Below, one piece after another: positions 1 through 37,164 of a stretch of 37,164 bases of DNA. This DNA comes from a virus (taxonomy: Duplodnaviria; Heunggongvirae; Uroviricota; Caudoviricetes). The position numbers and the translations under genes were made by a program. Numbering within the stretch: the first letter of the stretch is position 1; the number at the start of each line of letters is the position of its first letter. The stretch lies in IMG/VR virus record IMGVR_UViG_2690315831_000002; one strand, written 5' to 3'. The notes beneath the pieces are model-generated. The model saw nothing but the letters and a program-made list of their open reading frames with translations, made no database searches and had not been told where the DNA came from.

Positions 1-1143
1 CTATGCTGTTTTGATATCTACGATAATCCAGTCTTTACCACGATCATCATTGTATCGGTCGGTCATTTTTCTGGATTTATGGCCTAACAACTTTTGCGTA
101 TCCAGACCCTGTTCCCGATATAACCGTTCTGAGAGAGATCGCTGCTCATGAAATGTGGGCGCAGTTCCTTGCTCCCATTTTATGCCACATTTTTCCCTGG
201 CCTTTTTAAAAGCCGTTGTCAGAGTATTTGCAGAAACCTGGTCTCCTCTGTTTGCTTGAGAGGTAGTGTGACGGTAATGGACCAGATATTTACTAACAAC
301 AGCATCCCTGCACTGAGATATAACTTCACGAAGGGTAATATTCAGAGCATCGCATTTCAGGTTAAGCGGAATAGCAAGTTTTGAACCGGTTTTTTCCTGA
401 GTAATGTGCAACATGTCGTCCCAGATATCAGAGAATTTGAAATTGCAGATATCACCTAAACGTTGTCCAGTAACAAGAGCAAGTAGCATGCCGCATTTTA
501 AATAGGGCTGCCGTCTGCTTACGCTTTCAAATATTGCCTGCCATTCGGGCAGTGACAATCTTTGGCGGTTTACTCGATTTCGCGGTTGTTTTGTTGCCTG
601 CGCTGGGTTAAATCCTGGCGGAACATGTCCTGCGTGTTGTGCTTCTTTGAAGACGTCGATCAACACCATTCTCACGACTTGCGCCATCCTGTTATGACCT
701 TCAGCCTTTACAGCATCAATTATTTCGGCAATATCAAGTGCGGTAATATCCTTGAGGTGTTGCATTCCACAATGCTCACGGAAAAGACGAATGGGTTTGC
801 CTTTTTGCCGATAGGAGTTGGGTCTTAGTTCATTATGTTGCAGCCTGTCCTCCTGGATAGAAATATATTTATCAAGCCATTCTGTCACCGTAATGTCTGA
901 GCGCCTGCCTTTCATTCTTTCCAGACGCTCATTGACGCTTAATATTTGTCGGGTACGTTGTTCAGCAATAATGGTATTTGCTTCAGTAGCAACTTGTTTT
1001 GCTTCATTCTCATCAGTTCCTAAGCTATGAAAACGACCGGATAGTGGATGTTTGTATTGCCAATATACCTTTCCGGTTCGCTTATCTAATTTGCAATATA
1101 AATTGGGTATAGAGATTTTGTGAGATCGGGGTCTAGCAGCCAT
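1..1143 (-). CDS. int: Tyrosine site-specific integrase (lambda Int family, icd-targeting type)
   Basis: 380-aa ORF with stop codon at 1-3; C-terminal catalytic region with R..HxxR..Y pattern ('HEQRSLSERLY', 'GHKSRKMTDRY'); overlaps the downstream xis start as in lambda; the prophage sits at an icd 3' duplication. Confidence 0.9.
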   Translation of the reverse strand: MAARPRSHKISIPNLYCKLDKRTGKVYWQYKHPLSGRFHSLGTDENEAKQVATEANTIIAEQRTRQILSVNERLERMKGRRSDITVTEWLDKYISIQEDRLQHNELRPNSYRQKGKPIRLFREHCGMQHLKDITALDIAEIIDAVKAEGHNRMAQVVRMVLIDVFKEAQHAGHVPPGFNPAQATKQPRNRVNRQRLSLPEWQAIFESVSRRQPYLKCGMLLALVTGQRLGDICNFKFSDIWDDMLHITQEKTGSKLAIPLNLKCDALNITLREVISQCRDAVVSKYLVHYRHTTSQANRGDQVSANTLTTAFKKAREKCGIKWEQGTAPTFHEQRSLSERLYREQGLDTQKLLGHKSRKMTDRYNDDRGKDWIIVDIKTA

Positions 1144-1369
1144 CAGCGATTATCCGTTGGAGTTTTGGGTTTGCGTTTATTGGGAGTTGCGGTTCTGCAA
1201 GCGTTCCTACAAAACGGGAATTTCGGTCAATCATCCAGTAGCGACCAACTTTTATAGCGGGTGGGGCCATCATTTTCCCTTGCGCGTATTTTTTCAGAAC
1301 TCGCTCACTTGGTGCTAAGTCCCCAAATTCTTCTTTAGCCCAGTCCTGTAAAGTGATTAGTCGAGACAT
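1133..1369 (-). CDS. xis: Excisionase
   Basis: 78 aa; N-terminus 'ITLQDWA...' and 'PPAIKVGRYW' resemble lambda Xis ('LTLQEWN...', 'PPPVKDGREY'); position immediately upstream of int with overlapping stop/start. Confidence 0.75.
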   Translation of the reverse strand: MSRLITLQDWAKEEFGDLAPSERVLKKYAQGKMMAPPAIKVGRYWMIDRNSRFVGTLAEPQLPINANPKLQRIIADGC

Positions 1370-1508
1370 TTGTCCTCCTCTTAGCTGCTGAGGGAGTTTG
1401 TGACCGATATATCTGACATGATATTAAGCTCATGGCAGGTACATCTCTTGACTGGTCATAGAGATAAATTTAATGCTGAGAAATGCAGTATTGAATTTAT
1501 CAATTTTT

Positions 1509-1748
1509 CTATTTCCTGCGTATGGCACGTAACTTCTTAATGTGTTCTGCTGTATCGATCTCTTCGGCTATCCGCTCTGATTCCACTTTACTCACAGGTT
1601 CAAAGTCATGATTAAAGCGGAACATGCTGGCGATACATGTTCTGCCTTTTCGGATGTAGTGAACTTTGTTGTGAGTGGAACGCAGGATTTTGCAGGGAGT
1701 GCCGTGGTGGTCGACGTACCAGGTGTTAGGAAAAATGATTCTGAACAT
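1509..1748 (-). CDS. Hypothetical protein (early-left region)
   Basis: 79-aa ORF co-oriented with the int-xis/early-left genes; no recognisable motif. Confidence 0.35.
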   Translation of the reverse strand: MFRIIFPNTWYVDHHGTPCKILRSTHNKVHYIRKGRTCIASMFRFNHDFEPVSKVESERIAEEIDTAEHIKKLRAIRRK

Positions 1749-1795
1749 TTTTACACCTCAGTTGGACGATGTTGAAATTTGCTGCTTTGAGGCCA

Positions 1796-2014
1796 TCACA
1801 ATCCCCATTGTTTGTTCTTAAGTTCGATCTCATCCTGGCAACTTGCACAAGTCCGACAACCCTGAACGGCCAGACGTCTTAGTTCATCTATCGGATCGCC
1901 ACACTCACAACAATGAGTGGCAGATATAGCCTGGTGGTTCAGGCGGTGCATTTTTATTGCTGTGTTGCGCTGTAATTCTTCAATTTCTGATGCTGAATCA
2001 ATGATGTCTGCCAT
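1796..2014 (-). CDS. TraR/DksA-type C4 zinc-finger protein
   Basis: 72 aa with CxxC...CxxC spacing ('CCECGD...CRTCASC'), typical of small phage TraR/DksA-like zinc fingers. Confidence 0.5.
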   Translation of the reverse strand: MADIIDSASEIEELQRNTAIKMHRLNHQAISATHCCECGDPIDELRRLAVQGCRTCASCQDEIELKNKQWGL

Positions 2015-2112
2015 CTTCCATTAATCCCTGAATTGTTGGTTAATACGCTTGAGGGTGAATGCGAACAATAAAAAAGGAGCCTGTAGCTCCCTGATGATTT
2101 TGCTTTTCATGT

Positions 2113-2394
2113 TCACCGTTCCTCAAAGACGCCGTTTAACATACCGATTGCCAGACTTAAGTGAGTCGGTGTGAATCCCATCAGCGTTACCGTTTCGCGG
2201 TGCTTCTTCAGTACGCTACGGCAAATGTCATCGACGTTTTTATCCGGAAACTGCTGTCTGGCTTTTTTGATTTCAGAATTAGCCTGACGGGCAATACTGC
2301 GAAGGGCGTTTTCCTGCTGATGTGTCATTGAACAAGTCCCATGTCGGCAAGCATAAGCACACAGAATATGAAGCCCGCTGCCAGAAAAATGCAT
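2113..2394 (-). CDS. Hypothetical protein (true start may be the internal Met of 'MTHQQENAL')
   Basis: ORF in early-left operon orientation; no motif recognised. Confidence 0.3.
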   Translation of the reverse strand: MHFSGSGLHILCAYACRHGTCSMTHQQENALRSIARQANSEIKKARQQFPDKNVDDICRSVLKKHRETVTLMGFTPTHLSLAIGMLNGVFEER

Positions 2395-2404
2395 TCAGTG
2401 GTTG

Positions 2405-2596
2405 TCATACCTGGTCTCTCTCATCTGCTTCTGCTTTCGCCACCATCATTTCCAGCTTTTGTGAAAGGGATGCGGCTAACGTATGAAATTCTTCGTCTGT
2501 TTCTACTGGTATTGGCACAAACCTGACTCCAATTTGAGCGAGGCTATGTGCCATCTCAATGCTCGTTCTTAACTCAACAGGAGATGCTTTGTGCAT
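2405..2596 (-). CDS. Hypothetical small protein
   Basis: 63-aa ORF between the small-ORF block and exo, same orientation. Confidence 0.3.
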   Translation of the reverse strand: MHKASPVELRTSIEMAHSLAQIGVRFVPIPVETDEEFHTLAASLSQKLEMMVAKAEADERDQV

Positions 2597-2747
2597 ACAG
2601 CTCCCCGTTTATTATTTATCTCCTCAGCCAGCCGCTGTGCTTTCAGGGGATTTCGGGTAACAGAAAGGCCGGGAAATACCCAGCCTCGCTTTGTAACGGA
2701 GTAGACGAAAGTGATCGCGCCTACCCGGATATTATCGTGAGGATGCT

Positions 2748-3428
2748 TCATCGCCATTGCTCCCCAAATACAAAACCAATTTCAGCCAGTGCCTCGTCCA
2801 TTTTTTCGATGAACTCCGGCACCATCTCGTCAAAACTCGCCATGTAATTTTCATCCCGCTCAACCACGACATAATGCAGGCCTTCACGCTTCATTCGTGG
2901 GTCATAGTTGGCAAAGTACCAGGCATCTTTTCGTGTCACCCACATGCTGTACTGCACCTGGGCCATGTAAGCCGACTTTATGGCCTCGAAACCACCGAGC
3001 CGGAACTTCATGAAATCCCGGGAGGTAAACGGGCATTTCAGCTCAAGGCCATTGCCGTCACTGCATAAACCATCGGGAGAGCAGGCGGTGCGCATACTTT
3101 CGTCGCGATAGATGATCGGGGATTCAGTAACATTCACGCCGGAAGTGAATTCAAACAGGGTTCTGGCGTCGTTCTCGTACTGTTTTCCCCACGCCAGCGC
3201 CTTAGCATTAACTTCCGGAGCCACACCGGTGCAAACCTCAGCCAGCAGGGTGTGGAAGTAGGACATTTTCATGTCAGGCCACTTCTTTCCTGAGCGGGGC
3301 TTTGCTATCACGTTGTGAACTTCTGAAGCGGTGATGACGCCGAGCCGTAATTTGTGCCATGCATCATCCCCCTGTTCGACAGCTCTCACGTCGATCCCGG
3401 TACGCTGCAGGATAATGTCCGGTGTCAT
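2748..3428 (-). CDS. exo: Lambda-type 5'-3' exonuclease (Red-alpha, YqaJ family)
   Basis: 226 aa, same length as lambda Exo; translation matches lambda Exo as recalled; followed by bet and gam in the lambda order. Confidence 0.85.
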
Positions 3429-4210
3429 GCTGCCACCTTCTGCTCAGTGGCTTTCTGTTTCAGGAATCCAAGAGCTTTCACTGCTTCGGCCTGTGTCAGT
3501 TCTGACGATGCGCGAATGTCGCGGCGAAATATCTGGGAACAGAGCGGCAATAAGTCGTCATCCCATGTTTTGTCCAGGGCAATCAGCAGAGTGTTAATCT
3601 CCTGCATGGTTTCATCGTTAACCGGAGTGATGTCGCGTTCCGGCTGGCGTTCTGCAGTGTATGCGGTATTTTCGACAATGCGCTCGGCTTCATCCTTGTC
3701 ATAGATACCAGCAAATCCGAAGGCCAGGCGGGCACACTGAATCATGGCTTTATGCCGTAACATCCGTTTGGGATGCGACTGCCACGGGCCGGTGATTTCT
3801 CTGCCTTCGCGGGTTTTGAATGGTTCGCGTCGGCATTCATCCATCCACTCGGTAACGCAGATCGGATGATTACGGTCCTTGCGGTAAATCCGGCATGTAC
3901 AGGATTCATTGTCCTGCTCAAAGTCCATGCCATCAAACTGCTGGTTTTCATTGATGATGCGGGACCAGCCATCAACGCCCACCACCGGAACGATGCCGTT
4001 CTGCTTATCAGGGAAGGCGTAAATTTCTTTCGTCCACGGATTAAGGCCGTATTGGTTGGCGACGATCAGCAATGCGATGAACTGCGCATCGCTGGCATCG
4101 CCTTTAAATGCTGTCTGGCGAAGAGTGGTGATCAGTTCCTGTGGGTCGACAGAATCCATGCCGACACGTTCAGCCAGCTTCCCAGCCAGCGTTGCGAGTG
4201 CTGTACTCAT
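3425..4210 (-). CDS. bet: Red-beta single-strand annealing recombinase
   Basis: 261 aa, same length as lambda Bet; 4-bp overlap with exo; translation matches lambda Bet as recalled. Confidence 0.9.
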
Positions 4211-4215
4211 CCGTT

Positions 4216-4512
4216 TTATACCTCTGAATCAATATCAACCTGGTGGTGAGCAATGGTTTCAACCATGTACCGGATGTGTTCTGCCATGCGCTCCTGAAAC
4301 TCAACATCGTCATCAAACGCACGGGTAATGGCTTTTTTGCTGGCCCCGTGACGTTGCAAATGATCGATGCAGAGTGATTCAAACAGGTGCTGGGGCAGAC
4401 CTTTTTCCATGTCGTCTGCCAGTTCTGCCTCTTTCTCTTCACGGGCGATCTGCTGGTAGTGACGCGCCCAGCTCTGAGCCTCAAGACGATCCTGAATGTA
4501 ATAAGCGTTCAT
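4216..4512 (-). CDS. gam: Gam (RecBCD inhibitor), short form
   Basis: 98 aa '[21 protein letters not shown]...[10 protein letters not shown]' is near-identical to the lambda GamS sequence as recalled. Confidence 0.9.
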
Positions 4513-4587
4513 GGCTGAACTCCTGAAAATGGCTGTGAAAATATCGCCCGCGAAATGCCAGGCTGATTAGGAAAACAGGAAAGGGGA

Positions 4588-4998
4588 TTAGTGATTCAGG
4601 CCGTTACCGCGTCCGTCGAGAAAAACTTCCACGAGCAAATCACGGGTATAAGTGCGCTCGATGCCGCGATGCAGATATAGCCGTCCGCGTAAATTAGCTG
4701 ATGCAGTCCAGGTACCATCTTTGTGTTTGACCAGCATTCCTGGCATGACCGCACCTCGATTAACGGTCTGCGTTCCGTAATGTTGATGAACCATAAAAAC
4801 TCCTGCCCGTAAGCTGGGCTGCTGAACATATAGAGACTTCTGCGCGTATTCAGGCGGTGGATGGCCGCCGGTTGTCATAACTAAGTCGCCTCGTTGAAGC
4901 GACTGAGGTATGAAGTGTTGAGTTGATTTCAGCTGGTCACACCGACGTTCACGCGTCCGCTTCACCCCTCGCACTCCCCGGAGCCTGCTGAAATTCAA
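4588..4998 (-). CDS. Hypothetical protein at the first-gene-from-pL position (N-like slot); start uncertain
   Basis: 136-aa ORF immediately downstream (leftward) of the OL-like repeat region; arginine-rich N-terminus '[15 protein letters not shown]'; no confident homology. Confidence 0.3.
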
Positions 4999-5039
4999 GC
5001 TGCGGATCTAAGCGGTCATCGCAACGGTGAAGTTATAAA

Positions 5040-5140
5040 TTTTGTGATACCAACATCGATGCAATAGCATGACAATAGCAATAGCTATTGGTGTGGTCAA
5101 TAGCAATTAGTATTGATAATGTTTGATATACTTGTTCTGA
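5040..5140. promoter_or_regulatory. OL-like operator/promoter region
   Basis: Four 'CAATAGC' half-sites including the 12-bp perfect palindrome 'caatagctattg', plus 'ATTGATAATG'; the same half-site and 'ATTGATAATG' recur in the cI-cro intergenic region. Confidence 0.45.
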
Positions 5141-5381
5141 TTGATAATTAAATGAATTTTTATAAAAAAGAGTATGAAGACTTATTGGTGTGGCTGAAAT
5201 TTGTACAGCTTTAATGTGCCTCGTGACAGAGGGGCATCGGGTTGTGGTGAGCTCGGTAGGTTGGCAGCAAATTTAATCGAATATTGGTAGTCTGAGTTCT
5301 TATGTGTATTTTTTTAGTCAGTTGCTAAATGATACATAAATGACTTATTAGCCCCGCCATCGCTTTGTACGGGGCGTTTAT

Positions 5382-6989
5382 TTAATTTATCTTTTCAACA
5401 TTTCCATGAATCAACAAGTCGTAGGCAAGAAATAGTTTCCTATACTGGGTTTTTAAATTGTCAACGTCGCATGCCTTGAATTGAACAAACGCTTCTTTTT
5501 TAACATAATCTTCAATCTCCTCTTTGGGGATATTTTTTATGTTCTTAATGACTATAGACAATTCTTTGTACTTTTTGAACGTTGCATCCTTTATATCTTT
5601 GATGTTGGTGTAAATTTTATTTGCATTGATTTTATCTAAGGTGATTTTATTGAGCAAGTCGTCTAGTTTTCCGTGGCGTTCAATGCGTTGATTTAGTTTT
5701 AACACATATTTAGCTGGCAAACTTAACTCTTTCAAATTACATGAGGTTATAGTTTTTGAAAATGGAAGTTGTAATGAGTTTACTGAACCTAATATGAAAT
5801 CTATGGCTAATTTATTAGATATTTCATTTTTATTAAATAAGTAGTCTTCAAGATAATTTATTTCTTTAACTTGTGTGAATACATACTTTTTATCGCCTAG
5901 AGCAACAACTAAATTTTTTCCTTGTTTAACACTTTCTTCAAGTCTGTCTAAGTCAGAAGGTGAAACCAATAGAGTATCTAAGTGCCCTTTTTCACCCTCA
6001 TTAATGATAAGTGTTTTAATGGCTCTTTGATACCTTAAAACATCATAAGGTGAGAGCCCTTCATCAACAGCACTGATCTCATCATAGATCTGTTTATAGT
6101 TATCTGTTTTAACAGATGTATATGTAATTTGTAGCTGTTGATCGGTAATCTGTTTTGGTACTACTTCCTGTTCATTCTCTTTATATTCAATCAAAATTAT
6201 TCTTTCAGCTGATTTTCGACCATCTTCTCTAGGTAGTTGTGAGGAAAAATCAGAAAGAAGTTTCTTTACATTCCTGTCAGTTAAAGAATATCCAAGAAAA
6301 ACTATTGGATTTTTAATCATGTTAGATAGTATCTTGGCACTAATGAGTATAGATTTGTTGTCATATTTTTCGTAATCATCTTTATTTATGATTATTGAGT
6401 GTGGATCCTTTATATCACCATGTATTTTGTATAACTCACTCCAGCCAATAGTATCTTCGAAAAAACCATTATTTCCAATATAGAGTTTTGGAATTACATT
6501 TTGCTCTTGAAGTAAATTTTCTATGAAAGCATCATAATTTGTAGTGATGATTATCTTGGCCTTTTTTATTAATGTTTTAAATGATGCTAATTCATCAAGA
6601 TTTACATCCTTTCTGATTGTGTTATTAGAAAATCTTTGGCATATGGCGTATTTAAATGGTGAAATATCTTCACTAAAAACCCTCTTGGCATCTAGTCCAT
6701 TTAATTTTAATTTGCCAGTCCTAAACAATAGATTGTAATCATTTTCAATTTTACTTGCTGCCTCTGTATAAATCTTATGATCGATATCATTATCACTGTT
6801 ATTTTTATGTGATTCTTTTATTGTTAAAAGATAACTATAGAAATCATTTGTGGGATTTGTTATTTTCCAATACTCGTTTAATAGCTCTTCCCACGTTGGG
6901 TAGTTCTCTAAATATCTTTTTGAAATGCCTGAGCCAATAAAGACTATTGGGTAATTTTTGAATTCAAAATTTTTTTTTGACATATCCAT
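5382..6989 (-). CDS. SIR2-like (ThsA-type) putative NAD+ hydrolase with unassigned C-terminal domain; candidate anti-phage effector
   Basis: 535 aa; SIR2 hallmark motifs 'PIVFIGSGIS', 'IITTNYDAFIE', 'YKIHGDIKDP', 'KDDYEKY', 'PIVFLGYSLTDRNV' resemble the Thoeris ThsA SIR2 domain as recalled; very AT-rich versus flanks; sits between OL and cI (lambda rexAB position), co-oriented with cI; GGA 5 nt upstream of ATG. Confidence 0.8.
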   Translation of the reverse strand: MDMSKKNFEFKNYPIVFIGSGISKRYLENYPTWEELLNEYWKITNPTNDFYSYLLTIKESHKNNSDNDIDHKIYTEAASKIENDYNLLFRTGKLKLNGLDAKRVFSEDISPFKYAICQRFSNNTIRKDVNLDELASFKTLIKKAKIIITTNYDAFIENLLQEQNVIPKLYIGNNGFFEDTIGWSELYKIHGDIKDPHSIIINKDDYEKYDNKSILISAKILSNMIKNPIVFLGYSLTDRNVKKLLSDFSSQLPREDGRKSAERIILIEYKENEQEVVPKQITDQQLQITYTSVKTDNYKQIYDEISAVDEGLSPYDVLRYQRAIKTLIINEGEKGHLDTLLVSPSDLDRLEESVKQGKNLVVALGDKKYVFTQVKEINYLEDYLFNKNEISNKLAIDFILGSVNSLQLPFSKTITSCNLKELSLPAKYVLKLNQRIERHGKLDDLLNKITLDKINANKIYTNIKDIKDATFKKYKELSIVIKNIKNIPKEEIEDYVKKEAFVQFKACDVDNLKTQYRKLFLAYDLLIHGNVEKIN

Positions 6990-7095
6990 ATACCTTAAGC
7001 TCTGCTTGAAACATCCATTCTATAAATTATGAGGATGTCAGCATGTCTCACCAAAACATCATCTGGTTATCTTGATGAAATCTGTCATTAATAAT

Positions 7096-7788
7096 CTACC
7101 CATGTTTTCTATATGTCTGTGGCATGCTCCCAATAACTTTCCCAAATATAAATACCCGATTCATTTCGTCTTTTTCTATCGGGTCCCACGGTGAGTAGCT
7201 CTTGTTATCAGAGATAACCAGCAGCTTATCCTTCATCATTTGCAGGCGCTTTACATGGGCTGTGTCGTCGTACAGAAACGCATAGATACCATCACCGTCG
7301 AAAGATTTAACAGTGATATCAACGAACAGAAGATCACCTGGTTCGATCGTTCCTGACATGCTGTCACCGCGTACGTTAATGATGCGGATATTTTCTGCCT
7401 TCCTGCCATCGAACATGTGACGAGCATCGTCAAACGAGTACTCAACCGAGCGTAGGACTTCTACAAACTCACGGTTGATGACACCCGGCCCAGCACTGAC
7501 TTCTATATCAAGAACGTCAATTTTGAAGTATTTGGAATGGTTGACAGCAGGCTTCCCTGATTGTTGACCGTCATTTCTCATCGGGCCTATGCCTGATGAG
7601 AGCCACTCTGTTCGAACACCCAATGCATTAGCTATTTCAACAATTTTTGTTGAGCCGCGTGCGTTGCCGCTTGTCAGTCTCCAGATTGTGGGTTGAGCTA
7701 CGCCAGACGCCTTTGCAAGAGCGCCTTGAGACATTCCAGATTGTTCCATCGCTAGGTTTAAGCGATCAGCAAGAGTTTCTTTTTTCAT
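7096..7788 (-). CDS. cI: CI-type prophage repressor (HTH_XRE + S24 LexA-like autopeptidase)
   Basis: N-terminal HTH 'MSQGALAKASGVAQPTIWRL'; C-terminal S24 signature 'VRGDSMSGTIEPGDLLFVD' plus downstream Lys; divergent from cro; start set at internal ATG ('MKKETLADRL'), the longest ORF would start at TTG 7824. Confidence 0.85.
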   Translation of the reverse strand: MKKETLADRLNLAMEQSGMSQGALAKASGVAQPTIWRLTSGNARGSTKIVEIANALGVRTEWLSSGIGPMRNDGQQSGKPAVNHSKYFKIDVLDIEVSAGPGVINREFVEVLRSVEYSFDDARHMFDGRKAENIRIINVRGDSMSGTIEPGDLLFVDITVKSFDGDGIYAFLYDDTAHVKRLQMMKDKLLVISDNKSYSPWDPIEKDEMNRVFIFGKVIGSMPQTYRKHG

Positions 7789-7898
7789 AAGTTTTAATTT
7801 ATACGCTTGCGTATTGATGGTCAAAACACGTTTTGCTATTGATTGGATTAATACGCATTGCTATTATCCATTCATTGTAATACCAATAGGAATTGATA
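7789..7898. promoter_or_regulatory. OR-like operator region with divergent pRM/pR-type promoters
   Basis: Intergenic between divergent cI and cro; palindrome 'ATACGCttGCGTAT'; 'GCTATTG'/'CAATAG' half-sites and 'ATTGATAATG' shared with the OL-like region. Confidence 0.5.
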
Positions 7899-8126
7899 AT
7901 GACAAATCAAACCATTCAACTCGCAATCAGTATTACAGGTAGTCAAAAACGACTGGCAGATCTATGCGGTGTAGCCCAGCCCACTGTTTGGCGTTGGCTA
8001 CACGGTGGCGGAATTGATGCCCGCTATGTAATGAAAATTGTCTCAGCCACTGGTGGAAAGATTAAACCAGCAGATATTCGTCCCGACCTTGCACCATTGT
8101 TTAACGCGAGTAATTCTGCCGCCTAA
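7899..8126 (+). CDS. cro: Cro/YdaS-like HTH regulator
   Basis: Small HTH protein ('GSQKRLADLCGVAQPTVWRWL') divergent from cI; ATG at 7899 preferred over the TTG at 7893 used by the ORF track. Confidence 0.75.
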   Translation: MTNQTIQLAISITGSQKRLADLCGVAQPTVWRWLHGGGIDARYVMKIVSATGGKIKPADIRPDLAPLFNASNSAA

Positions 8127-8150
8127 ACTGCGGCGTTAACTGATAAGGCA

Positions 8151-8696
8151 ATGACTATGCAACCACTTACATACCAACAGACTAGCGGATTTAGCCCGAC
8201 TGCGGTGATAAATCGTTCTCAAATAAAACAGGTGCCAGGCCACGAAAAAATCCGTGATGCCGTTCGCGCGTGGTCGGCTGCAGATAATCAGGATGTTGTT
8301 GCCGCACTCATTGTGAATGAGTATCGGGAGCAGGGCGGCGGCACCATCGATTTCCCTGATGATGTCAGCCGTGCACGCCAGAAGCTGTTCCGCTTCCTCG
8401 ATAACAAATTCGATTCTGAAAAATACCGAAATAACGTGCGTGAACTGACCCCGGCAATTCTGGCGGTACTACCGCTGGAATATCGCGGCCACCTGGTTGA
8501 GCAGGATAGCTTCATGGCTCGGCTGGCTGAAATGGAAAAGGAACTCTGTGAGGCAAAGCAGGCGGTCATTCTCAACGCACCACGCCACCAGAAACTGAAG
8601 GAAATGAGTGAAGGTATTGTGTCGATGTTTCGTGTGGACCCGGATCTGGCTGGTCCATTAATGGCGATGGTTACCACCATGCTGGGGGCAATATGA
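8151..8696 (+). CDS. YdaT-like regulator (functional CII analogue)
   Basis: 181 aa following the cro-like gene; 'EYREQGGG' and 'LTPAILAVLPLEYRGHL' resemble Rac YdaT ('EEYLRQGGG', 'LIPAILAILPRELRHRL') as recalled. Confidence 0.55.
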   Translation: MTMQPLTYQQTSGFSPTAVINRSQIKQVPGHEKIRDAVRAWSAADNQDVVAALIVNEYREQGGGTIDFPDDVSRARQKLFRFLDNKFDSEKYRNNVRELTPAILAVLPLEYRGHLVEQDSFMARLAEMEKELCEAKQAVILNAPRHQKLKEMSEGIVSMFRVDPDLAGPLMAMVTTMLGAI

Positions 8697-8782
8697 CAGG
8701 TTCAGAAATGGCGAAAGCCGGTCTGCGGGAACAGAGCCGACTTTCAGGTGCAAATCGTAACGCACTCATTGCGGAAGGAATT

Positions 8783-9712
8783 ATGGCAAACACTGCTGAG
8801 ATATTCAATTTTCCAGTGCCGGATGAGGCACAAAAGGAGCCGCGCGTGGCAGATCTCGATGATGGTTATACGCGCATTGCAAATGAGTTGCTGGAAGCTG
8901 TGATGCTGGCCGGATTAACACAGCACCAGCTTCTGGTCTTCCTGGCTGTCATGCGCAAAACATATGGCTTTAATAAAAAACTGGATTGGGTGAGCAACGA
9001 GCAACTGTCCGAATTGACCGGGATATTGCCGCACAAGTGTTCTGCTGCAAAAAGTGTTCTGGTAAAGCGTGGGATTTTGATTCAGAGCGGGCGGAATATC
9101 GGTATTAATAATGTGGTCAGTGAATGGGCAACATTACCCGAATCAGGTAAGAAAAATAAAGTTTACCTGAAAGAGGTAAATTTACCTGAATCAGGTAAGA
9201 AAAGTTTACCCAAATCAGGTAAAGGCGTTTACCCGAATCAGGTAAACACAAAAGACAAACTAACAAAAGACAATATAAAACCTTTTTCGTCCGAGAATTC
9301 TGGCGAATCCTCTGACCAACCAGAAAACGATCTTCCTGTGGTGAAACCAGATGCTGCAATTCAGAGCGGCAGCAAATGGGGGACAGCAGAAGACCTGACC
9401 GCCGCAGAGTGGATGTTTGACATGGTGAAGACCATCGCGCCCTCAGCCAGAAAACCGAATTTTGCAGGGTGGGCTAACGATATCCGCCTGATGCGTGAAC
9501 GTGATGGACGTAACCACCGCGACATGTGCGTGCTGTTCCGCTGGGCATGCCAGGACAACTTCTGGTCCGGTAACGTGCTGAGTCCGGCCAAACTCCGCGA
9601 CAAGTGGACCCAGCTCGAAATCAACCGAAACAAGCAACAGGCTGGCGTGACAGCCGGCAAACCAAAACTCGACCTGACGAACACTGACTGGATTTACGGG
9701 GTGGATTTATGA
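8783..9712 (+). CDS. O: Replication initiator O (divergent N-terminal iteron-binding domain, lambda-like C-terminal domain)
   Basis: Start at 'MANTAEIFNF' with GGAAGG RBS, paralleling lambda O 'MTNTAKILNF'; C-terminal half from 'SSENSGESSDQPENDL' to 'TDWIYGVDL' near-identical to lambda O as recalled; contains iterons; stop overlaps P start. Confidence 0.85.
   Translation: MANTAEIFNFPVPDEAQKEPRVADLDDGYTRIANELLEAVMLAGLTQHQLLVFLAVMRKTYGFNKKLDWVSNEQLSELTGILPHKCSAAKSVLVKRGILIQSGRNIGINNVVSEWATLPESGKKNKVYLKEVNLPESGKKSLPKSGKGVYPNQVNTKDKLTKDNIKPFSSENSGESSDQPENDLPVVKPDAAIQSGSKWGTAEDLTAAEWMFDMVKTIAPSARKPNFAGWANDIRLMRERDGRNHRDMCVLFRWACQDNFWSGNVLSPAKLRDKWTQLEINRNKQQAGVTAGKPKLDLTNTDWIYGVDL
9136..9245. repeat. 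Replication origin iterons inside O
   Basis: Five direct repeats of about 15 bp 'ACCYRAAWSAGGTAA' (starts about 9136, 9165, 9184, 9208, 9231), each with internal dyad 'TTACC..GGTAA', followed by an A-rich tract (9245-9290); same layout as lambda ori within O. Confidence 0.75.
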
Positions 9713-10410
9713 AAAACATCGCCGCACAGATGGTTAACTTTGACCGTGAGCAGATGCGCCGGATCGCCAACAATATGCCGGAACAGTACGACGAAAAGCC
9801 GCAGGTACAGCAGGTAGCGCAGATCATCAATGGTGTGTTCAGCCAGTTACTGGCAACTTTCCCTGCGAGCCTGGCTAACCGGGATCAGAACGAACTGAAC
9901 GAAATCCGCCGCCAGTGGGTTCTGGCTTTCCGGGAAAACGGGATCACCACAATGGAACAGGTTAACGCAGGAATGCGCGTAGCCCGTCGGCAGAATCGAC
10001 CATTCCTGCCATCACCCGGGCAGTTTGTTGCCTGGTGCCGGGAAGAAACATCCGTTACCGCTGGGCTGCCAAACGCCAGCGAGCTGGTTGATATGGTTTA
10101 CGAGTATTGCCGGAAGCGTGGCCTGTATCCGGACGCAGAGTCTTATCCATGGAAATCAAACGCGCACTACTGGTTGGTTACCAACCTGTACCAGAACATG
10201 CGGGCCAATGCGCTGACTGACGCGGAATTACGGCGTAAAGCTGCCGATGAGCTGACCTGTATGACCGCGCGAATTAACCGTGGTGAGGCGATACCTGAAC
10301 CAGTAAAACAACTTCCTGTCATGGGCGGTAGACCTCTAAATCGTGCACAGGCTCTGGCGAAGATCGCAGAAATCAAAGCTAAGTTCGGACTGAAAGGAGC
10401 AAGTGTATGA
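9709..10410 (+). CDS. P: Replication protein P (DnaB helicase loader)
   Basis: 233 aa 'MKNIAAQMVNFDREQMRRIANNMPEQYDEKPQV...' near-identical to lambda P as recalled. Confidence 0.95.
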   Translation: MKNIAAQMVNFDREQMRRIANNMPEQYDEKPQVQQVAQIINGVFSQLLATFPASLANRDQNELNEIRRQWVLAFRENGITTMEQVNAGMRVARRQNRPFLPSPGQFVAWCREETSVTAGLPNASELVDMVYEYCRKRGLYPDAESYPWKSNAHYWLVTNLYQNMRANALTDAELRRKAADELTCMTARINRGEAIPEPVKQLPVMGGRPLNRAQALAKIAEIKAKFGLKGASV

Positions 10411-10442
10411 CGGGCAAAGAGGCAATTATTCATTATGAGTAA
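10407..10442 (+). pseudogene. ren: ren remnant (11 codons then stop)
   Basis: ATG overlapping the P stop encodes 'MTGKEAIIHYE' then TAA; lambda Ren begins 'MTGKEAIIHY' as recalled; homology is replaced by low-GC foreign sequence. Confidence 0.6.
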
Positions 10443-10613
10443 CTTTCTAAATTTTTTGAGCCAGATTAGTGGTCTTGGATTCAGTTTACGTCTCAGATAC
10501 TGAGAAGAATCACAATTTGTGATACATGTTAACATTATGACTTTTAAGGCTTTAACTGAATTATTTTAAGAGTATTCTGACCCTTTCGTATCAATGCATG
10601 AACAGGAATCCAC

Positions 10614-11633
10614 ATGTGTTACAGTAATGTTACAGATCGTGATCTTATGGGGCAAATTGCTACTAAACTAAATGACTATCGAAACCCTCCTCAAGGTGGC
10701 ATGAGCATTGATCATGTTAATCGATGGATTAATCAATTTGAGTTAACTGATAGGCGATTTGTCTTAGAGGAAACGGACCGATTAATGGGGATTGGATACT
10801 TTTCTGAGAACGACTATCGCAGGGTTATTAGTAGTATCGCCACTGATGAGCAAAATGAAAGTTTCTTTCAAACTGCAGCGTTTCTCGATATTCAGAACCA
10901 AGGTACCAGTCAATCTGAGTTTTTGGATTTACTTCGAGATGATTGTGTAGAAGAATTCAACGTTGTGACCAGACTTTCACAACGTCAAAGAGTTAGTTCA
11001 TTCCGTGAATTTATTTACGTTGACGATGTTTTATTCTCCGGAGCTAAGGCAATCAATGATTTAATTTGGTTTATTGAGCACTTTAAACTCCAAAATATTA
11101 CAATATTGGTGTACTTTTTAGGTGGGCACACATATTCAACATGGAAGATAAAAGACCAACTTGAACGAAGATTTGCGGGCAGAAATATTTCAGTTGGCGT
11201 TGGTGGAGGTGAGTTTGTATTTGTTGAAAATAAACTCCGAAATAGTTCGAATTCGGAGGTTTTATGGCCAAAAGCGCAAAGTGTATCAATACCTGAATGG
11301 GCTGACGGTCAAATACATTATTTAGGAACATATCGAAACGGTTACGTCGCGAATAAAATTTTTCCTGATGAGCAGAGACGTGATCGTTTTGAAACTATTC
11401 TGACAAAAGTTGGGTTTGATATCCTTGGTCATAGTCAAAATCCCTCTGCTGTCATAAAGCCCTTAGGCTTTTCAACTTTCAATGGTGTTGGGTTTGGCGG
11501 AACTATCTTTACTTTCAGAAACTGCCCAAATAATACCCCTCTCGCGTACTGGTGGGGAACTTATCTTCGAACAGGAAATAGAGCTCTGGATTGCTGGTAT
11601 CCACTTATGAAGCGTAATGTGTATAATCGGTGA
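10614..11633 (+). CDS. Hypothetical 339-aa protein, upstream partner of a NADAR protein (candidate toxin/effector)
   Basis: ORF with AGGA 7 nt upstream; stop overlaps the start of the next gene (GTGA); lower GC than lambda-like flanks; only a weak PRTase-like loop 'FIYVDDVLFSGAKAI'; no confident fold assignment. Confidence 0.7.
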   Translation: MCYSNVTDRDLMGQIATKLNDYRNPPQGGMSIDHVNRWINQFELTDRRFVLEETDRLMGIGYFSENDYRRVISSIATDEQNESFFQTAAFLDIQNQGTSQSEFLDLLRDDCVEEFNVVTRLSQRQRVSSFREFIYVDDVLFSGAKAINDLIWFIEHFKLQNITILVYFLGGHTYSTWKIKDQLERRFAGRNISVGVGGGEFVFVENKLRNSSNSEVLWPKAQSVSIPEWADGQIHYLGTYRNGYVANKIFPDEQRRDRFETILTKVGFDILGHSQNPSAVIKPLGFSTFNGVGFGGTIFTFRNCPNNTPLAYWWGTYLRTGNRALDCWYPLMKRNVYNR

Positions 11634-12247
11634 TCATGAGCTATAGACTATACCTGTTTCACAACACAGTTTCTTTCAGGAAAACCACCGAGAAATGGGG
11701 TGGTCTTTCCAACATGGCCAAAGGATATCCGCTCTTCGTTAATGGTATACCCATTCAATCGAGTGAAATTCTTTACCAAGCATGCCGATATCCAGACTAT
11801 CCAGATATCCAAAGGGTTATTATTACCCAAGCCAACCCTTACGAAGCTAAACAAACCGCCAGAACCTTCGAGGCCAAAACCCGTACTGGTTGGGAAAAAA
11901 ATCGAGTTTCGGTAATGAAATGGTGTGTCTGCGTTAAGCTTTGCCAGAACTGGGAATCGTTCTTCGCGCTATTGGATAGCACAGGAGATCATGACATTGT
12001 TGAGCACTCAGAGAAGGACCAATTTTGGGGGGCTAGTAAGGACTCCGAAGGTAACTTTTATGGCATGAACGTGTTAGGTCGTATCCTTATGGATGCGAGA
12101 GATATTGCAAGAAAGAAGGGGCCTGCAGGGTTTGCTACGATACCGCCGCTACCCTTGGATAGGTTTCTTCTGCTCGGGGAGCAAATACGTGATGTCACTT
12201 TCTCTCCACCACCGATGGATTCAGGGCAAAGCTTATCGCTTTTTTAA
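11630..12247 (+). CDS. NADAR (YbiA/DUF1768-like) domain protein
   Basis: 'GWEKNRVSVMKWCVCVKLCQNWESFFALLDSTGDHDIVEHSEKDQFWGASKDSEGNFYGMNVLGRILMDARD' parallels E. coli YbiA as recalled; translationally coupled to upstream gene (GTG 11630 or ATG 11636). Confidence 0.8.
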   Translation: MIMSYRLYLFHNTVSFRKTTEKWGGLSNMAKGYPLFVNGIPIQSSEILYQACRYPDYPDIQRVIITQANPYEAKQTARTFEAKTRTGWEKNRVSVMKWCVCVKLCQNWESFFALLDSTGDHDIVEHSEKDQFWGASKDSEGNFYGMNVLGRILMDARDIARKKGPAGFATIPPLPLDRFLLLGEQIRDVTFSPPPMDSGQSLSLF

Positions 12248-12531
12248 TGTGGCTGTTGTTCCTCTCTCGGTCGTGACAGTTCTGCAACCCCGCTTTGGCG
12301 GATTTTTTATAAATTATGCAACTTATTGACTTGATACCGATATTTCAGACTTTAACATAGCAGCCAAAATCTAGGACGAAGGCGACAAAGTAAACGTTGA
12401 ATTGGCTGCCATCGGCGTAGCGTTCAAAGAGTGGATGAATATGTCGGTTATAGCGGAAGCGGTGATGCGTGAGCAGACATCGCTCTGCCCAAGGCATCCG
12501 CCCCTCGACATCTTAAGCAGGAAGGTGAAAA

Positions 12532-13014
12532 ATGATAAGTGCAGAAGGACTGCAGCGGTTACTTAATTTATCGGAGCCTCCATCTGATGAACTGATTGAT
12601 GTTTATCTTCAATTCAGCATGATTTTTCCTAGGGTCGAACAAAGTTTTTTTGGTGGCTTTGCTAAGGGGGAAGACAGTTTAAATTATGCTCGAACGTTAC
12701 TTGACGCCGGGATAAAGGTGCCCAACGAACTTTTTCACGATTTTAAGCAGAGATACATTTTGAACGGGGATGCGCAGGAAAGACTTGACGCCCTCTGTTT
12801 CGGTCGAGAGAGAGATAAGCGGGGAATAGTTAATGGGCTTCAAAATGACGCAGCAACAGATCTAAACACCATGTCTACAGTATTAAAGATAGTTATAAGG
12901 ATAAGAAATAACCTTTTCCACGGAAATAAAGACGCTTATCTTTTTGTTGATTCTCAAGAGCAAGCGCAACTATTGAGATGGTGCGTGAGATTTCTCCAAG
13001 GATTATTAAATTAA
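12532..13014 (+). CDS. Hypothetical 160-aa protein with possible HEPN-like Rx4HG motif
   Basis: ORF with AGGAAGG RBS; 'RNNLFHG' near the C-terminus fits the Rx4-6H HEPN pattern; lies between the NADAR operon and the nin genes. Confidence 0.55.
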
Positions 13015-13203
13015 TCTGCCTTTGATTTTCACTAATCAACTCGCCATAATCATGTCATCGGAGCCTGAACAACTCCGGTGACTTCTGCGCTAAACGGGGA
13101 CGTTTATGCGCACATACAATCCAAACTCTCTTCTCCCTTCACAGATGCAGAAATGCACCTGCGATTTTTTGCATCCAGCGCCTGACCTCTGCGGAGGTGA
13201 AGC

Positions 13204-13659
13204 GTGAACCTACCACAAGATGGCATCAAACTGCATCGTGGTAACTTCACCGCTATCGGTCAGCAGATCCAGCCTTATCTGGAGGACGGCAAATGCTTTC
13301 GCATGGTGCTTAAACCGTGGCGCGAGAGACGCAGTCTTTCCCAGAATGCACTTAGCCACATGTGGTACAGCGAAATCAGTGAATACCTCATAAGCAGGGG
13401 GAAATCGTTCGCTACTGCAGCATGGGTAAAAGATGCTCTCAAACACACATACCTCGGTTATGAAACCAAAGACCTGGTTGATGTCGTAACCGGTGAAATC
13501 ACCACTATTCAGTCGTTACGCCATACCTCCGATCTTGATACCGGAGAGATGTATGTCTTCCTGTGTAAGGTTGAAGCCTGGGCGATGAATATTGGCTGCC
13601 ACCTGACTATTCCGCCGAGCTGCGAGTTCGAGCTGCTGCGCGACAAGCAGGAGGCGTAA
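13204..13659 (+). CDS. NinB/YbcN-like recombination protein
   Basis: 151 aa, same length as DLP12 YbcN; '[12 protein letters not shown]' resembles the NinB 'RSLDQNRKLW' motif; followed by ninE-ybcO-rusA as in DLP12; GTG start. Confidence 0.65.
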
Positions 13660-13829
13660 TGGCTACACCGCTTATTCGTGTCATGAACGGGCACATTTAC
13701 AGAGTACCAAATCGTCGTAAGCGTAAACCTGAGCTGAAGCCTTCCGAAATACCAACACTGCTCGGATATACCGCCAGCCTGGTTGATAAAAAATGGTTGC
13801 GACTGGCAGCAAGGAGGAATCATGGCTGA
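13659..13829 (+). CDS. ninE: NinE
   Basis: 56-aa ORF '[56 protein letters not shown]' matches NinE as recalled; start overlaps the ninB-like stop, stop overlaps the next start; below the ORF-track length cut-off. Confidence 0.75.
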   Translation: MATPLIRVMNGHIYRVPNRRKRKPELKPSEIPTLLGYTASLVDKKWLRLAARRNHG

Positions 13830-14112
13830 TTTGAGAAAAGCAGCGCGTGGTCGGGAATGCCAGGTAAGAATCCCTGGCGTATGTAATGGCAACCCTGAAA
13901 CGTCTGTACTGGCACATATCCGGCTGGCTGGATTGTGCGGCACCGGTATTAAACCGCCAGACCTTATTGCCACCATTGCCTGTTCTGCCTGTCACGACGA
14001 AATCGACCGCCGCACGCATTTTGTCGATGCTGAGTACGCAAAAGAATGCGCGCTGGAAGGTATGGCGAGAACGCAGGTTATCTGGCTGAAAGAGGGGGTA
14101 ATCAAGGCGTGA
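13822..14112 (+). CDS. ybcO: YbcO-like DUF1364 protein (putative nin-region zinc-binding nuclease)
   Basis: 96 aa from '[13 protein letters not shown]...', cysteine-rich ('CNGNPE', 'CSACHDE'); same size and position as DLP12 ybcO. Confidence 0.7.
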
Positions 14113-14471
14113 ATACTTACCACATCACACTACCCTGGCCGCCGAGCAATAACCGCTACTACAGGCATAATCGCGGGCGCACGCACATCAGCGCAGAAGG
14201 GCAGGCATACCGTGATAACGTCGCCCGAATCATTAAAGGCTCAATGCTGGATATCGGTCTGGCTATGCCTGTGAAAATCCGCATTGAGTGCCACATGCCG
14301 GATCGCCGTCGCCGTGACCTGGATAATCTGCAAAAAGCCGCTTTTGACGCACTCACTAAAGCAGGTTTCTGGCTGGATGATGAGCTGGTCGTTGATTACC
14401 GCGTTGTGAAGATGCCTGTTACCAAAGGTGGGAAGCTGGAACTGACCATCACTGAACTGGGGAATGAATGA
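14109..14471 (+). CDS. rusA: RusA Holliday junction resolvase
   Basis: 120 aa from GTG: '[24 protein letters not shown]...' near-identical to E. coli RusA as recalled. Confidence 0.9.
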
Positions 14472-14608
14472 TGTTTGAGTCTTATATGGCAGAACGTATT
14501 CGCCACCGCTGGATACGCCTGCGCTTATATCGTTTCCCCGGTTCTGTTTTGACCGATTACCGGATACTGAAGAATTACGCCAAAACACTGAAAGGAGCTG
14601 CCGCATGA
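14468..14608 (+). CDS. ylcG: YlcG-like small protein
   Basis: 46-aa ORF '[26 protein letters not shown]...' overlapping rusA stop and Q start; matches the DLP12 rusA-ylcG-Q arrangement. Confidence 0.5.
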
Positions 14609-15294
14609 ATACCCAATATTTACAGTATGTCCGCGAGCAACTCATTGTGGCTACTGCTGATTTGAGCGGAGCAACGAAAGGCCAGCTTGAAGCCTGGCTG
14701 GAGCATGCACAATTTGATACTGGTACATATAAACGAAAGAAGCTGCGCATTCTGGATGAGGTAACGGGCAAGATGATTACGCTGGATAATCCGCCGATTT
14801 CCGGTAAGCAGTCGTACGCAAAAGGTTCATCCATTGCACTGGTCAGCCAGGTTGAGTTCTCAACATCTTCATGGCGCCGCGCGGTTCTGTCTCTCGAAGA
14901 ACATCAGAAAGCGTGGTTGCTGTGGAGTTACAGTGAAAACATCAGCTTTGAATACCAGGTGGCGATCACCCAGTGGGCGTGGTCTGAATTCAGGGGGTAT
15001 CTCGGCGCGAAGAGGGTGGCAGGCAAGACCATGGAGCGCCTGAAGAAGCTGATATGGTTGGCAGCGCAGGATGTGAAGAGCGAGCTGGCTGGGCGTGAGA
15101 CTTATGAATACCGGGAACTGGCATCACTGGTGGGAGTGACATCAAAAAACTGGTCTGAGACATTCACTGAACGCTGGGTTGCAATGAAGCACATTTTTCT
15201 ACAGCTTGATAGCGAAGCTTTATTGCTTGTAACGAGAACACGTTCAAAACAAAAGACCACATTTTCACAGCAAAGTATTGCAAAACTGGATTAA
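14605..15294 (+). CDS. Q: Putative late antiterminator Q (non-lambda type)
   Basis: 229-aa ORF between rusA/ylcG and a pR'-like promoter upstream of the lysis cassette; assignment is positional, sequence does not match lambda Q. Confidence 0.55.
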   Translation: MNTQYLQYVREQLIVATADLSGATKGQLEAWLEHAQFDTGTYKRKKLRILDEVTGKMITLDNPPISGKQSYAKGSSIALVSQVEFSTSSWRRAVLSLEEHQKAWLLWSYSENISFEYQVAITQWAWSEFRGYLGAKRVAGKTMERLKKLIWLAAQDVKSELAGRETYEYRELASLVGVTSKNWSETFTERWVAMKHIFLQLDSEALLLVTRTRSKQKTTFSQQSIAKLD

Positions 15295-15367
15295 AAAGCA
15301 TATATTTCATGTAAATCTGATATTCTGCCAATGTTGCATGTGCAACTGTTCGTAGATGTAGTAAGGG

Positions 15368-15396
15368 TTGACTATCCAATTTCTAGGATATAGATT
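15368..15396 (+). promoter_or_regulatory. pR'-like late promoter
   Basis: 'TTGACT' - 17 bp - 'TAGATT' just downstream of the Q-position gene; lambda pR' is TTGACT-17-TAAATT as recalled. Confidence 0.45.
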
Positions 15397-15515
15397 TTTC
15401 TGCAATAAAGGTTTTGGGAATGAAGGGGCGGCTCCCAAAAGATAACCGCCAAGTTGGTAACTTCGACTCGATAATTGGTCTGGGACTCCAACCGTGTCGG
15501 CTGAGAGGTCGACGT

Positions 15516-16319
15516 CTATTTCTTTTTGGGAAGTGGATACTTTAAGCTAACATTTTGAGTTTCTATATCTCGTGGCCCTCGAGTTTTATCATAAAAATAC
15601 CAGATATTAAATTTTCTCTCAGTGTGCCATGTATCATATTGCAAGTGATCCCAGCCTAAATATGAAGCAACATAGTTTGATACTCTTATTTTGGCTTCAG
15701 ATGAAGCTTTTCCTTGATATGCGCACATAACCGCACCTAAGAAAAAATCGGCTAGCTGAATGTTTTCAGATGCTTTAGAGTCTTTTGTCACTACACTGCT
15801 GATTATCCCTTTACGACCAAATTTTCTATTCAATATGTTATTGGCAATAACATTTAGTTCTTCATCAGCCTTTTTATAACGAGATGCGATAGGATCAACT
15901 TCAATCCTGAAGTAACTGTCTCTTTCAGGGTGTGCAGAAATTACAGAGCTAATTTTTGTGGTAATGAGATTTGTGAAGTGCTTTCTCCTTGCCAGGTCAT
16001 AATCTCCATTATGAAATGCCTTATTTACTATTGATTTTTCAACCACGATACAATGAAAAGCTAGCCAAGGAACTCTAAAGAATAAGTCGATCAGCTCAAG
16101 ATAAAATTCAGAGTATCTTTTTGAATGGGCTTTTTGCCATTTTATTTCTTCAAAAAAAACATGTTTTCTGCGTAGTTCTCTGATTAGTTGACAGAAATCC
16201 CCACGGCGTTGGTACTTCATCCACAGACTGCCAAAGCCGTAGAAACGTTGTCCATCAATGCCAGATTCATCGCAAGCAATATGCCAAATTAACTTACCAA
16301 TGTTATCTTTTTCTGTCAT
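15516..16319 (-). CDS. DUF3800-like protein (uncharacterised; candidate defence/moron gene)
   Basis: 267 aa with N-terminal 'IACDESG' and C-terminal 'QLAD', fitting the DES / QxxD description of DUF3800 as recalled; AT-rich; antisense between Q and the holin. Confidence 0.7.
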   Translation of the reverse strand: MTEKDNIGKLIWHIACDESGIDGQRFYGFGSLWMKYQRRGDFCQLIRELRRKHVFFEEIKWQKAHSKRYSEFYLELIDLFFRVPWLAFHCIVVEKSIVNKAFHNGDYDLARRKHFTNLITTKISSVISAHPERDSYFRIEVDPIASRYKKADEELNVIANNILNRKFGRKGIISSVVTKDSKASENIQLADFFLGAVMCAYQGKASSEAKIRVSNYVASYLGWDHLQYDTWHTERKFNIWYFYDKTRGPRDIETQNVSLKYPLPKKK

Positions 16320-16535
16320 CTGCTGGTAATACTCTTAGTCCTTAAAGCATAGTATTTAACCATACATGTAACTCATTGATAAAGATCGTTTTATGCAAGT
16401 TGCATATATTGGTTTTTGAAGGCCATTCGCTTGGTTATAAGATTTTTTAGTTATTTTGAATTGACTGTTTATAACAATATTTCCCATGTAAGTTTTTAAT
16501 CATTAGCGTCCCGGCCTTTCGTCGGCGGCGAAACA

Positions 16536-16853
16536 TTGGCTATTCATATGCACGAAAAAGAGAGCCTTGCCGGAGCGTTCTGGCTCGTTTTGCTGATCAT
16601 CGCAGGTTGGGGCGGTCTGGTCCGCTACCTGATAGATGTGAAGCAGAGTAAAGCAACGTGGAGTTGGATAAATGCTCTGGCTCAGATAGTGGTATCGGGA
16701 TTCACCGGTGTTATTGGTGGCCTGATCAGTATCGAAAGTGGATTCAGTATTTACATGATTCTCGCGACAGCGGGGATTAGTGGTGCGATGGGTTCGGTTG
16801 CACTGACGTACTTCTGGGAACGACTGACAGGGGTGAAAAATGCAAAATCTTAA
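16536..16853 (+). CDS. Holin (non-lambda type)
   Basis: 105 aa with three hydrophobic segments and charged C-terminus; possible dual start 'MAIHM'; immediately upstream of and overlapping the endolysin gene. Confidence 0.7.
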   Translation: MAIHMHEKESLAGAFWLVLLIIAGWGGLVRYLIDVKQSKATWSWINALAQIVVSGFTGVIGGLISIESGFSIYMILATAGISGAMGSVALTYFWERLTGVKNAKS

Positions 16854-17316
16854 TCCTCAGCGTAAAGCTTTCCTCGATATGTTGGCGTGGTCAGAGGGAA
16901 CGGATAACGGGCGACAACCGACACGTAACCACGGTTATGATGTTATTGTTGGTGGTGAACTGTTTACTGATTACTCCGATCATCCTCGCAAACTTGTCAC
17001 GCTAAACCCGAAACTTAAATCAACAGCTGCCGGACGTTATCAGCTTCTTTCCCGTTGGTGGGATGCTTACCGTAAACAGCTTGGTTTGAAAGACTTCTCC
17101 CCCAAAAGCCAGGACGCTGTGGCATTGCAGCAGATTAAAGAGCGTGGCGCTTTACCGATGATTGATCGCGGTGATATTCGTCAGGCAATTGACCGTTGCA
17201 GCAATATCTGGGCTTCACTGCCGGGTGCTGGTTATGGTCAGTTCGAGCATAAGGCTGACAGCCTGATTGCAAAATTCAAAGAAGCAGGCGGAACGGTCAG
17301 AGAGATTGAGGTATGA
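16840..17316 (+). CDS. R: Endolysin R (lambda-type lytic transglycosylase)
   Basis: 158 aa; from '[20 protein letters not shown]' onward near-identical to lambda R as recalled. Confidence 0.95.
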
Positions 17317-17774
17317 GCAGAGTAACCGCGATTATCTCCGCTCTGGTTATCTGCATCATCGTCTGCCTGTCATGGGCTGTTAATCATTACCACGATAACG
17401 CCATTACCTACAAAGCCCAGCGCGACAAAAATGCCAGAGAACTGAAGCTGGCGAACTCGACAATTACTGACATGCAGATGCGTCAGCGTGATGTTGCTGC
17501 GCTCGATGCAAAATACACGAAGGAGTTAGCTGATGCGAAAGCTGAAAATGATGCTCTGCGTGATGATGTTGCCGCTGGTCGTCGTCGGTTGCACATCAAA
17601 GCAGTCTGTCAGTCAGTGCGTGAAGCCACCACCGCCTCCGGCGTGGATAATGCAGCCTCCCCCCGACTGGCAGACACCGCTGAACGGGATTATTTCACCC
17701 TCAGAGAGAGGCTGATTACTATGCAAAAACAACTGGAAGGAACCCAGAAGTATATTAATGAGCAGTGCCGATAG
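17313..17774 (+). CDS. Rz: Spanin inner-membrane subunit Rz
   Basis: 153 aa with N-terminal TMD and coiled-coil region; overlaps R stop; lambda Rz-like. Confidence 0.85.
17533..17715 (+). CDS. Rz1: Spanin outer-membrane lipoprotein Rz1 (embedded in Rz, +1 frame)
   Basis: 60 aa with lipobox 'VVGCTS' and proline-rich body ('[15 protein letters not shown]'), embedded in Rz as in lambda. Confidence 0.75.
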
Positions 17775-17805
17775 AGCTGCCCATATCGATGGGCAACTCA
17801 TGCAA

Positions 17806-31673: not shown

Positions 31674-33656
31674 TTGCTCAACAAGTATAATGGAGTTCCC
31701 GTGGATACAGCAGAACATGATGGCAAATTTGCTTGGGCTAGTTTTTATGAGGCTTTTGCCAACGCGTTACTGACTTGGCGAAATCGTAGAGATGAATTAG
31801 TCAAAGGTATTCATCTAATTGCCTCAGGTGTGGAAGGAATGTCCCATCTGCAGGACAAATCTATTATGGGAGAGATCTTTCCCTTAAAAGACATTTGTCC
31901 GTTTACTACTATGGGCTTGTTCAATCGTAACTTGACCGACAGCAATCGCAAAATTATTGCTGCCAAGCTAGCGAATTTGTTGGGCGTGAACGAACCGATT
32001 CCTGACTCCTTTGCCGGAATCCCGCTGTTGAATAACCAAAAATCTTGGTTCTTTGGTTATGAAAAGTCACGCGACCCTAATGACATTGAATGCTTGTGGG
32101 AAATGTTCTCGCAGGCAATGACCTTTGCGGATAACCAGAATACTAACTCTGCAGACTTCACTGCCGCATATGACATCGCTTCTACAGTAATGAATGTCGG
32201 TTGGAATCTCACCATGGGGTTGTACTGGACCCGTCCTTGGTTCTACCCTACTTTAGATAGCCAGTCGCAGTATTACATTCAGACAGTGTTAAACATTAAG
32301 ATCATTAAAAACGGGGCAAAAGGTCGCTGTAGTGGACAAAGTTACCTGAGTCTTATGCGGGCGCTGAACGAGGTCTTTACCCAACCAAACTATCCGGTTC
32401 ATTCTTTCCCAGAACTTTCTTTATCAGCGTGGAATACAGATCTTAGCCAGTCTAAAGATGAGGTGGCAAATAGAACGTGGAAAGCCTCTTTACTGAATAA
32501 AATTAAGGCGTTATGCCTGAAAAAAAATGGCCCTTATTTCACTGCTTCGGAGTTGGAAGAAAACTACTTGGACGTATTCAAGGTAGAGCATCCTGAGAGC
32601 AAAACAGTTACAAGCTCAATCTACTTTTATCTACAGAAACTATGCAATGATGATGAGTTAAAGTCCCTTGAGTCCGGAAATTATGAATACCTGAATTTTG
32701 AGAAAAACGAATCCCAGACGATAACTGAGGAAACTGTCGAAGAGAGTGCGCCGTTGCCAAAACTCACTCACGTTCCTTATGACATCAGTCATCTGGTGCA
32801 GGATGGCTGTTTCTTGGAAGAGGCTAAGATCCAACTCACACTTCAGCGCCTGATCGACAAGAAAAACCTGATATTACAAGGACCACCCGGAACTGGAAAA
32901 ACCTGGTTAGCGCGACGTTTGGCGTACTGCTTGATGGGAGAAAAAGCACCTGAGCGTATTAGCGCGGTGCAATTTCACCCGAACCTCTCTTACGAAGACT
33001 TTATTCGCGGCTGGCGTCCAGGTAAAGAAGGGCAATTGACGCTAATTGATGGACCTTTTGTAAATGCAATCAAAACTGCAGTCAATAATCCTACCTCGAA
33101 ATATGTGGTGATAATTGAAGAGATTAATCGTGGCAATCCGGCGCAAATCTTCGGTGAAACACTCACGTTGATGGAAGCAGATAAACGCACGCCGACTGAG
33201 GCATTATCTCTTTCCTATCCTAAAAATGATGATGAAAAAATATACATTCCTGAGAATCTATATATCATCGGTACGATGAATATTGCAGACCGCTCACTCG
33301 CACTACTTGACCTAGCGCTGCGCCGTCGTTTCGCGTTTATCGATCTAAAGCCAGCTTTTAATGACGCGTGGAGAAACTGGGTAAATTATAATTACGCAAT
33401 TGATTTTGACATGTTAGCATTCATCAAATCTCGACTGACGGTACTTAACGATATGCTGGCAAAAGATGTTACCTTAGGACCACAGTTTTGTATCGGTCAC
33501 AGCTATGTCACCCCAGCTATCGGCCAAAAAATCAACGATGCCCAGGCTTGGTATGAACAAGTCGTTGATACAGAGATCTGCCCTTTGCTCGCCGAATATT
33601 GGTTCGATGCTCCAAATAAAGTCGATGAAGCCAGAAAAGTGTTATTAGCAAAATGA
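31674..33656 (+). CDS. mcrB: McrB-like AAA+ GTPase subunit of a type IV restriction system, with long unassigned N-terminal domain; start uncertain (TTG)
   Basis: C-terminal 300 aa closely resemble E. coli McrB (e.g. 'NLILQGPPGTGKTWLARRLAYCLMGEKAPERISAVQFHPNLSYEDFIRGWRP', 'YIIGTMNIADRSLALLDLALRRRFAFIDL') as recalled; N-terminal about 370 aa unlike the K-12 McrB N-terminal domain. Confidence 0.85.
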   Translation: MLNKYNGVPVDTAEHDGKFAWASFYEAFANALLTWRNRRDELVKGIHLIASGVEGMSHLQDKSIMGEIFPLKDICPFTTMGLFNRNLTDSNRKIIAAKLANLLGVNEPIPDSFAGIPLLNNQKSWFFGYEKSRDPNDIECLWEMFSQAMTFADNQNTNSADFTAAYDIASTVMNVGWNLTMGLYWTRPWFYPTLDSQSQYYIQTVLNIKIIKNGAKGRCSGQSYLSLMRALNEVFTQPNYPVHSFPELSLSAWNTDLSQSKDEVANRTWKASLLNKIKALCLKKNGPYFTASELEENYLDVFKVEHPESKTVTSSIYFYLQKLCNDDELKSLESGNYEYLNFEKNESQTITEETVEESAPLPKLTHVPYDISHLVQDGCFLEEAKIQLTLQRLIDKKNLILQGPPGTGKTWLARRLAYCLMGEKAPERISAVQFHPNLSYEDFIRGWRPGKEGQLTLIDGPFVNAIKTAVNNPTSKYVVIIEEINRGNPAQIFGETLTLMEADKRTPTEALSLSYPKNDDEKIYIPENLYIIGTMNIADRSLALLDLALRRRFAFIDLKPAFNDAWRNWVNYNYAIDFDMLAFIKSRLTVLNDMLAKDVTLGPQFCIGHSYVTPAIGQKINDAQAWYEQVVDTEICPLLAEYWFDAPNKVDEARKVLLAK

Positions 33657-34774
33657 CGACAATAACCGGGAGTGAGCAACATACAGCATCACGTATTCCC
33701 ATGCGAAATATCTGGATGCTGATGCTGTACGCTTCAGATCTGTTTCGTCAGTTAGGGCGCAATCAGATCGCAGTAGAAGATAACCCAGCAGAAATCCCCG
33801 ACCTGGTGGCGACAATCCTCCTTCATGAGATTACGCTGCGCCGACGTCGCAATTTAAATATGGGATACCAAACTTGTCATGCGGCCCTGAACCGGGTGAG
33901 AGGGCGCATTGACATACTGTATACTGCCAGTCATCAACTACTGGAACGGGGACAGGTTGCCTGCCATTTTCAAGACATAACCCTCAACACCCCCCGAAAT
34001 CGCTATGTTCGCTGTGCGTTAGAACGTCTGGCCTCAATCATAGTGAAACCGTCTTTGGCGGCAGATTGCCATTTTATGGCAATATCACTTCGCCGTGAGG
34101 GGATAAATGGAGGATATCCTGCCCCCCACGAATTACCCTCAGTGTGGCGTTTTGGACGCCATGATGCCGCAGATAAACCGATGGTCGATGCCGCACGATT
34201 AGCTTTTGAACTGCTGATGCCGACCGAAGATCAAGGCCAATATCTTTTACCTGCGCCCTCAAATAACCTTTACTGGATGAGAAGACTATTTGAAAAAGGT
34301 ATCGCTGGCTTATATCGTGTACACCTTGCCAAAACAACTTGGCAGGTCTCTGCAGGGAAAGAGCTGAAATGGGCGTTGAGCGATCAAAGTGCAGGTAGTG
34401 CAGAGATTTTCCCGACAATGAAGTCAGACATTATTCTGGAACACAAGACTGCCCAGCGGCGTATTATTATCGATACCAAATTTAATTCGATTCTGACAAA
34501 GGGTTGGCATCGGGAGCAATCACTACGTAATGGCTATATTTATCAGCTATATACCTACCTTAGAACACAGGAGAACAAGACGGATCCGCTTTCGCTCAAT
34601 GCCGCTGGTCTTCTACTTCATCCAGCTGTTGGCTATATGCTTAATGAGTATGTTGTCACTCAGGGACATAAGATCCATTTTGCTACAGTAGATATGACGG
34701 TAGATGCTAAAGCAATTAAAAAACAATTGCTGGCAATAGCCCATGATTGTGCAGGAGTCGCGGTTGATGACTAA
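33653..34774 (+). CDS. mcrC: McrC-like nuclease subunit
   Basis: 373 aa, start overlaps mcrB stop (ATGA); N-terminus 'IPMRNIWMLMLYA' parallels McrC 'IPVRNIYYMLTYA' as recalled; 'IIIDTKF' matches the PD-(D/E)xK-type core position. Confidence 0.85.
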   Translation: MTTITGSEQHTASRIPMRNIWMLMLYASDLFRQLGRNQIAVEDNPAEIPDLVATILLHEITLRRRRNLNMGYQTCHAALNRVRGRIDILYTASHQLLERGQVACHFQDITLNTPRNRYVRCALERLASIIVKPSLAADCHFMAISLRREGINGGYPAPHELPSVWRFGRHDAADKPMVDAARLAFELLMPTEDQGQYLLPAPSNNLYWMRRLFEKGIAGLYRVHLAKTTWQVSAGKELKWALSDQSAGSAEIFPTMKSDIILEHKTAQRRIIIDTKFNSILTKGWHREQSLRNGYIYQLYTYLRTQENKTDPLSLNAAGLLLHPAVGYMLNEYVVTQGHKIHFATVDMTVDAKAIKKQLLAIAHDCAGVAVDD

Positions 34775-35479
34775 CCATCCTATAAGGCACTGGCTGTAAT
34801 ATAATCATTAGTTTCAATTAAGTAGCTGTTATCCGTGCTTAGTCATCATATGACGCACCACGGTCTAATTTTCCTGCTCATACATTGATATATCCTTGTC
34901 GAGCCCGGAAAGTCGCAGTCCACTATTAGGTATACCGATTGCCAGCACCAAAAGCTTCTTTGTAATTATTATATCGGGGAATGCCTATTTTTTAGTGACA
35001 ATATCAGATAGCAAATAATAAGCGGTGCCGGTAATGGATGTTATGTTTAATGTATAGACACAGCCATCATAAAATAAACGTCTGTTGTTCGCTCATAACC
35101 GACATTTATCTCAGTTATGGAAGATAATTATGTATGCAGATAATGGGGCAGACAGTCGTGGAGTAAACAAGGTTTTGCACTGCTTGGCGGCATCGTTATC
35201 TTATTTTTAATTATGTGCCTCTTAACATAAGTTGGGACAAAACAGAGACACATAAGGTCTCACAAAGGTCTGCAAGGCCTCACATGTATTGAGGTGTTAA
35301 TAAAATGTAGACTTGTAATTTGGATATAAATGGTAGAGAAAACCTTTCCCCAAAATAAAAACGAACGTCAATGAAATCAAACGGTTGAATAAAGTTGATT
35401 TTGGCTAATAAAAAAACAATAAAATAATTTTTATCATTAAATATCAATGACTTGAACTTAATGTTTTTATATACTGTTA

Positions 35480-35637
35480 CGCCATATGGGCTGGACTGAA
35501 GCCGCAGACCTGATTGTTAAAGGTATGGAAGGCGCAATCAATGCGAAGACCGTAACCTATGACTTCGAGCGTCTGATGGAAGGCGCTAAACTGCTGAAAT
35601 GTTCAGAATTTGGTGATGCGATCATCAAGAACATGTA
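35480..35637 (+). pseudogene. icdC: icd 3' fragment (icdC-type duplication marking attR)
   Basis: Encodes '...[51 protein letters not shown]', the C-terminal about 50 residues of isocitrate dehydrogenase with no upstream icd sequence; matches the about 160-bp icd duplication known for e14/phage 21 integration. Confidence 0.85.
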
Positions 35638-35662
35638 ATCACTACATGTGTTTAATATTGCA

Positions 35663-35694
35663 ACGGGCGTATAACACGCCCGTTGTTTTATTTA
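35663..35694 (+). terminator. Rho-independent terminator (icd terminator)
   Basis: 'ACGGGCG-tataaca-CGCCCGT' followed by TGTTTTATTT directly after the icd stop. Confidence 0.7.
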
Positions 35695-35740
35695 TGTAGG
35701 TATTATTAATAGCATATCGAGCATATTTATATAAAACCCT

Positions 35741-36064
35741 TTACTTGAGCCCATATGGGCATATTTTTATAATGCAACTATTATGCAAACATTTATTTGT
35801 TATTTTGCTTTCTCCTGGAGGACACTCTTGACTGCTTTTGAGTAGACTCCATAAATCCTTGTTGAATGGTGCGATGTTATAAATAGTAATAGGATATTCT
35901 TTATCTTTAAGGATAATTCCAGATTTAACCGGTGTAAATATACTGCCAGGAGGGAGAAATATAGTAGATTGATACCAGATGATCATTTTCATATTACCCC
36001 ATATGGCTGAAAAAGATATGCCGCATGAAGGTTGAATTATCGTGTCAATTACTATCCACTTCAT
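35741..36064 (-). CDS. iraM: Anti-adaptor protein IraM (RssB inhibitor)
   Basis: 107 aa '[32 protein letters not shown]...' matches E. coli IraM as recalled; lies next to the icd fragment as in K-12. Confidence 0.8.
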
Positions 36065-36759
36065 TTGTTATGTCTTATCCCACGGTATTTAATATAGTTC
36101 ATTTGGATGTTCATTTCTTTATTTTGCATATGAGTATATTACCCCTTCAAAAAATAAATTAATTAAAACGATTGCTTATATAAAACAAAATTTAAAGCAA
36201 GGAATCTCAATGGATGTTAAACAAAATGAGATTTAGTGAAAACAATAAATTATTCACTTCGTTTTAGATTTGTTTAGCTATAATGTTATACATTCAAATG
36301 ACTGAACATCCTGTAATTAAAACATAGCCTTTATGCTACTTTGTGCCAATTTGCTAAACATTATGGTTGCCTTTTTATATAACGATAATAATGAATATAA
36401 GCATGACATGAGAATAAGGTTTCAATTTTTGAGTTATATAGGAAAGGTTTAACCTGTTCCTGGCTAAAATACATATAACTGGATGATGACTAAACCAAAA
36501 CACATGTGCGTTAAGTATTGAAACGGGCGTATGGCACACCCGTTGTTTTTATAAATATATTAACCGTTATAAAATAACGTATAGAAAGTCAAGTGATCAC
36601 ATTTCAAATATCAATTTGATAGTATTGGCATGGTGATTATTTATGGGTAGCAATAAAAGGACAGTATTTATCATCCATAGGGATAGTCTCTGTACTTTTA
36701 TTCCCATTATGCTAATGCCTTACTGAATTATGAAGCATTTCTTAAGCATCCAACTTTAG

Positions 36760-37164
36760 CTAGATTAATGGTTTATTATTTTCTACATCTTCAATATATA
36801 AAAGCGTATTATCAATGGCGTAGTAACTGCGTTTGTTATGATTAACATCAGTAACCCACCGGAAAACGCCCGCGCCTGCTAGTGTTGAACAGTATTCCCG
36901 AAATGTAGATTTTCCGCAAATATGAAGCAATGCGGCCTCTTTTATTTTAGCAGGGTTCTTGGTCGTACTAACTTTTAACAGGTTCCTGGTTCCTCTTAAT
37001 AACAAAACCGTGTCATCGTGAGTAATAATTCTGATGTTATCCGTAGCCAGATAATAAATGTAATGTGCAATACGGTGATGTTTTAATTCTGAATAAAACC
37101 AGGAGAAGTTTTGCTCTTTTCTCACTTGCTCAAACATCTTTTGAAAAACAACGACCTGATCCAT
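36760..37164 (-). CDS. ycgX: YcgX-like DUF1398 protein (chromosomal flank)
   Basis: 134-aa ORF, same size and position relative to iraM as K-12 ycgX; sequence identity not verified. Confidence 0.55.
   Translation of the reverse strand: MDQVVVFQKMFEQVRKEQNFSWFYSELKHHRIAHYIYYLATDNIRIITHDDTVLLLRGTRNLLKVSTTKNPAKIKEAALLHICGKSTFREYCSTLAGAGVFRWVTDVNHNKRSYYAIDNTLLYIEDVENNKPLI

Follow-up and report, generated by a model that had tools for sequence, protein, structure and literature searches.

A ren remnant in a lambdoid phage genome as the scar of an old replacement by the anti-phage cassette DS-32

The DNA analysed here, called the window below, is a stretch of 37,164 nucleotides from a virus of the class Caudoviricetes (IMG/VR record IMGVR_UViG_2690315831_000002). 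Between the replication gene P and the ybcN gene of its lambdoid backbone, the window contains a remnant of ren, a two-gene cassette assigned to the anti-phage system DS-32, a pseudogene, and an open reading frame of 160 codons (ORF160). The features of the locus are as follows.

9709..10410, plus strand: replication gene P, left backbone flank (Pfam Phage_lambda_P, 8e-62; DNA 100% identical to lambda up to 10435)
10407..10442, plus strand: ren', a remnant of ten lambda ren codons followed by Glu and TAA, with the junction at 10435/10436
10436 to ~12439: module 1, the DS-32 cassette (PRTase-CE and NADAR proteins; NCBIfam DS32 equivalogs)
10436..10482, plus strand: 47-bp spacer separating the cassette core from the junction, found in the ren'/DS-32 carriers of E. 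coli examined
10483..12322, plus strand: mobile DS-32 core of leader, two genes and terminator, delimited by blastn to Morganella and Proteus
10491..10523, no strand assigned: two small perfect palindromes in the DS-32 leader (TCTCAG-ATA-CTGAGA and ATCACAA-T-TTGTGAT)
10614..11633, plus strand: DS-32A, phosphoribosyltransferase-like protein of the PRTase-CE family, 339 aa (NCBIfam, Pfam)
11636..12247, plus strand: DS-32B, NADAR-domain protein, 203 aa, starting 2 nt past the DS-32A stop
12290..12308, plus strand: weakened intrinsic terminator (4-bp stem CCGC/GCGG, then A and U6)
12342..12566, plus strand: DNA polymerase III theta (holE/hot-like) pseudogene, as annotated by RefSeq in the identical A35 sequence
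~12440-13020: module 2, theta (holE-like) pseudogene and 160-aa ORF, NC101/IAI1 type
12532..13014, plus strand: ORF160, uncharacterised all-helical protein of 160 aa with an invariant RxRNNLFHGxK (Rx4H) motif
13021..13105, plus strand: start of the conserved right backbone, with a promoter-like site and an inverted repeat
13106-13207, plus strand: orf33/ylcH, right backbone flank
13204-13659, plus strand: orf151/ybcN, NinB-like, right backbone flank

The ATG at 10407-10409 overlaps the stop codon of P (ATGA) and opens the frame atg acg ggc aaa gag gca att att cat tat gag taa, which encodes MTGKEAIIHYE* (10407-10442). Over P-ren, positions 10300-10435 match lambda, phage 21, HK140 and DE3 with 100% identity, which, judged from the alignments, is true homology and not chance. 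Divergence from lambda ren sets in after ...ATTCATTA, and lambda Ren goes on as MTGKEAIIHYLGTH... (the full Ren sequence matches NC_001416 at 100%). A reading of the locus made from the sequence alone had proposed that ren is truncated at a precise junction and that lambda Ren extends past the shared start, and both proposals hold: among ~2,500 E. coli genomes with P-ren, the match to the window always stops at query base 40-41, i.e. at 10435/6, and the DS-32 prophages of strains SCU-485 and MEI1O2-23 share the junction 10435/10436. These two, the relatives of the 94% identity class that were examined, have GAGAAAC where the window has GAGTAAC. The TAA at codon 12 is thus due to an A-to-T change at 10440 relative to them, and their remnant consequently comprises 20 codons. 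The length of 11 codons given in the sequence-only reading is correct for the window but does not extend to these relatives; measured against them, the stop at codon 12 is lineage-specific. Instead of a full-length Ren of ~96 aa encoded directly after P from an ATG overlapping the P stop, the window has 11 codons, and ren' is a recombination scar, not a gene. A 122-aa ORF on the minus strand that spans the junction (10167-10535) was set aside, being antisense to P and unannotated by RefSeq in the identical region.

Downstream of the junction, the DNA is AT-rich and compositionally foreign, as had been proposed, with a GC content of 0.33 in 10436-10613 and 0.39 in the DS-32A gene versus 0.54 in P. 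The 47-bp spacer that follows the junction is present in SCU-485, MEI1O2-23 and A35, the E. coli ren'/DS-32 carriers examined, and absent from the Morganella and Proteus copies of the cassette and from lambda; it falls within the 90-bp query with which junction carriers were identified (match over at least 80% of the query). By this measure, 44 of the 5,426 complete E. coli genomes carry the ren'/DS-32 junction, and these carriers vary in repressor/immunity, integrase, Q and lysis modules.

Alignment with lambda and lambdoid prophages placed the right junction at 13021, about 183 bp upstream of ybcN, where all variants of the slot converge. The variable segment thus measures 2,585 bp, and the backbone does not resume only at 13204, as had been thought, since homology restarts upstream of orf33/ylcH; this gene, its putative promoter and the inverted repeat are backbone. 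The promoter-like site (TTGATT, 13022-13027; CATAAT, 13045-13050) was also recovered by a promoter scan, the inverted repeat (13054-13082) has a 10-bp stem and a hairpin z-score of -2.46, and the phage 82 record X92588 annotates a putative -35, a -10 and a regulator-binding site in the region corresponding to 13021-13105. The ybcN product scores 22.1 bits with Pfam NinB, under the cut-off of 23.8, and shares 94-99% amino-acid identity with YbcN of phage 82, DLP12 and NC101. The ren slot of prophages has long been known for variable cargo, and the view of the locus as a cargo slot of lambdoid phages with conserved flanks and variable content is borne out. The morons between ren and ninB/ybcN, such as emrE-ybcK-ybcL-ybcM of DLP12 in E. 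coli K-12, have the same P-ren and orf33/ylcH-ybcN flanks around variable content, and the window cassette likewise has its own terminator and a lower GC content; however, its genes are for defence, not for a transporter or a regulator, and its ren is cut by the junction, whereas ren is intact or hit by an IS element in those phages. All three cargo ORFs counted originally are present, but the segment also includes the theta pseudogene. Three complete genomes and IMG/VR contigs contain the entire segment with 100% identity; some near-identical copies (A35, L026) have frameshifts in ORF160, DS-32B, ybcN or Q.

The first two ORFs had been described as an operon ending in a NADAR gene, which agrees with their assignment to DS-32: the DS-32A stop codon (11631-11633) and the DS-32B ATG (11636) are separated by 2 nt. 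DS-32A scores 304.4 bits with the NCBIfam model DS32_1_antiphage (cut-off 250; model positions 2-322 of 322) and matches Pfam PRTase-CE at 2.2e-39. It shows the hallmarks of the type I phosphoribosyltransferase fold, a Rossmann-like core and an acidic PRPP-binding loop, the latter defined as hydrophobic residues followed by D-D and x-x-x-S/T-G. A literature search retrieved no paper on PRTase-CE. DS-32B scores 260.1 bits with NF053876 (DS32_2_antiphage; cut-off 240; model positions 1-181 of 181) and 83.9 bits with Pfam NADAR (1.9e-23; gathering threshold 35.1; model positions 2-160 of 163). It aligns with YbiA (2b3w) at 4e-12, S43-E44-ILYQA matching SEHYFQA, that is, the SE..(F/Y)QA motif, and reaches 69.7 bits with the riboflavin-intermediate N-glycosidase model TIGR02464, just under the threshold of 73.7. 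The catalytic motifs are invariant across genera.

DS-32 has been described as a two-gene anti-phage system (DeWeirdt et al., DefensePredictor; bioRxiv 10.1101/2025.01.08.631726; Science 2026, PMC13092281), and a clone of WP_000097610.1 and WP_032260665.1 is listed as validated in MG1655 in the supplement of PMC13092281. The tested system has the same gene order, PRTase-like then NADAR, the window proteins pass both DS32_1 and DS32_2 cut-offs, and the tested allele, as found in strain TW11681, likewise occupies the P-to-ybcN slot of a lambdoid prophage. The alleles nevertheless differ considerably, with 51% identity for DS-32A (43% over residues 1-256, 75% over 257-339) and 82% for DS-32B, so that the validation belongs to the tested allele and not to that of the window; moreover, the upstream neighbour is the ren stub in the window and an MT-A70 pseudogene at the tested allele.

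Outside the lambdoid context, blastn recovered positions 10483-12322 in Morganella loci (92.3% identity) and 10500-12324 in Proteus loci (91.6%). In Morganella, one copy of the core lies at the end of a prophage, adjoining KwaAB (Kiwa); in Proteus, it resides in an integrative island. Where the cassette sits in non-phage integrative islands, it lies beside AbiGi. Of the island proposed in the sequence-only reading, the DS-32 core thus recurs in other contexts; the whole three-ORF content is rare. The order PRTase to NADAR, adjacent and on the same strand, was conserved in all ~30 loci examined; the gap of 2 nt in the window compares with 2-7 nt in most other copies, and the two genes of TW11681, as annotated, overlap slightly. 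IS insertions either disrupt DS-32A or remove part of it together with DS-32B, and no carrier was seen that had lost DS-32B while retaining an intact DS-32A. A tblastn search with DS-32A found no match in 50,697 deposited phage genomes; all evidence is therefore prophage-derived.

Of the features typical of morons, foreign composition, a terminator, conserved flanks and occurrence in unrelated contexts were observed, while the promoter scan of the leader gave none. The terminator of the SCU-485 copy folds as AAACCCGC-UUUG-GCGGGUUUUUU, and the window copy carries two substitutions. The two leader palindromes, which lie within the stretch shared with Morganella and Proteus or border on it, are possible regulatory sites. 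A sigma-70 scan found no consensus promoter in the leader, and promoter-like sites in 10300-13300 were not in excess (3, versus 5.4 expected from shuffled sequences). The leaders of the window and of the tested allele share only short islands (TTGTGAT, AAGTATTCT and the RBS), too few for this comparison to define a promoter. Since none was found in the leader, expression of the cassette in the lysogen is an assumption.

Module 2 begins within the theta pseudogene, which has lost its start codon (ATT), contains an in-frame TAG (12372-12374) and lacks 55 bp relative to IAI1. In place of an intact ORF of ~76 aa above the family cut-off, the match to NCBIfam PRK10969 is confined to model positions 20-45 (3e-07, 30.2 bits; cut-off 97). 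Within the pseudogene, the closest blastn relative switches from the SCU-485 type (94%), which extends to 12439, to the NC101 type (99.0%) from 12468 onwards, a pattern that marks a recombination joint between the modules at ~12440-12467. The two modules also have separate distributions: 41 of the 44 junction carriers possess DS-32 without ORF160 and have a 67-aa ORF instead, about 55 genomes contain module 2 without DS-32 in the arrangement P-ren-DUF4145-theta-ORF160, and only three genomes have both. The alternative considered in the sequence-only reading, a normal variant ren/nin allele shared by many lambdoid phages with the same gene content, therefore applies in part, in that ren'/DS-32 is a recurrent minor allele, but its combination with ORF160 is rare.

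ORF160 is a predicted defence gene, a published predictor also ranking it as defensive, and is possibly HEPN-like. In common with HEPN RNase defence proteins (RiboL-PSP-HEPN, PD-T4-2B), it is all-helical and about 160 aa long, and a long helix in it ends in an invariant Rx4H motif. It differs from them in that the window protein passes no family model, with nothing found in PADLOC or NCBIfam, and in that no partner gene other than the dead theta accompanies it; Foldseek against the PDB returned no hit better than E 0.85, and the family profile gave chance-level hits only against PDB sequences.

The stub is a real scar of an old replacement of ren by the known anti-phage cassette DS-32; it exemplifies the mosaicism usual in phages and does not represent a novel type of element. 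It does not reflect an insertion, as had been supposed, but the replacement of the 3' part of ren in an old, shared event that did not take place in this genome. In the scenario that we consider probable as a whole, comprising the replacement scar, a diverged DS-32 allele, a second crossover, a defence function and the mechanism set out below, the replacement would have hit the ren gene of a lambdoid phage at codon 10/11, where a self-contained mobile cassette of leader, DS-32A, DS-32B and intrinsic terminator displaced the 3' part of the gene. The ren'/DS-32 arrangement would then have passed between lambdoid prophages of E. coli as the conserved sequences on either side, P to the left and the orf33/ybcN promoter region to the right, underwent homologous recombination. 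In the lineage of the window, a second crossover within the theta pseudogene would have linked DS-32 to the right-hand portion of a different cargo, theta-ORF160 of the NC101/IAI1 type, and a later point mutation would have cut the ren remnant down from 20 codons to 11. We infer the direction and order of these events from a handful of representatives rather than from a phylogeny.

The cassette is a diverged DS-32 allele and most likely protects the lysogen against other phages. DS-32A, with its intact PRPP-binding site, may transfer a (phospho)ribosyl group onto a nucleobase-containing target through an N-glycosidic bond, a modification that would block phage replication, and DS-32B, as an N-glycosidase of the NADAR family, may take off or limit the modification in uninfected cells; ORF160 would be an independent cargo gene, possibly an HEPN RNase. 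DS-32A and DS-32B would thereby form a toxin/antitoxin-like pair of writer and eraser, comparable to those versions of DarT-DarG in which NADAR replaces Macro: in both, an enzyme forming an N-glycosidic ribosyl adduct would be encoded first and the reversing hydrolase second, with NADAR as the common element. The preprint bioRxiv 10.1101/2025.01.08.631726 notes that the NADAR protein of DS-32 resembles DarG, suggests toxin-antitoxin partner swapping, and describes DS-32A as lacking similarity to DarT. Consistent with the latter, no ART domain was detected, so that the locus is not a DarTG system of ART toxin and hydrolase antitoxin; the fold of the NADAR partner is not that of an ADP-ribosyltransferase but that of a type I PRTase, including the PRPP loop, and the donor used by this partner would be PRPP, not NAD+. 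DS-32A is also weakly related to the PRTase effector of type III-A retrons (PADLOC PRTase_III-A, 2.2e-08, residues 34-334), a relation likewise given in the DefensePredictor supplement (PMC13092281), but it adjoins a NADAR gene and neither a reverse transcriptase nor msr/msd.

Other explanations fit the locus less well. The sequence-only reading took the segment as one island of ~2.7 kb (10443 to ~13200), inserted as a unit with three ORFs forming one functional cargo. The ORFs are indeed contiguous, on the same strand and all below the backbone in GC content, and the segment is identical in three complete genomes and IMG/VR contigs; yet the distributions of DS-32 and ORF160, which rule out the three ORFs as one system, the change of closest relative within theta, the end at 12322 of the part common to Morganella and Proteus, the terminator between the modules and the restart of the backbone at 13021 all speak for two modules joined inside theta and make a single island highly improbable. 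We regard it as very unlikely that the pair serves the phage, expressed from pR in lytic growth, by counter-defence or metabolic aid, for example by removing ADP-ribose-type modifications or signals of host immunity or by nucleotide salvage. Its position in the delayed-early rightward operon, on the strand of O, P and Q, the proposal that phage NADAR domains counter ADPr-based host immunity (PMC9503650), the lack of a promoter of its own in the leader scan and the score of DS-32B just below the TIGR02464 threshold would suit such a role, but a homologous pair is listed as a validated defence system after being cloned on its own in MG1655, and the cassette has a conserved leader and a terminator of its own, occurs beside AbiGi in non-phage islands and next to Kiwa, and is absent from the deposited phage genomes.

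Decay of the cargo to non-functional DNA, with the stub marking a degraded prophage region, appears the least probable explanation. The theta pseudogene, the weakened terminator, the destroyed ren, the frameshifts in A35 and L026 and the IS hits in other carriers point that way; against it, the window has DS-32A, DS-32B and ORF160 at full length, the first two exceed their equivalog cut-offs, and catalytic motifs are conserved. In addition, DS-32B remains 81-94% identical across alleles in which the N-terminal part of DS-32A is down to ~43%, indicating selective constraint rather than decay.

A wider reading, in which the P-to-orf33/ybcN interval is a true defence hotspot, ORF160 a new HEPN-type gene and DS-32 a system of undescribed chemistry, is on the whole unlikely to hold in all its parts. 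If it did, enterobacterial lambdoid prophages would have an interval comparable to the P2 and P4 hotspots, where homologous recombination could shuffle defence cassettes by way of the conserved flanks and of linker genes inside the interval, the theta pseudogene being one; ORF160 would be a new stand-alone defence gene of the HEPN type; and DS-32 would act by PRPP-dependent phosphoribosylation of a nucleobase target, with NADAR erasing the mark and the hypervariable block of DS-32A (aa 181-256) setting target or trigger specificity. It is well established that prophage cargo slots carry defence systems and that lambdoid phages exchange DNA in mosaic fashion, and current understanding is unchanged by the present finding. 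Its value is one of annotation: it shows where a prophage cargo segment truly begins and ends and that this segment is composite, and it flags ORF160 as a conserved gene with an Rx4H motif. The ren stub, as a shared scar, is a usable marker for one lineage of DS-32 carriers, and the strongly diverged natural DS-32 allele could help to map the specificity-setting parts of the PRTase.

The short reading frame behind replication gene P is a remnant of lambda ren (ren'), as the sequence-only reading had proposed; it opens with ATG at 10407–10409, encodes MTGKEAIIHYE and ends at TAA 10440–10442. A chance match is ruled out by the region 10300–10435, which is 100% identical across the P-ren boundary in lambda, phage 21, HK140 and DE3. 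In a multiple alignment of the window, lambda and the IAI1 prophage, identity runs to ...ATTCATTA, and the sequences are unrelated from 10436. When a 90-bp query spanning the ren'/cargo junction was searched against 5,426 complete E. coli genomes, its left 40–41 bases were present in 2,525 of them, and the match always stopped at window position 10435/6, except in 44 genomes which read through the junction. The DNA that follows is AT-rich, as had been noticed (GC 0.33 in 10436–10613 and 0.39 for gene 1 of the cargo, versus 0.54 in P). The length of 11 codons holds for the window itself and goes back to a later A-to-T change: two aligned copies of the 94% identity class read GAGAAAC instead of the GAGTAAC of the window, and their ren remnant therefore comprises 20 codons.

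Features of the region from P to ybcN (window coordinates)
9709–10410, replication gene P; its stop overlaps the ren' start (ATGA)
10491–10505, leader palindrome TCTCAG-ATA-CTGAGA, small and perfect, read from the sequence
10509–10523, leader palindrome ATCACAA-T-TTGTGAT, small and perfect, read from the sequence
10614–11633, gene 1, DS-32A, 339 aa (Pfam PRTase-CE, 2.2e-39)
11636–12247, gene 2, DS-32B, 203 aa (NADAR, 1.9e-23)
12342–12566, DNA polymerase III theta (holE/hot-like) pseudogene; start codon lost, in-frame TAG at 12372–12374, 55 bp missing relative to IAI1
12532–13014, ORF160
13022–13050, promoter-like site TTGATT-17-CATAAT (promoter scan), in the conserved right backbone
13054–13082, inverted repeat with a 10-bp stem, strongly folding (z-score -2.46), kept in all slot variants
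13106–13207, orf33/ylcH, 33 codons
13204–13659, orf151/ybcN

An inserted island of about 2.7 kb, with the backbone resuming near 13200, had been envisaged. However, all slot variants examined (phage 82, PhiR30_1, SCU-485, MEI1O2-23, IAI1, NC101, and TW11681) converge at window position 13021 (TTTGATTTT...). Given backbone identity up to 10435, the variable segment therefore spans 10436–13020 (2,585 bp), and it stands in place of the 3' end of ren; it is no addition to an intact backbone. In the phage 82 record X92588, the promoter hexamers and the inverted repeat just inside the right backbone are annotated as putative -35, -10 and regulator-binding site; the repeat is possibly an operator or a terminator-like signal.

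Among lambdoid phages, the P-to-ybcN slot is a well-known site of variation. It holds ren alone in lambda, ren with an acyltransferase and a lipoprotein gene in PhiR30_1, and an IS3-interrupted ren followed by emrE-ylcJ-ybcK-ybcL-ybcM in DLP12 of K-12. Prophage hotspots with defence systems are already well described (PMC9122126, PMC9519451).

The two genes next to ren' belong to DS-32, a two-gene anti-phage system. DS-32A scored 304 bits against the NCBIfam equivalog DS32_1_antiphage (cut-off 250) and DS-32B 260 bits against DS32_2_antiphage (cut-off 240), both passing; the identical proteins of strain A35 are named "phosphoribosyltransferase-like anti-phage protein" and "NADAR family anti-phage protein" in RefSeq. 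The PRTase-NADAR gene order is constant, with a gap of 2 nt in the window. DS-32 stems from the DefensePredictor study, whose supplements record the clone "NADR" (WP_000097610.1 and WP_032260665.1) as validated in MG1655 (PMC13092281). TW11681 encodes WP_000097610.1, and there, too, the pair lies between P and ybcN, preceded by an MT-A70 methyltransferase pseudogene in place of the ren stub. DS-32A of the window shares 51% identity with the tested allele overall, 43% over residues 1–256 and 75% over residues 257–339; DS-32B shares 82%. Residues 257–339 and the NADAR partner remain conserved among DS-32 alleles, while residues 181–256 are the most variable block of DS-32A, or tied for it, in every allele comparison (38% identity to the tested allele; 80% to SCU-485, with flanks of 92–100%) and may represent a specificity region. 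By every available sequence criterion, the locus is a DS-32 member, in the form of a diverged allele.

Morganella, Proteus and Kluyvera have close relatives of DS-32A (87–89% amino-acid identity). In Morganella, the pair sits at the end of a prophage, flanked by integrase-KwaA-KwaB on one side and tail-fibre genes on the other; in Proteus, it is part of an integrative island that also carries an IS element and AbiGi. DNA similarity to these two copies covers window positions 10483–12322 (92.3%) and 10500–12324 (91.6%), i.e., a leader of ~115–130 bp, both genes, and a trailer of ~75 bp, suggesting a self-contained, mobile cassette. The trailer has an intrinsic terminator, clean in the SCU-485 copy (AAACCCGC-UUUG-GCGGGUUUUUU), whereas the window has kept a stem of 4 bp (12290–12308). 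The promoter scan found no consensus promoter in the leader; both leader palindromes fall within, or just at the border of, the stretch that the window shares with the Morganella and Proteus copies. None of the deposited phage genomes searched encodes DS-32A. IMG/VR contains 19 DS-32 loci, one of which is evidently this window, and wherever flanks are available, O-P-like replication genes precede the locus, ybcN follows it, or both. In one of them (IMGVR_UViG_650716035_000001, 4639–7624), from a more distant lambdoid phage, a DS-32 allele follows ~1.1 kb downstream of a full-length ren (56% identical to that of lambda); loss of ren is therefore not required for carriage of DS-32.

Nor does the segment represent a single island. 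DS-32 was found in 63 of the 5,426 genomes, in 44 at ≥94% identity and in 19 as the tested allele (~76%). The junction-spanning query is matched over ≥80% of its length in all 44; in 41 of them, homology to the window stops at ~12413–12439, and a 67-aa ORF follows before orf33. Conversely, about 55 other genomes contain window region 12380–13020 without DS-32; in such carriers (IAI1, NC101), P is followed by an intact ren, DUF4145, the theta pseudogene, the 160-aa ORF, orf33 and ybcN. The window is 94% identical to SCU-485 up to 12439 and 99.0% identical to NC101 from 12468 on, so that the switch of relative falls inside the theta pseudogene, the recombination joint between two separately distributed cargo modules, DS-32 and theta/ORF160. 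Both modules occur together in only three complete genomes (A3024, OkiPb01694, and A35). Theta adjoins ORF160, and all copies seen are pseudogenes, with an internal stop in IAI1 (5961–6209 of that locus), a frameshift in NC101 (5961–6208), and 5' degradation plus the 55-bp deletion in the window. A 250-aa DUF4145 protein (Pfam 7.9e-12) precedes theta-ORF160 in both the IAI1 (5197–5949) and the NC101 locus; it had no PADLOC match, and the three genes possibly form a cargo unit.

ORF160 matched no family in Pfam, NCBIfam or PADLOC. An exhaustive search yielded 78 representative clusters of relatives, mostly stand-alone proteins of 160–175 aa; E36, R74, R123, R125, N127, H130 and K133 are invariant in 53 of them. 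The resulting motif, RxRNNLFHGxK, contains an Rx4H pattern, as is typical for HEPN RNases. The predicted structure is all-helical (pLDDT 86), and two of the 53 relatives matched Pfam RiboL-PSP-HEPN (best E 1e-4). A Foldseek search of PDB returned no match, nor did a profile of the family when run on PDB sequences. The DefensePredictor supplement lists the cluster (WP_000622059.1/WP_000622057.1) as "predicted novel defense gene" (log-odds 12.9) and notes a weak resemblance to PD-T4-2_B RiboL-PSP-HEPN; on its contig, the listed gene is 284 bp away from the NADAR protein that the window also encodes (PMC13092281). Membership of ORF160 in the HEPN group is plausible.

The prophage carries further defence-type cargo. 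A 535-aa SIR2_2-domain protein (5382–6989, minus strand), beside the cI-like repressor gene (7096–7824, minus strand) and where lambda has rexAB, matches PADLOC candidate PDC-S25 (8.8e-235) and, more weakly, ThsA. Between Q (14605–15294) and the lysis genes, on the opposite strand, a 267-aa DUF3800 protein (15516–16319, minus strand) matches PADLOC candidate PDC-M04A (3.4e-34); A35 and SCU-485 have the same gene. Near the right end, a McrBC-like restriction pair (31674–34774, plus strand) consists of an AAA_5 ATPase (660 aa) and a Pfam McrBC-family protein (373 aa) overlapping by 4 nt, with an Acyl_transf_3 acyltransferase gene just upstream on the other strand (29545–30633, minus strand).

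DS-32-carrying prophages differ in repressors, integrases and Q modules. Most likely, the cassette took the place of ren a single time, in an ancestral lambdoid phage, and then passed between prophages by recombination in the conserved flanks; the pair probably protects the lysogen. Junction and sharing, cassette bounds, family memberships, folds, motifs and gene order are shown by the data, and the paper reports defence activity for a homologous allele. In the preprint, DS-32 pairs a PRTase with a NADAR protein that resembles DarG in structure; the PRTase is described as unrelated to DarT, and toxin-antitoxin partner swapping is suggested (10.1101/2025.01.08.631726). The closest solved relative of DS-32B is the YbiA N-glycosidase (2b3w, 4e-12), whose SEHYFQA aligns with S43-E44-ILYQA. 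Tentatively, a PRPP-dependent transferase could modify a nucleobase-containing target with an N-glycosidically linked (phospho)ribosyl group, a change which the NADAR N-glycosidase would reverse; we regard this mechanism, likened to DarTG although DS-32 is not a DarTG member, as possible but less likely than not. Among ETEC1732/1734 and isolate 58, IS elements have hit DS-32: ISKpn26 (IS5-family) lies inside DS-32A, and, separately, an IS1 has removed the 3' half of DS-32A, all of DS-32B and what remained of the prophage as far as cusS. DS-32A was affected each time, and no copy examined had an intact DS-32A with DS-32B lost, which is consistent with, but no proof of, a toxic DS-32A.

The earlier observation thus stands and its interpretation in part: ren' is an ordinary mosaic boundary adjoining an already named defence system, and the remaining novelty lies in the diverged DS-32 allele, in ORF160 and in the chemistry of DS-32.

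Follow-up and report, generated by a model that had tools for sequence, protein, structure and literature searches.

What do two adjacent accessory genes, inserted between the replication and nin genes of a lambdoid prophage, encode, and how could their products act together? We examined this in the window, i.e. the whole 37,164-nt stretch of DNA analysed here (IMG/VR record IMGVR_UViG_2690315831_000002), for which an earlier note, made from the letters of the DNA, had proposed a coupled pair of an unknown protein and a NADAR protein that would write and erase ADP-ribosylation in defence or as a toxin-antitoxin (TA) module. The two co-oriented ORFs, here referred to as gene 1 and gene 2, are present at 10614-11633 and 11630-12247, and their matches to the DS32 profiles (E-values of 9e-91 and 6e-78) exclude chance ORFs. 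The pair belongs to a lambdoid prophage of E. coli, cryptic and integrated at icd, where it follows replication gene P and precedes the nin region; profile searches and annotation identified O (PF04492) and P (PF06992) upstream of it, and YbcN/NinB-like, NinE and RusA genes downstream. This is the slot that we take, from the gene order of lambda, to be that of ren/ninA, in agreement with the accessory cassette in the ren slot that had been described. The low GC content claimed for the cassette was also found, with 38.8% in gene 1 and 45.6% in gene 2 compared to 51-52% in the O-P and nin genes. The features of the cassette are collected in Table 1.

Table 1. Coordinates of the gene pair, its key residues and its flanks, numbered from the first letter of the window
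Feature	Position	Strand	Details
Spacer between P and gene 1	10411..10613	+	34% GC; AGGA Shine-Dalgarno at 10604-10607
Gene 1, DS-32A-type phosphoribosyltransferase-like anti-phage protein	10614..11633	+	339 aa, ATG start; identical to RefSeq WP_032217952.1
PRPP-binding loop of gene 1 (putative), F133-IYVDDVLFSGA-K145	11010..11048	+	acidic pair D137-D138; from conservation
PNNxP signature of retron-type/defence PRTases, R302-NCPNNTP-L310	11517..11543	+	within the best-conserved stretch of gene 1
Gene junction	11630..11638	+	GTG 11630, gene 1 stop TGA 11631-11633, ATG 11636; from sequence, RefSeq start and homologs
Gene 2, DS-32B-type NADAR anti-phage protein, YbiA-type N-glycosidase	11636..12247	+	203 aa; identical to RefSeq WP_032217954.1
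Key codons of gene 2, E44, R51 and R83	11765-11767; 11786-11788; 11882-11884	+	
Key codons of gene 2, E123, D128 and W131	12002-12004; 12017-12019; 12026-12028	+	
A7 homopolymer within gene 2	11895..11901	+	A6 in the near-identical IMG/VR contig L095
3' flank moving together with the cassette	12248..12413	+	homology to the SCU-485 cassette stops at 12413

Almost certainly, the locus is an allele of DS-32 carried by the prophage; DS-32 is an anti-phage system of two genes that has been validated by experiment. The cassette is thus already known as a system and our finding is a rediscovery; RefSeq names the exact two proteins "anti-phage". Gene 1 matched the NCBIfam profile NF053875.1 (DS32_1_antiphage) with 304.4 bits (cutoff 250), its residues 12-334 covering profile positions 2-322 of 322, and gene 2 matched NF053876.1 (DS32_2_antiphage) with 260.1 bits (cutoff 240) over the full profile (1-181). 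DS-32 was validated by DeWeirdt, Mahoney and Laub in their DefensePredictor screen (Science 2026; PMC13092281; bioRxiv 10.1101/2025.01.08.631726), where the tested clone, WP_000097610.1 (A) with WP_032260665.1 (B), protected E. coli MG1655 and, in the plating data considered here, lowered plating by 10^3.7 for Bas26 and 10^1.6 for RB69. The module of the window shares with this clone both protein families, their order and the tight junction, and the clone occupies the corresponding slot, following P and preceding ybcN/ninE, in a related lambdoid prophage integrated at icd. In addition, the NADAR protein of the window, WP_032217954.1, appears as a predicted defence gene in the E. coli pangenome table of the same study (PMC13092281). 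On the other hand, the two are different alleles, with DS-32B 82% identical and DS-32A only 51% identical over its full length, and with this divergence in A their phage ranges may differ. The defence role proposed earlier is therefore borne out by the homologous pair, and by analogy the pair of the window may protect its lysogen against other phages.

The GTGA overlap reported for the junction is present at 11630-11633, and the tight coupling holds. The GTG, however, is the less likely start of gene 2: it would give a 205-aa protein (11630-12247) with a 4-nt overlap, whereas MSYRLY, encoded from the ATG 2 nt after gene 1, is the start of every homolog (validated DS-32B among them) and of the RefSeq model. 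Thus, gene 2 most likely corresponds to 11636-12247. Junctions within 20 nt on either side of abutment were found in 62 of 70 loci of the family, a 17-nt overlap being the commonest. The Shine-Dalgarno of gene 1 lies 6 nt before its ATG, and the cassette presumably has its own promoter in the spacer upstream. A sigma-70 consensus scan of that spacer gave no match, the palindrome TCACA-N3-TGTGA at about 10510-10522 could not be told from shuffled sequences, and a weak hairpin (CCGC-UUUG-GCGG, with a U6 run) at 12290-12308 was under the threshold of the terminator scan, with a stability not above that of shuffles (z -0.32). Overall, scanning the surroundings of the cassette for promoters and terminators returned nothing above shuffle expectation.

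The 3' limit of the cassette was taken from strain SCU-485, whose cassette is 94% identical. ORF160 (12532-13014) was considered as a possible further member of the cassette and rejected, since it lies beyond this limit and is missing from the 94%-identical cassette loci; it was found independently in 55 genomes and had no match in PADLOC, Pfam or PDB. Elsewhere in the prophage, a SIR2 gene (SIR2_2; PADLOC candidate PDC-S25) lies on the minus strand at 5382-6989. Its presence had been noted before, together with a shared NAD+/ADP-ribose theme; the gene was confirmed, while the theme is better regarded as coincidental cargo of separate hotspots.

The protein encoded by gene 1 had been described as unknown and of no assignable fold, which no longer holds. 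In addition to the DS32_1 equivalog profile, it matched PF24390 PRTase-CE in Pfam (E-value 2e-39) and the retron profile PRTase_III-A in PADLOC (E-value 2e-8). A sequence search against PDB gave no match and only fold comparison was informative there: the AF2 model (pLDDT 91.6) has a core of five parallel beta-strands with flanking helices, which is the type I PRTase fold. Three parts make up the protein: a helical region at the N-terminus (residues 1-88), a core with the type I PRTase fold (about 89-205) and, at the C-terminus, a basic module (about 206-339; pI 9.7) that bears the PNNxP motif, a motif described for retron PRTases (PMC12746101). Residues R302, N303, P305, N306, N307, P309 and L310 of this signature were invariant in the homologs. 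The stretch FIYVDDVLFSGAKAI, which had been said to recall a PRPP loop, was upheld as such by the PRTase-CE match and the fold. In this loop, V136-D137-D138-V-L-F-S142-G143, an adjacent acidic pair is followed by a turn of small residues; among 42 homologs, D138 never varied and D137 was kept in at least 90%, and each was at least 95% conserved in 84 sequences from many phyla. Three positions, Y135, F141 and K145, differ from what we take to be the classical PROSITE signature of PRTases. The fold and the motif, along with the PRPP binding or consumption of ShosT and Retron-Eco11, suggest that the modelled protein may bind PRPP and transfer ribose-5-phosphate.

Gene 2 was correctly recognized as a NADAR protein. 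It matched PF08719 with an E-value of 2e-23 (83.9 bits; cutoff 35.1), and E. coli YbiA (2B3W) was its match in PDB (E-value 4e-12). The catalytic residues of the superfamily, i.e. the Glu of helix 1 (E44), a Lys/Arg (R51), the Glu of the last strand (E123), an Asp (D128) and a Trp (W131), are all present (residue roles according to PMC11543638). Among 79 NADAR partners of DS-32A-type proteins, E44, R51, R83, E123 and W131 were kept in all and D128 in 78. Judged by its residues, the NADAR of gene 2 is catalytically intact. It is not a housekeeping YbiA, i.e. the riboflavin-intermediate N-glycosidase of TIGR02464, for which it scored 69.7 bits, below the 73.7 cutoff. All contacts of NADAR to the distal ribose and the phosphate were invariant in the 79 partners. 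Where the P. nicotianae NADAR has Asp86, a contact to the adenine-proximal ribose, the family of gene 2 has an invariant Arg83, and in this it agrees with E. coli YbiA. The position of the adenine-stacking Tyr was variable. Known YbiA substrates are N-ribosyl-5'-phosphates (PMC11543638, PMC11125620). Taken together, Arg83, the variable Tyr position and the invariant distal contacts suggest a pocket that would fit a ribose-5-phosphate adduct rather than ADP-ribose.

These two proteins leave very little room for the model put forward in the earlier note, in which gene 1 is a NAD+-dependent DarT-like ADP-ribosyltransferase and the NADAR reverses guanine ADP-ribosylation. The order of the genes, with the effector before the NADAR, agrees with it. 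However, gene 1 had no DarT or ART profile match, in line with the lack of DarT motifs noticed before, and has neither an ART fold nor NAD+-binding features; the type I PRTase fold with its PRPP loop effectively refutes the model. Gene 2 is also not the DarT-type partner that had been supposed: it is YbiA-type, with Ile121 two residues before Glu123, in all 79 partners, instead of the catalytic Asp of DarT1-linked NADARs. DeWeirdt et al. likewise saw no resemblance of DS-32A to DarT in sequence or structure, only the NADAR proteins being homologous, and suggested "TA partner swapping" (PMC13092281). We therefore hold this model to be highly improbable. If the logic of a writer and an eraser holds, PRPP would be the donor and 5-phosphoribosyl the group passed on, in place of NAD+ and ADP-ribose.

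To get a broader picture, we examined the relatives of the pair. The NADAR gene lay directly downstream of the PRTase gene in all assessable loci, 81/81 in genomes and 39/39 in viruses. The pair was present in 39 IMG/VR contigs and in PHROG 8525, had no DNA or protein match in the INPHARED phage genomes, and was also detected inside chromosomal restriction-modification (R-M)-like operons far from prophages. The genes downstream of the NADAR were heterogeneous, with no conserved third gene 3' of it. An IS5 insertion breaks the PRTase gene in two ETEC genomes; as an indirect hint on toxin-antitoxin behaviour, it points the other way from the frameshifted NADAR of contig L095 discussed below. Of 78 genome loci, 37 had an extended NADAR, and 34 of these 37 extensions were DNA-recognition modules, namely HsdS (26), DUF1156 with a DNA methyltransferase (4) and HhH (4). 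Operons of the type hsdM-(gmrSD)-PRTase-NADAR::hsdS, for example in Rhodoferax antarcticus and Poseidonocella pacifica, held 22 of the 27 HsdS fusions, and no HsdR was detected within their flanks of about 5 kb. One relative is a BRCT::PRTase fusion adjoining a DNA ligase gene. Other PRTase relatives carry LRR, Sel1, FGE-sulfatase or DnaJ as fused modules, which is the usual pattern of a sensor plus an effector.

The obligate linkage, also in R-M-like operons away from prophages, bears on whether the pair could be counter-defence or metabolic cargo, with the NADAR shielding phage DNA from host DarT1-type toxins, as in T4-like phages, and gene 1 serving as a nucleotide-salvage PRTase. Orphan NADARs of phages are reported to neutralise DarTG1 (PMC11825919), and phages carry salvage PRTases as well, seen as PRTase-only matches in a viral fold library. 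In that library, gene 1 had a single full-length PRTase-CE match. Its PNNxP signature, however, places it in the defence/retron clade of PRTases, not among the salvage enzymes. Since, moreover, gene 2 falls under the housekeeping cutoff and the homologous pair defends MG1655, this explanation appears very improbable.

The best explanation overall, to which we give a probability of roughly 45%, is a DS-32 allele with a PRPP-dependent writer and a NADAR eraser. Its mechanistic part, PRPP-dependent phosphoribosylation of a base that is erased by the NADAR, is tentative, at somewhat less than even odds. DS-32A and DS-32B would form one operon in the P/nin hotspot and be translated together. DS-32A would bind PRPP and attach ribose-5-phosphate to a nucleophilic nitrogen, with a DNA base as the most probable acceptor. 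The phosphoribosyl adduct would then stall replication in the incoming phage, in the infected cell or in the two together. DS-32B would hydrolyse the N-glycosidic bond of the adduct and so keep the host DNA clean, until infection tips the balance toward modification. The pair would thus resemble DarT/NADAR, with PRPP instead of NAD+.

DNA is proposed as the substrate because of the NADAR fusions to HsdS, DNA methyltransferase and HhH, the BRCT::PRTase fusion and the basic C-terminal module of gene 1. As the NADAR of the window has no DNA-binding fusion of its own, this part of the argument is borrowed from relatives of about 30% identity. DNA-handling partners, namely ShosA (DprA-like, acting with RecA), RqlH and the msDNA of retrons, also counter other defence PRTases; ShosT gives a DNA-damage phenotype, and its toxicity requires the DD pair equivalent to D137-D138. 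Against this mechanism, the PRPP loop of gene 1 departs from the classical PRTase signature at the three positions given above, and ShosT bound PRPP but none of the tested purines or pyrimidines. Against a toxic writer, the PRTase of Retron-Eco11 was not toxic when expressed alone. In contig L095, the A6 tract frameshifts the NADAR and leaves the PRTase intact; a sequencing error and a real frameshift both fit, and the latter would argue against a constitutively toxic writer.

The same observations can be read in another way, in which A and B are co-effectors with no toxin-antitoxin relation, and A joins PRPP to a small-molecule base while B hydrolyses the product at once. The net reaction of such a futile cycle would be PRPP + H2O -> ribose-5-phosphate + PPi, and the drain of PRPP would starve phage nucleotide synthesis and lead to abortive infection or growth arrest. 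[quoted passage not shown] Obligate pairing in all 81 and 39 loci and strictly conserved active sites suit two cooperating enzymes, the pocket of the NADAR resembles that of YbiA, a glycosidase of small-molecule N-ribosyl-5'-phosphates, and a tolerated frameshift as in L095 is easier to accept if the PRTase alone is harmless. What this reading leaves unexplained are the 34 of 37 fusions to HsdS, DNA methyltransferase or HhH modules and the BRCT::PRTase protein. In addition, retron and sensor-fused PRTase-CE proteins appear, judged by the proteins themselves, to be effectors without such NADAR fusions. We regard a PRPP-burning cycle as unlikely, at clearly lower odds than the writer and eraser.

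The hsdM operons suggest, in turn, that the NADAR, or in relatives an HsdM-NADAR::HsdS complex, might restrain the PRTase mainly by physical association, and that a phage protein, for example an anti-restriction DNA mimic or a replication or recombination protein, would disturb the complex and release the PRTase. Such a guard or decoy has precedents in the release of PrrC from EcoPrrI and of RonA from the HsdMS complex of Ronin, and the 22 of 27 NADAR::HsdS loci that are hsdM operons share the nuclease-less layout of Ronin, as far as the roughly 5 kb around them show no HsdR. The comparison of the two E. coli DS-32A alleles is also consistent with it: the N-terminal region and core, the parts prone to sensing, diverge fast, as does the linker (36-44% identity), while the C-terminal module and the NADAR are conserved (72-86%, with 72% for the module). 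A pure scaffold, however, needs no catalytic residues, and those of the NADAR were invariant in 79/79; the NADAR of the window, moreover, has no HsdS domain and no hsdM nearby. Restraint by association as the main principle seems quite unlikely to us. It concerns the trigger more than the chemistry, and would be compatible with either a writer and eraser or a futile cycle.

Carried beyond the window, the writer-and-eraser reading would make DS-32A-type PRTases PRPP-dependent nucleic-acid phosphoribosyltransferases and DNA N-5'-phosphoribosylation an immune weapon with a YbiA-type NADAR as its eraser, the pair replacing the nuclease elsewhere in type I R-M-like and DISARM-like operons. This generalization is possible, if on the unlikely side. 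In our literature search, neither the chemistry of DNA N-5'-phosphoribosylation nor the architecture of a PRTase-NADAR pair embedded in R-M operons was found described. If true, some "restriction" systems would inactivate foreign DNA by phosphoribosylating it and not by cleaving it, and PRPP-dependent DNA adducts removed by a NADAR would be a new reversible DNA modification in bacterial immunity. The same result could account for the PRTase toxins as a clade; the defence PRTases for which the question of the acceptor arises are DS-32A, the effectors of type III retrons, ShosT, PsyrT and OpnC of Ophion. The obligate PRTase-NADAR linkage, the NADAR pocket that looks suited to ribose-5-phosphate and the repeated fusions to DNA modules make the question of mechanism a concrete one.

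Compared to known systems, DarTG1 and YarT-YbiA likewise place a NADAR N-glycosidase beside a transferase that makes an N-glycosidic ribosyl adduct, which for DS-32A is a proposal, and have a role in defence or as TA systems; their substrate is DNA, as demonstrated for DarT1 and inferred for YarT. YarT-YbiA has a YbiA-type NADAR, as in gene 2. DarTG1 differs in its transferase, as gene 1 has a PRTase fold instead of an ART fold and the donor would thus be PRPP rather than NAD+, and in its NADAR (BC4488-type), which has the catalytic Asp that gene 2 lacks, gene 2 carrying the family-specific R51 and R83. In distant relatives of the cassette, though not in the window, the likeness is to toxins inside type I R-M modules, such as Ronin and PrrC/EcoPrrI. 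The hsdM-PRTase-NADAR::hsdS layout of these relatives, with no hsdR detected nearby, is similar to the hsdS-hsdM-plus-toxin layout of Ronin. The effectors of Ronin and PrrC are, however, a 61-aa membrane peptide and an anticodon nuclease, respectively, whereas the relatives encode a predicted enzyme pair with the NADAR fused to HsdS.

Gene 1 itself is homologous to the PRTase effector of type III-A retrons (e.g. Retron-Eco11), which are anti-phage and probably PRPP-dependent, and shares with it the PRPP loop and PNNxP; HHblits gave a probability of 100 for DS-32A against the Retron_III PRTase in the table of the DS-32 paper (PMC13092281). The partner of the retron PRTase is an RT-msDNA complex, whereas that of gene 1 is a NADAR, and the winged-helix and the C-terminal tail of type III-A retrons are absent from the window. 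Membership in a retron was rejected, as the RefSeq annotation of the identical region contains no RT (the neighbours being P and the NADAR) and no structured RNA such as msr/msd was found, the window giving no Rfam match. ShosTA and PsyrTA/RqlHI have, similarly, a toxin with a type I PRTase domain, an essential DD pair in the PRPP loop and a DNA-related phenotype, and a second gene that neutralises the toxin, not necessarily by binding. ShosT has an N-terminal pyrophosphatase domain and ShosA is a DprA-like ssDNA-binding protein acting through RecA, whereas in DS-32 the PRTase is paired with a hydrolase that could directly reverse the modification.

The two co-oriented ORFs that the earlier note had described (gene 1 and gene 2, here the cassette) lie between O/P and the nin-region genes of a cryptic lambdoid prophage integrated beside icd in E. 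coli. E. coli A35 showed 99.9% identity to the window, and an IMG/VR contig of 37,163 bp matches it with the same coordinates. The lower GC content reported for the cassette was also found (38.8% in gene 1 and 45.6% in gene 2, with flanks of about 51%). The ORF pair stands, with a small shift of the probable start of gene 2: a GTG at 11630 is a possible start, giving a GTGA overlap, whereas all homologs and the RefSeq model begin with the ATG at 11636 (MSYRLY...), 2 nt past the gene 1 stop.

The prophage (window 1-32526, compared with A35) seems to be defective. PGAP marks Q, ybcN and the tail-fibre gene as frameshifted in the near-identical copy of A35; its head decoration gene stands directly before lom and the tail-fibre genes, and major capsid and tail-shaft genes are absent.

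Features of the window and of related loci (L-numbers denote fetched loci and their own coordinates)
Feature	Location	Strand	Remarks
SIR2-like protein	5382-6989	-	535 aa; Pfam SIR2_2; PADLOC candidate PDC-S25, E 9e-235
Replication gene O	8693-9712		upstream of cassette
Replication gene P	9709-10410		upstream of cassette
Gene 1 (DS-32A)	10614-11633	+	339 aa; AGGA Shine-Dalgarno 6 nt upstream
holE-like remnant	12390-12566		DNA polymerase III theta pseudogene; PGAP-annotated in A35
ORF160	12532-13014	+	PHROG 27260; R-x4-H motif (RNNLFH)
YbcN/NinB-like gene	13204		followed by NinE and RusA; nin region, downstream of cassette
DUF3800 protein	15516-16319	-	PADLOC candidate PDC-M04A, E 3e-34
Acyltransferase_3 gene	29545-30633	-
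AAA_5 ATPase and McrC-family pair	31674-34774	+	McrBC-like type IV restriction system
MT-A70-family methyltransferase pseudogene	L085 7437-8021		between P and DS-32A; validated-allele prophage
R-M-like operon, Rhodoferax antarcticus	L030 2632-8191
R-M-like operon, Poseidonocella pacifica	L044 890-8160
R-M-like operon, Bradyrhizobium sp.	L028 1383-9556
R-M-like operon	L058 3488-6936
BRCT::PRTase-CE fusion, metagenomic contig	L004 3943-8006		adjoins LigA-like gene
Two PRTase-CE genes, Enterobacter mori	L006 2901-6571		same strand; 343 and 341 aa, about 1 kb apart

Gene 1 matched Pfam PF24390 (PRTase-CE; E 2e-39) and NCBIfam NF053875 'DS32_1_antiphage' (304 bits, cutoff 250), while gene 2 matched PF08719 (NADAR) and NF053876 'DS32_2_antiphage' (260 bits, cutoff 240). 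DS-32, a PRTase (DS-32A) with a NADAR protein (DS-32B), was validated in the DefensePredictor study of DeWeirdt, Mahoney and Laub (bioRxiv 2025/Science 2026; PMC13092281). The tested clone (WP_000097610.1 and WP_032260665.1) shares 51% and 82% identity with the window proteins and occupies the same slot in complete genomes, between P and ybcN/ninE in a related icd prophage. When first screened by plating, it reduced Bas26 by 10^3.7 and RB69 by 10^1.6, with marginal effects or small plaques only on SECphi18, T5 and Bas67 (PMC13092281); the anti-phage activity is that of a DS-32 homolog of the window pair. RefSeq names the exact window proteins 'phosphoribosyltransferase-like anti-phage protein' and 'NADAR family anti-phage protein'. 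Because of the equivalog matches, the homology and slot of the tested clone and these names, the cassette is, as judged from sequence, the known system DS-32, and the window copy a further allele. The feature is real and, by homology, a defence module, but one already known and named in RefSeq.

The locus was present in about 63 of 5,426 complete E. coli genomes, 44 with the window type and 19 with the validated type. The two DS-32A alleles share 36-44% identity in the N-terminal region, core and linker, and 72% in the C-terminal module. The P/nin junction holds variable cargo, since an MT-A70 pseudogene sits there in the prophage with the validated allele.

Other cargo surrounds the cassette. 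The SIR2-like gene (about 29% GC) adjoins the cI-like repressor, in the slot that rexAB takes in lambda, and is defence cargo separate from the cassette. ORF160, which abuts the holE-like remnant and has no annotation in A35, has a distribution independent of DS-32 (55 E. coli genomes); its motif is reminiscent of HEPN RNases. The DUF3800 gene, on the opposite strand just past the Q antiterminator gene, is another candidate defence gene of the prophage. The far end of the prophage, or the sequence just beyond it, holds the McrBC-like pair and the acyltransferase_3 gene, and an AAA_5/McrC pair also flanks the related prophage with the validated allele.

The protein encoded by gene 1 has a PRTase fold and a conserved PRPP loop, Y135-V-D137-D138-V-L-F-S-G143, at which the acidic pair is kept across phyla; the tentative recognition of this loop in the earlier note was right. 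The fold lends no support to the ADP-ribosylation model of that note. Conservation is highest in the block R302-N-C-P-N-N-x-P-L...WWG...W-x-P-L..R, which includes the PNNxP motif, the reported hallmark of retron-associated PRTases (PMC12746101), and PADLOC ties gene 1 to retron type III-A PRTases. A retron was rejected, as the window has neither an RT nor a retron RNA. The sole full-length viral match was another PRTase-CE protein, and no solved structure matched the N-terminal helical region or the C-terminal ~130 residues. The family comprises 745 clusters at 50% identity, and some members carry LRR, Sel1, FGE-sulfatase-like, DnaJ or coiled-coil fusions, the usual sensor-plus-effector layout. 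In E. mori, a short ORF separates the two PRTase-CE genes and a single NADAR gene follows them.

Gene 2 residues were mapped from the structure and mutagenesis of Schuller et al. 2023 (PMC11543638) through HMMER alignments to YbiA (2B3W) and P. nicotianae NADAR (8BAU). Gene 2 is an intact NADAR N-glycosidase with E44, R51 (where other NADARs have Lys), E123 (in the last strand, a Glu of the YbiA type), D128 and W131; across 79 partner NADARs of many phyla, each of these is kept in 78 or 79. The DarT1-type Asp is absent, its position being Ile121, invariant among the 79 partners, and the score of gene 2 against the model of the housekeeping riboflavin N-glycosidase is below cutoff. All residues contacting the ADP-ribose pyrophosphate and distal ribose are retained; an invariant Arg83 takes the place of the Asp that contacts the adenine-proximal ribose, E. 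coli YbiA likewise having Arg, and the position of the adenine-stacking Tyr varies. This pattern, from pairwise alignment and suggestive only, would be expected for a substrate ending in ribose-5-phosphate, not ADP-ribose.

Two observations on other copies of the pair point in opposite directions on toxin-antitoxin behaviour. An A7 run in the NADAR gene (window 11895-11901) is A6 in IMG/VR contig UViG_2617271072_000006 (L095, about 5280), frameshifting NADAR beside an intact PRTase with one residue different; either the homopolymer was misread in sequencing or the contig has a natural NADAR-null genotype, and a real null would speak against a PRTase that is toxic constitutively. On the other hand, E. 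coli ETEC1732 and ETEC1734 carry the IS5-family element ISKpn26 in the PRTase gene, with NADAR intact.

The two genes are obligately linked, and co-translated. One genome was scanned per species, which gave 80 loci; with two further loci added, NADAR directly followed PRTase-CE in all 81 loci with enough sequence, as in 39 of 39 viral contigs, with tight junctions (17-nt overlap commonest). This pairing would be accounted for if both enzymes formed a futile cycle burning PRPP, an unlikely though leading rival, which leaves unexplained the repeated fusion of NADAR to DNA-recognition modules. Among 78 complete partners, 41 were NADAR-only (window type) and 37 extended, 26 by a full type I R-M specificity (HsdS) region, 4 by DUF1156 with a DNA methyltransferase and 4 by helix-hairpin-helix motifs. 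HsdS-size fusions had hsdM directly upstream in 15 of 27 cases and a GmrSD-like gene preceded by hsdM in 7; no HsdR-like gene was seen in the roughly 5-kb flanks. Three of the 4 DUF1156-methyltransferase fusions follow an SNF2/DEAH helicase in a DISARM-like arrangement, and in 3 NADAR::HhH loci a ~490-aa gene, possibly radical SAM, precedes the PRTase. Pairs within R-M-like operons are distant relatives of the window pair, and their layout was not found in the DS-32 paper, the Aravind-lab NAD/ADPr survey or the incompletely covered wider literature. In L004, a LigA-like NAD-dependent ligase in separate ORFs (Ia/adenylation/OB, then HhH) is followed by BRCT::PRTase-CE and NADAR, an arrangement suggesting that the cassette took up the BRCT end of the ligase.

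The remaining value of the find is mechanism, for which the comparative evidence gives a directly testable hypothesis. The DS-32 authors offered only 'possible TA partner swapping', DS-32B being similar to the DarTG1 antitoxin and DS-32A lacking similarity to DarT (PMC13092281). The Retron-Eco11 PRTase, triggered by phage helicases, lowers PRPP by about 50% (PMC12746101). ShosT toxicity requires PRPP binding and the DD pair, has a DNA-damage phenotype and is neutralised by an antitoxin that is DprA-like and binds RecA. PsyrTA/RqlHI and Ophion likewise contain PRTase toxins. The comparative evidence points to DNA as the putative substrate, and we infer, with a probability of roughly 40%, that DS-32A would transfer ribose-5-phosphate from PRPP to a DNA base and DS-32B would remove it again. 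By analogy with Ronin and PrrC, a guard or decoy trigger is plausible for the R-M-embedded relatives, and is compatible with this chemistry and the futile cycle alike. Like DarT/NADAR, the proposed DS-32 pair would consist of a writer and an eraser; unlike it, the donor would differ.

Follow-up and report, generated by a model that had tools for sequence, protein, structure and literature searches.

Genes of the DUF3800 family are repeatedly found next to structured RNAs. Many unrelated RNAs of this kind (11 or more) flank DUF3800 genes, among them the DUF3800-I to -XI, drum and skipping-rope RNAs, which have in common a conserved structure beside the gene on the opposite strand and a terminator-like hairpin at their end (Weinberg et al. 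2017, PMC5737381). DUF3800 proteins have also been described as effectors of type VII retrons, defence-type modules that join a non-coding, structured nucleic acid to a DUF3800/RNase H2-like protein (Mestre et al. 2020, PMC7736814), and as accessory proteins of Cas12a2/a3 and type VI-F systems. A distant DUF3800 gene scored as essential in a Legionella Tn-seq study, which argues against DUF3800 as a simple toxin. In the literature searched, we found no functional work on the PDC-M04 defence candidate or on the DUF3800-I, drum or skipping-rope RNAs. Among phage RNAs, the StxS/IsrK-type sRNAs are short transcripts from a constitutive late promoter in lysogens that become part of a read-through transcript on induction (PMC7547250). 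Type III toxin–antitoxin and abortive infection systems (ToxIN, AbiF-like) pair a nuclease with a dedicated adjacent small RNA on mobile elements, and phages can carry mimic RNAs. The 6S RNA of phage lambda comes after a constitutive late promoter and before the lysis genes; we know of no function that has been found for it in 50 years.

The locus described here is part of a 37,164-nt stretch of Caudoviricetes DNA (IMG/VR record IMGVR_UViG_2690315831_000002), called the window below. It combines a DUF3800 gene with a small RNA that has no match in Rfam 15, even at E≤10, and appears to be a further motif beside those of Weinberg et al. As far as the searched literature shows, and judged by sequence homology, this would be the first DUF3800-linked RNA related to a classical phage transcript.

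The gene (15516..16319, minus strand) starts with ATG, encodes 267 amino acids and is already known, being annotated as 'DUF3800 domain-containing protein'. A preliminary description of the window had read it as an AT-rich ORF on the strand opposite to the late operon, which is correct: its GC content is 0.34–0.39 versus ~0.48–0.54 in the Q and lysis genes on either side. The family assignment, proposed there from a CDESG and a QLAD motif, was borne out by Pfam, as PF12686 (DUF3800) matches amino acids 16–197 with 42.7 bits and E=1.2e-10 at a gathering cutoff of 21. The PADLOC defence candidate PDC-M04A (PDLC04353; 116 bits, E=3.4e-34) and PHROG 3732, a family without an assigned function in that resource (456.6 bits), match the ORF as well; no NCBIfam model does. 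The two motifs correspond to residues 16–20 (C16-D17-E18-S19-G20) and 188–191 (Q188-L-A-D191), and D17, E18, D142, D152, E153, Q188 and D191 are invariant in 33 homologues down to 52% identity. About 500 homologues of ~260–270 aa occur in Gammaproteobacteria and beyond. Since the ORF is full length compared with these proteins and keeps all invariant family residues, it is not a degraded fragment, a possibility that had been raised before; the comparison indicates an intact gene under purifying selection.

An AlphaFold model built on the 33-sequence alignment (pLDDT 90.2, pTM 0.89) predicts an RNase H2-like fold with a complete set of acidic motifs, in keeping with the nuclease-like fold that structure prediction had been expected to reveal. 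The predicted fold also resembles PIWI and RuvC domains. We take the adjacent D-E pair to resemble the 'DE' motif of RNase H2. Candidate catalytic residues are D17, E18, D142 and D191 (the latter in Q188xxD191), and D152-E153 is likewise invariant. An RNase H2-like fold has been predicted earlier for other DUF3800 proteins, with which our model agrees (PMC7736814; PMC10910872). A search of the PDB by sequence alone returned no relative. The retron-linked DUF3800 clade has been reported to lack the glutamine of the QxxD motif (PMC7736814), whereas the window protein keeps Q188; moreover, no reverse transcriptase domain was present in the neighbouring genes (Q, holin, lysozyme, Rz) and no retron RNA family in the window. 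PDC-M04 is a multi-gene candidate, but none of the nine neighbouring ORFs matched any M04 model, and no second component (B) was found nearby. The small ORFs upstream of DUF3800 in the P2-like phages Chuche and PHL101 are unrelated, one of them being an Excalibur domain, and had no PADLOC match; they were rejected as a protein partner. A likely promoter of the gene (16354..16387, minus strand) consists of a -35 element TTATCA (16382-16377), a 17-nt spacer with an extended -10 TG (16362-16361) and a -10 element TTAAAT (16359-16354); a GATC (16384-16387) immediately ahead of the -35 is conserved as well. With 8 of 12 hexamer matches it falls under the threshold of our promoter scan and is proposed on the basis of conservation, this block being the only one conserved upstream of the gene across the Enterobacterales loci.

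Gene and RNA sit in the region between the antiterminator gene Q and the lysis genes. The Q gene (14605..15294, plus strand) is of the phage-82 type (PF06323, 319.6 bits; 90.6% nucleotide identity to phage 82 Q, X92588), and the lysis cassette (16536..17774, plus strand) encodes a LydA-type holin, a GH24 endolysin (lysozyme) and Rz/Rz1, with bor coming after it. That this region is an accessory (moron) slot, as had been suggested, is supported by related phages. The slot is empty in E. coli N3 (L006), and a Stx-type phage with the same Q carries a PemK/MazF toxin, a methyltransferase and tRNAs there; no tRNA genes were found in the slot of the window. N3 shares the Q family with the window and its holin protein is identical, but Q and holin are 321 bp apart there and 1,253 bp here. 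In the alignment of the two, the common backbone stops at ~15336 and restarts at ~16503, so that a low-GC cassette of ~1.17 kb (15337..16502), composed of the sRNA gene and the DUF3800 gene and also visible in the composition profile, stands where N3 has ~235 bp with two terminator-like hairpins. A megablast search with the cassette as query gave no match among sequenced phages. The same prophage encodes SIR2, PRTase-CE+NADAR and McrBC.

The late promoter pR' and its Q-utilisation/pause region (15278..15336, plus strand) were identified by promoter scan, as a block shared with the empty site of N3 and with the Stx-type phage (L007), and by agreement with published work on 82 pR'. A -35 element TTGCAA (15278-83) and a -10 element TATATT (15301-06) place the inferred +1 at 15313. 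They are followed by an extended -10-like pause element, TG-a-TATTCT (15318-26), by GCC (15327-29, +15 to +17) and by AATGTT, much as described for phage 82, where pR' combines an extended -10-like pause element with GCC as discriminator at +15–17 and an AT-rich stretch, and pausing occurs at +25 (PMC5001585). The annotated terminator of phage 434, whose Q is Q82-like, lies only 49 nt past the Q stop codon, which requires the late promoter to overlap the end of Q. The homology of other Q82-type phages to the window stops at 15336, which is +24, and the junction of the cassette therefore coincides with the pause site (+24/+25) of pR'. Since pR' lies upstream of the cassette, late transcripts would run in sense through the sRNA and antisense through the DUF3800 gene. 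The lysis genes are the first late genes and transcription gets to them only by crossing the cassette, which supports the earlier inference that Q-dependent late transcripts must traverse the gene antisense, with the difference that the actual pR' (15278-15306) is located further upstream than had been assumed.

Because DUF3800 genes are known to be flanked by RNAs, we compared the flanks of 73 loci encoding relatives of the protein. The ~105 nt past the stop codon (~15411-15513) are conserved above the level of the protein in four relatives: the downstream DNA is 94% identical in Pantoea, where the protein is 83% identical, and the corresponding values are 88% and 73% in Xenorhabdus, 84% and 72% in Erwinia, and 77% and 63% in phage Chuche. 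This region belongs to a structured sRNA of ~125 nt (15402..15528, plus strand), which is convergent with the DUF3800 gene and overlaps its stop codon. From its 5' end, it contains helix A (15412-19/15433-40), a predicted H-type pseudoknot B (GGCGG/CCGCC, 15427-31/15446-50), helix C (15453-57/15488-92), helix D, a nested hairpin (15462-67/15478-84), and helix E, a terminal hairpin (15496-15502/15507-13) with a GNRA loop (GAGA, 15503-06) and an invariant G.U pair. A U-rich tail (15515-27) follows, complementary to the final four codons of the DUF3800 gene (K-K-K-stop). Hairpin E and the U-tract were recognised as a terminator-like site by a program scan.

Covariation supports this architecture at three depths of sampling. 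Among 13 Enterobacterales sequences, 97.8% of the alignment cells were paired (33–62% in slid registers), five pairs showed compensatory changes (0–1 when slid) and the covariation score was 0.166 (slid ≤0.065). Inclusion of Pasteurellaceae (18 sequences) gave 95.9% paired cells, compensatory changes in 15 of 26 pairs (slid 1–6) and a score of 0.419 (slid ≤0.119), and an independent set of 36 distinct viral sequences gave 95.9%, 12 compensatory pairs (slid 2–7) and 0.315 (slid ≤0.114); the latter two alignments were fitted to the covariance model, which favours the model structure. RNAalifold independently found helices B, C, D and E. Pseudoknot B is invariant in every sequence, so covariation cannot test it and B stays a prediction. 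Comparative analysis thus resolves the sRNA into four covarying helices (A, C, D and E) plus a predicted pseudoknot. Three to four invariant G.U pairs indicate that the sRNA is read on the plus strand, since the gene strand would have A.C mismatches in their place. The region is non-coding, since indels of one and two nucleotides break the frame between close relatives; for this reason, a 43-aa ORF (15414-15545, cf. lambda orf-64) was rejected as a small protein. The fold energy of the single sequence was no better than that of shuffled sequences on the sRNA strand (z = +0.44; gene strand z = -0.72).

The covariance model R1 scores the sRNA of the window with 121 bits and also found matches in loci outside its training, namely in Pasteurellaceae (Mannheimia phage PHL101, Rodentibacter, Muribacter and one MAG) and in a Pantoea symbiont. 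In these loci, helix A reads CACAAAG/CUUUGUG instead of UUUUGGG/CCCAAAA and helix C GUGAG/CUCAC instead of GUUGG/CCAAC. In the window, the Rfam covariance models yielded no family at the gathering score or at E≤10, and in 42 related loci (P2-like phage loci and 40 others) none matched the sRNA, only unrelated RNAs being detected in the 40. The Rfam 15 comparison set includes DUF3800-I, DUF3800-IX and others. We found the partner RNA, its homology to lambda 6S and the placement of the cassette at the Q82 pause site neither in Rfam nor in the literature searched.

Upstream of helix A lies a promoter-like site, TTGACT-17-TAGATT (15368..15396, plus strand), which the preliminary description had noted as a pR'-like promoter. 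The site exists, as indicated by promoter scan and positional conservation, but it is not the Q-dependent late promoter: it lies inside the cassette, and its position upstream of the sRNA is kept in P2-like phages without Q. We assign it to the sRNA. Helix A has a sigma-70-like promoter ahead of it in all contexts, P2-like phages included, with TTGACT-17-TAGATT in locus L011, TTGACG-17-TATACT in L014 and, in Pasteurellaceae, TTGCAT-16-TATTAT (L053) and TTGAAA-17-TACTAT (L055). The sequence resembles lambda pR' (TTGACT-17-TAAATT) but lies ~15 nt nearer to helix A, leaving no space for the pause/QBE region of lambda.

Gene and RNA travel together. R1 matched in 18 of the 73 protein-anchored loci, and all 18 matches were on the opposite strand directly past the stop codon. 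These cassettes occur in Q–lysis slots of lambdoid phages, next to the portal gene in P2-like phages and, in those of Pasteurellaceae, behind tail gene D, and the junction, with the U-tract over the stop codon, is the same in all three settings. The two P2-like positions are presumably the known accessory/defence hotspots of these phages. Gene and RNA hence form a mobile cassette of ~1.17 kb, and in Pasteurellaceae the RNA has co-diverged with the protein. In a marine clade of this protein subfamily (61–68% identity), the position of the RNA is taken by another element, a long hairpin with arms that vary from genus to genus, as judged from folds of individual sequences. The arrangement differs from type III toxin–antitoxin systems, in which tandem RNA repeats lie upstream of and co-directional with the gene for a ToxN/Kid-like nuclease, whereas the window has a single, convergent RNA copy and a nuclease of predicted RNase H2-like fold.

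By sequence and predicted structure, the sRNA is homologous to nucleotides ~+17 to +141 of the lambda pR' leader. R1 matches lambda at 44604-44728 with 66.4 bits (E=5e-20), helices A–E being kept, and helix A is compensatory in a version of its own (GUAGUGAG/CUUACUAC). The transcript that carries the element in lambda is, we presume, the 194-nt '6S RNA', made from pR' and terminated at tR'. Lambda has no DUF3800 gene; its element starts ~17 nt past the +1 of a Q-lambda-type promoter, and the tR' hairpin comes after it as a separate structure. In the window, by comparison, the sRNA has its own promoter, occupies +100 to +201 of the leader of a Q82-type promoter, has hairpin E as the first terminator and is abutted by the nuclease gene. 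The annotated lambda 'orf-64' overlaps the 6S element.

The account we favour, and consider about evenly balanced, is a mobile cassette of DUF3800 and a 6S-like RNA at the Q82 pause site that would act as an RNA-partnered nuclease accessory module, probably in defence or exclusion. In a lysogen, a weak, conserved promoter of its own would drive DUF3800, and the sRNA would arise both from its own promoter and, given a constitutive pR', as a ~215-nt transcript that ends at hairpin E, with the sRNA at +100 to +201 of the presumed 82-type transcript. On induction, Q82-modified polymerase would pass hairpin E, producing an excess of sense RNA, and would read antisense across the nuclease gene on its way to the holin. 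That expression of the gene would run inversely to lytic induction, as had been proposed earlier, is a conjecture. The sRNA may serve as a specific ligand of the nuclease that restrains or titrates it in an antitoxin-like manner, and the pair would be a prophage-borne defence or exclusion module that is off during the lytic growth of the prophage itself. This more specific reading, with the sRNA as a restraining ligand and the pair serving defence or exclusion, is tentative, and we think it possible, if on balance improbable. A defence role is suggested indirectly by the retron and CRISPR-accessory roles of DUF3800, the PADLOC candidate, the hotspot locations and the other defence genes in the prophage. 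The StxS/IsrK-type sRNAs offer a partial parallel for such expression, although they have no sequence relation to the RNA of the window and are Hfq-dependent regulators without an adjacent nuclease partner (PMC7547250).

As an alternative to a restraining ligand, the nuclease could recognise or cleave RNAs of this fold, lambda-type leaders included, which we regard as somewhat less likely. One form of this idea is that, when lambda-type phages superinfect, the DUF3800 endonuclease recognises the RNA fold, or its RNA:DNA hybrid, in their late leaders and thereby shuts off late expression; the copy in the resident prophage would then serve autoregulation or buffering. The RNase H2-like fold acts on RNA-containing duplexes, the fold of the cassette RNA is common to the leaders of many lambdoid phages and the prophage is rich in defence genes, all of which would fit. 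The model leaves unexplained why the P2-like cassettes of Pasteurellaceae need an RNA copy of their own, and no distinction between self and non-self is visible, so that we consider it unlikely.

The distribution of the RNA bears on a further explanation. When viral contigs were scanned with a 20-nt core of the RNA, irrespective of any protein, at least 120 matched, and R1 found a full-length RNA in all but one of the 80 loci analysed, the remaining match being clipped by the end of the locus. Among the matches listed, a DUF3800 gene was present in only 10 of ~74 testable viral loci, always convergent and 51–62 nt from the core, and the other 64 had the RNA without it. These copies form a lower-scoring class (64–83 bits) that is 98.7% identical to lambda J02459 44588-44738, and in most of the loci examined they are placed 98 nt past a lambda-type Q gene, with the lysis genes downstream; at least one P2-like phage likewise carries the RNA but no DUF3800 gene. 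Among 5,426 complete E. coli genomes, 454 contain the lambda-type element, unannotated, and 86 the DUF3800 cassette, 44 of the latter being full length and several others interrupted by IS1. As most copies are without DUF3800, the RNA clearly has a life without the protein. It could accordingly be a cis-acting element of lambdoid late leaders, with a stability, processing or polymerase-related role, beside which DUF3800 was inserted and with which it was then copied jointly. The fixed spacing after lambda-type Q genes among the matches listed, the excess of genomes with the RNA over those with the cassette, and the retention of the structure in lambda with a compensatory helix A of its own speak for this. 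Yet RNA and DUF3800 also occur in P2-like phages without Q or pR', with the same junction and a separate RNA promoter, and the co-divergence in Pasteurellaceae and the different RNA-like element at the same spot in the sister clade likewise point to a partnership. RNA partners are, furthermore, general among DUF3800 genes (PMC5737381), and joint copying from a leader element thus seems doubtful to us.

The convergent, overlapping arrangement would also suit a type I-like antisense RNA whose sole effect is to repress DUF3800 by base-pairing with the mRNA at its 3' end or in a read-through 3' UTR. No terminator-like site was found on the gene strand past the stop codon, and the DUF3800 mRNA therefore probably extends across the sRNA gene. 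Pairing by itself would not account for a maintained structure of several helices, in which changes are compensatory and loops invariant, nor for conservation of the RNA in lambda, which has no DUF3800 mRNA to pair with, and such a role is very unlikely to be the whole explanation. That the sRNA directs DUF3800 to complementary nucleic acid, like Argonaute or TnpB/IscB, is most improbable: known RNA-guided nucleases do combine RNase H folds with RNAs encoded next to the gene and the predicted fold resembles PIWI and RuvC, but the protein is a single small domain and the RNA has no variable guide segment, only ~10 A/U-rich nucleotides at the 5' end varying while the rest is conserved end to end.

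To return to the RNA-partnered nuclease, lambda 6S and its relatives in lambdoid late leaders could be 'orphan' DUF3800 partner RNAs, made constitutively from pR' to neutralise DUF3800 modules of resident prophages as a decoy or antitoxin mimic, or to exploit them otherwise. This is speculative and, in our estimation, rather unlikely. The findings already call for a correction of annotation, since more than 450 complete E. coli genomes lack an annotation of the RNA and the lambda 'orf-64' overlaps it. DUF3800 is a widespread RNase H-like family that occurs in retrons, CRISPR accessory loci and prophage hotspots, and because the new partner RNA sits in E. coli prophages, the system is open to standard E. 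coli genetics. The cassette is spliced at the pause site of a Q82-type promoter, and prophage induction would consequently flip the ratio of RNA to nuclease. The question of 6S RNA becomes approachable with lambda mutants and the cloned 1.2-kb cassette; if the orphan RNAs do act on DUF3800 modules, they would represent RNA-based counter-defence, and the 50-year-old 6S RNA would have a function.

The structured RNA convergent to the DUF3800 gene, a homologue of the lambda 6S RNA core, is overlapped by a 43-aa ORF (window 15414-15545), as in lambda, where the annotated ‘orf-64’ (lambda 44621-44815; 822-1016 of L202, our lambda comparison locus) overlaps both the RNA and tR'. Indels that break the frame are present among the cassette-linked RNA homologues, which suggests that an ORF annotated across this element does not represent a gene.

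In marine gammaproteobacteria (Colwellia, Psychromonas, Ferrimonas and Vibrio; loci L018, L019, L023, L026, L027, L028 and L066), a different conserved element of about 95 nt follows the DUF3800 stop codon, at the position that corresponds to that of the structured RNA. On the strand opposite to the DUF3800 gene it folds, at -28 to -38 kcal/mol, into a long and nearly perfect hairpin, in which an internal loop, GCUAAAAU...GAGGCACGAAC, is conserved and the arms vary from genus to genus. The element matched neither R1, our covariance model of the structured RNA, nor Rfam.

The P2-like viral contig L138 carries a high-scoring copy of the structured RNA (1224-1349, minus strand; 113 bits) without a DUF3800 gene, convergent to an Ogr-like zinc-finger ORF next to the portal gene; it is probably a cassette that has lost its nuclease gene. 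About half of the cassette-bearing E. coli genomes hold only truncated copies (e.g. those of strains DAM, L004, and LH13-b, L005, and matches H58-H64), from which the RNA is missing together with either the 3' part or the whole of the DUF3800 gene. IS1 lies at the breakpoint, and the remnants are found within defective prophage fragments adjoining trkG.

Several further genes were identified in the window. A gene for a 535-aa SIR2-like protein (5382-6989, minus strand; PF13289) adjoins that of the CI-like repressor (7096-7824, minus strand; Peptidase_S24 and HTH), filling the slot that rexAB occupies in lambda, and is probably a further prophage defence gene. The nin region contains a PRTase-CE (PF24390) and NADAR (PF08719) gene pair (10614-12247, plus strand), whose products RefSeq names ‘phosphoribosyltransferase-like anti-phage protein’ and ‘NADAR family anti-phage protein’ in the identical prophage of E. 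coli A35. Directly past the lysis cassette, a Bor/Iss lipoprotein gene (serum resistance; 17806-18147, minus strand) lies antisense, the same arrangement as that of Bor in lambda. The tail-spike-like gene (26892-29069) is followed by an Acyl_transf_3 acyltransferase gene (29545-30633, minus strand), possibly for O-antigen modification, and beyond it by a pair encoding a McrB-like AAA_5 ATPase and McrC (31674-34774, plus strand).

In Serratia bockelmannii (L046), the DUF3800 homologue is flanked by a C4 antisense RNA with its a1/b1 targets and isrK (303-543), a few kb away, and on the opposite side by a tmRNA gene (5718-6081), which indicates that this island holds a P1/P7-like immunity region.

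Finally, a GATC (window 16384-16387), the Dam methylation site, abuts the upstream side of the -35 element of the predicted DUF3800 promoter and recurs at the matching place in most Enterobacterales copies of the locus. This conserved site could couple DUF3800 expression to DNA methylation or replication state.

Follow-up and report, generated by a model that had tools for sequence, protein, structure and literature searches.

A predicted McrBC-family type IV restriction pair with a DUF8425 and winged-helix N-terminus, carried at the attR end of an icd prophage of E. coli

Among modification-dependent restriction enzymes McrBC is the textbook case, and to our knowledge only a handful of McrBC reader domains have a known target. 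McrB GTPases swap their N-terminal readers to change target (PMC11090510 and the abstract of PMC7680126). Helbrecht et al. 2024 (PMC11037411) have already pointed out a layout of the NTD-wH-NTPase type with a McrC-like partner and describe related wH fusions as toxic to Dam+ cells and as cleaving 6mA DNA, while the single published purification attempt in this subfamily failed. An inactivated EndoIII/Ogg domain has furthermore been found to sense hypermodified phage DNA and is reported as a fusion to McrB-like GTPases; in the END nuclease an inactivated EndoIII/Ogg1-like sensor is combined with a PLD nuclease (PMC12191111). Free-standing HhH glycosylases also act in phage defence (bioRxiv 10.1101/2025.10.29.685425). 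No mention of WP_000379042, PF28527 or DUF8425 was found in the literature searched.

The locus described here lies in a 37,164-nucleotide stretch of a Caudoviricetes virus record (IMGVR_UViG_2690315831_000002), hereafter the window. The reading we favour, at a probability of roughly 70%, is that of an intact McrBC-family type IV system, carried as attR-end cargo of an icd prophage, in which DUF8425 is the most likely reader. The gene pair and its possible starts are as follows:

31674..31676, + strand: in-frame TTG 5′ of the GTG, earliest start that the TAA at 31665 permits, use less likely
31692..31695, + strand: Shine-Dalgarno-like GGAG, 5 nt before the GTG at 31701, read from the sequence
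31701..33656, + strand: mcrB-like gene with a GTG start, 651 aa, product identical to WP_000379042.1 (ORF list and PGAP)
33653..34774, + strand: mcrC, 373 aa from ATG, in an ATGA overlap with the mcrB-like stop

Counted from the TTG, the mcrB-like ORF spans 31674..33656 (+) and encodes 660 aa, bounded on its 5′ side by the in-frame TAA at 31665. A sequence-only reading had placed the start at this TTG, with no ATG before residue 56. The first in-frame ATG is indeed codon 56, but the gene most likely starts at the GTG at 31701, because the GGAG is located 5 nt upstream, PGAP uses this GTG and not the TTG in the identical record (labelled 'AAA family ATPase'), and the nearest relatives, P0001 and P0002, have their N-terminus at the equivalent residue. 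The TTG, which has no Shine-Dalgarno-like stretch upstream, was consequently regarded as the less likely candidate. The ATGA overlap makes the two genes a translationally coupled pair. An alternative PGAP start for mcrC at 33701 (M17) was rejected in favour of 33653, as the conserved IPxRN motif lies 5′ of 33701; the overlapping start is used by PGAP in strain GDSC2227PM, and an identical overlap is found in Leclercia. For the mcrB-like protein, a frameshift or truncation artefact was dismissed on the basis of the upstream in-frame stop, an equal-length allele in another E. coli and the collinearity, from the equivalent start on, of relatives in other genera. Scans of the cassette for Rfam families, repeats, promoters and terminators returned nothing informative.

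The C-terminal half of the first gene contains the following elements:

32808..33653, + strand: McrB-type AAA+ GTPase and lid, residues 370-651 (sequence matches and motifs)
32880-32903, + strand: Walker A, GPPGTGKT
33105-33131, + strand: Walker B, VVIIEEINR
33276-33293, + strand: NxxD signature, MNIADR
33318-33332, + strand: LRRRF

The earlier description of the pair as McrB/McrC-like, with an ATGA overlap, is borne out by the searches. The GTPase half is 47% identical to K-12 McrB over 282 aa (BLASTP, E 4e-83) and matches PDB 6hz4 with an E value of 4e-77. Residues 378-654 (660-aa numbering) correspond to K-12 McrB 176-452, with 265.5 bits against NCBIfam NF008457, a score below the equivalog cut-off of 637; only model positions 176-452 align. 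McrC scores 355.6 bits against the NCBIfam McrC model (cut-off 338), aligning from residue 12, and 75.4 bits against Pfam McrBC. It has both of the elements by which a McrC is recognized, a DUF2357-type N-terminal part and the PD-(D/E)xK residues D259, D274 and K276 (all within 34424-34483, +), which are invariant across five aligned McrCs including that of K-12. No methyltransferase gene adjoins the pair, as judged from the immediate neighbourhood and ten other ORFs of the window; the neighbours are an acyltransferase, the pin pseudogene and the icd fragment. Such an absence is expected for a type IV system, and judged by sequence the pair is a member of the McrBC family of type IV systems. 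An RNA-targeting McrBC of the CoCoNuT type was set aside (no coiled coil, canonical NxxD), as was a sequence-specific McrBC of the LlaJI/LlaI type (no separate DNA-binding R1 subunit, no adjacent methyltransferase gene).

The N-terminal part of the mcrB-like protein is organized as follows:

31722..32444, + strand: DUF8425 (PF28527), residues ~8-248, mostly helical, assigned by homology
31890-31907, + strand: conserved DUF8425 motif DICPFT
32016-32054, + strand: conserved DUF8425 motif GIPLLNNQKSWFF
32196-32258, + strand: conserved DUF8425 motif VGWNLTMGLYWTRPWFYPTLD
32445..32705, + strand: DpnI-type winged-helix domain, residues ~249-335
32610-32642, + strand: recognition helix TSSIYFYLQKL within the winged helix
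32706..32807, + strand: acidic, low-confidence linker, residues ~336-369, variable in the alignment

Residues 1-377 gave no match at E ≤ 10 in a Pfam copy that did not include PF28527, and no BLASTP alignment with the N-terminus of K-12 McrB, of which residues 1-175 remained unaligned. The canonical McrB reader (DUF3578) was thereby discarded, in agreement with the initial observation that the first ~370 aa do not resemble it. What had been viewed as one long non-canonical domain is non-canonical but consists of two domains, DUF8425 followed by the DpnI-type winged helix. The DUF8425 assignment is based on 41-72% identity over the domain to proteins carrying PF28527. The AF2 model of DUF8425 has a pLDDT of 93.8 and a pTM of 0.91, and linker residues 344-357 have pLDDT values of 45-49.

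The winged helix between DUF8425 and the NTPase is DpnI-like, although diverged below the Pfam threshold. Of the five methyl-pocket and base-contact residues of DpnI, E228, K229, R231, Q232 and Q235, only the last is kept, with S, S, Y and F in place of the other four, i.e. the DpnI-type set for reading 6mA/GATC is not present. The recognition helix is conserved in its altered, aromatic form in several genera of Enterobacterales, and on these sequence grounds Dam-site reading appears unlikely; as E. coli is Dam+, GATC reading would be self-destructive. The winged helix could nevertheless be the specificity module, reading N6-methyladenine outside GATC (e.g. the product of promiscuous phage adenine methylases), with DUF8425 serving only as scaffold or in assembly. 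The clear homology to the 6mA-reading domain of DpnI is consistent with such a role, as are the toxicity in Dam+ cells and the cutting of 6mA DNA by related wH fusions (PMC11037411), and the conservation of the altered helix across genera implies that it is under selection. Conversely, four of the five reading residues are lost, the 6mA/GATC motif is retained in only about 10% of wH fusions, and a winged helix is entirely absent from many DUF8425-McrB relatives, which makes DUF8425 the constant N-terminal element. Taken together, a specificity role centred on the winged helix is considered unlikely.

For the favoured reader, DUF8425, the fold neighbours of the model were all sub-threshold and nearly all HhH-GPD DNA glycosylases, the best being Ogg and D. 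radiodurans EndoIII. As far as the model goes, these neighbours fit END-type glycosylase-derived base sensors without proving a link. Searches with Pfam (E ≤ 10, 25 members) and the PDB (phmmer, two profiles) did not connect DUF8425 to any known family, and no sequence or profile similarity to END, EndoIII, Ogg or PF21790 was detected; the hhalign probability against E. coli Nth (EndoIII) was below 1%, and no residue-level alignment with a glycosylase was obtained. Divergent members of the family contain a G-x-G...K...P..D motif resembling the HhH-GPD signature. The conserved Asp is, however, replaced by Asn in D. radiodurans, P0305 and P0121, and thus does not constitute a clean catalytic or family signature. 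The same substitution bears on the possibility that DUF8425 is an active DNA glycosylase, which would remove a modified base and leave the McrBC motor and nuclease to deal with the abasic site or the stalled complex. Such an activity would agree with the nature of the nearest fold neighbours, with the phage-defence role of free-standing HhH glycosylases (bioRxiv 10.1101/2025.10.29.685425) and with the position of D186 (Glu in a few members), which begins the helix after a hairpin and a Pro-rich loop, like the HhH-GPD catalytic Asp. Still, END-type sensors reportedly lack catalytic activity (PMC12191111), the structural likeness is sub-threshold and could not be turned into a residue-level alignment, and the Asp is not retained throughout, leaving catalysis by DUF8425 improbable. 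The family comprises about 2,400 clusters at 50% identity in many phyla, and in many relatives DUF8425 adjoins other reader-type domains (winged helix, Mrr_N, EVE), for which reason it could be a scaffold rather than a reader.

The boundaries of the cassette are given by three further features:

31101..31341, + strand: 3′ remnant of a pin-type invertase, a pseudogene at the left edge of the cargo cassette
35300..35479, + strand: conserved prophage end by attR, inferred att arm
35480..35638, + strand: duplicated icd 3′ fragment (icdC-like), the right prophage boundary (ORF and PGAP)

The pin remnant is 86% identical to the 3′ end of K-12 pinE and is annotated by PGAP as an incomplete recombinase with an internal stop; from icdC onward the region is 95.9% identical to K-12. 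The attR-side prophage end together with the icd fragment is found in 1463 of 5426 E. coli genomes, irrespective of the cargo beside it. The host element is a decayed lambdoid prophage in icd, with a frameshifted tail fibre gene, the pin pseudogene and missing tail genes. In K-12 e14 the order pinE-mcrA-icdC was found at the equivalent place, just as the sequence-only reading had stated. Its proposal of a swappable restriction slot holds in so far as the cargo varies, but not with regard to restriction: other E. coli strains carry sitABCD and small genes there, making it a general prophage cargo slot.

The locus is present in 309 of 5426 complete E. coli genomes (about 6%), always on the chromosome and in 305 cases at an identity of at least 99%. 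In the icd prophage slot the McrBC variant occurs in 289-309 genomes versus 330 for mcrA. Two E. coli alleles differ by 12 synonymous and 4 non-synonymous changes in the mcrB-like gene and by 2 and 0, respectively, in mcrC, with no non-synonymous change in DUF8425, the winged helix or mcrC. Orthologues at 85-90% identity were found in five other Enterobacterales genera, and the two genes are likewise paired in Leclercia, a Syntrophaceae MAG and D. radiodurans MP1; the N-terminal 370 aa had no homologue among 50,697 phage records. Although the decay of the host element and the lack of a match in those phage records could mean that the pair is an inactive leftover of a dead prophage and serves no function today, this is very improbable given two full-length ORFs with every catalytic motif intact, the excess of synonymous differences in both genes and the spread of near-identical copies and orthologues.

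The favoured system would consist of a 651-aa subunit combining DUF8425, a DpnI-type winged helix and a McrB GTPase with lid, and a second subunit, McrC, with a PD-(D/E)xK nuclease. The GTPase is expected, from its homology with EcoKMcrBC, to form hexamers into which McrC would dock, boosting GTP hydrolysis, and the N-terminal modules would bind a mark on foreign DNA, which would then be pulled through and cut; GTP-dependent cleavage and modification dependence are predicted on this basis. DUF8425 is the most likely reader and would offer bulky or hypermodified bases a pocket derived from a glycosylase, and the remodelled winged helix may help to hold duplex DNA. A modified-base specificity different from that of K-12 McrB is a reasonable inference from the sequence: the mark is not that of K-12 McrB, nor can it be E. 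coli Dam or Dcm methylation. As the DNA-sensing end is not the textbook one, the target is probably another kind of modified foreign DNA. A more specific version is only tentatively put forward, and has somewhat less than even odds: DUF8425 would form an HhH-GPD-like, probably non-catalytic pocket for many hypermodified phage bases, and in Enterobacterales a 6mA-type winged helix would have been re-tooled for coexistence with Dam. If true, the pair would provide a native E. coli system in which to derive the rules by which McrBC senses a broad set of modified bases.

The variant is about as common as mcrA at the icd prophage slot. It is native to E. coli, so that panels of coliphages with defined DNA modifications are directly usable. 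The family to which it belongs has thousands of members, and their sensing domain still bears the label 'domain of unknown function'; the pair could give DUF8425 a function and reveal how a Dam+ cell tolerates a winged helix derived from a 6mA reader. The system may also underlie the barriers that particular strains raise against phage therapy or transformation with modified DNA.

With respect to known systems, both membership features of the NTD-wH-NTPase/McrC class, a DUF8425 N-terminus and a DpnI-like winged helix, are present here (Pfam layout of the class: DUF8425 - DpnI_C - AAA_5 - McrB_lid). In the accessible part of PMC11037411 the class is uncharacterised and no E. coli example was seen, whereas the present pair resides in a Dam+ host and has a winged helix below the Pfam threshold. 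The likeness to END nucleases lies in modification-dependent defence with a proposed glycosylase-derived sensor, the neighbours of DUF8425 belonging to the same families (Ogg, EndoIII), but their effector is a PLD nuclease rather than McrBC; the McrB fusions of the END preprint, given without accession, are likened to DUF8425 by description only (PMC12191111). The McrB of Thermococcus gammatolerans, which has a YTH reader, is, as here, a GTPase with an exchanged reader, yet it and other swapped-reader McrBs use small base-flipping readers of the PUA superfamily in place of a 240-aa helical DUF8425 and a winged helix. In R.DpnI (PDB 4esj/4kyw) the winged helix has a pocket and base-contacting E228, K229, R231 and Q232, here S, S, Y and F, and is fused to a PD-(D/E)xK nuclease instead of a GTPase. 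EcoKMcrA of e14, also a type IV enzyme, occupies the same position, flanked by pin and the icd duplication at the attR end of an element integrated in icd; the protein is unrelated and combines an HNH nuclease and an NEco reader in one chain, in contrast to the two-gene McrBC. EcoKMcrBC, finally, shares the AAA+ GTPase motifs (Walker A/B, NxxD, RRRF), the PD-(D/E)xK McrC, the overlapping genes and the absence of an adjacent methyltransferase. It differs in its DUF3578 5mC reader, replaced here by ~370 aa of DUF8425 and winged helix, in its McrC, which is 24% identical to the one described here, and in its location in the hsd-mrr 'immigration control' region, whereas the present pair is found in a prophage at icd.

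On sequence grounds, the mcrB-like and mcrC genes near attR constitute a real, intact and fairly common McrBC variant of E. coli. As the sequence-only reading had described, two genes overlap by ATGA; the cassette sits between a pin pseudogene remnant and a duplicated 3' end of icd:

1-1143: lambda-type integrase
31101-31341: pin pseudogene remnant, 86% identical to the 3' end of K-12 pinE
31674..33656, plus strand: ORF 1 (mcrB-like), 660 aa counted from TTG
33653..34774, plus strand: ORF 2 (mcrC), 373 aa from ATG
from 35480: duplicated icd 3' end

ORF 1 is closed upstream by an in-frame TAA at 31665, and its earliest in-frame ATG is codon 56, again as first read. The TTG at 31674 was not retained as the start; sequence inspection found no GGAG-like motif upstream of it. 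GTG 31701, nine codons further on, was instead taken as the likely start because GGAG lies upstream of it at a 5-nt spacing, because PGAP begins the identical protein there (WP_000379042.1, 'AAA family ATPase', 651 aa), and because the N-termini of the nearest relatives, 'MDAAEKDGRFAW' and 'MDAVEQDVRFEW', fall at the same point as 'VDTAEHDGKFAW' in the mcrB-like protein. Residues of this protein are numbered from GTG 31701. For mcrC, the overlapping ATG 33653 is preferred over the 33701 start given by PGAP in strain A35, since alignment to the NCBIfam McrC model begins at residue 12 of the product, PGAP itself picks the overlapping start in strain GDSC2227PM, and a Leclercia pair has the same type of gene overlap. 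The 33701 start was set aside because the IPxRN motif, kept in K-12 McrC and other relatives, falls upstream of it.

Residues 370-651 of the mcrB-like protein align with K-12 McrB 178-457 at 47% identity (E 4e-83), and the GTPase part matches the solved McrB GTPase 6hz4 (E 4e-77); its Walker A (GPPGTGKT) and Walker B (VVIIEEINR) motifs are present, as are the GTP signature NxxD (MNIADR) and LRRRF. The mcrC product is only 24% identical to K-12 McrC; its scores are 355.6 bits for the NCBIfam McrC model (cut-off 338) and 75.4 bits for Pfam McrBC, and the PD-(D/E)xK residues D259, D274 and K276 are invariant in an alignment with the McrCs of K-12, Leclercia, a Syntrophaceae MAG and Deinococcus. 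The McrB/McrC-like character first proposed for the GTPase half and the second gene is thus confirmed, as is the dissimilarity of the first ~370 residues to the K-12 McrB DNA-binding domain: BLASTP gave no match between them and K-12 McrB, and the full-length McrB equivalog test failed (265.5 bits, cut-off 637, aligned to model positions 176-452 only). Since the GTPase and McrC matches hold and these two comparisons fail, the sequences place the pair in the McrBC family, though not as an orthologue of EcoKMcrB.

With residues 1-370 as query, 280 homologues were retrieved from many phyla, nearly all McrB-type ATPases, and none among 50,697 phage records. In an AlphaFold2 model built on 75 homologues (pLDDT 90.0), these residues form two domains, a helical domain (1-245) and a winged helix (249-330), followed by a disordered acidic linker. 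A profile of seven family winged-helix segments finds DpnI (E 6e-13); Pfam DpnI_C scores 36-49 bits in four relatives found by homology (P0002, P0049, P0080, P0005) and is below detection in the E. coli protein. The DpnI winged helix binds fully methylated G6mATC via recognition-helix residues E228, K229, R231, Q232 and Q235 (PMC3424567), for which profile alignment gives S, S, Y, F and Q here. The recognition helix reads TSSIYFYLQKL, compared with KEKIRQQLQIL in DpnI and ESTIARQLQIL in the family consensus. The alteration is not random decay: Buttiauxella, Serratia grimesii, Citrobacter freundii, Erwinia amylovora and Lonsdalea orthologues, whose N-terminal domains are 85-90% identical, retain the aromatic helix. 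The Leclercia helix, ENSIYYYLQIL, is intermediate. E. coli Dam methylates GATC, so that a DpnI-like specificity would be suicidal. The altered helix fits a specificity changed relative to that of DpnI, and the mark bound by the protein cannot be Dam or Dcm methylation. The main rival to the reading favoured below, that the winged helix reads non-GATC 6mA, would keep 6mA recognition in another sequence context. According to Helbrecht et al., only ~10% of winged-helix fusions keep the 6mA/GATC motif (PMC11037411).

The helical domain carries the precomputed Pfam label PF28527 (DUF8425) in relatives, together with PF28529 ('McrB_lid'). The region had no match in the local Pfam copy, NCBIfam or PADLOC, nor among PDB sequences with single sequences or two profiles. 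When the domain was modelled alone (pLDDT 93.8, pTM 0.91), Foldseek returned nothing below E 0.001, and its top 38 hits were nearly all sub-threshold HhH-GPD glycosylases (SsOgg, MjOgg, OGG1, MutY, Tm1821; for SsOgg, E 0.33 and TM 0.30-0.35). Two programs indicate this superfamily, neither reaching significance. The AlphaFold2 model of the N-terminal region places a Pro-rich loop after helix 150-160, a hairpin and helix 169-177, and then D186 where the next helix begins, an order that may resemble the HhH-GPD signature. The motif VGWNLTMGLYWTRPWFYPTLD becomes VGKGKLSIVLFYVNPEKYVPLD or VGPAKLTIGLFWMNPEKYLALD in divergent members, and these versions look nearer to G-x-G...K...P..D. Against an HhH-GPD reading count the replacement of the conserved Asp by Asn in D. 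radiodurans and in relatives P0305 and P0121, and an hhalign probability below 1% with E. coli EndoIII. The derivation is made plausible by END nucleases, in which an inactivated EndoIII/Ogg1-like domain senses many kinds of hypermodified phage DNA and whose authors report, without accession, fusions of the same sensor to a 'McrB-like GTPase' (PMC12191111), and by free-standing HhH glycosylases active in phage defence (bioRxiv 10.1101/2025.10.29.685425). Overall, we give descent of DUF8425 from HhH-GPD proteins an even chance at best. That the domain is an active glycosylase is less likely.

Searching 1.84 billion representative proteins with a DUF8425 profile gave 2,435 clusters at E<=1e-3 and 1,999 at E<=1e-10, and a motif scan found the domain in 564 of 185,579 species genomes. 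AAA_5 lies downstream in all long members sampled, the pairing with McrC is found again in distant taxa, and what separates DUF8425 from the GTPase differs among members (DpnI_C, Mrr_N or no domain). One such pair lies on Deinococcus radiodurans R1 megaplasmid MP1 (locus L006, 4277-8214), where the PGAP start of McrB looks too far downstream. About one third of DUF8425-McrB relatives (among them P0005, P0007, P0028, P0039 and P0123; residues 1-~160) have an extra N-terminal module of ~150 aa ahead of DUF8425, lacking a Pfam match and absent from the E. coli protein, with the motifs CWFVGA...GIWE...GDRIAIKS...VSVMAIKAIG; this module could be an additional reader. DUF8425 is also found in proteins that have no GTPase, in a 494-aa FRG-domain fusion on Bacteroidales plasmids (e.g. 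L005 3998-5482, Parabacteroides distasonis NZ_OY725774.1) and with an EVE domain in P0305, and thus acts as an autonomous module. In these FRG- and EVE-linked forms the hairpin motif looks nearer the canonical HhH-GPD motif (VGKGKLS...PLD).

Overall, the window is a lambdoid prophage in decay: besides the integrase it has genes for RecT and YqaJ, for a CI-like repressor and for the Q antiterminator, then head genes, and after these lom and a tail fibre gene with a frameshift. A 535-aa SIR2_2-domain protein (5382-6989, minus strand) lies in a stretch of 29-33% GC (5001-7000) adjoining the repressor gene (7096-7824); PADLOC candidate family PDC-S25 covers the whole protein (778.7 bits), ThsA-type SIR2 matches more weakly, and the gene is probably a second piece of defence cargo in this prophage. 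An overlapping plus-strand pair (10614-11633 and 11630-12247), encoding PRTase-CE (136.3 bits) and NADAR-domain (83.9 bits) proteins with weak PADLOC matches to PRTase_III-A and PDC-M42C, resembles a moron of the conflict or defence type amid early and replication genes. A 267-aa DUF3800 protein (15516-16319, minus, opposite strand) adjoins the Q gene and scores 116.2 bits on PADLOC candidate family PDC-M04A. A 362-aa Acyl_transf_3 acyltransferase (29545-30633, minus; 36-39% GC), encoded between the pin remnant and the tail fibre genes, is, at a guess, an acetylase of surface polysaccharide, which is typical of lysogenic-conversion genes.

Nothing in the interval 31342-35479 matches K-12, whose equivalent interval holds mcrA, as the pin-to-icdC comparison bore out. 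The cassette is present in 309 of 5,426 complete E. coli genomes, always chromosomally (289 with at least 80% query coverage; 305 at >=99% identity), and the mcrA-icdC junction in 330, many of them K-12 laboratory strains. The 180 bp directly left of the icd fragment (35300-35479), probably an att arm bound by integrase, are common to 1,463 of the 5,426 genomes, whichever cargo adjoins. In four that were inspected the cargo is sitABCD plus small genes; the fifth, GDSC2227PM, carries the same McrBC pair, preceded by a macro-domain gene (L007 558-1448) and a tail-fibre assembly gene where the window has the pin remnant and the acyltransferase. Thus either the cassette has passed from one prophage backbone to another, or adjoining cargo has been exchanged. 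With sitABCD and small genes or the McrBC pair beside the 180-bp end, the attR-proximal site is a slot for exchangeable cargo that has acquired two unrelated type IV systems; of the 'swappable restriction slot' first proposed, the exchange (mcrA in K-12, McrBC here) stands and the dedication to restriction does not, given sitABCD elsewhere. Between two E. coli alleles of the mcrB-like gene there are 12 synonymous differences and 4 non-synonymous ones (dN/dS 0.09), all of the latter outside DUF8425 and the winged helix; in mcrC the counts are 2 and 0. These small counts are consistent with purifying selection, and a dead relic, as the decayed prophage might suggest, is less likely.

By homology with EcoKMcrBC, the GTPase would form hexamers into which McrC inserts, stimulating GTP hydrolysis; DNA would be translocated from sites bound by the N-terminal modules, and blocked translocation would lead to cutting by McrC. 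In the favoured reading, DUF8425 would provide a pocket for bulky or hypermodified bases and the winged helix would grip duplex DNA. The literature search found no paper naming the E. coli mcrB-like protein, PF28527 or DUF8425. The architecture is of a kind already known from Helbrecht et al., who record one failed purification and no characterisation of NTD-wH-NTPase plus McrC-like systems (PMC11037411). The pair thus belongs to a large subfamily, previously noted and never characterised, and offers a variant directly testable in E. coli.

Compared with EcoKMcrBC, the GTPase is shared at 47% identity and McrC at 24%, whereas the N-terminal 370 residues have no counterpart in K-12 McrB. Relative to the DpnI winged helix, Q235 alone of the five contact residues is retained, E228, K229, R231 and Q232 being replaced by S, S, Y and F. 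END nucleases use a glycosylase-type sensor that is reported fused to McrB-like GTPases as well. Finally, the pair occupies the same pin-to-icd interval as K-12 mcrA, with an unrelated type IV system.
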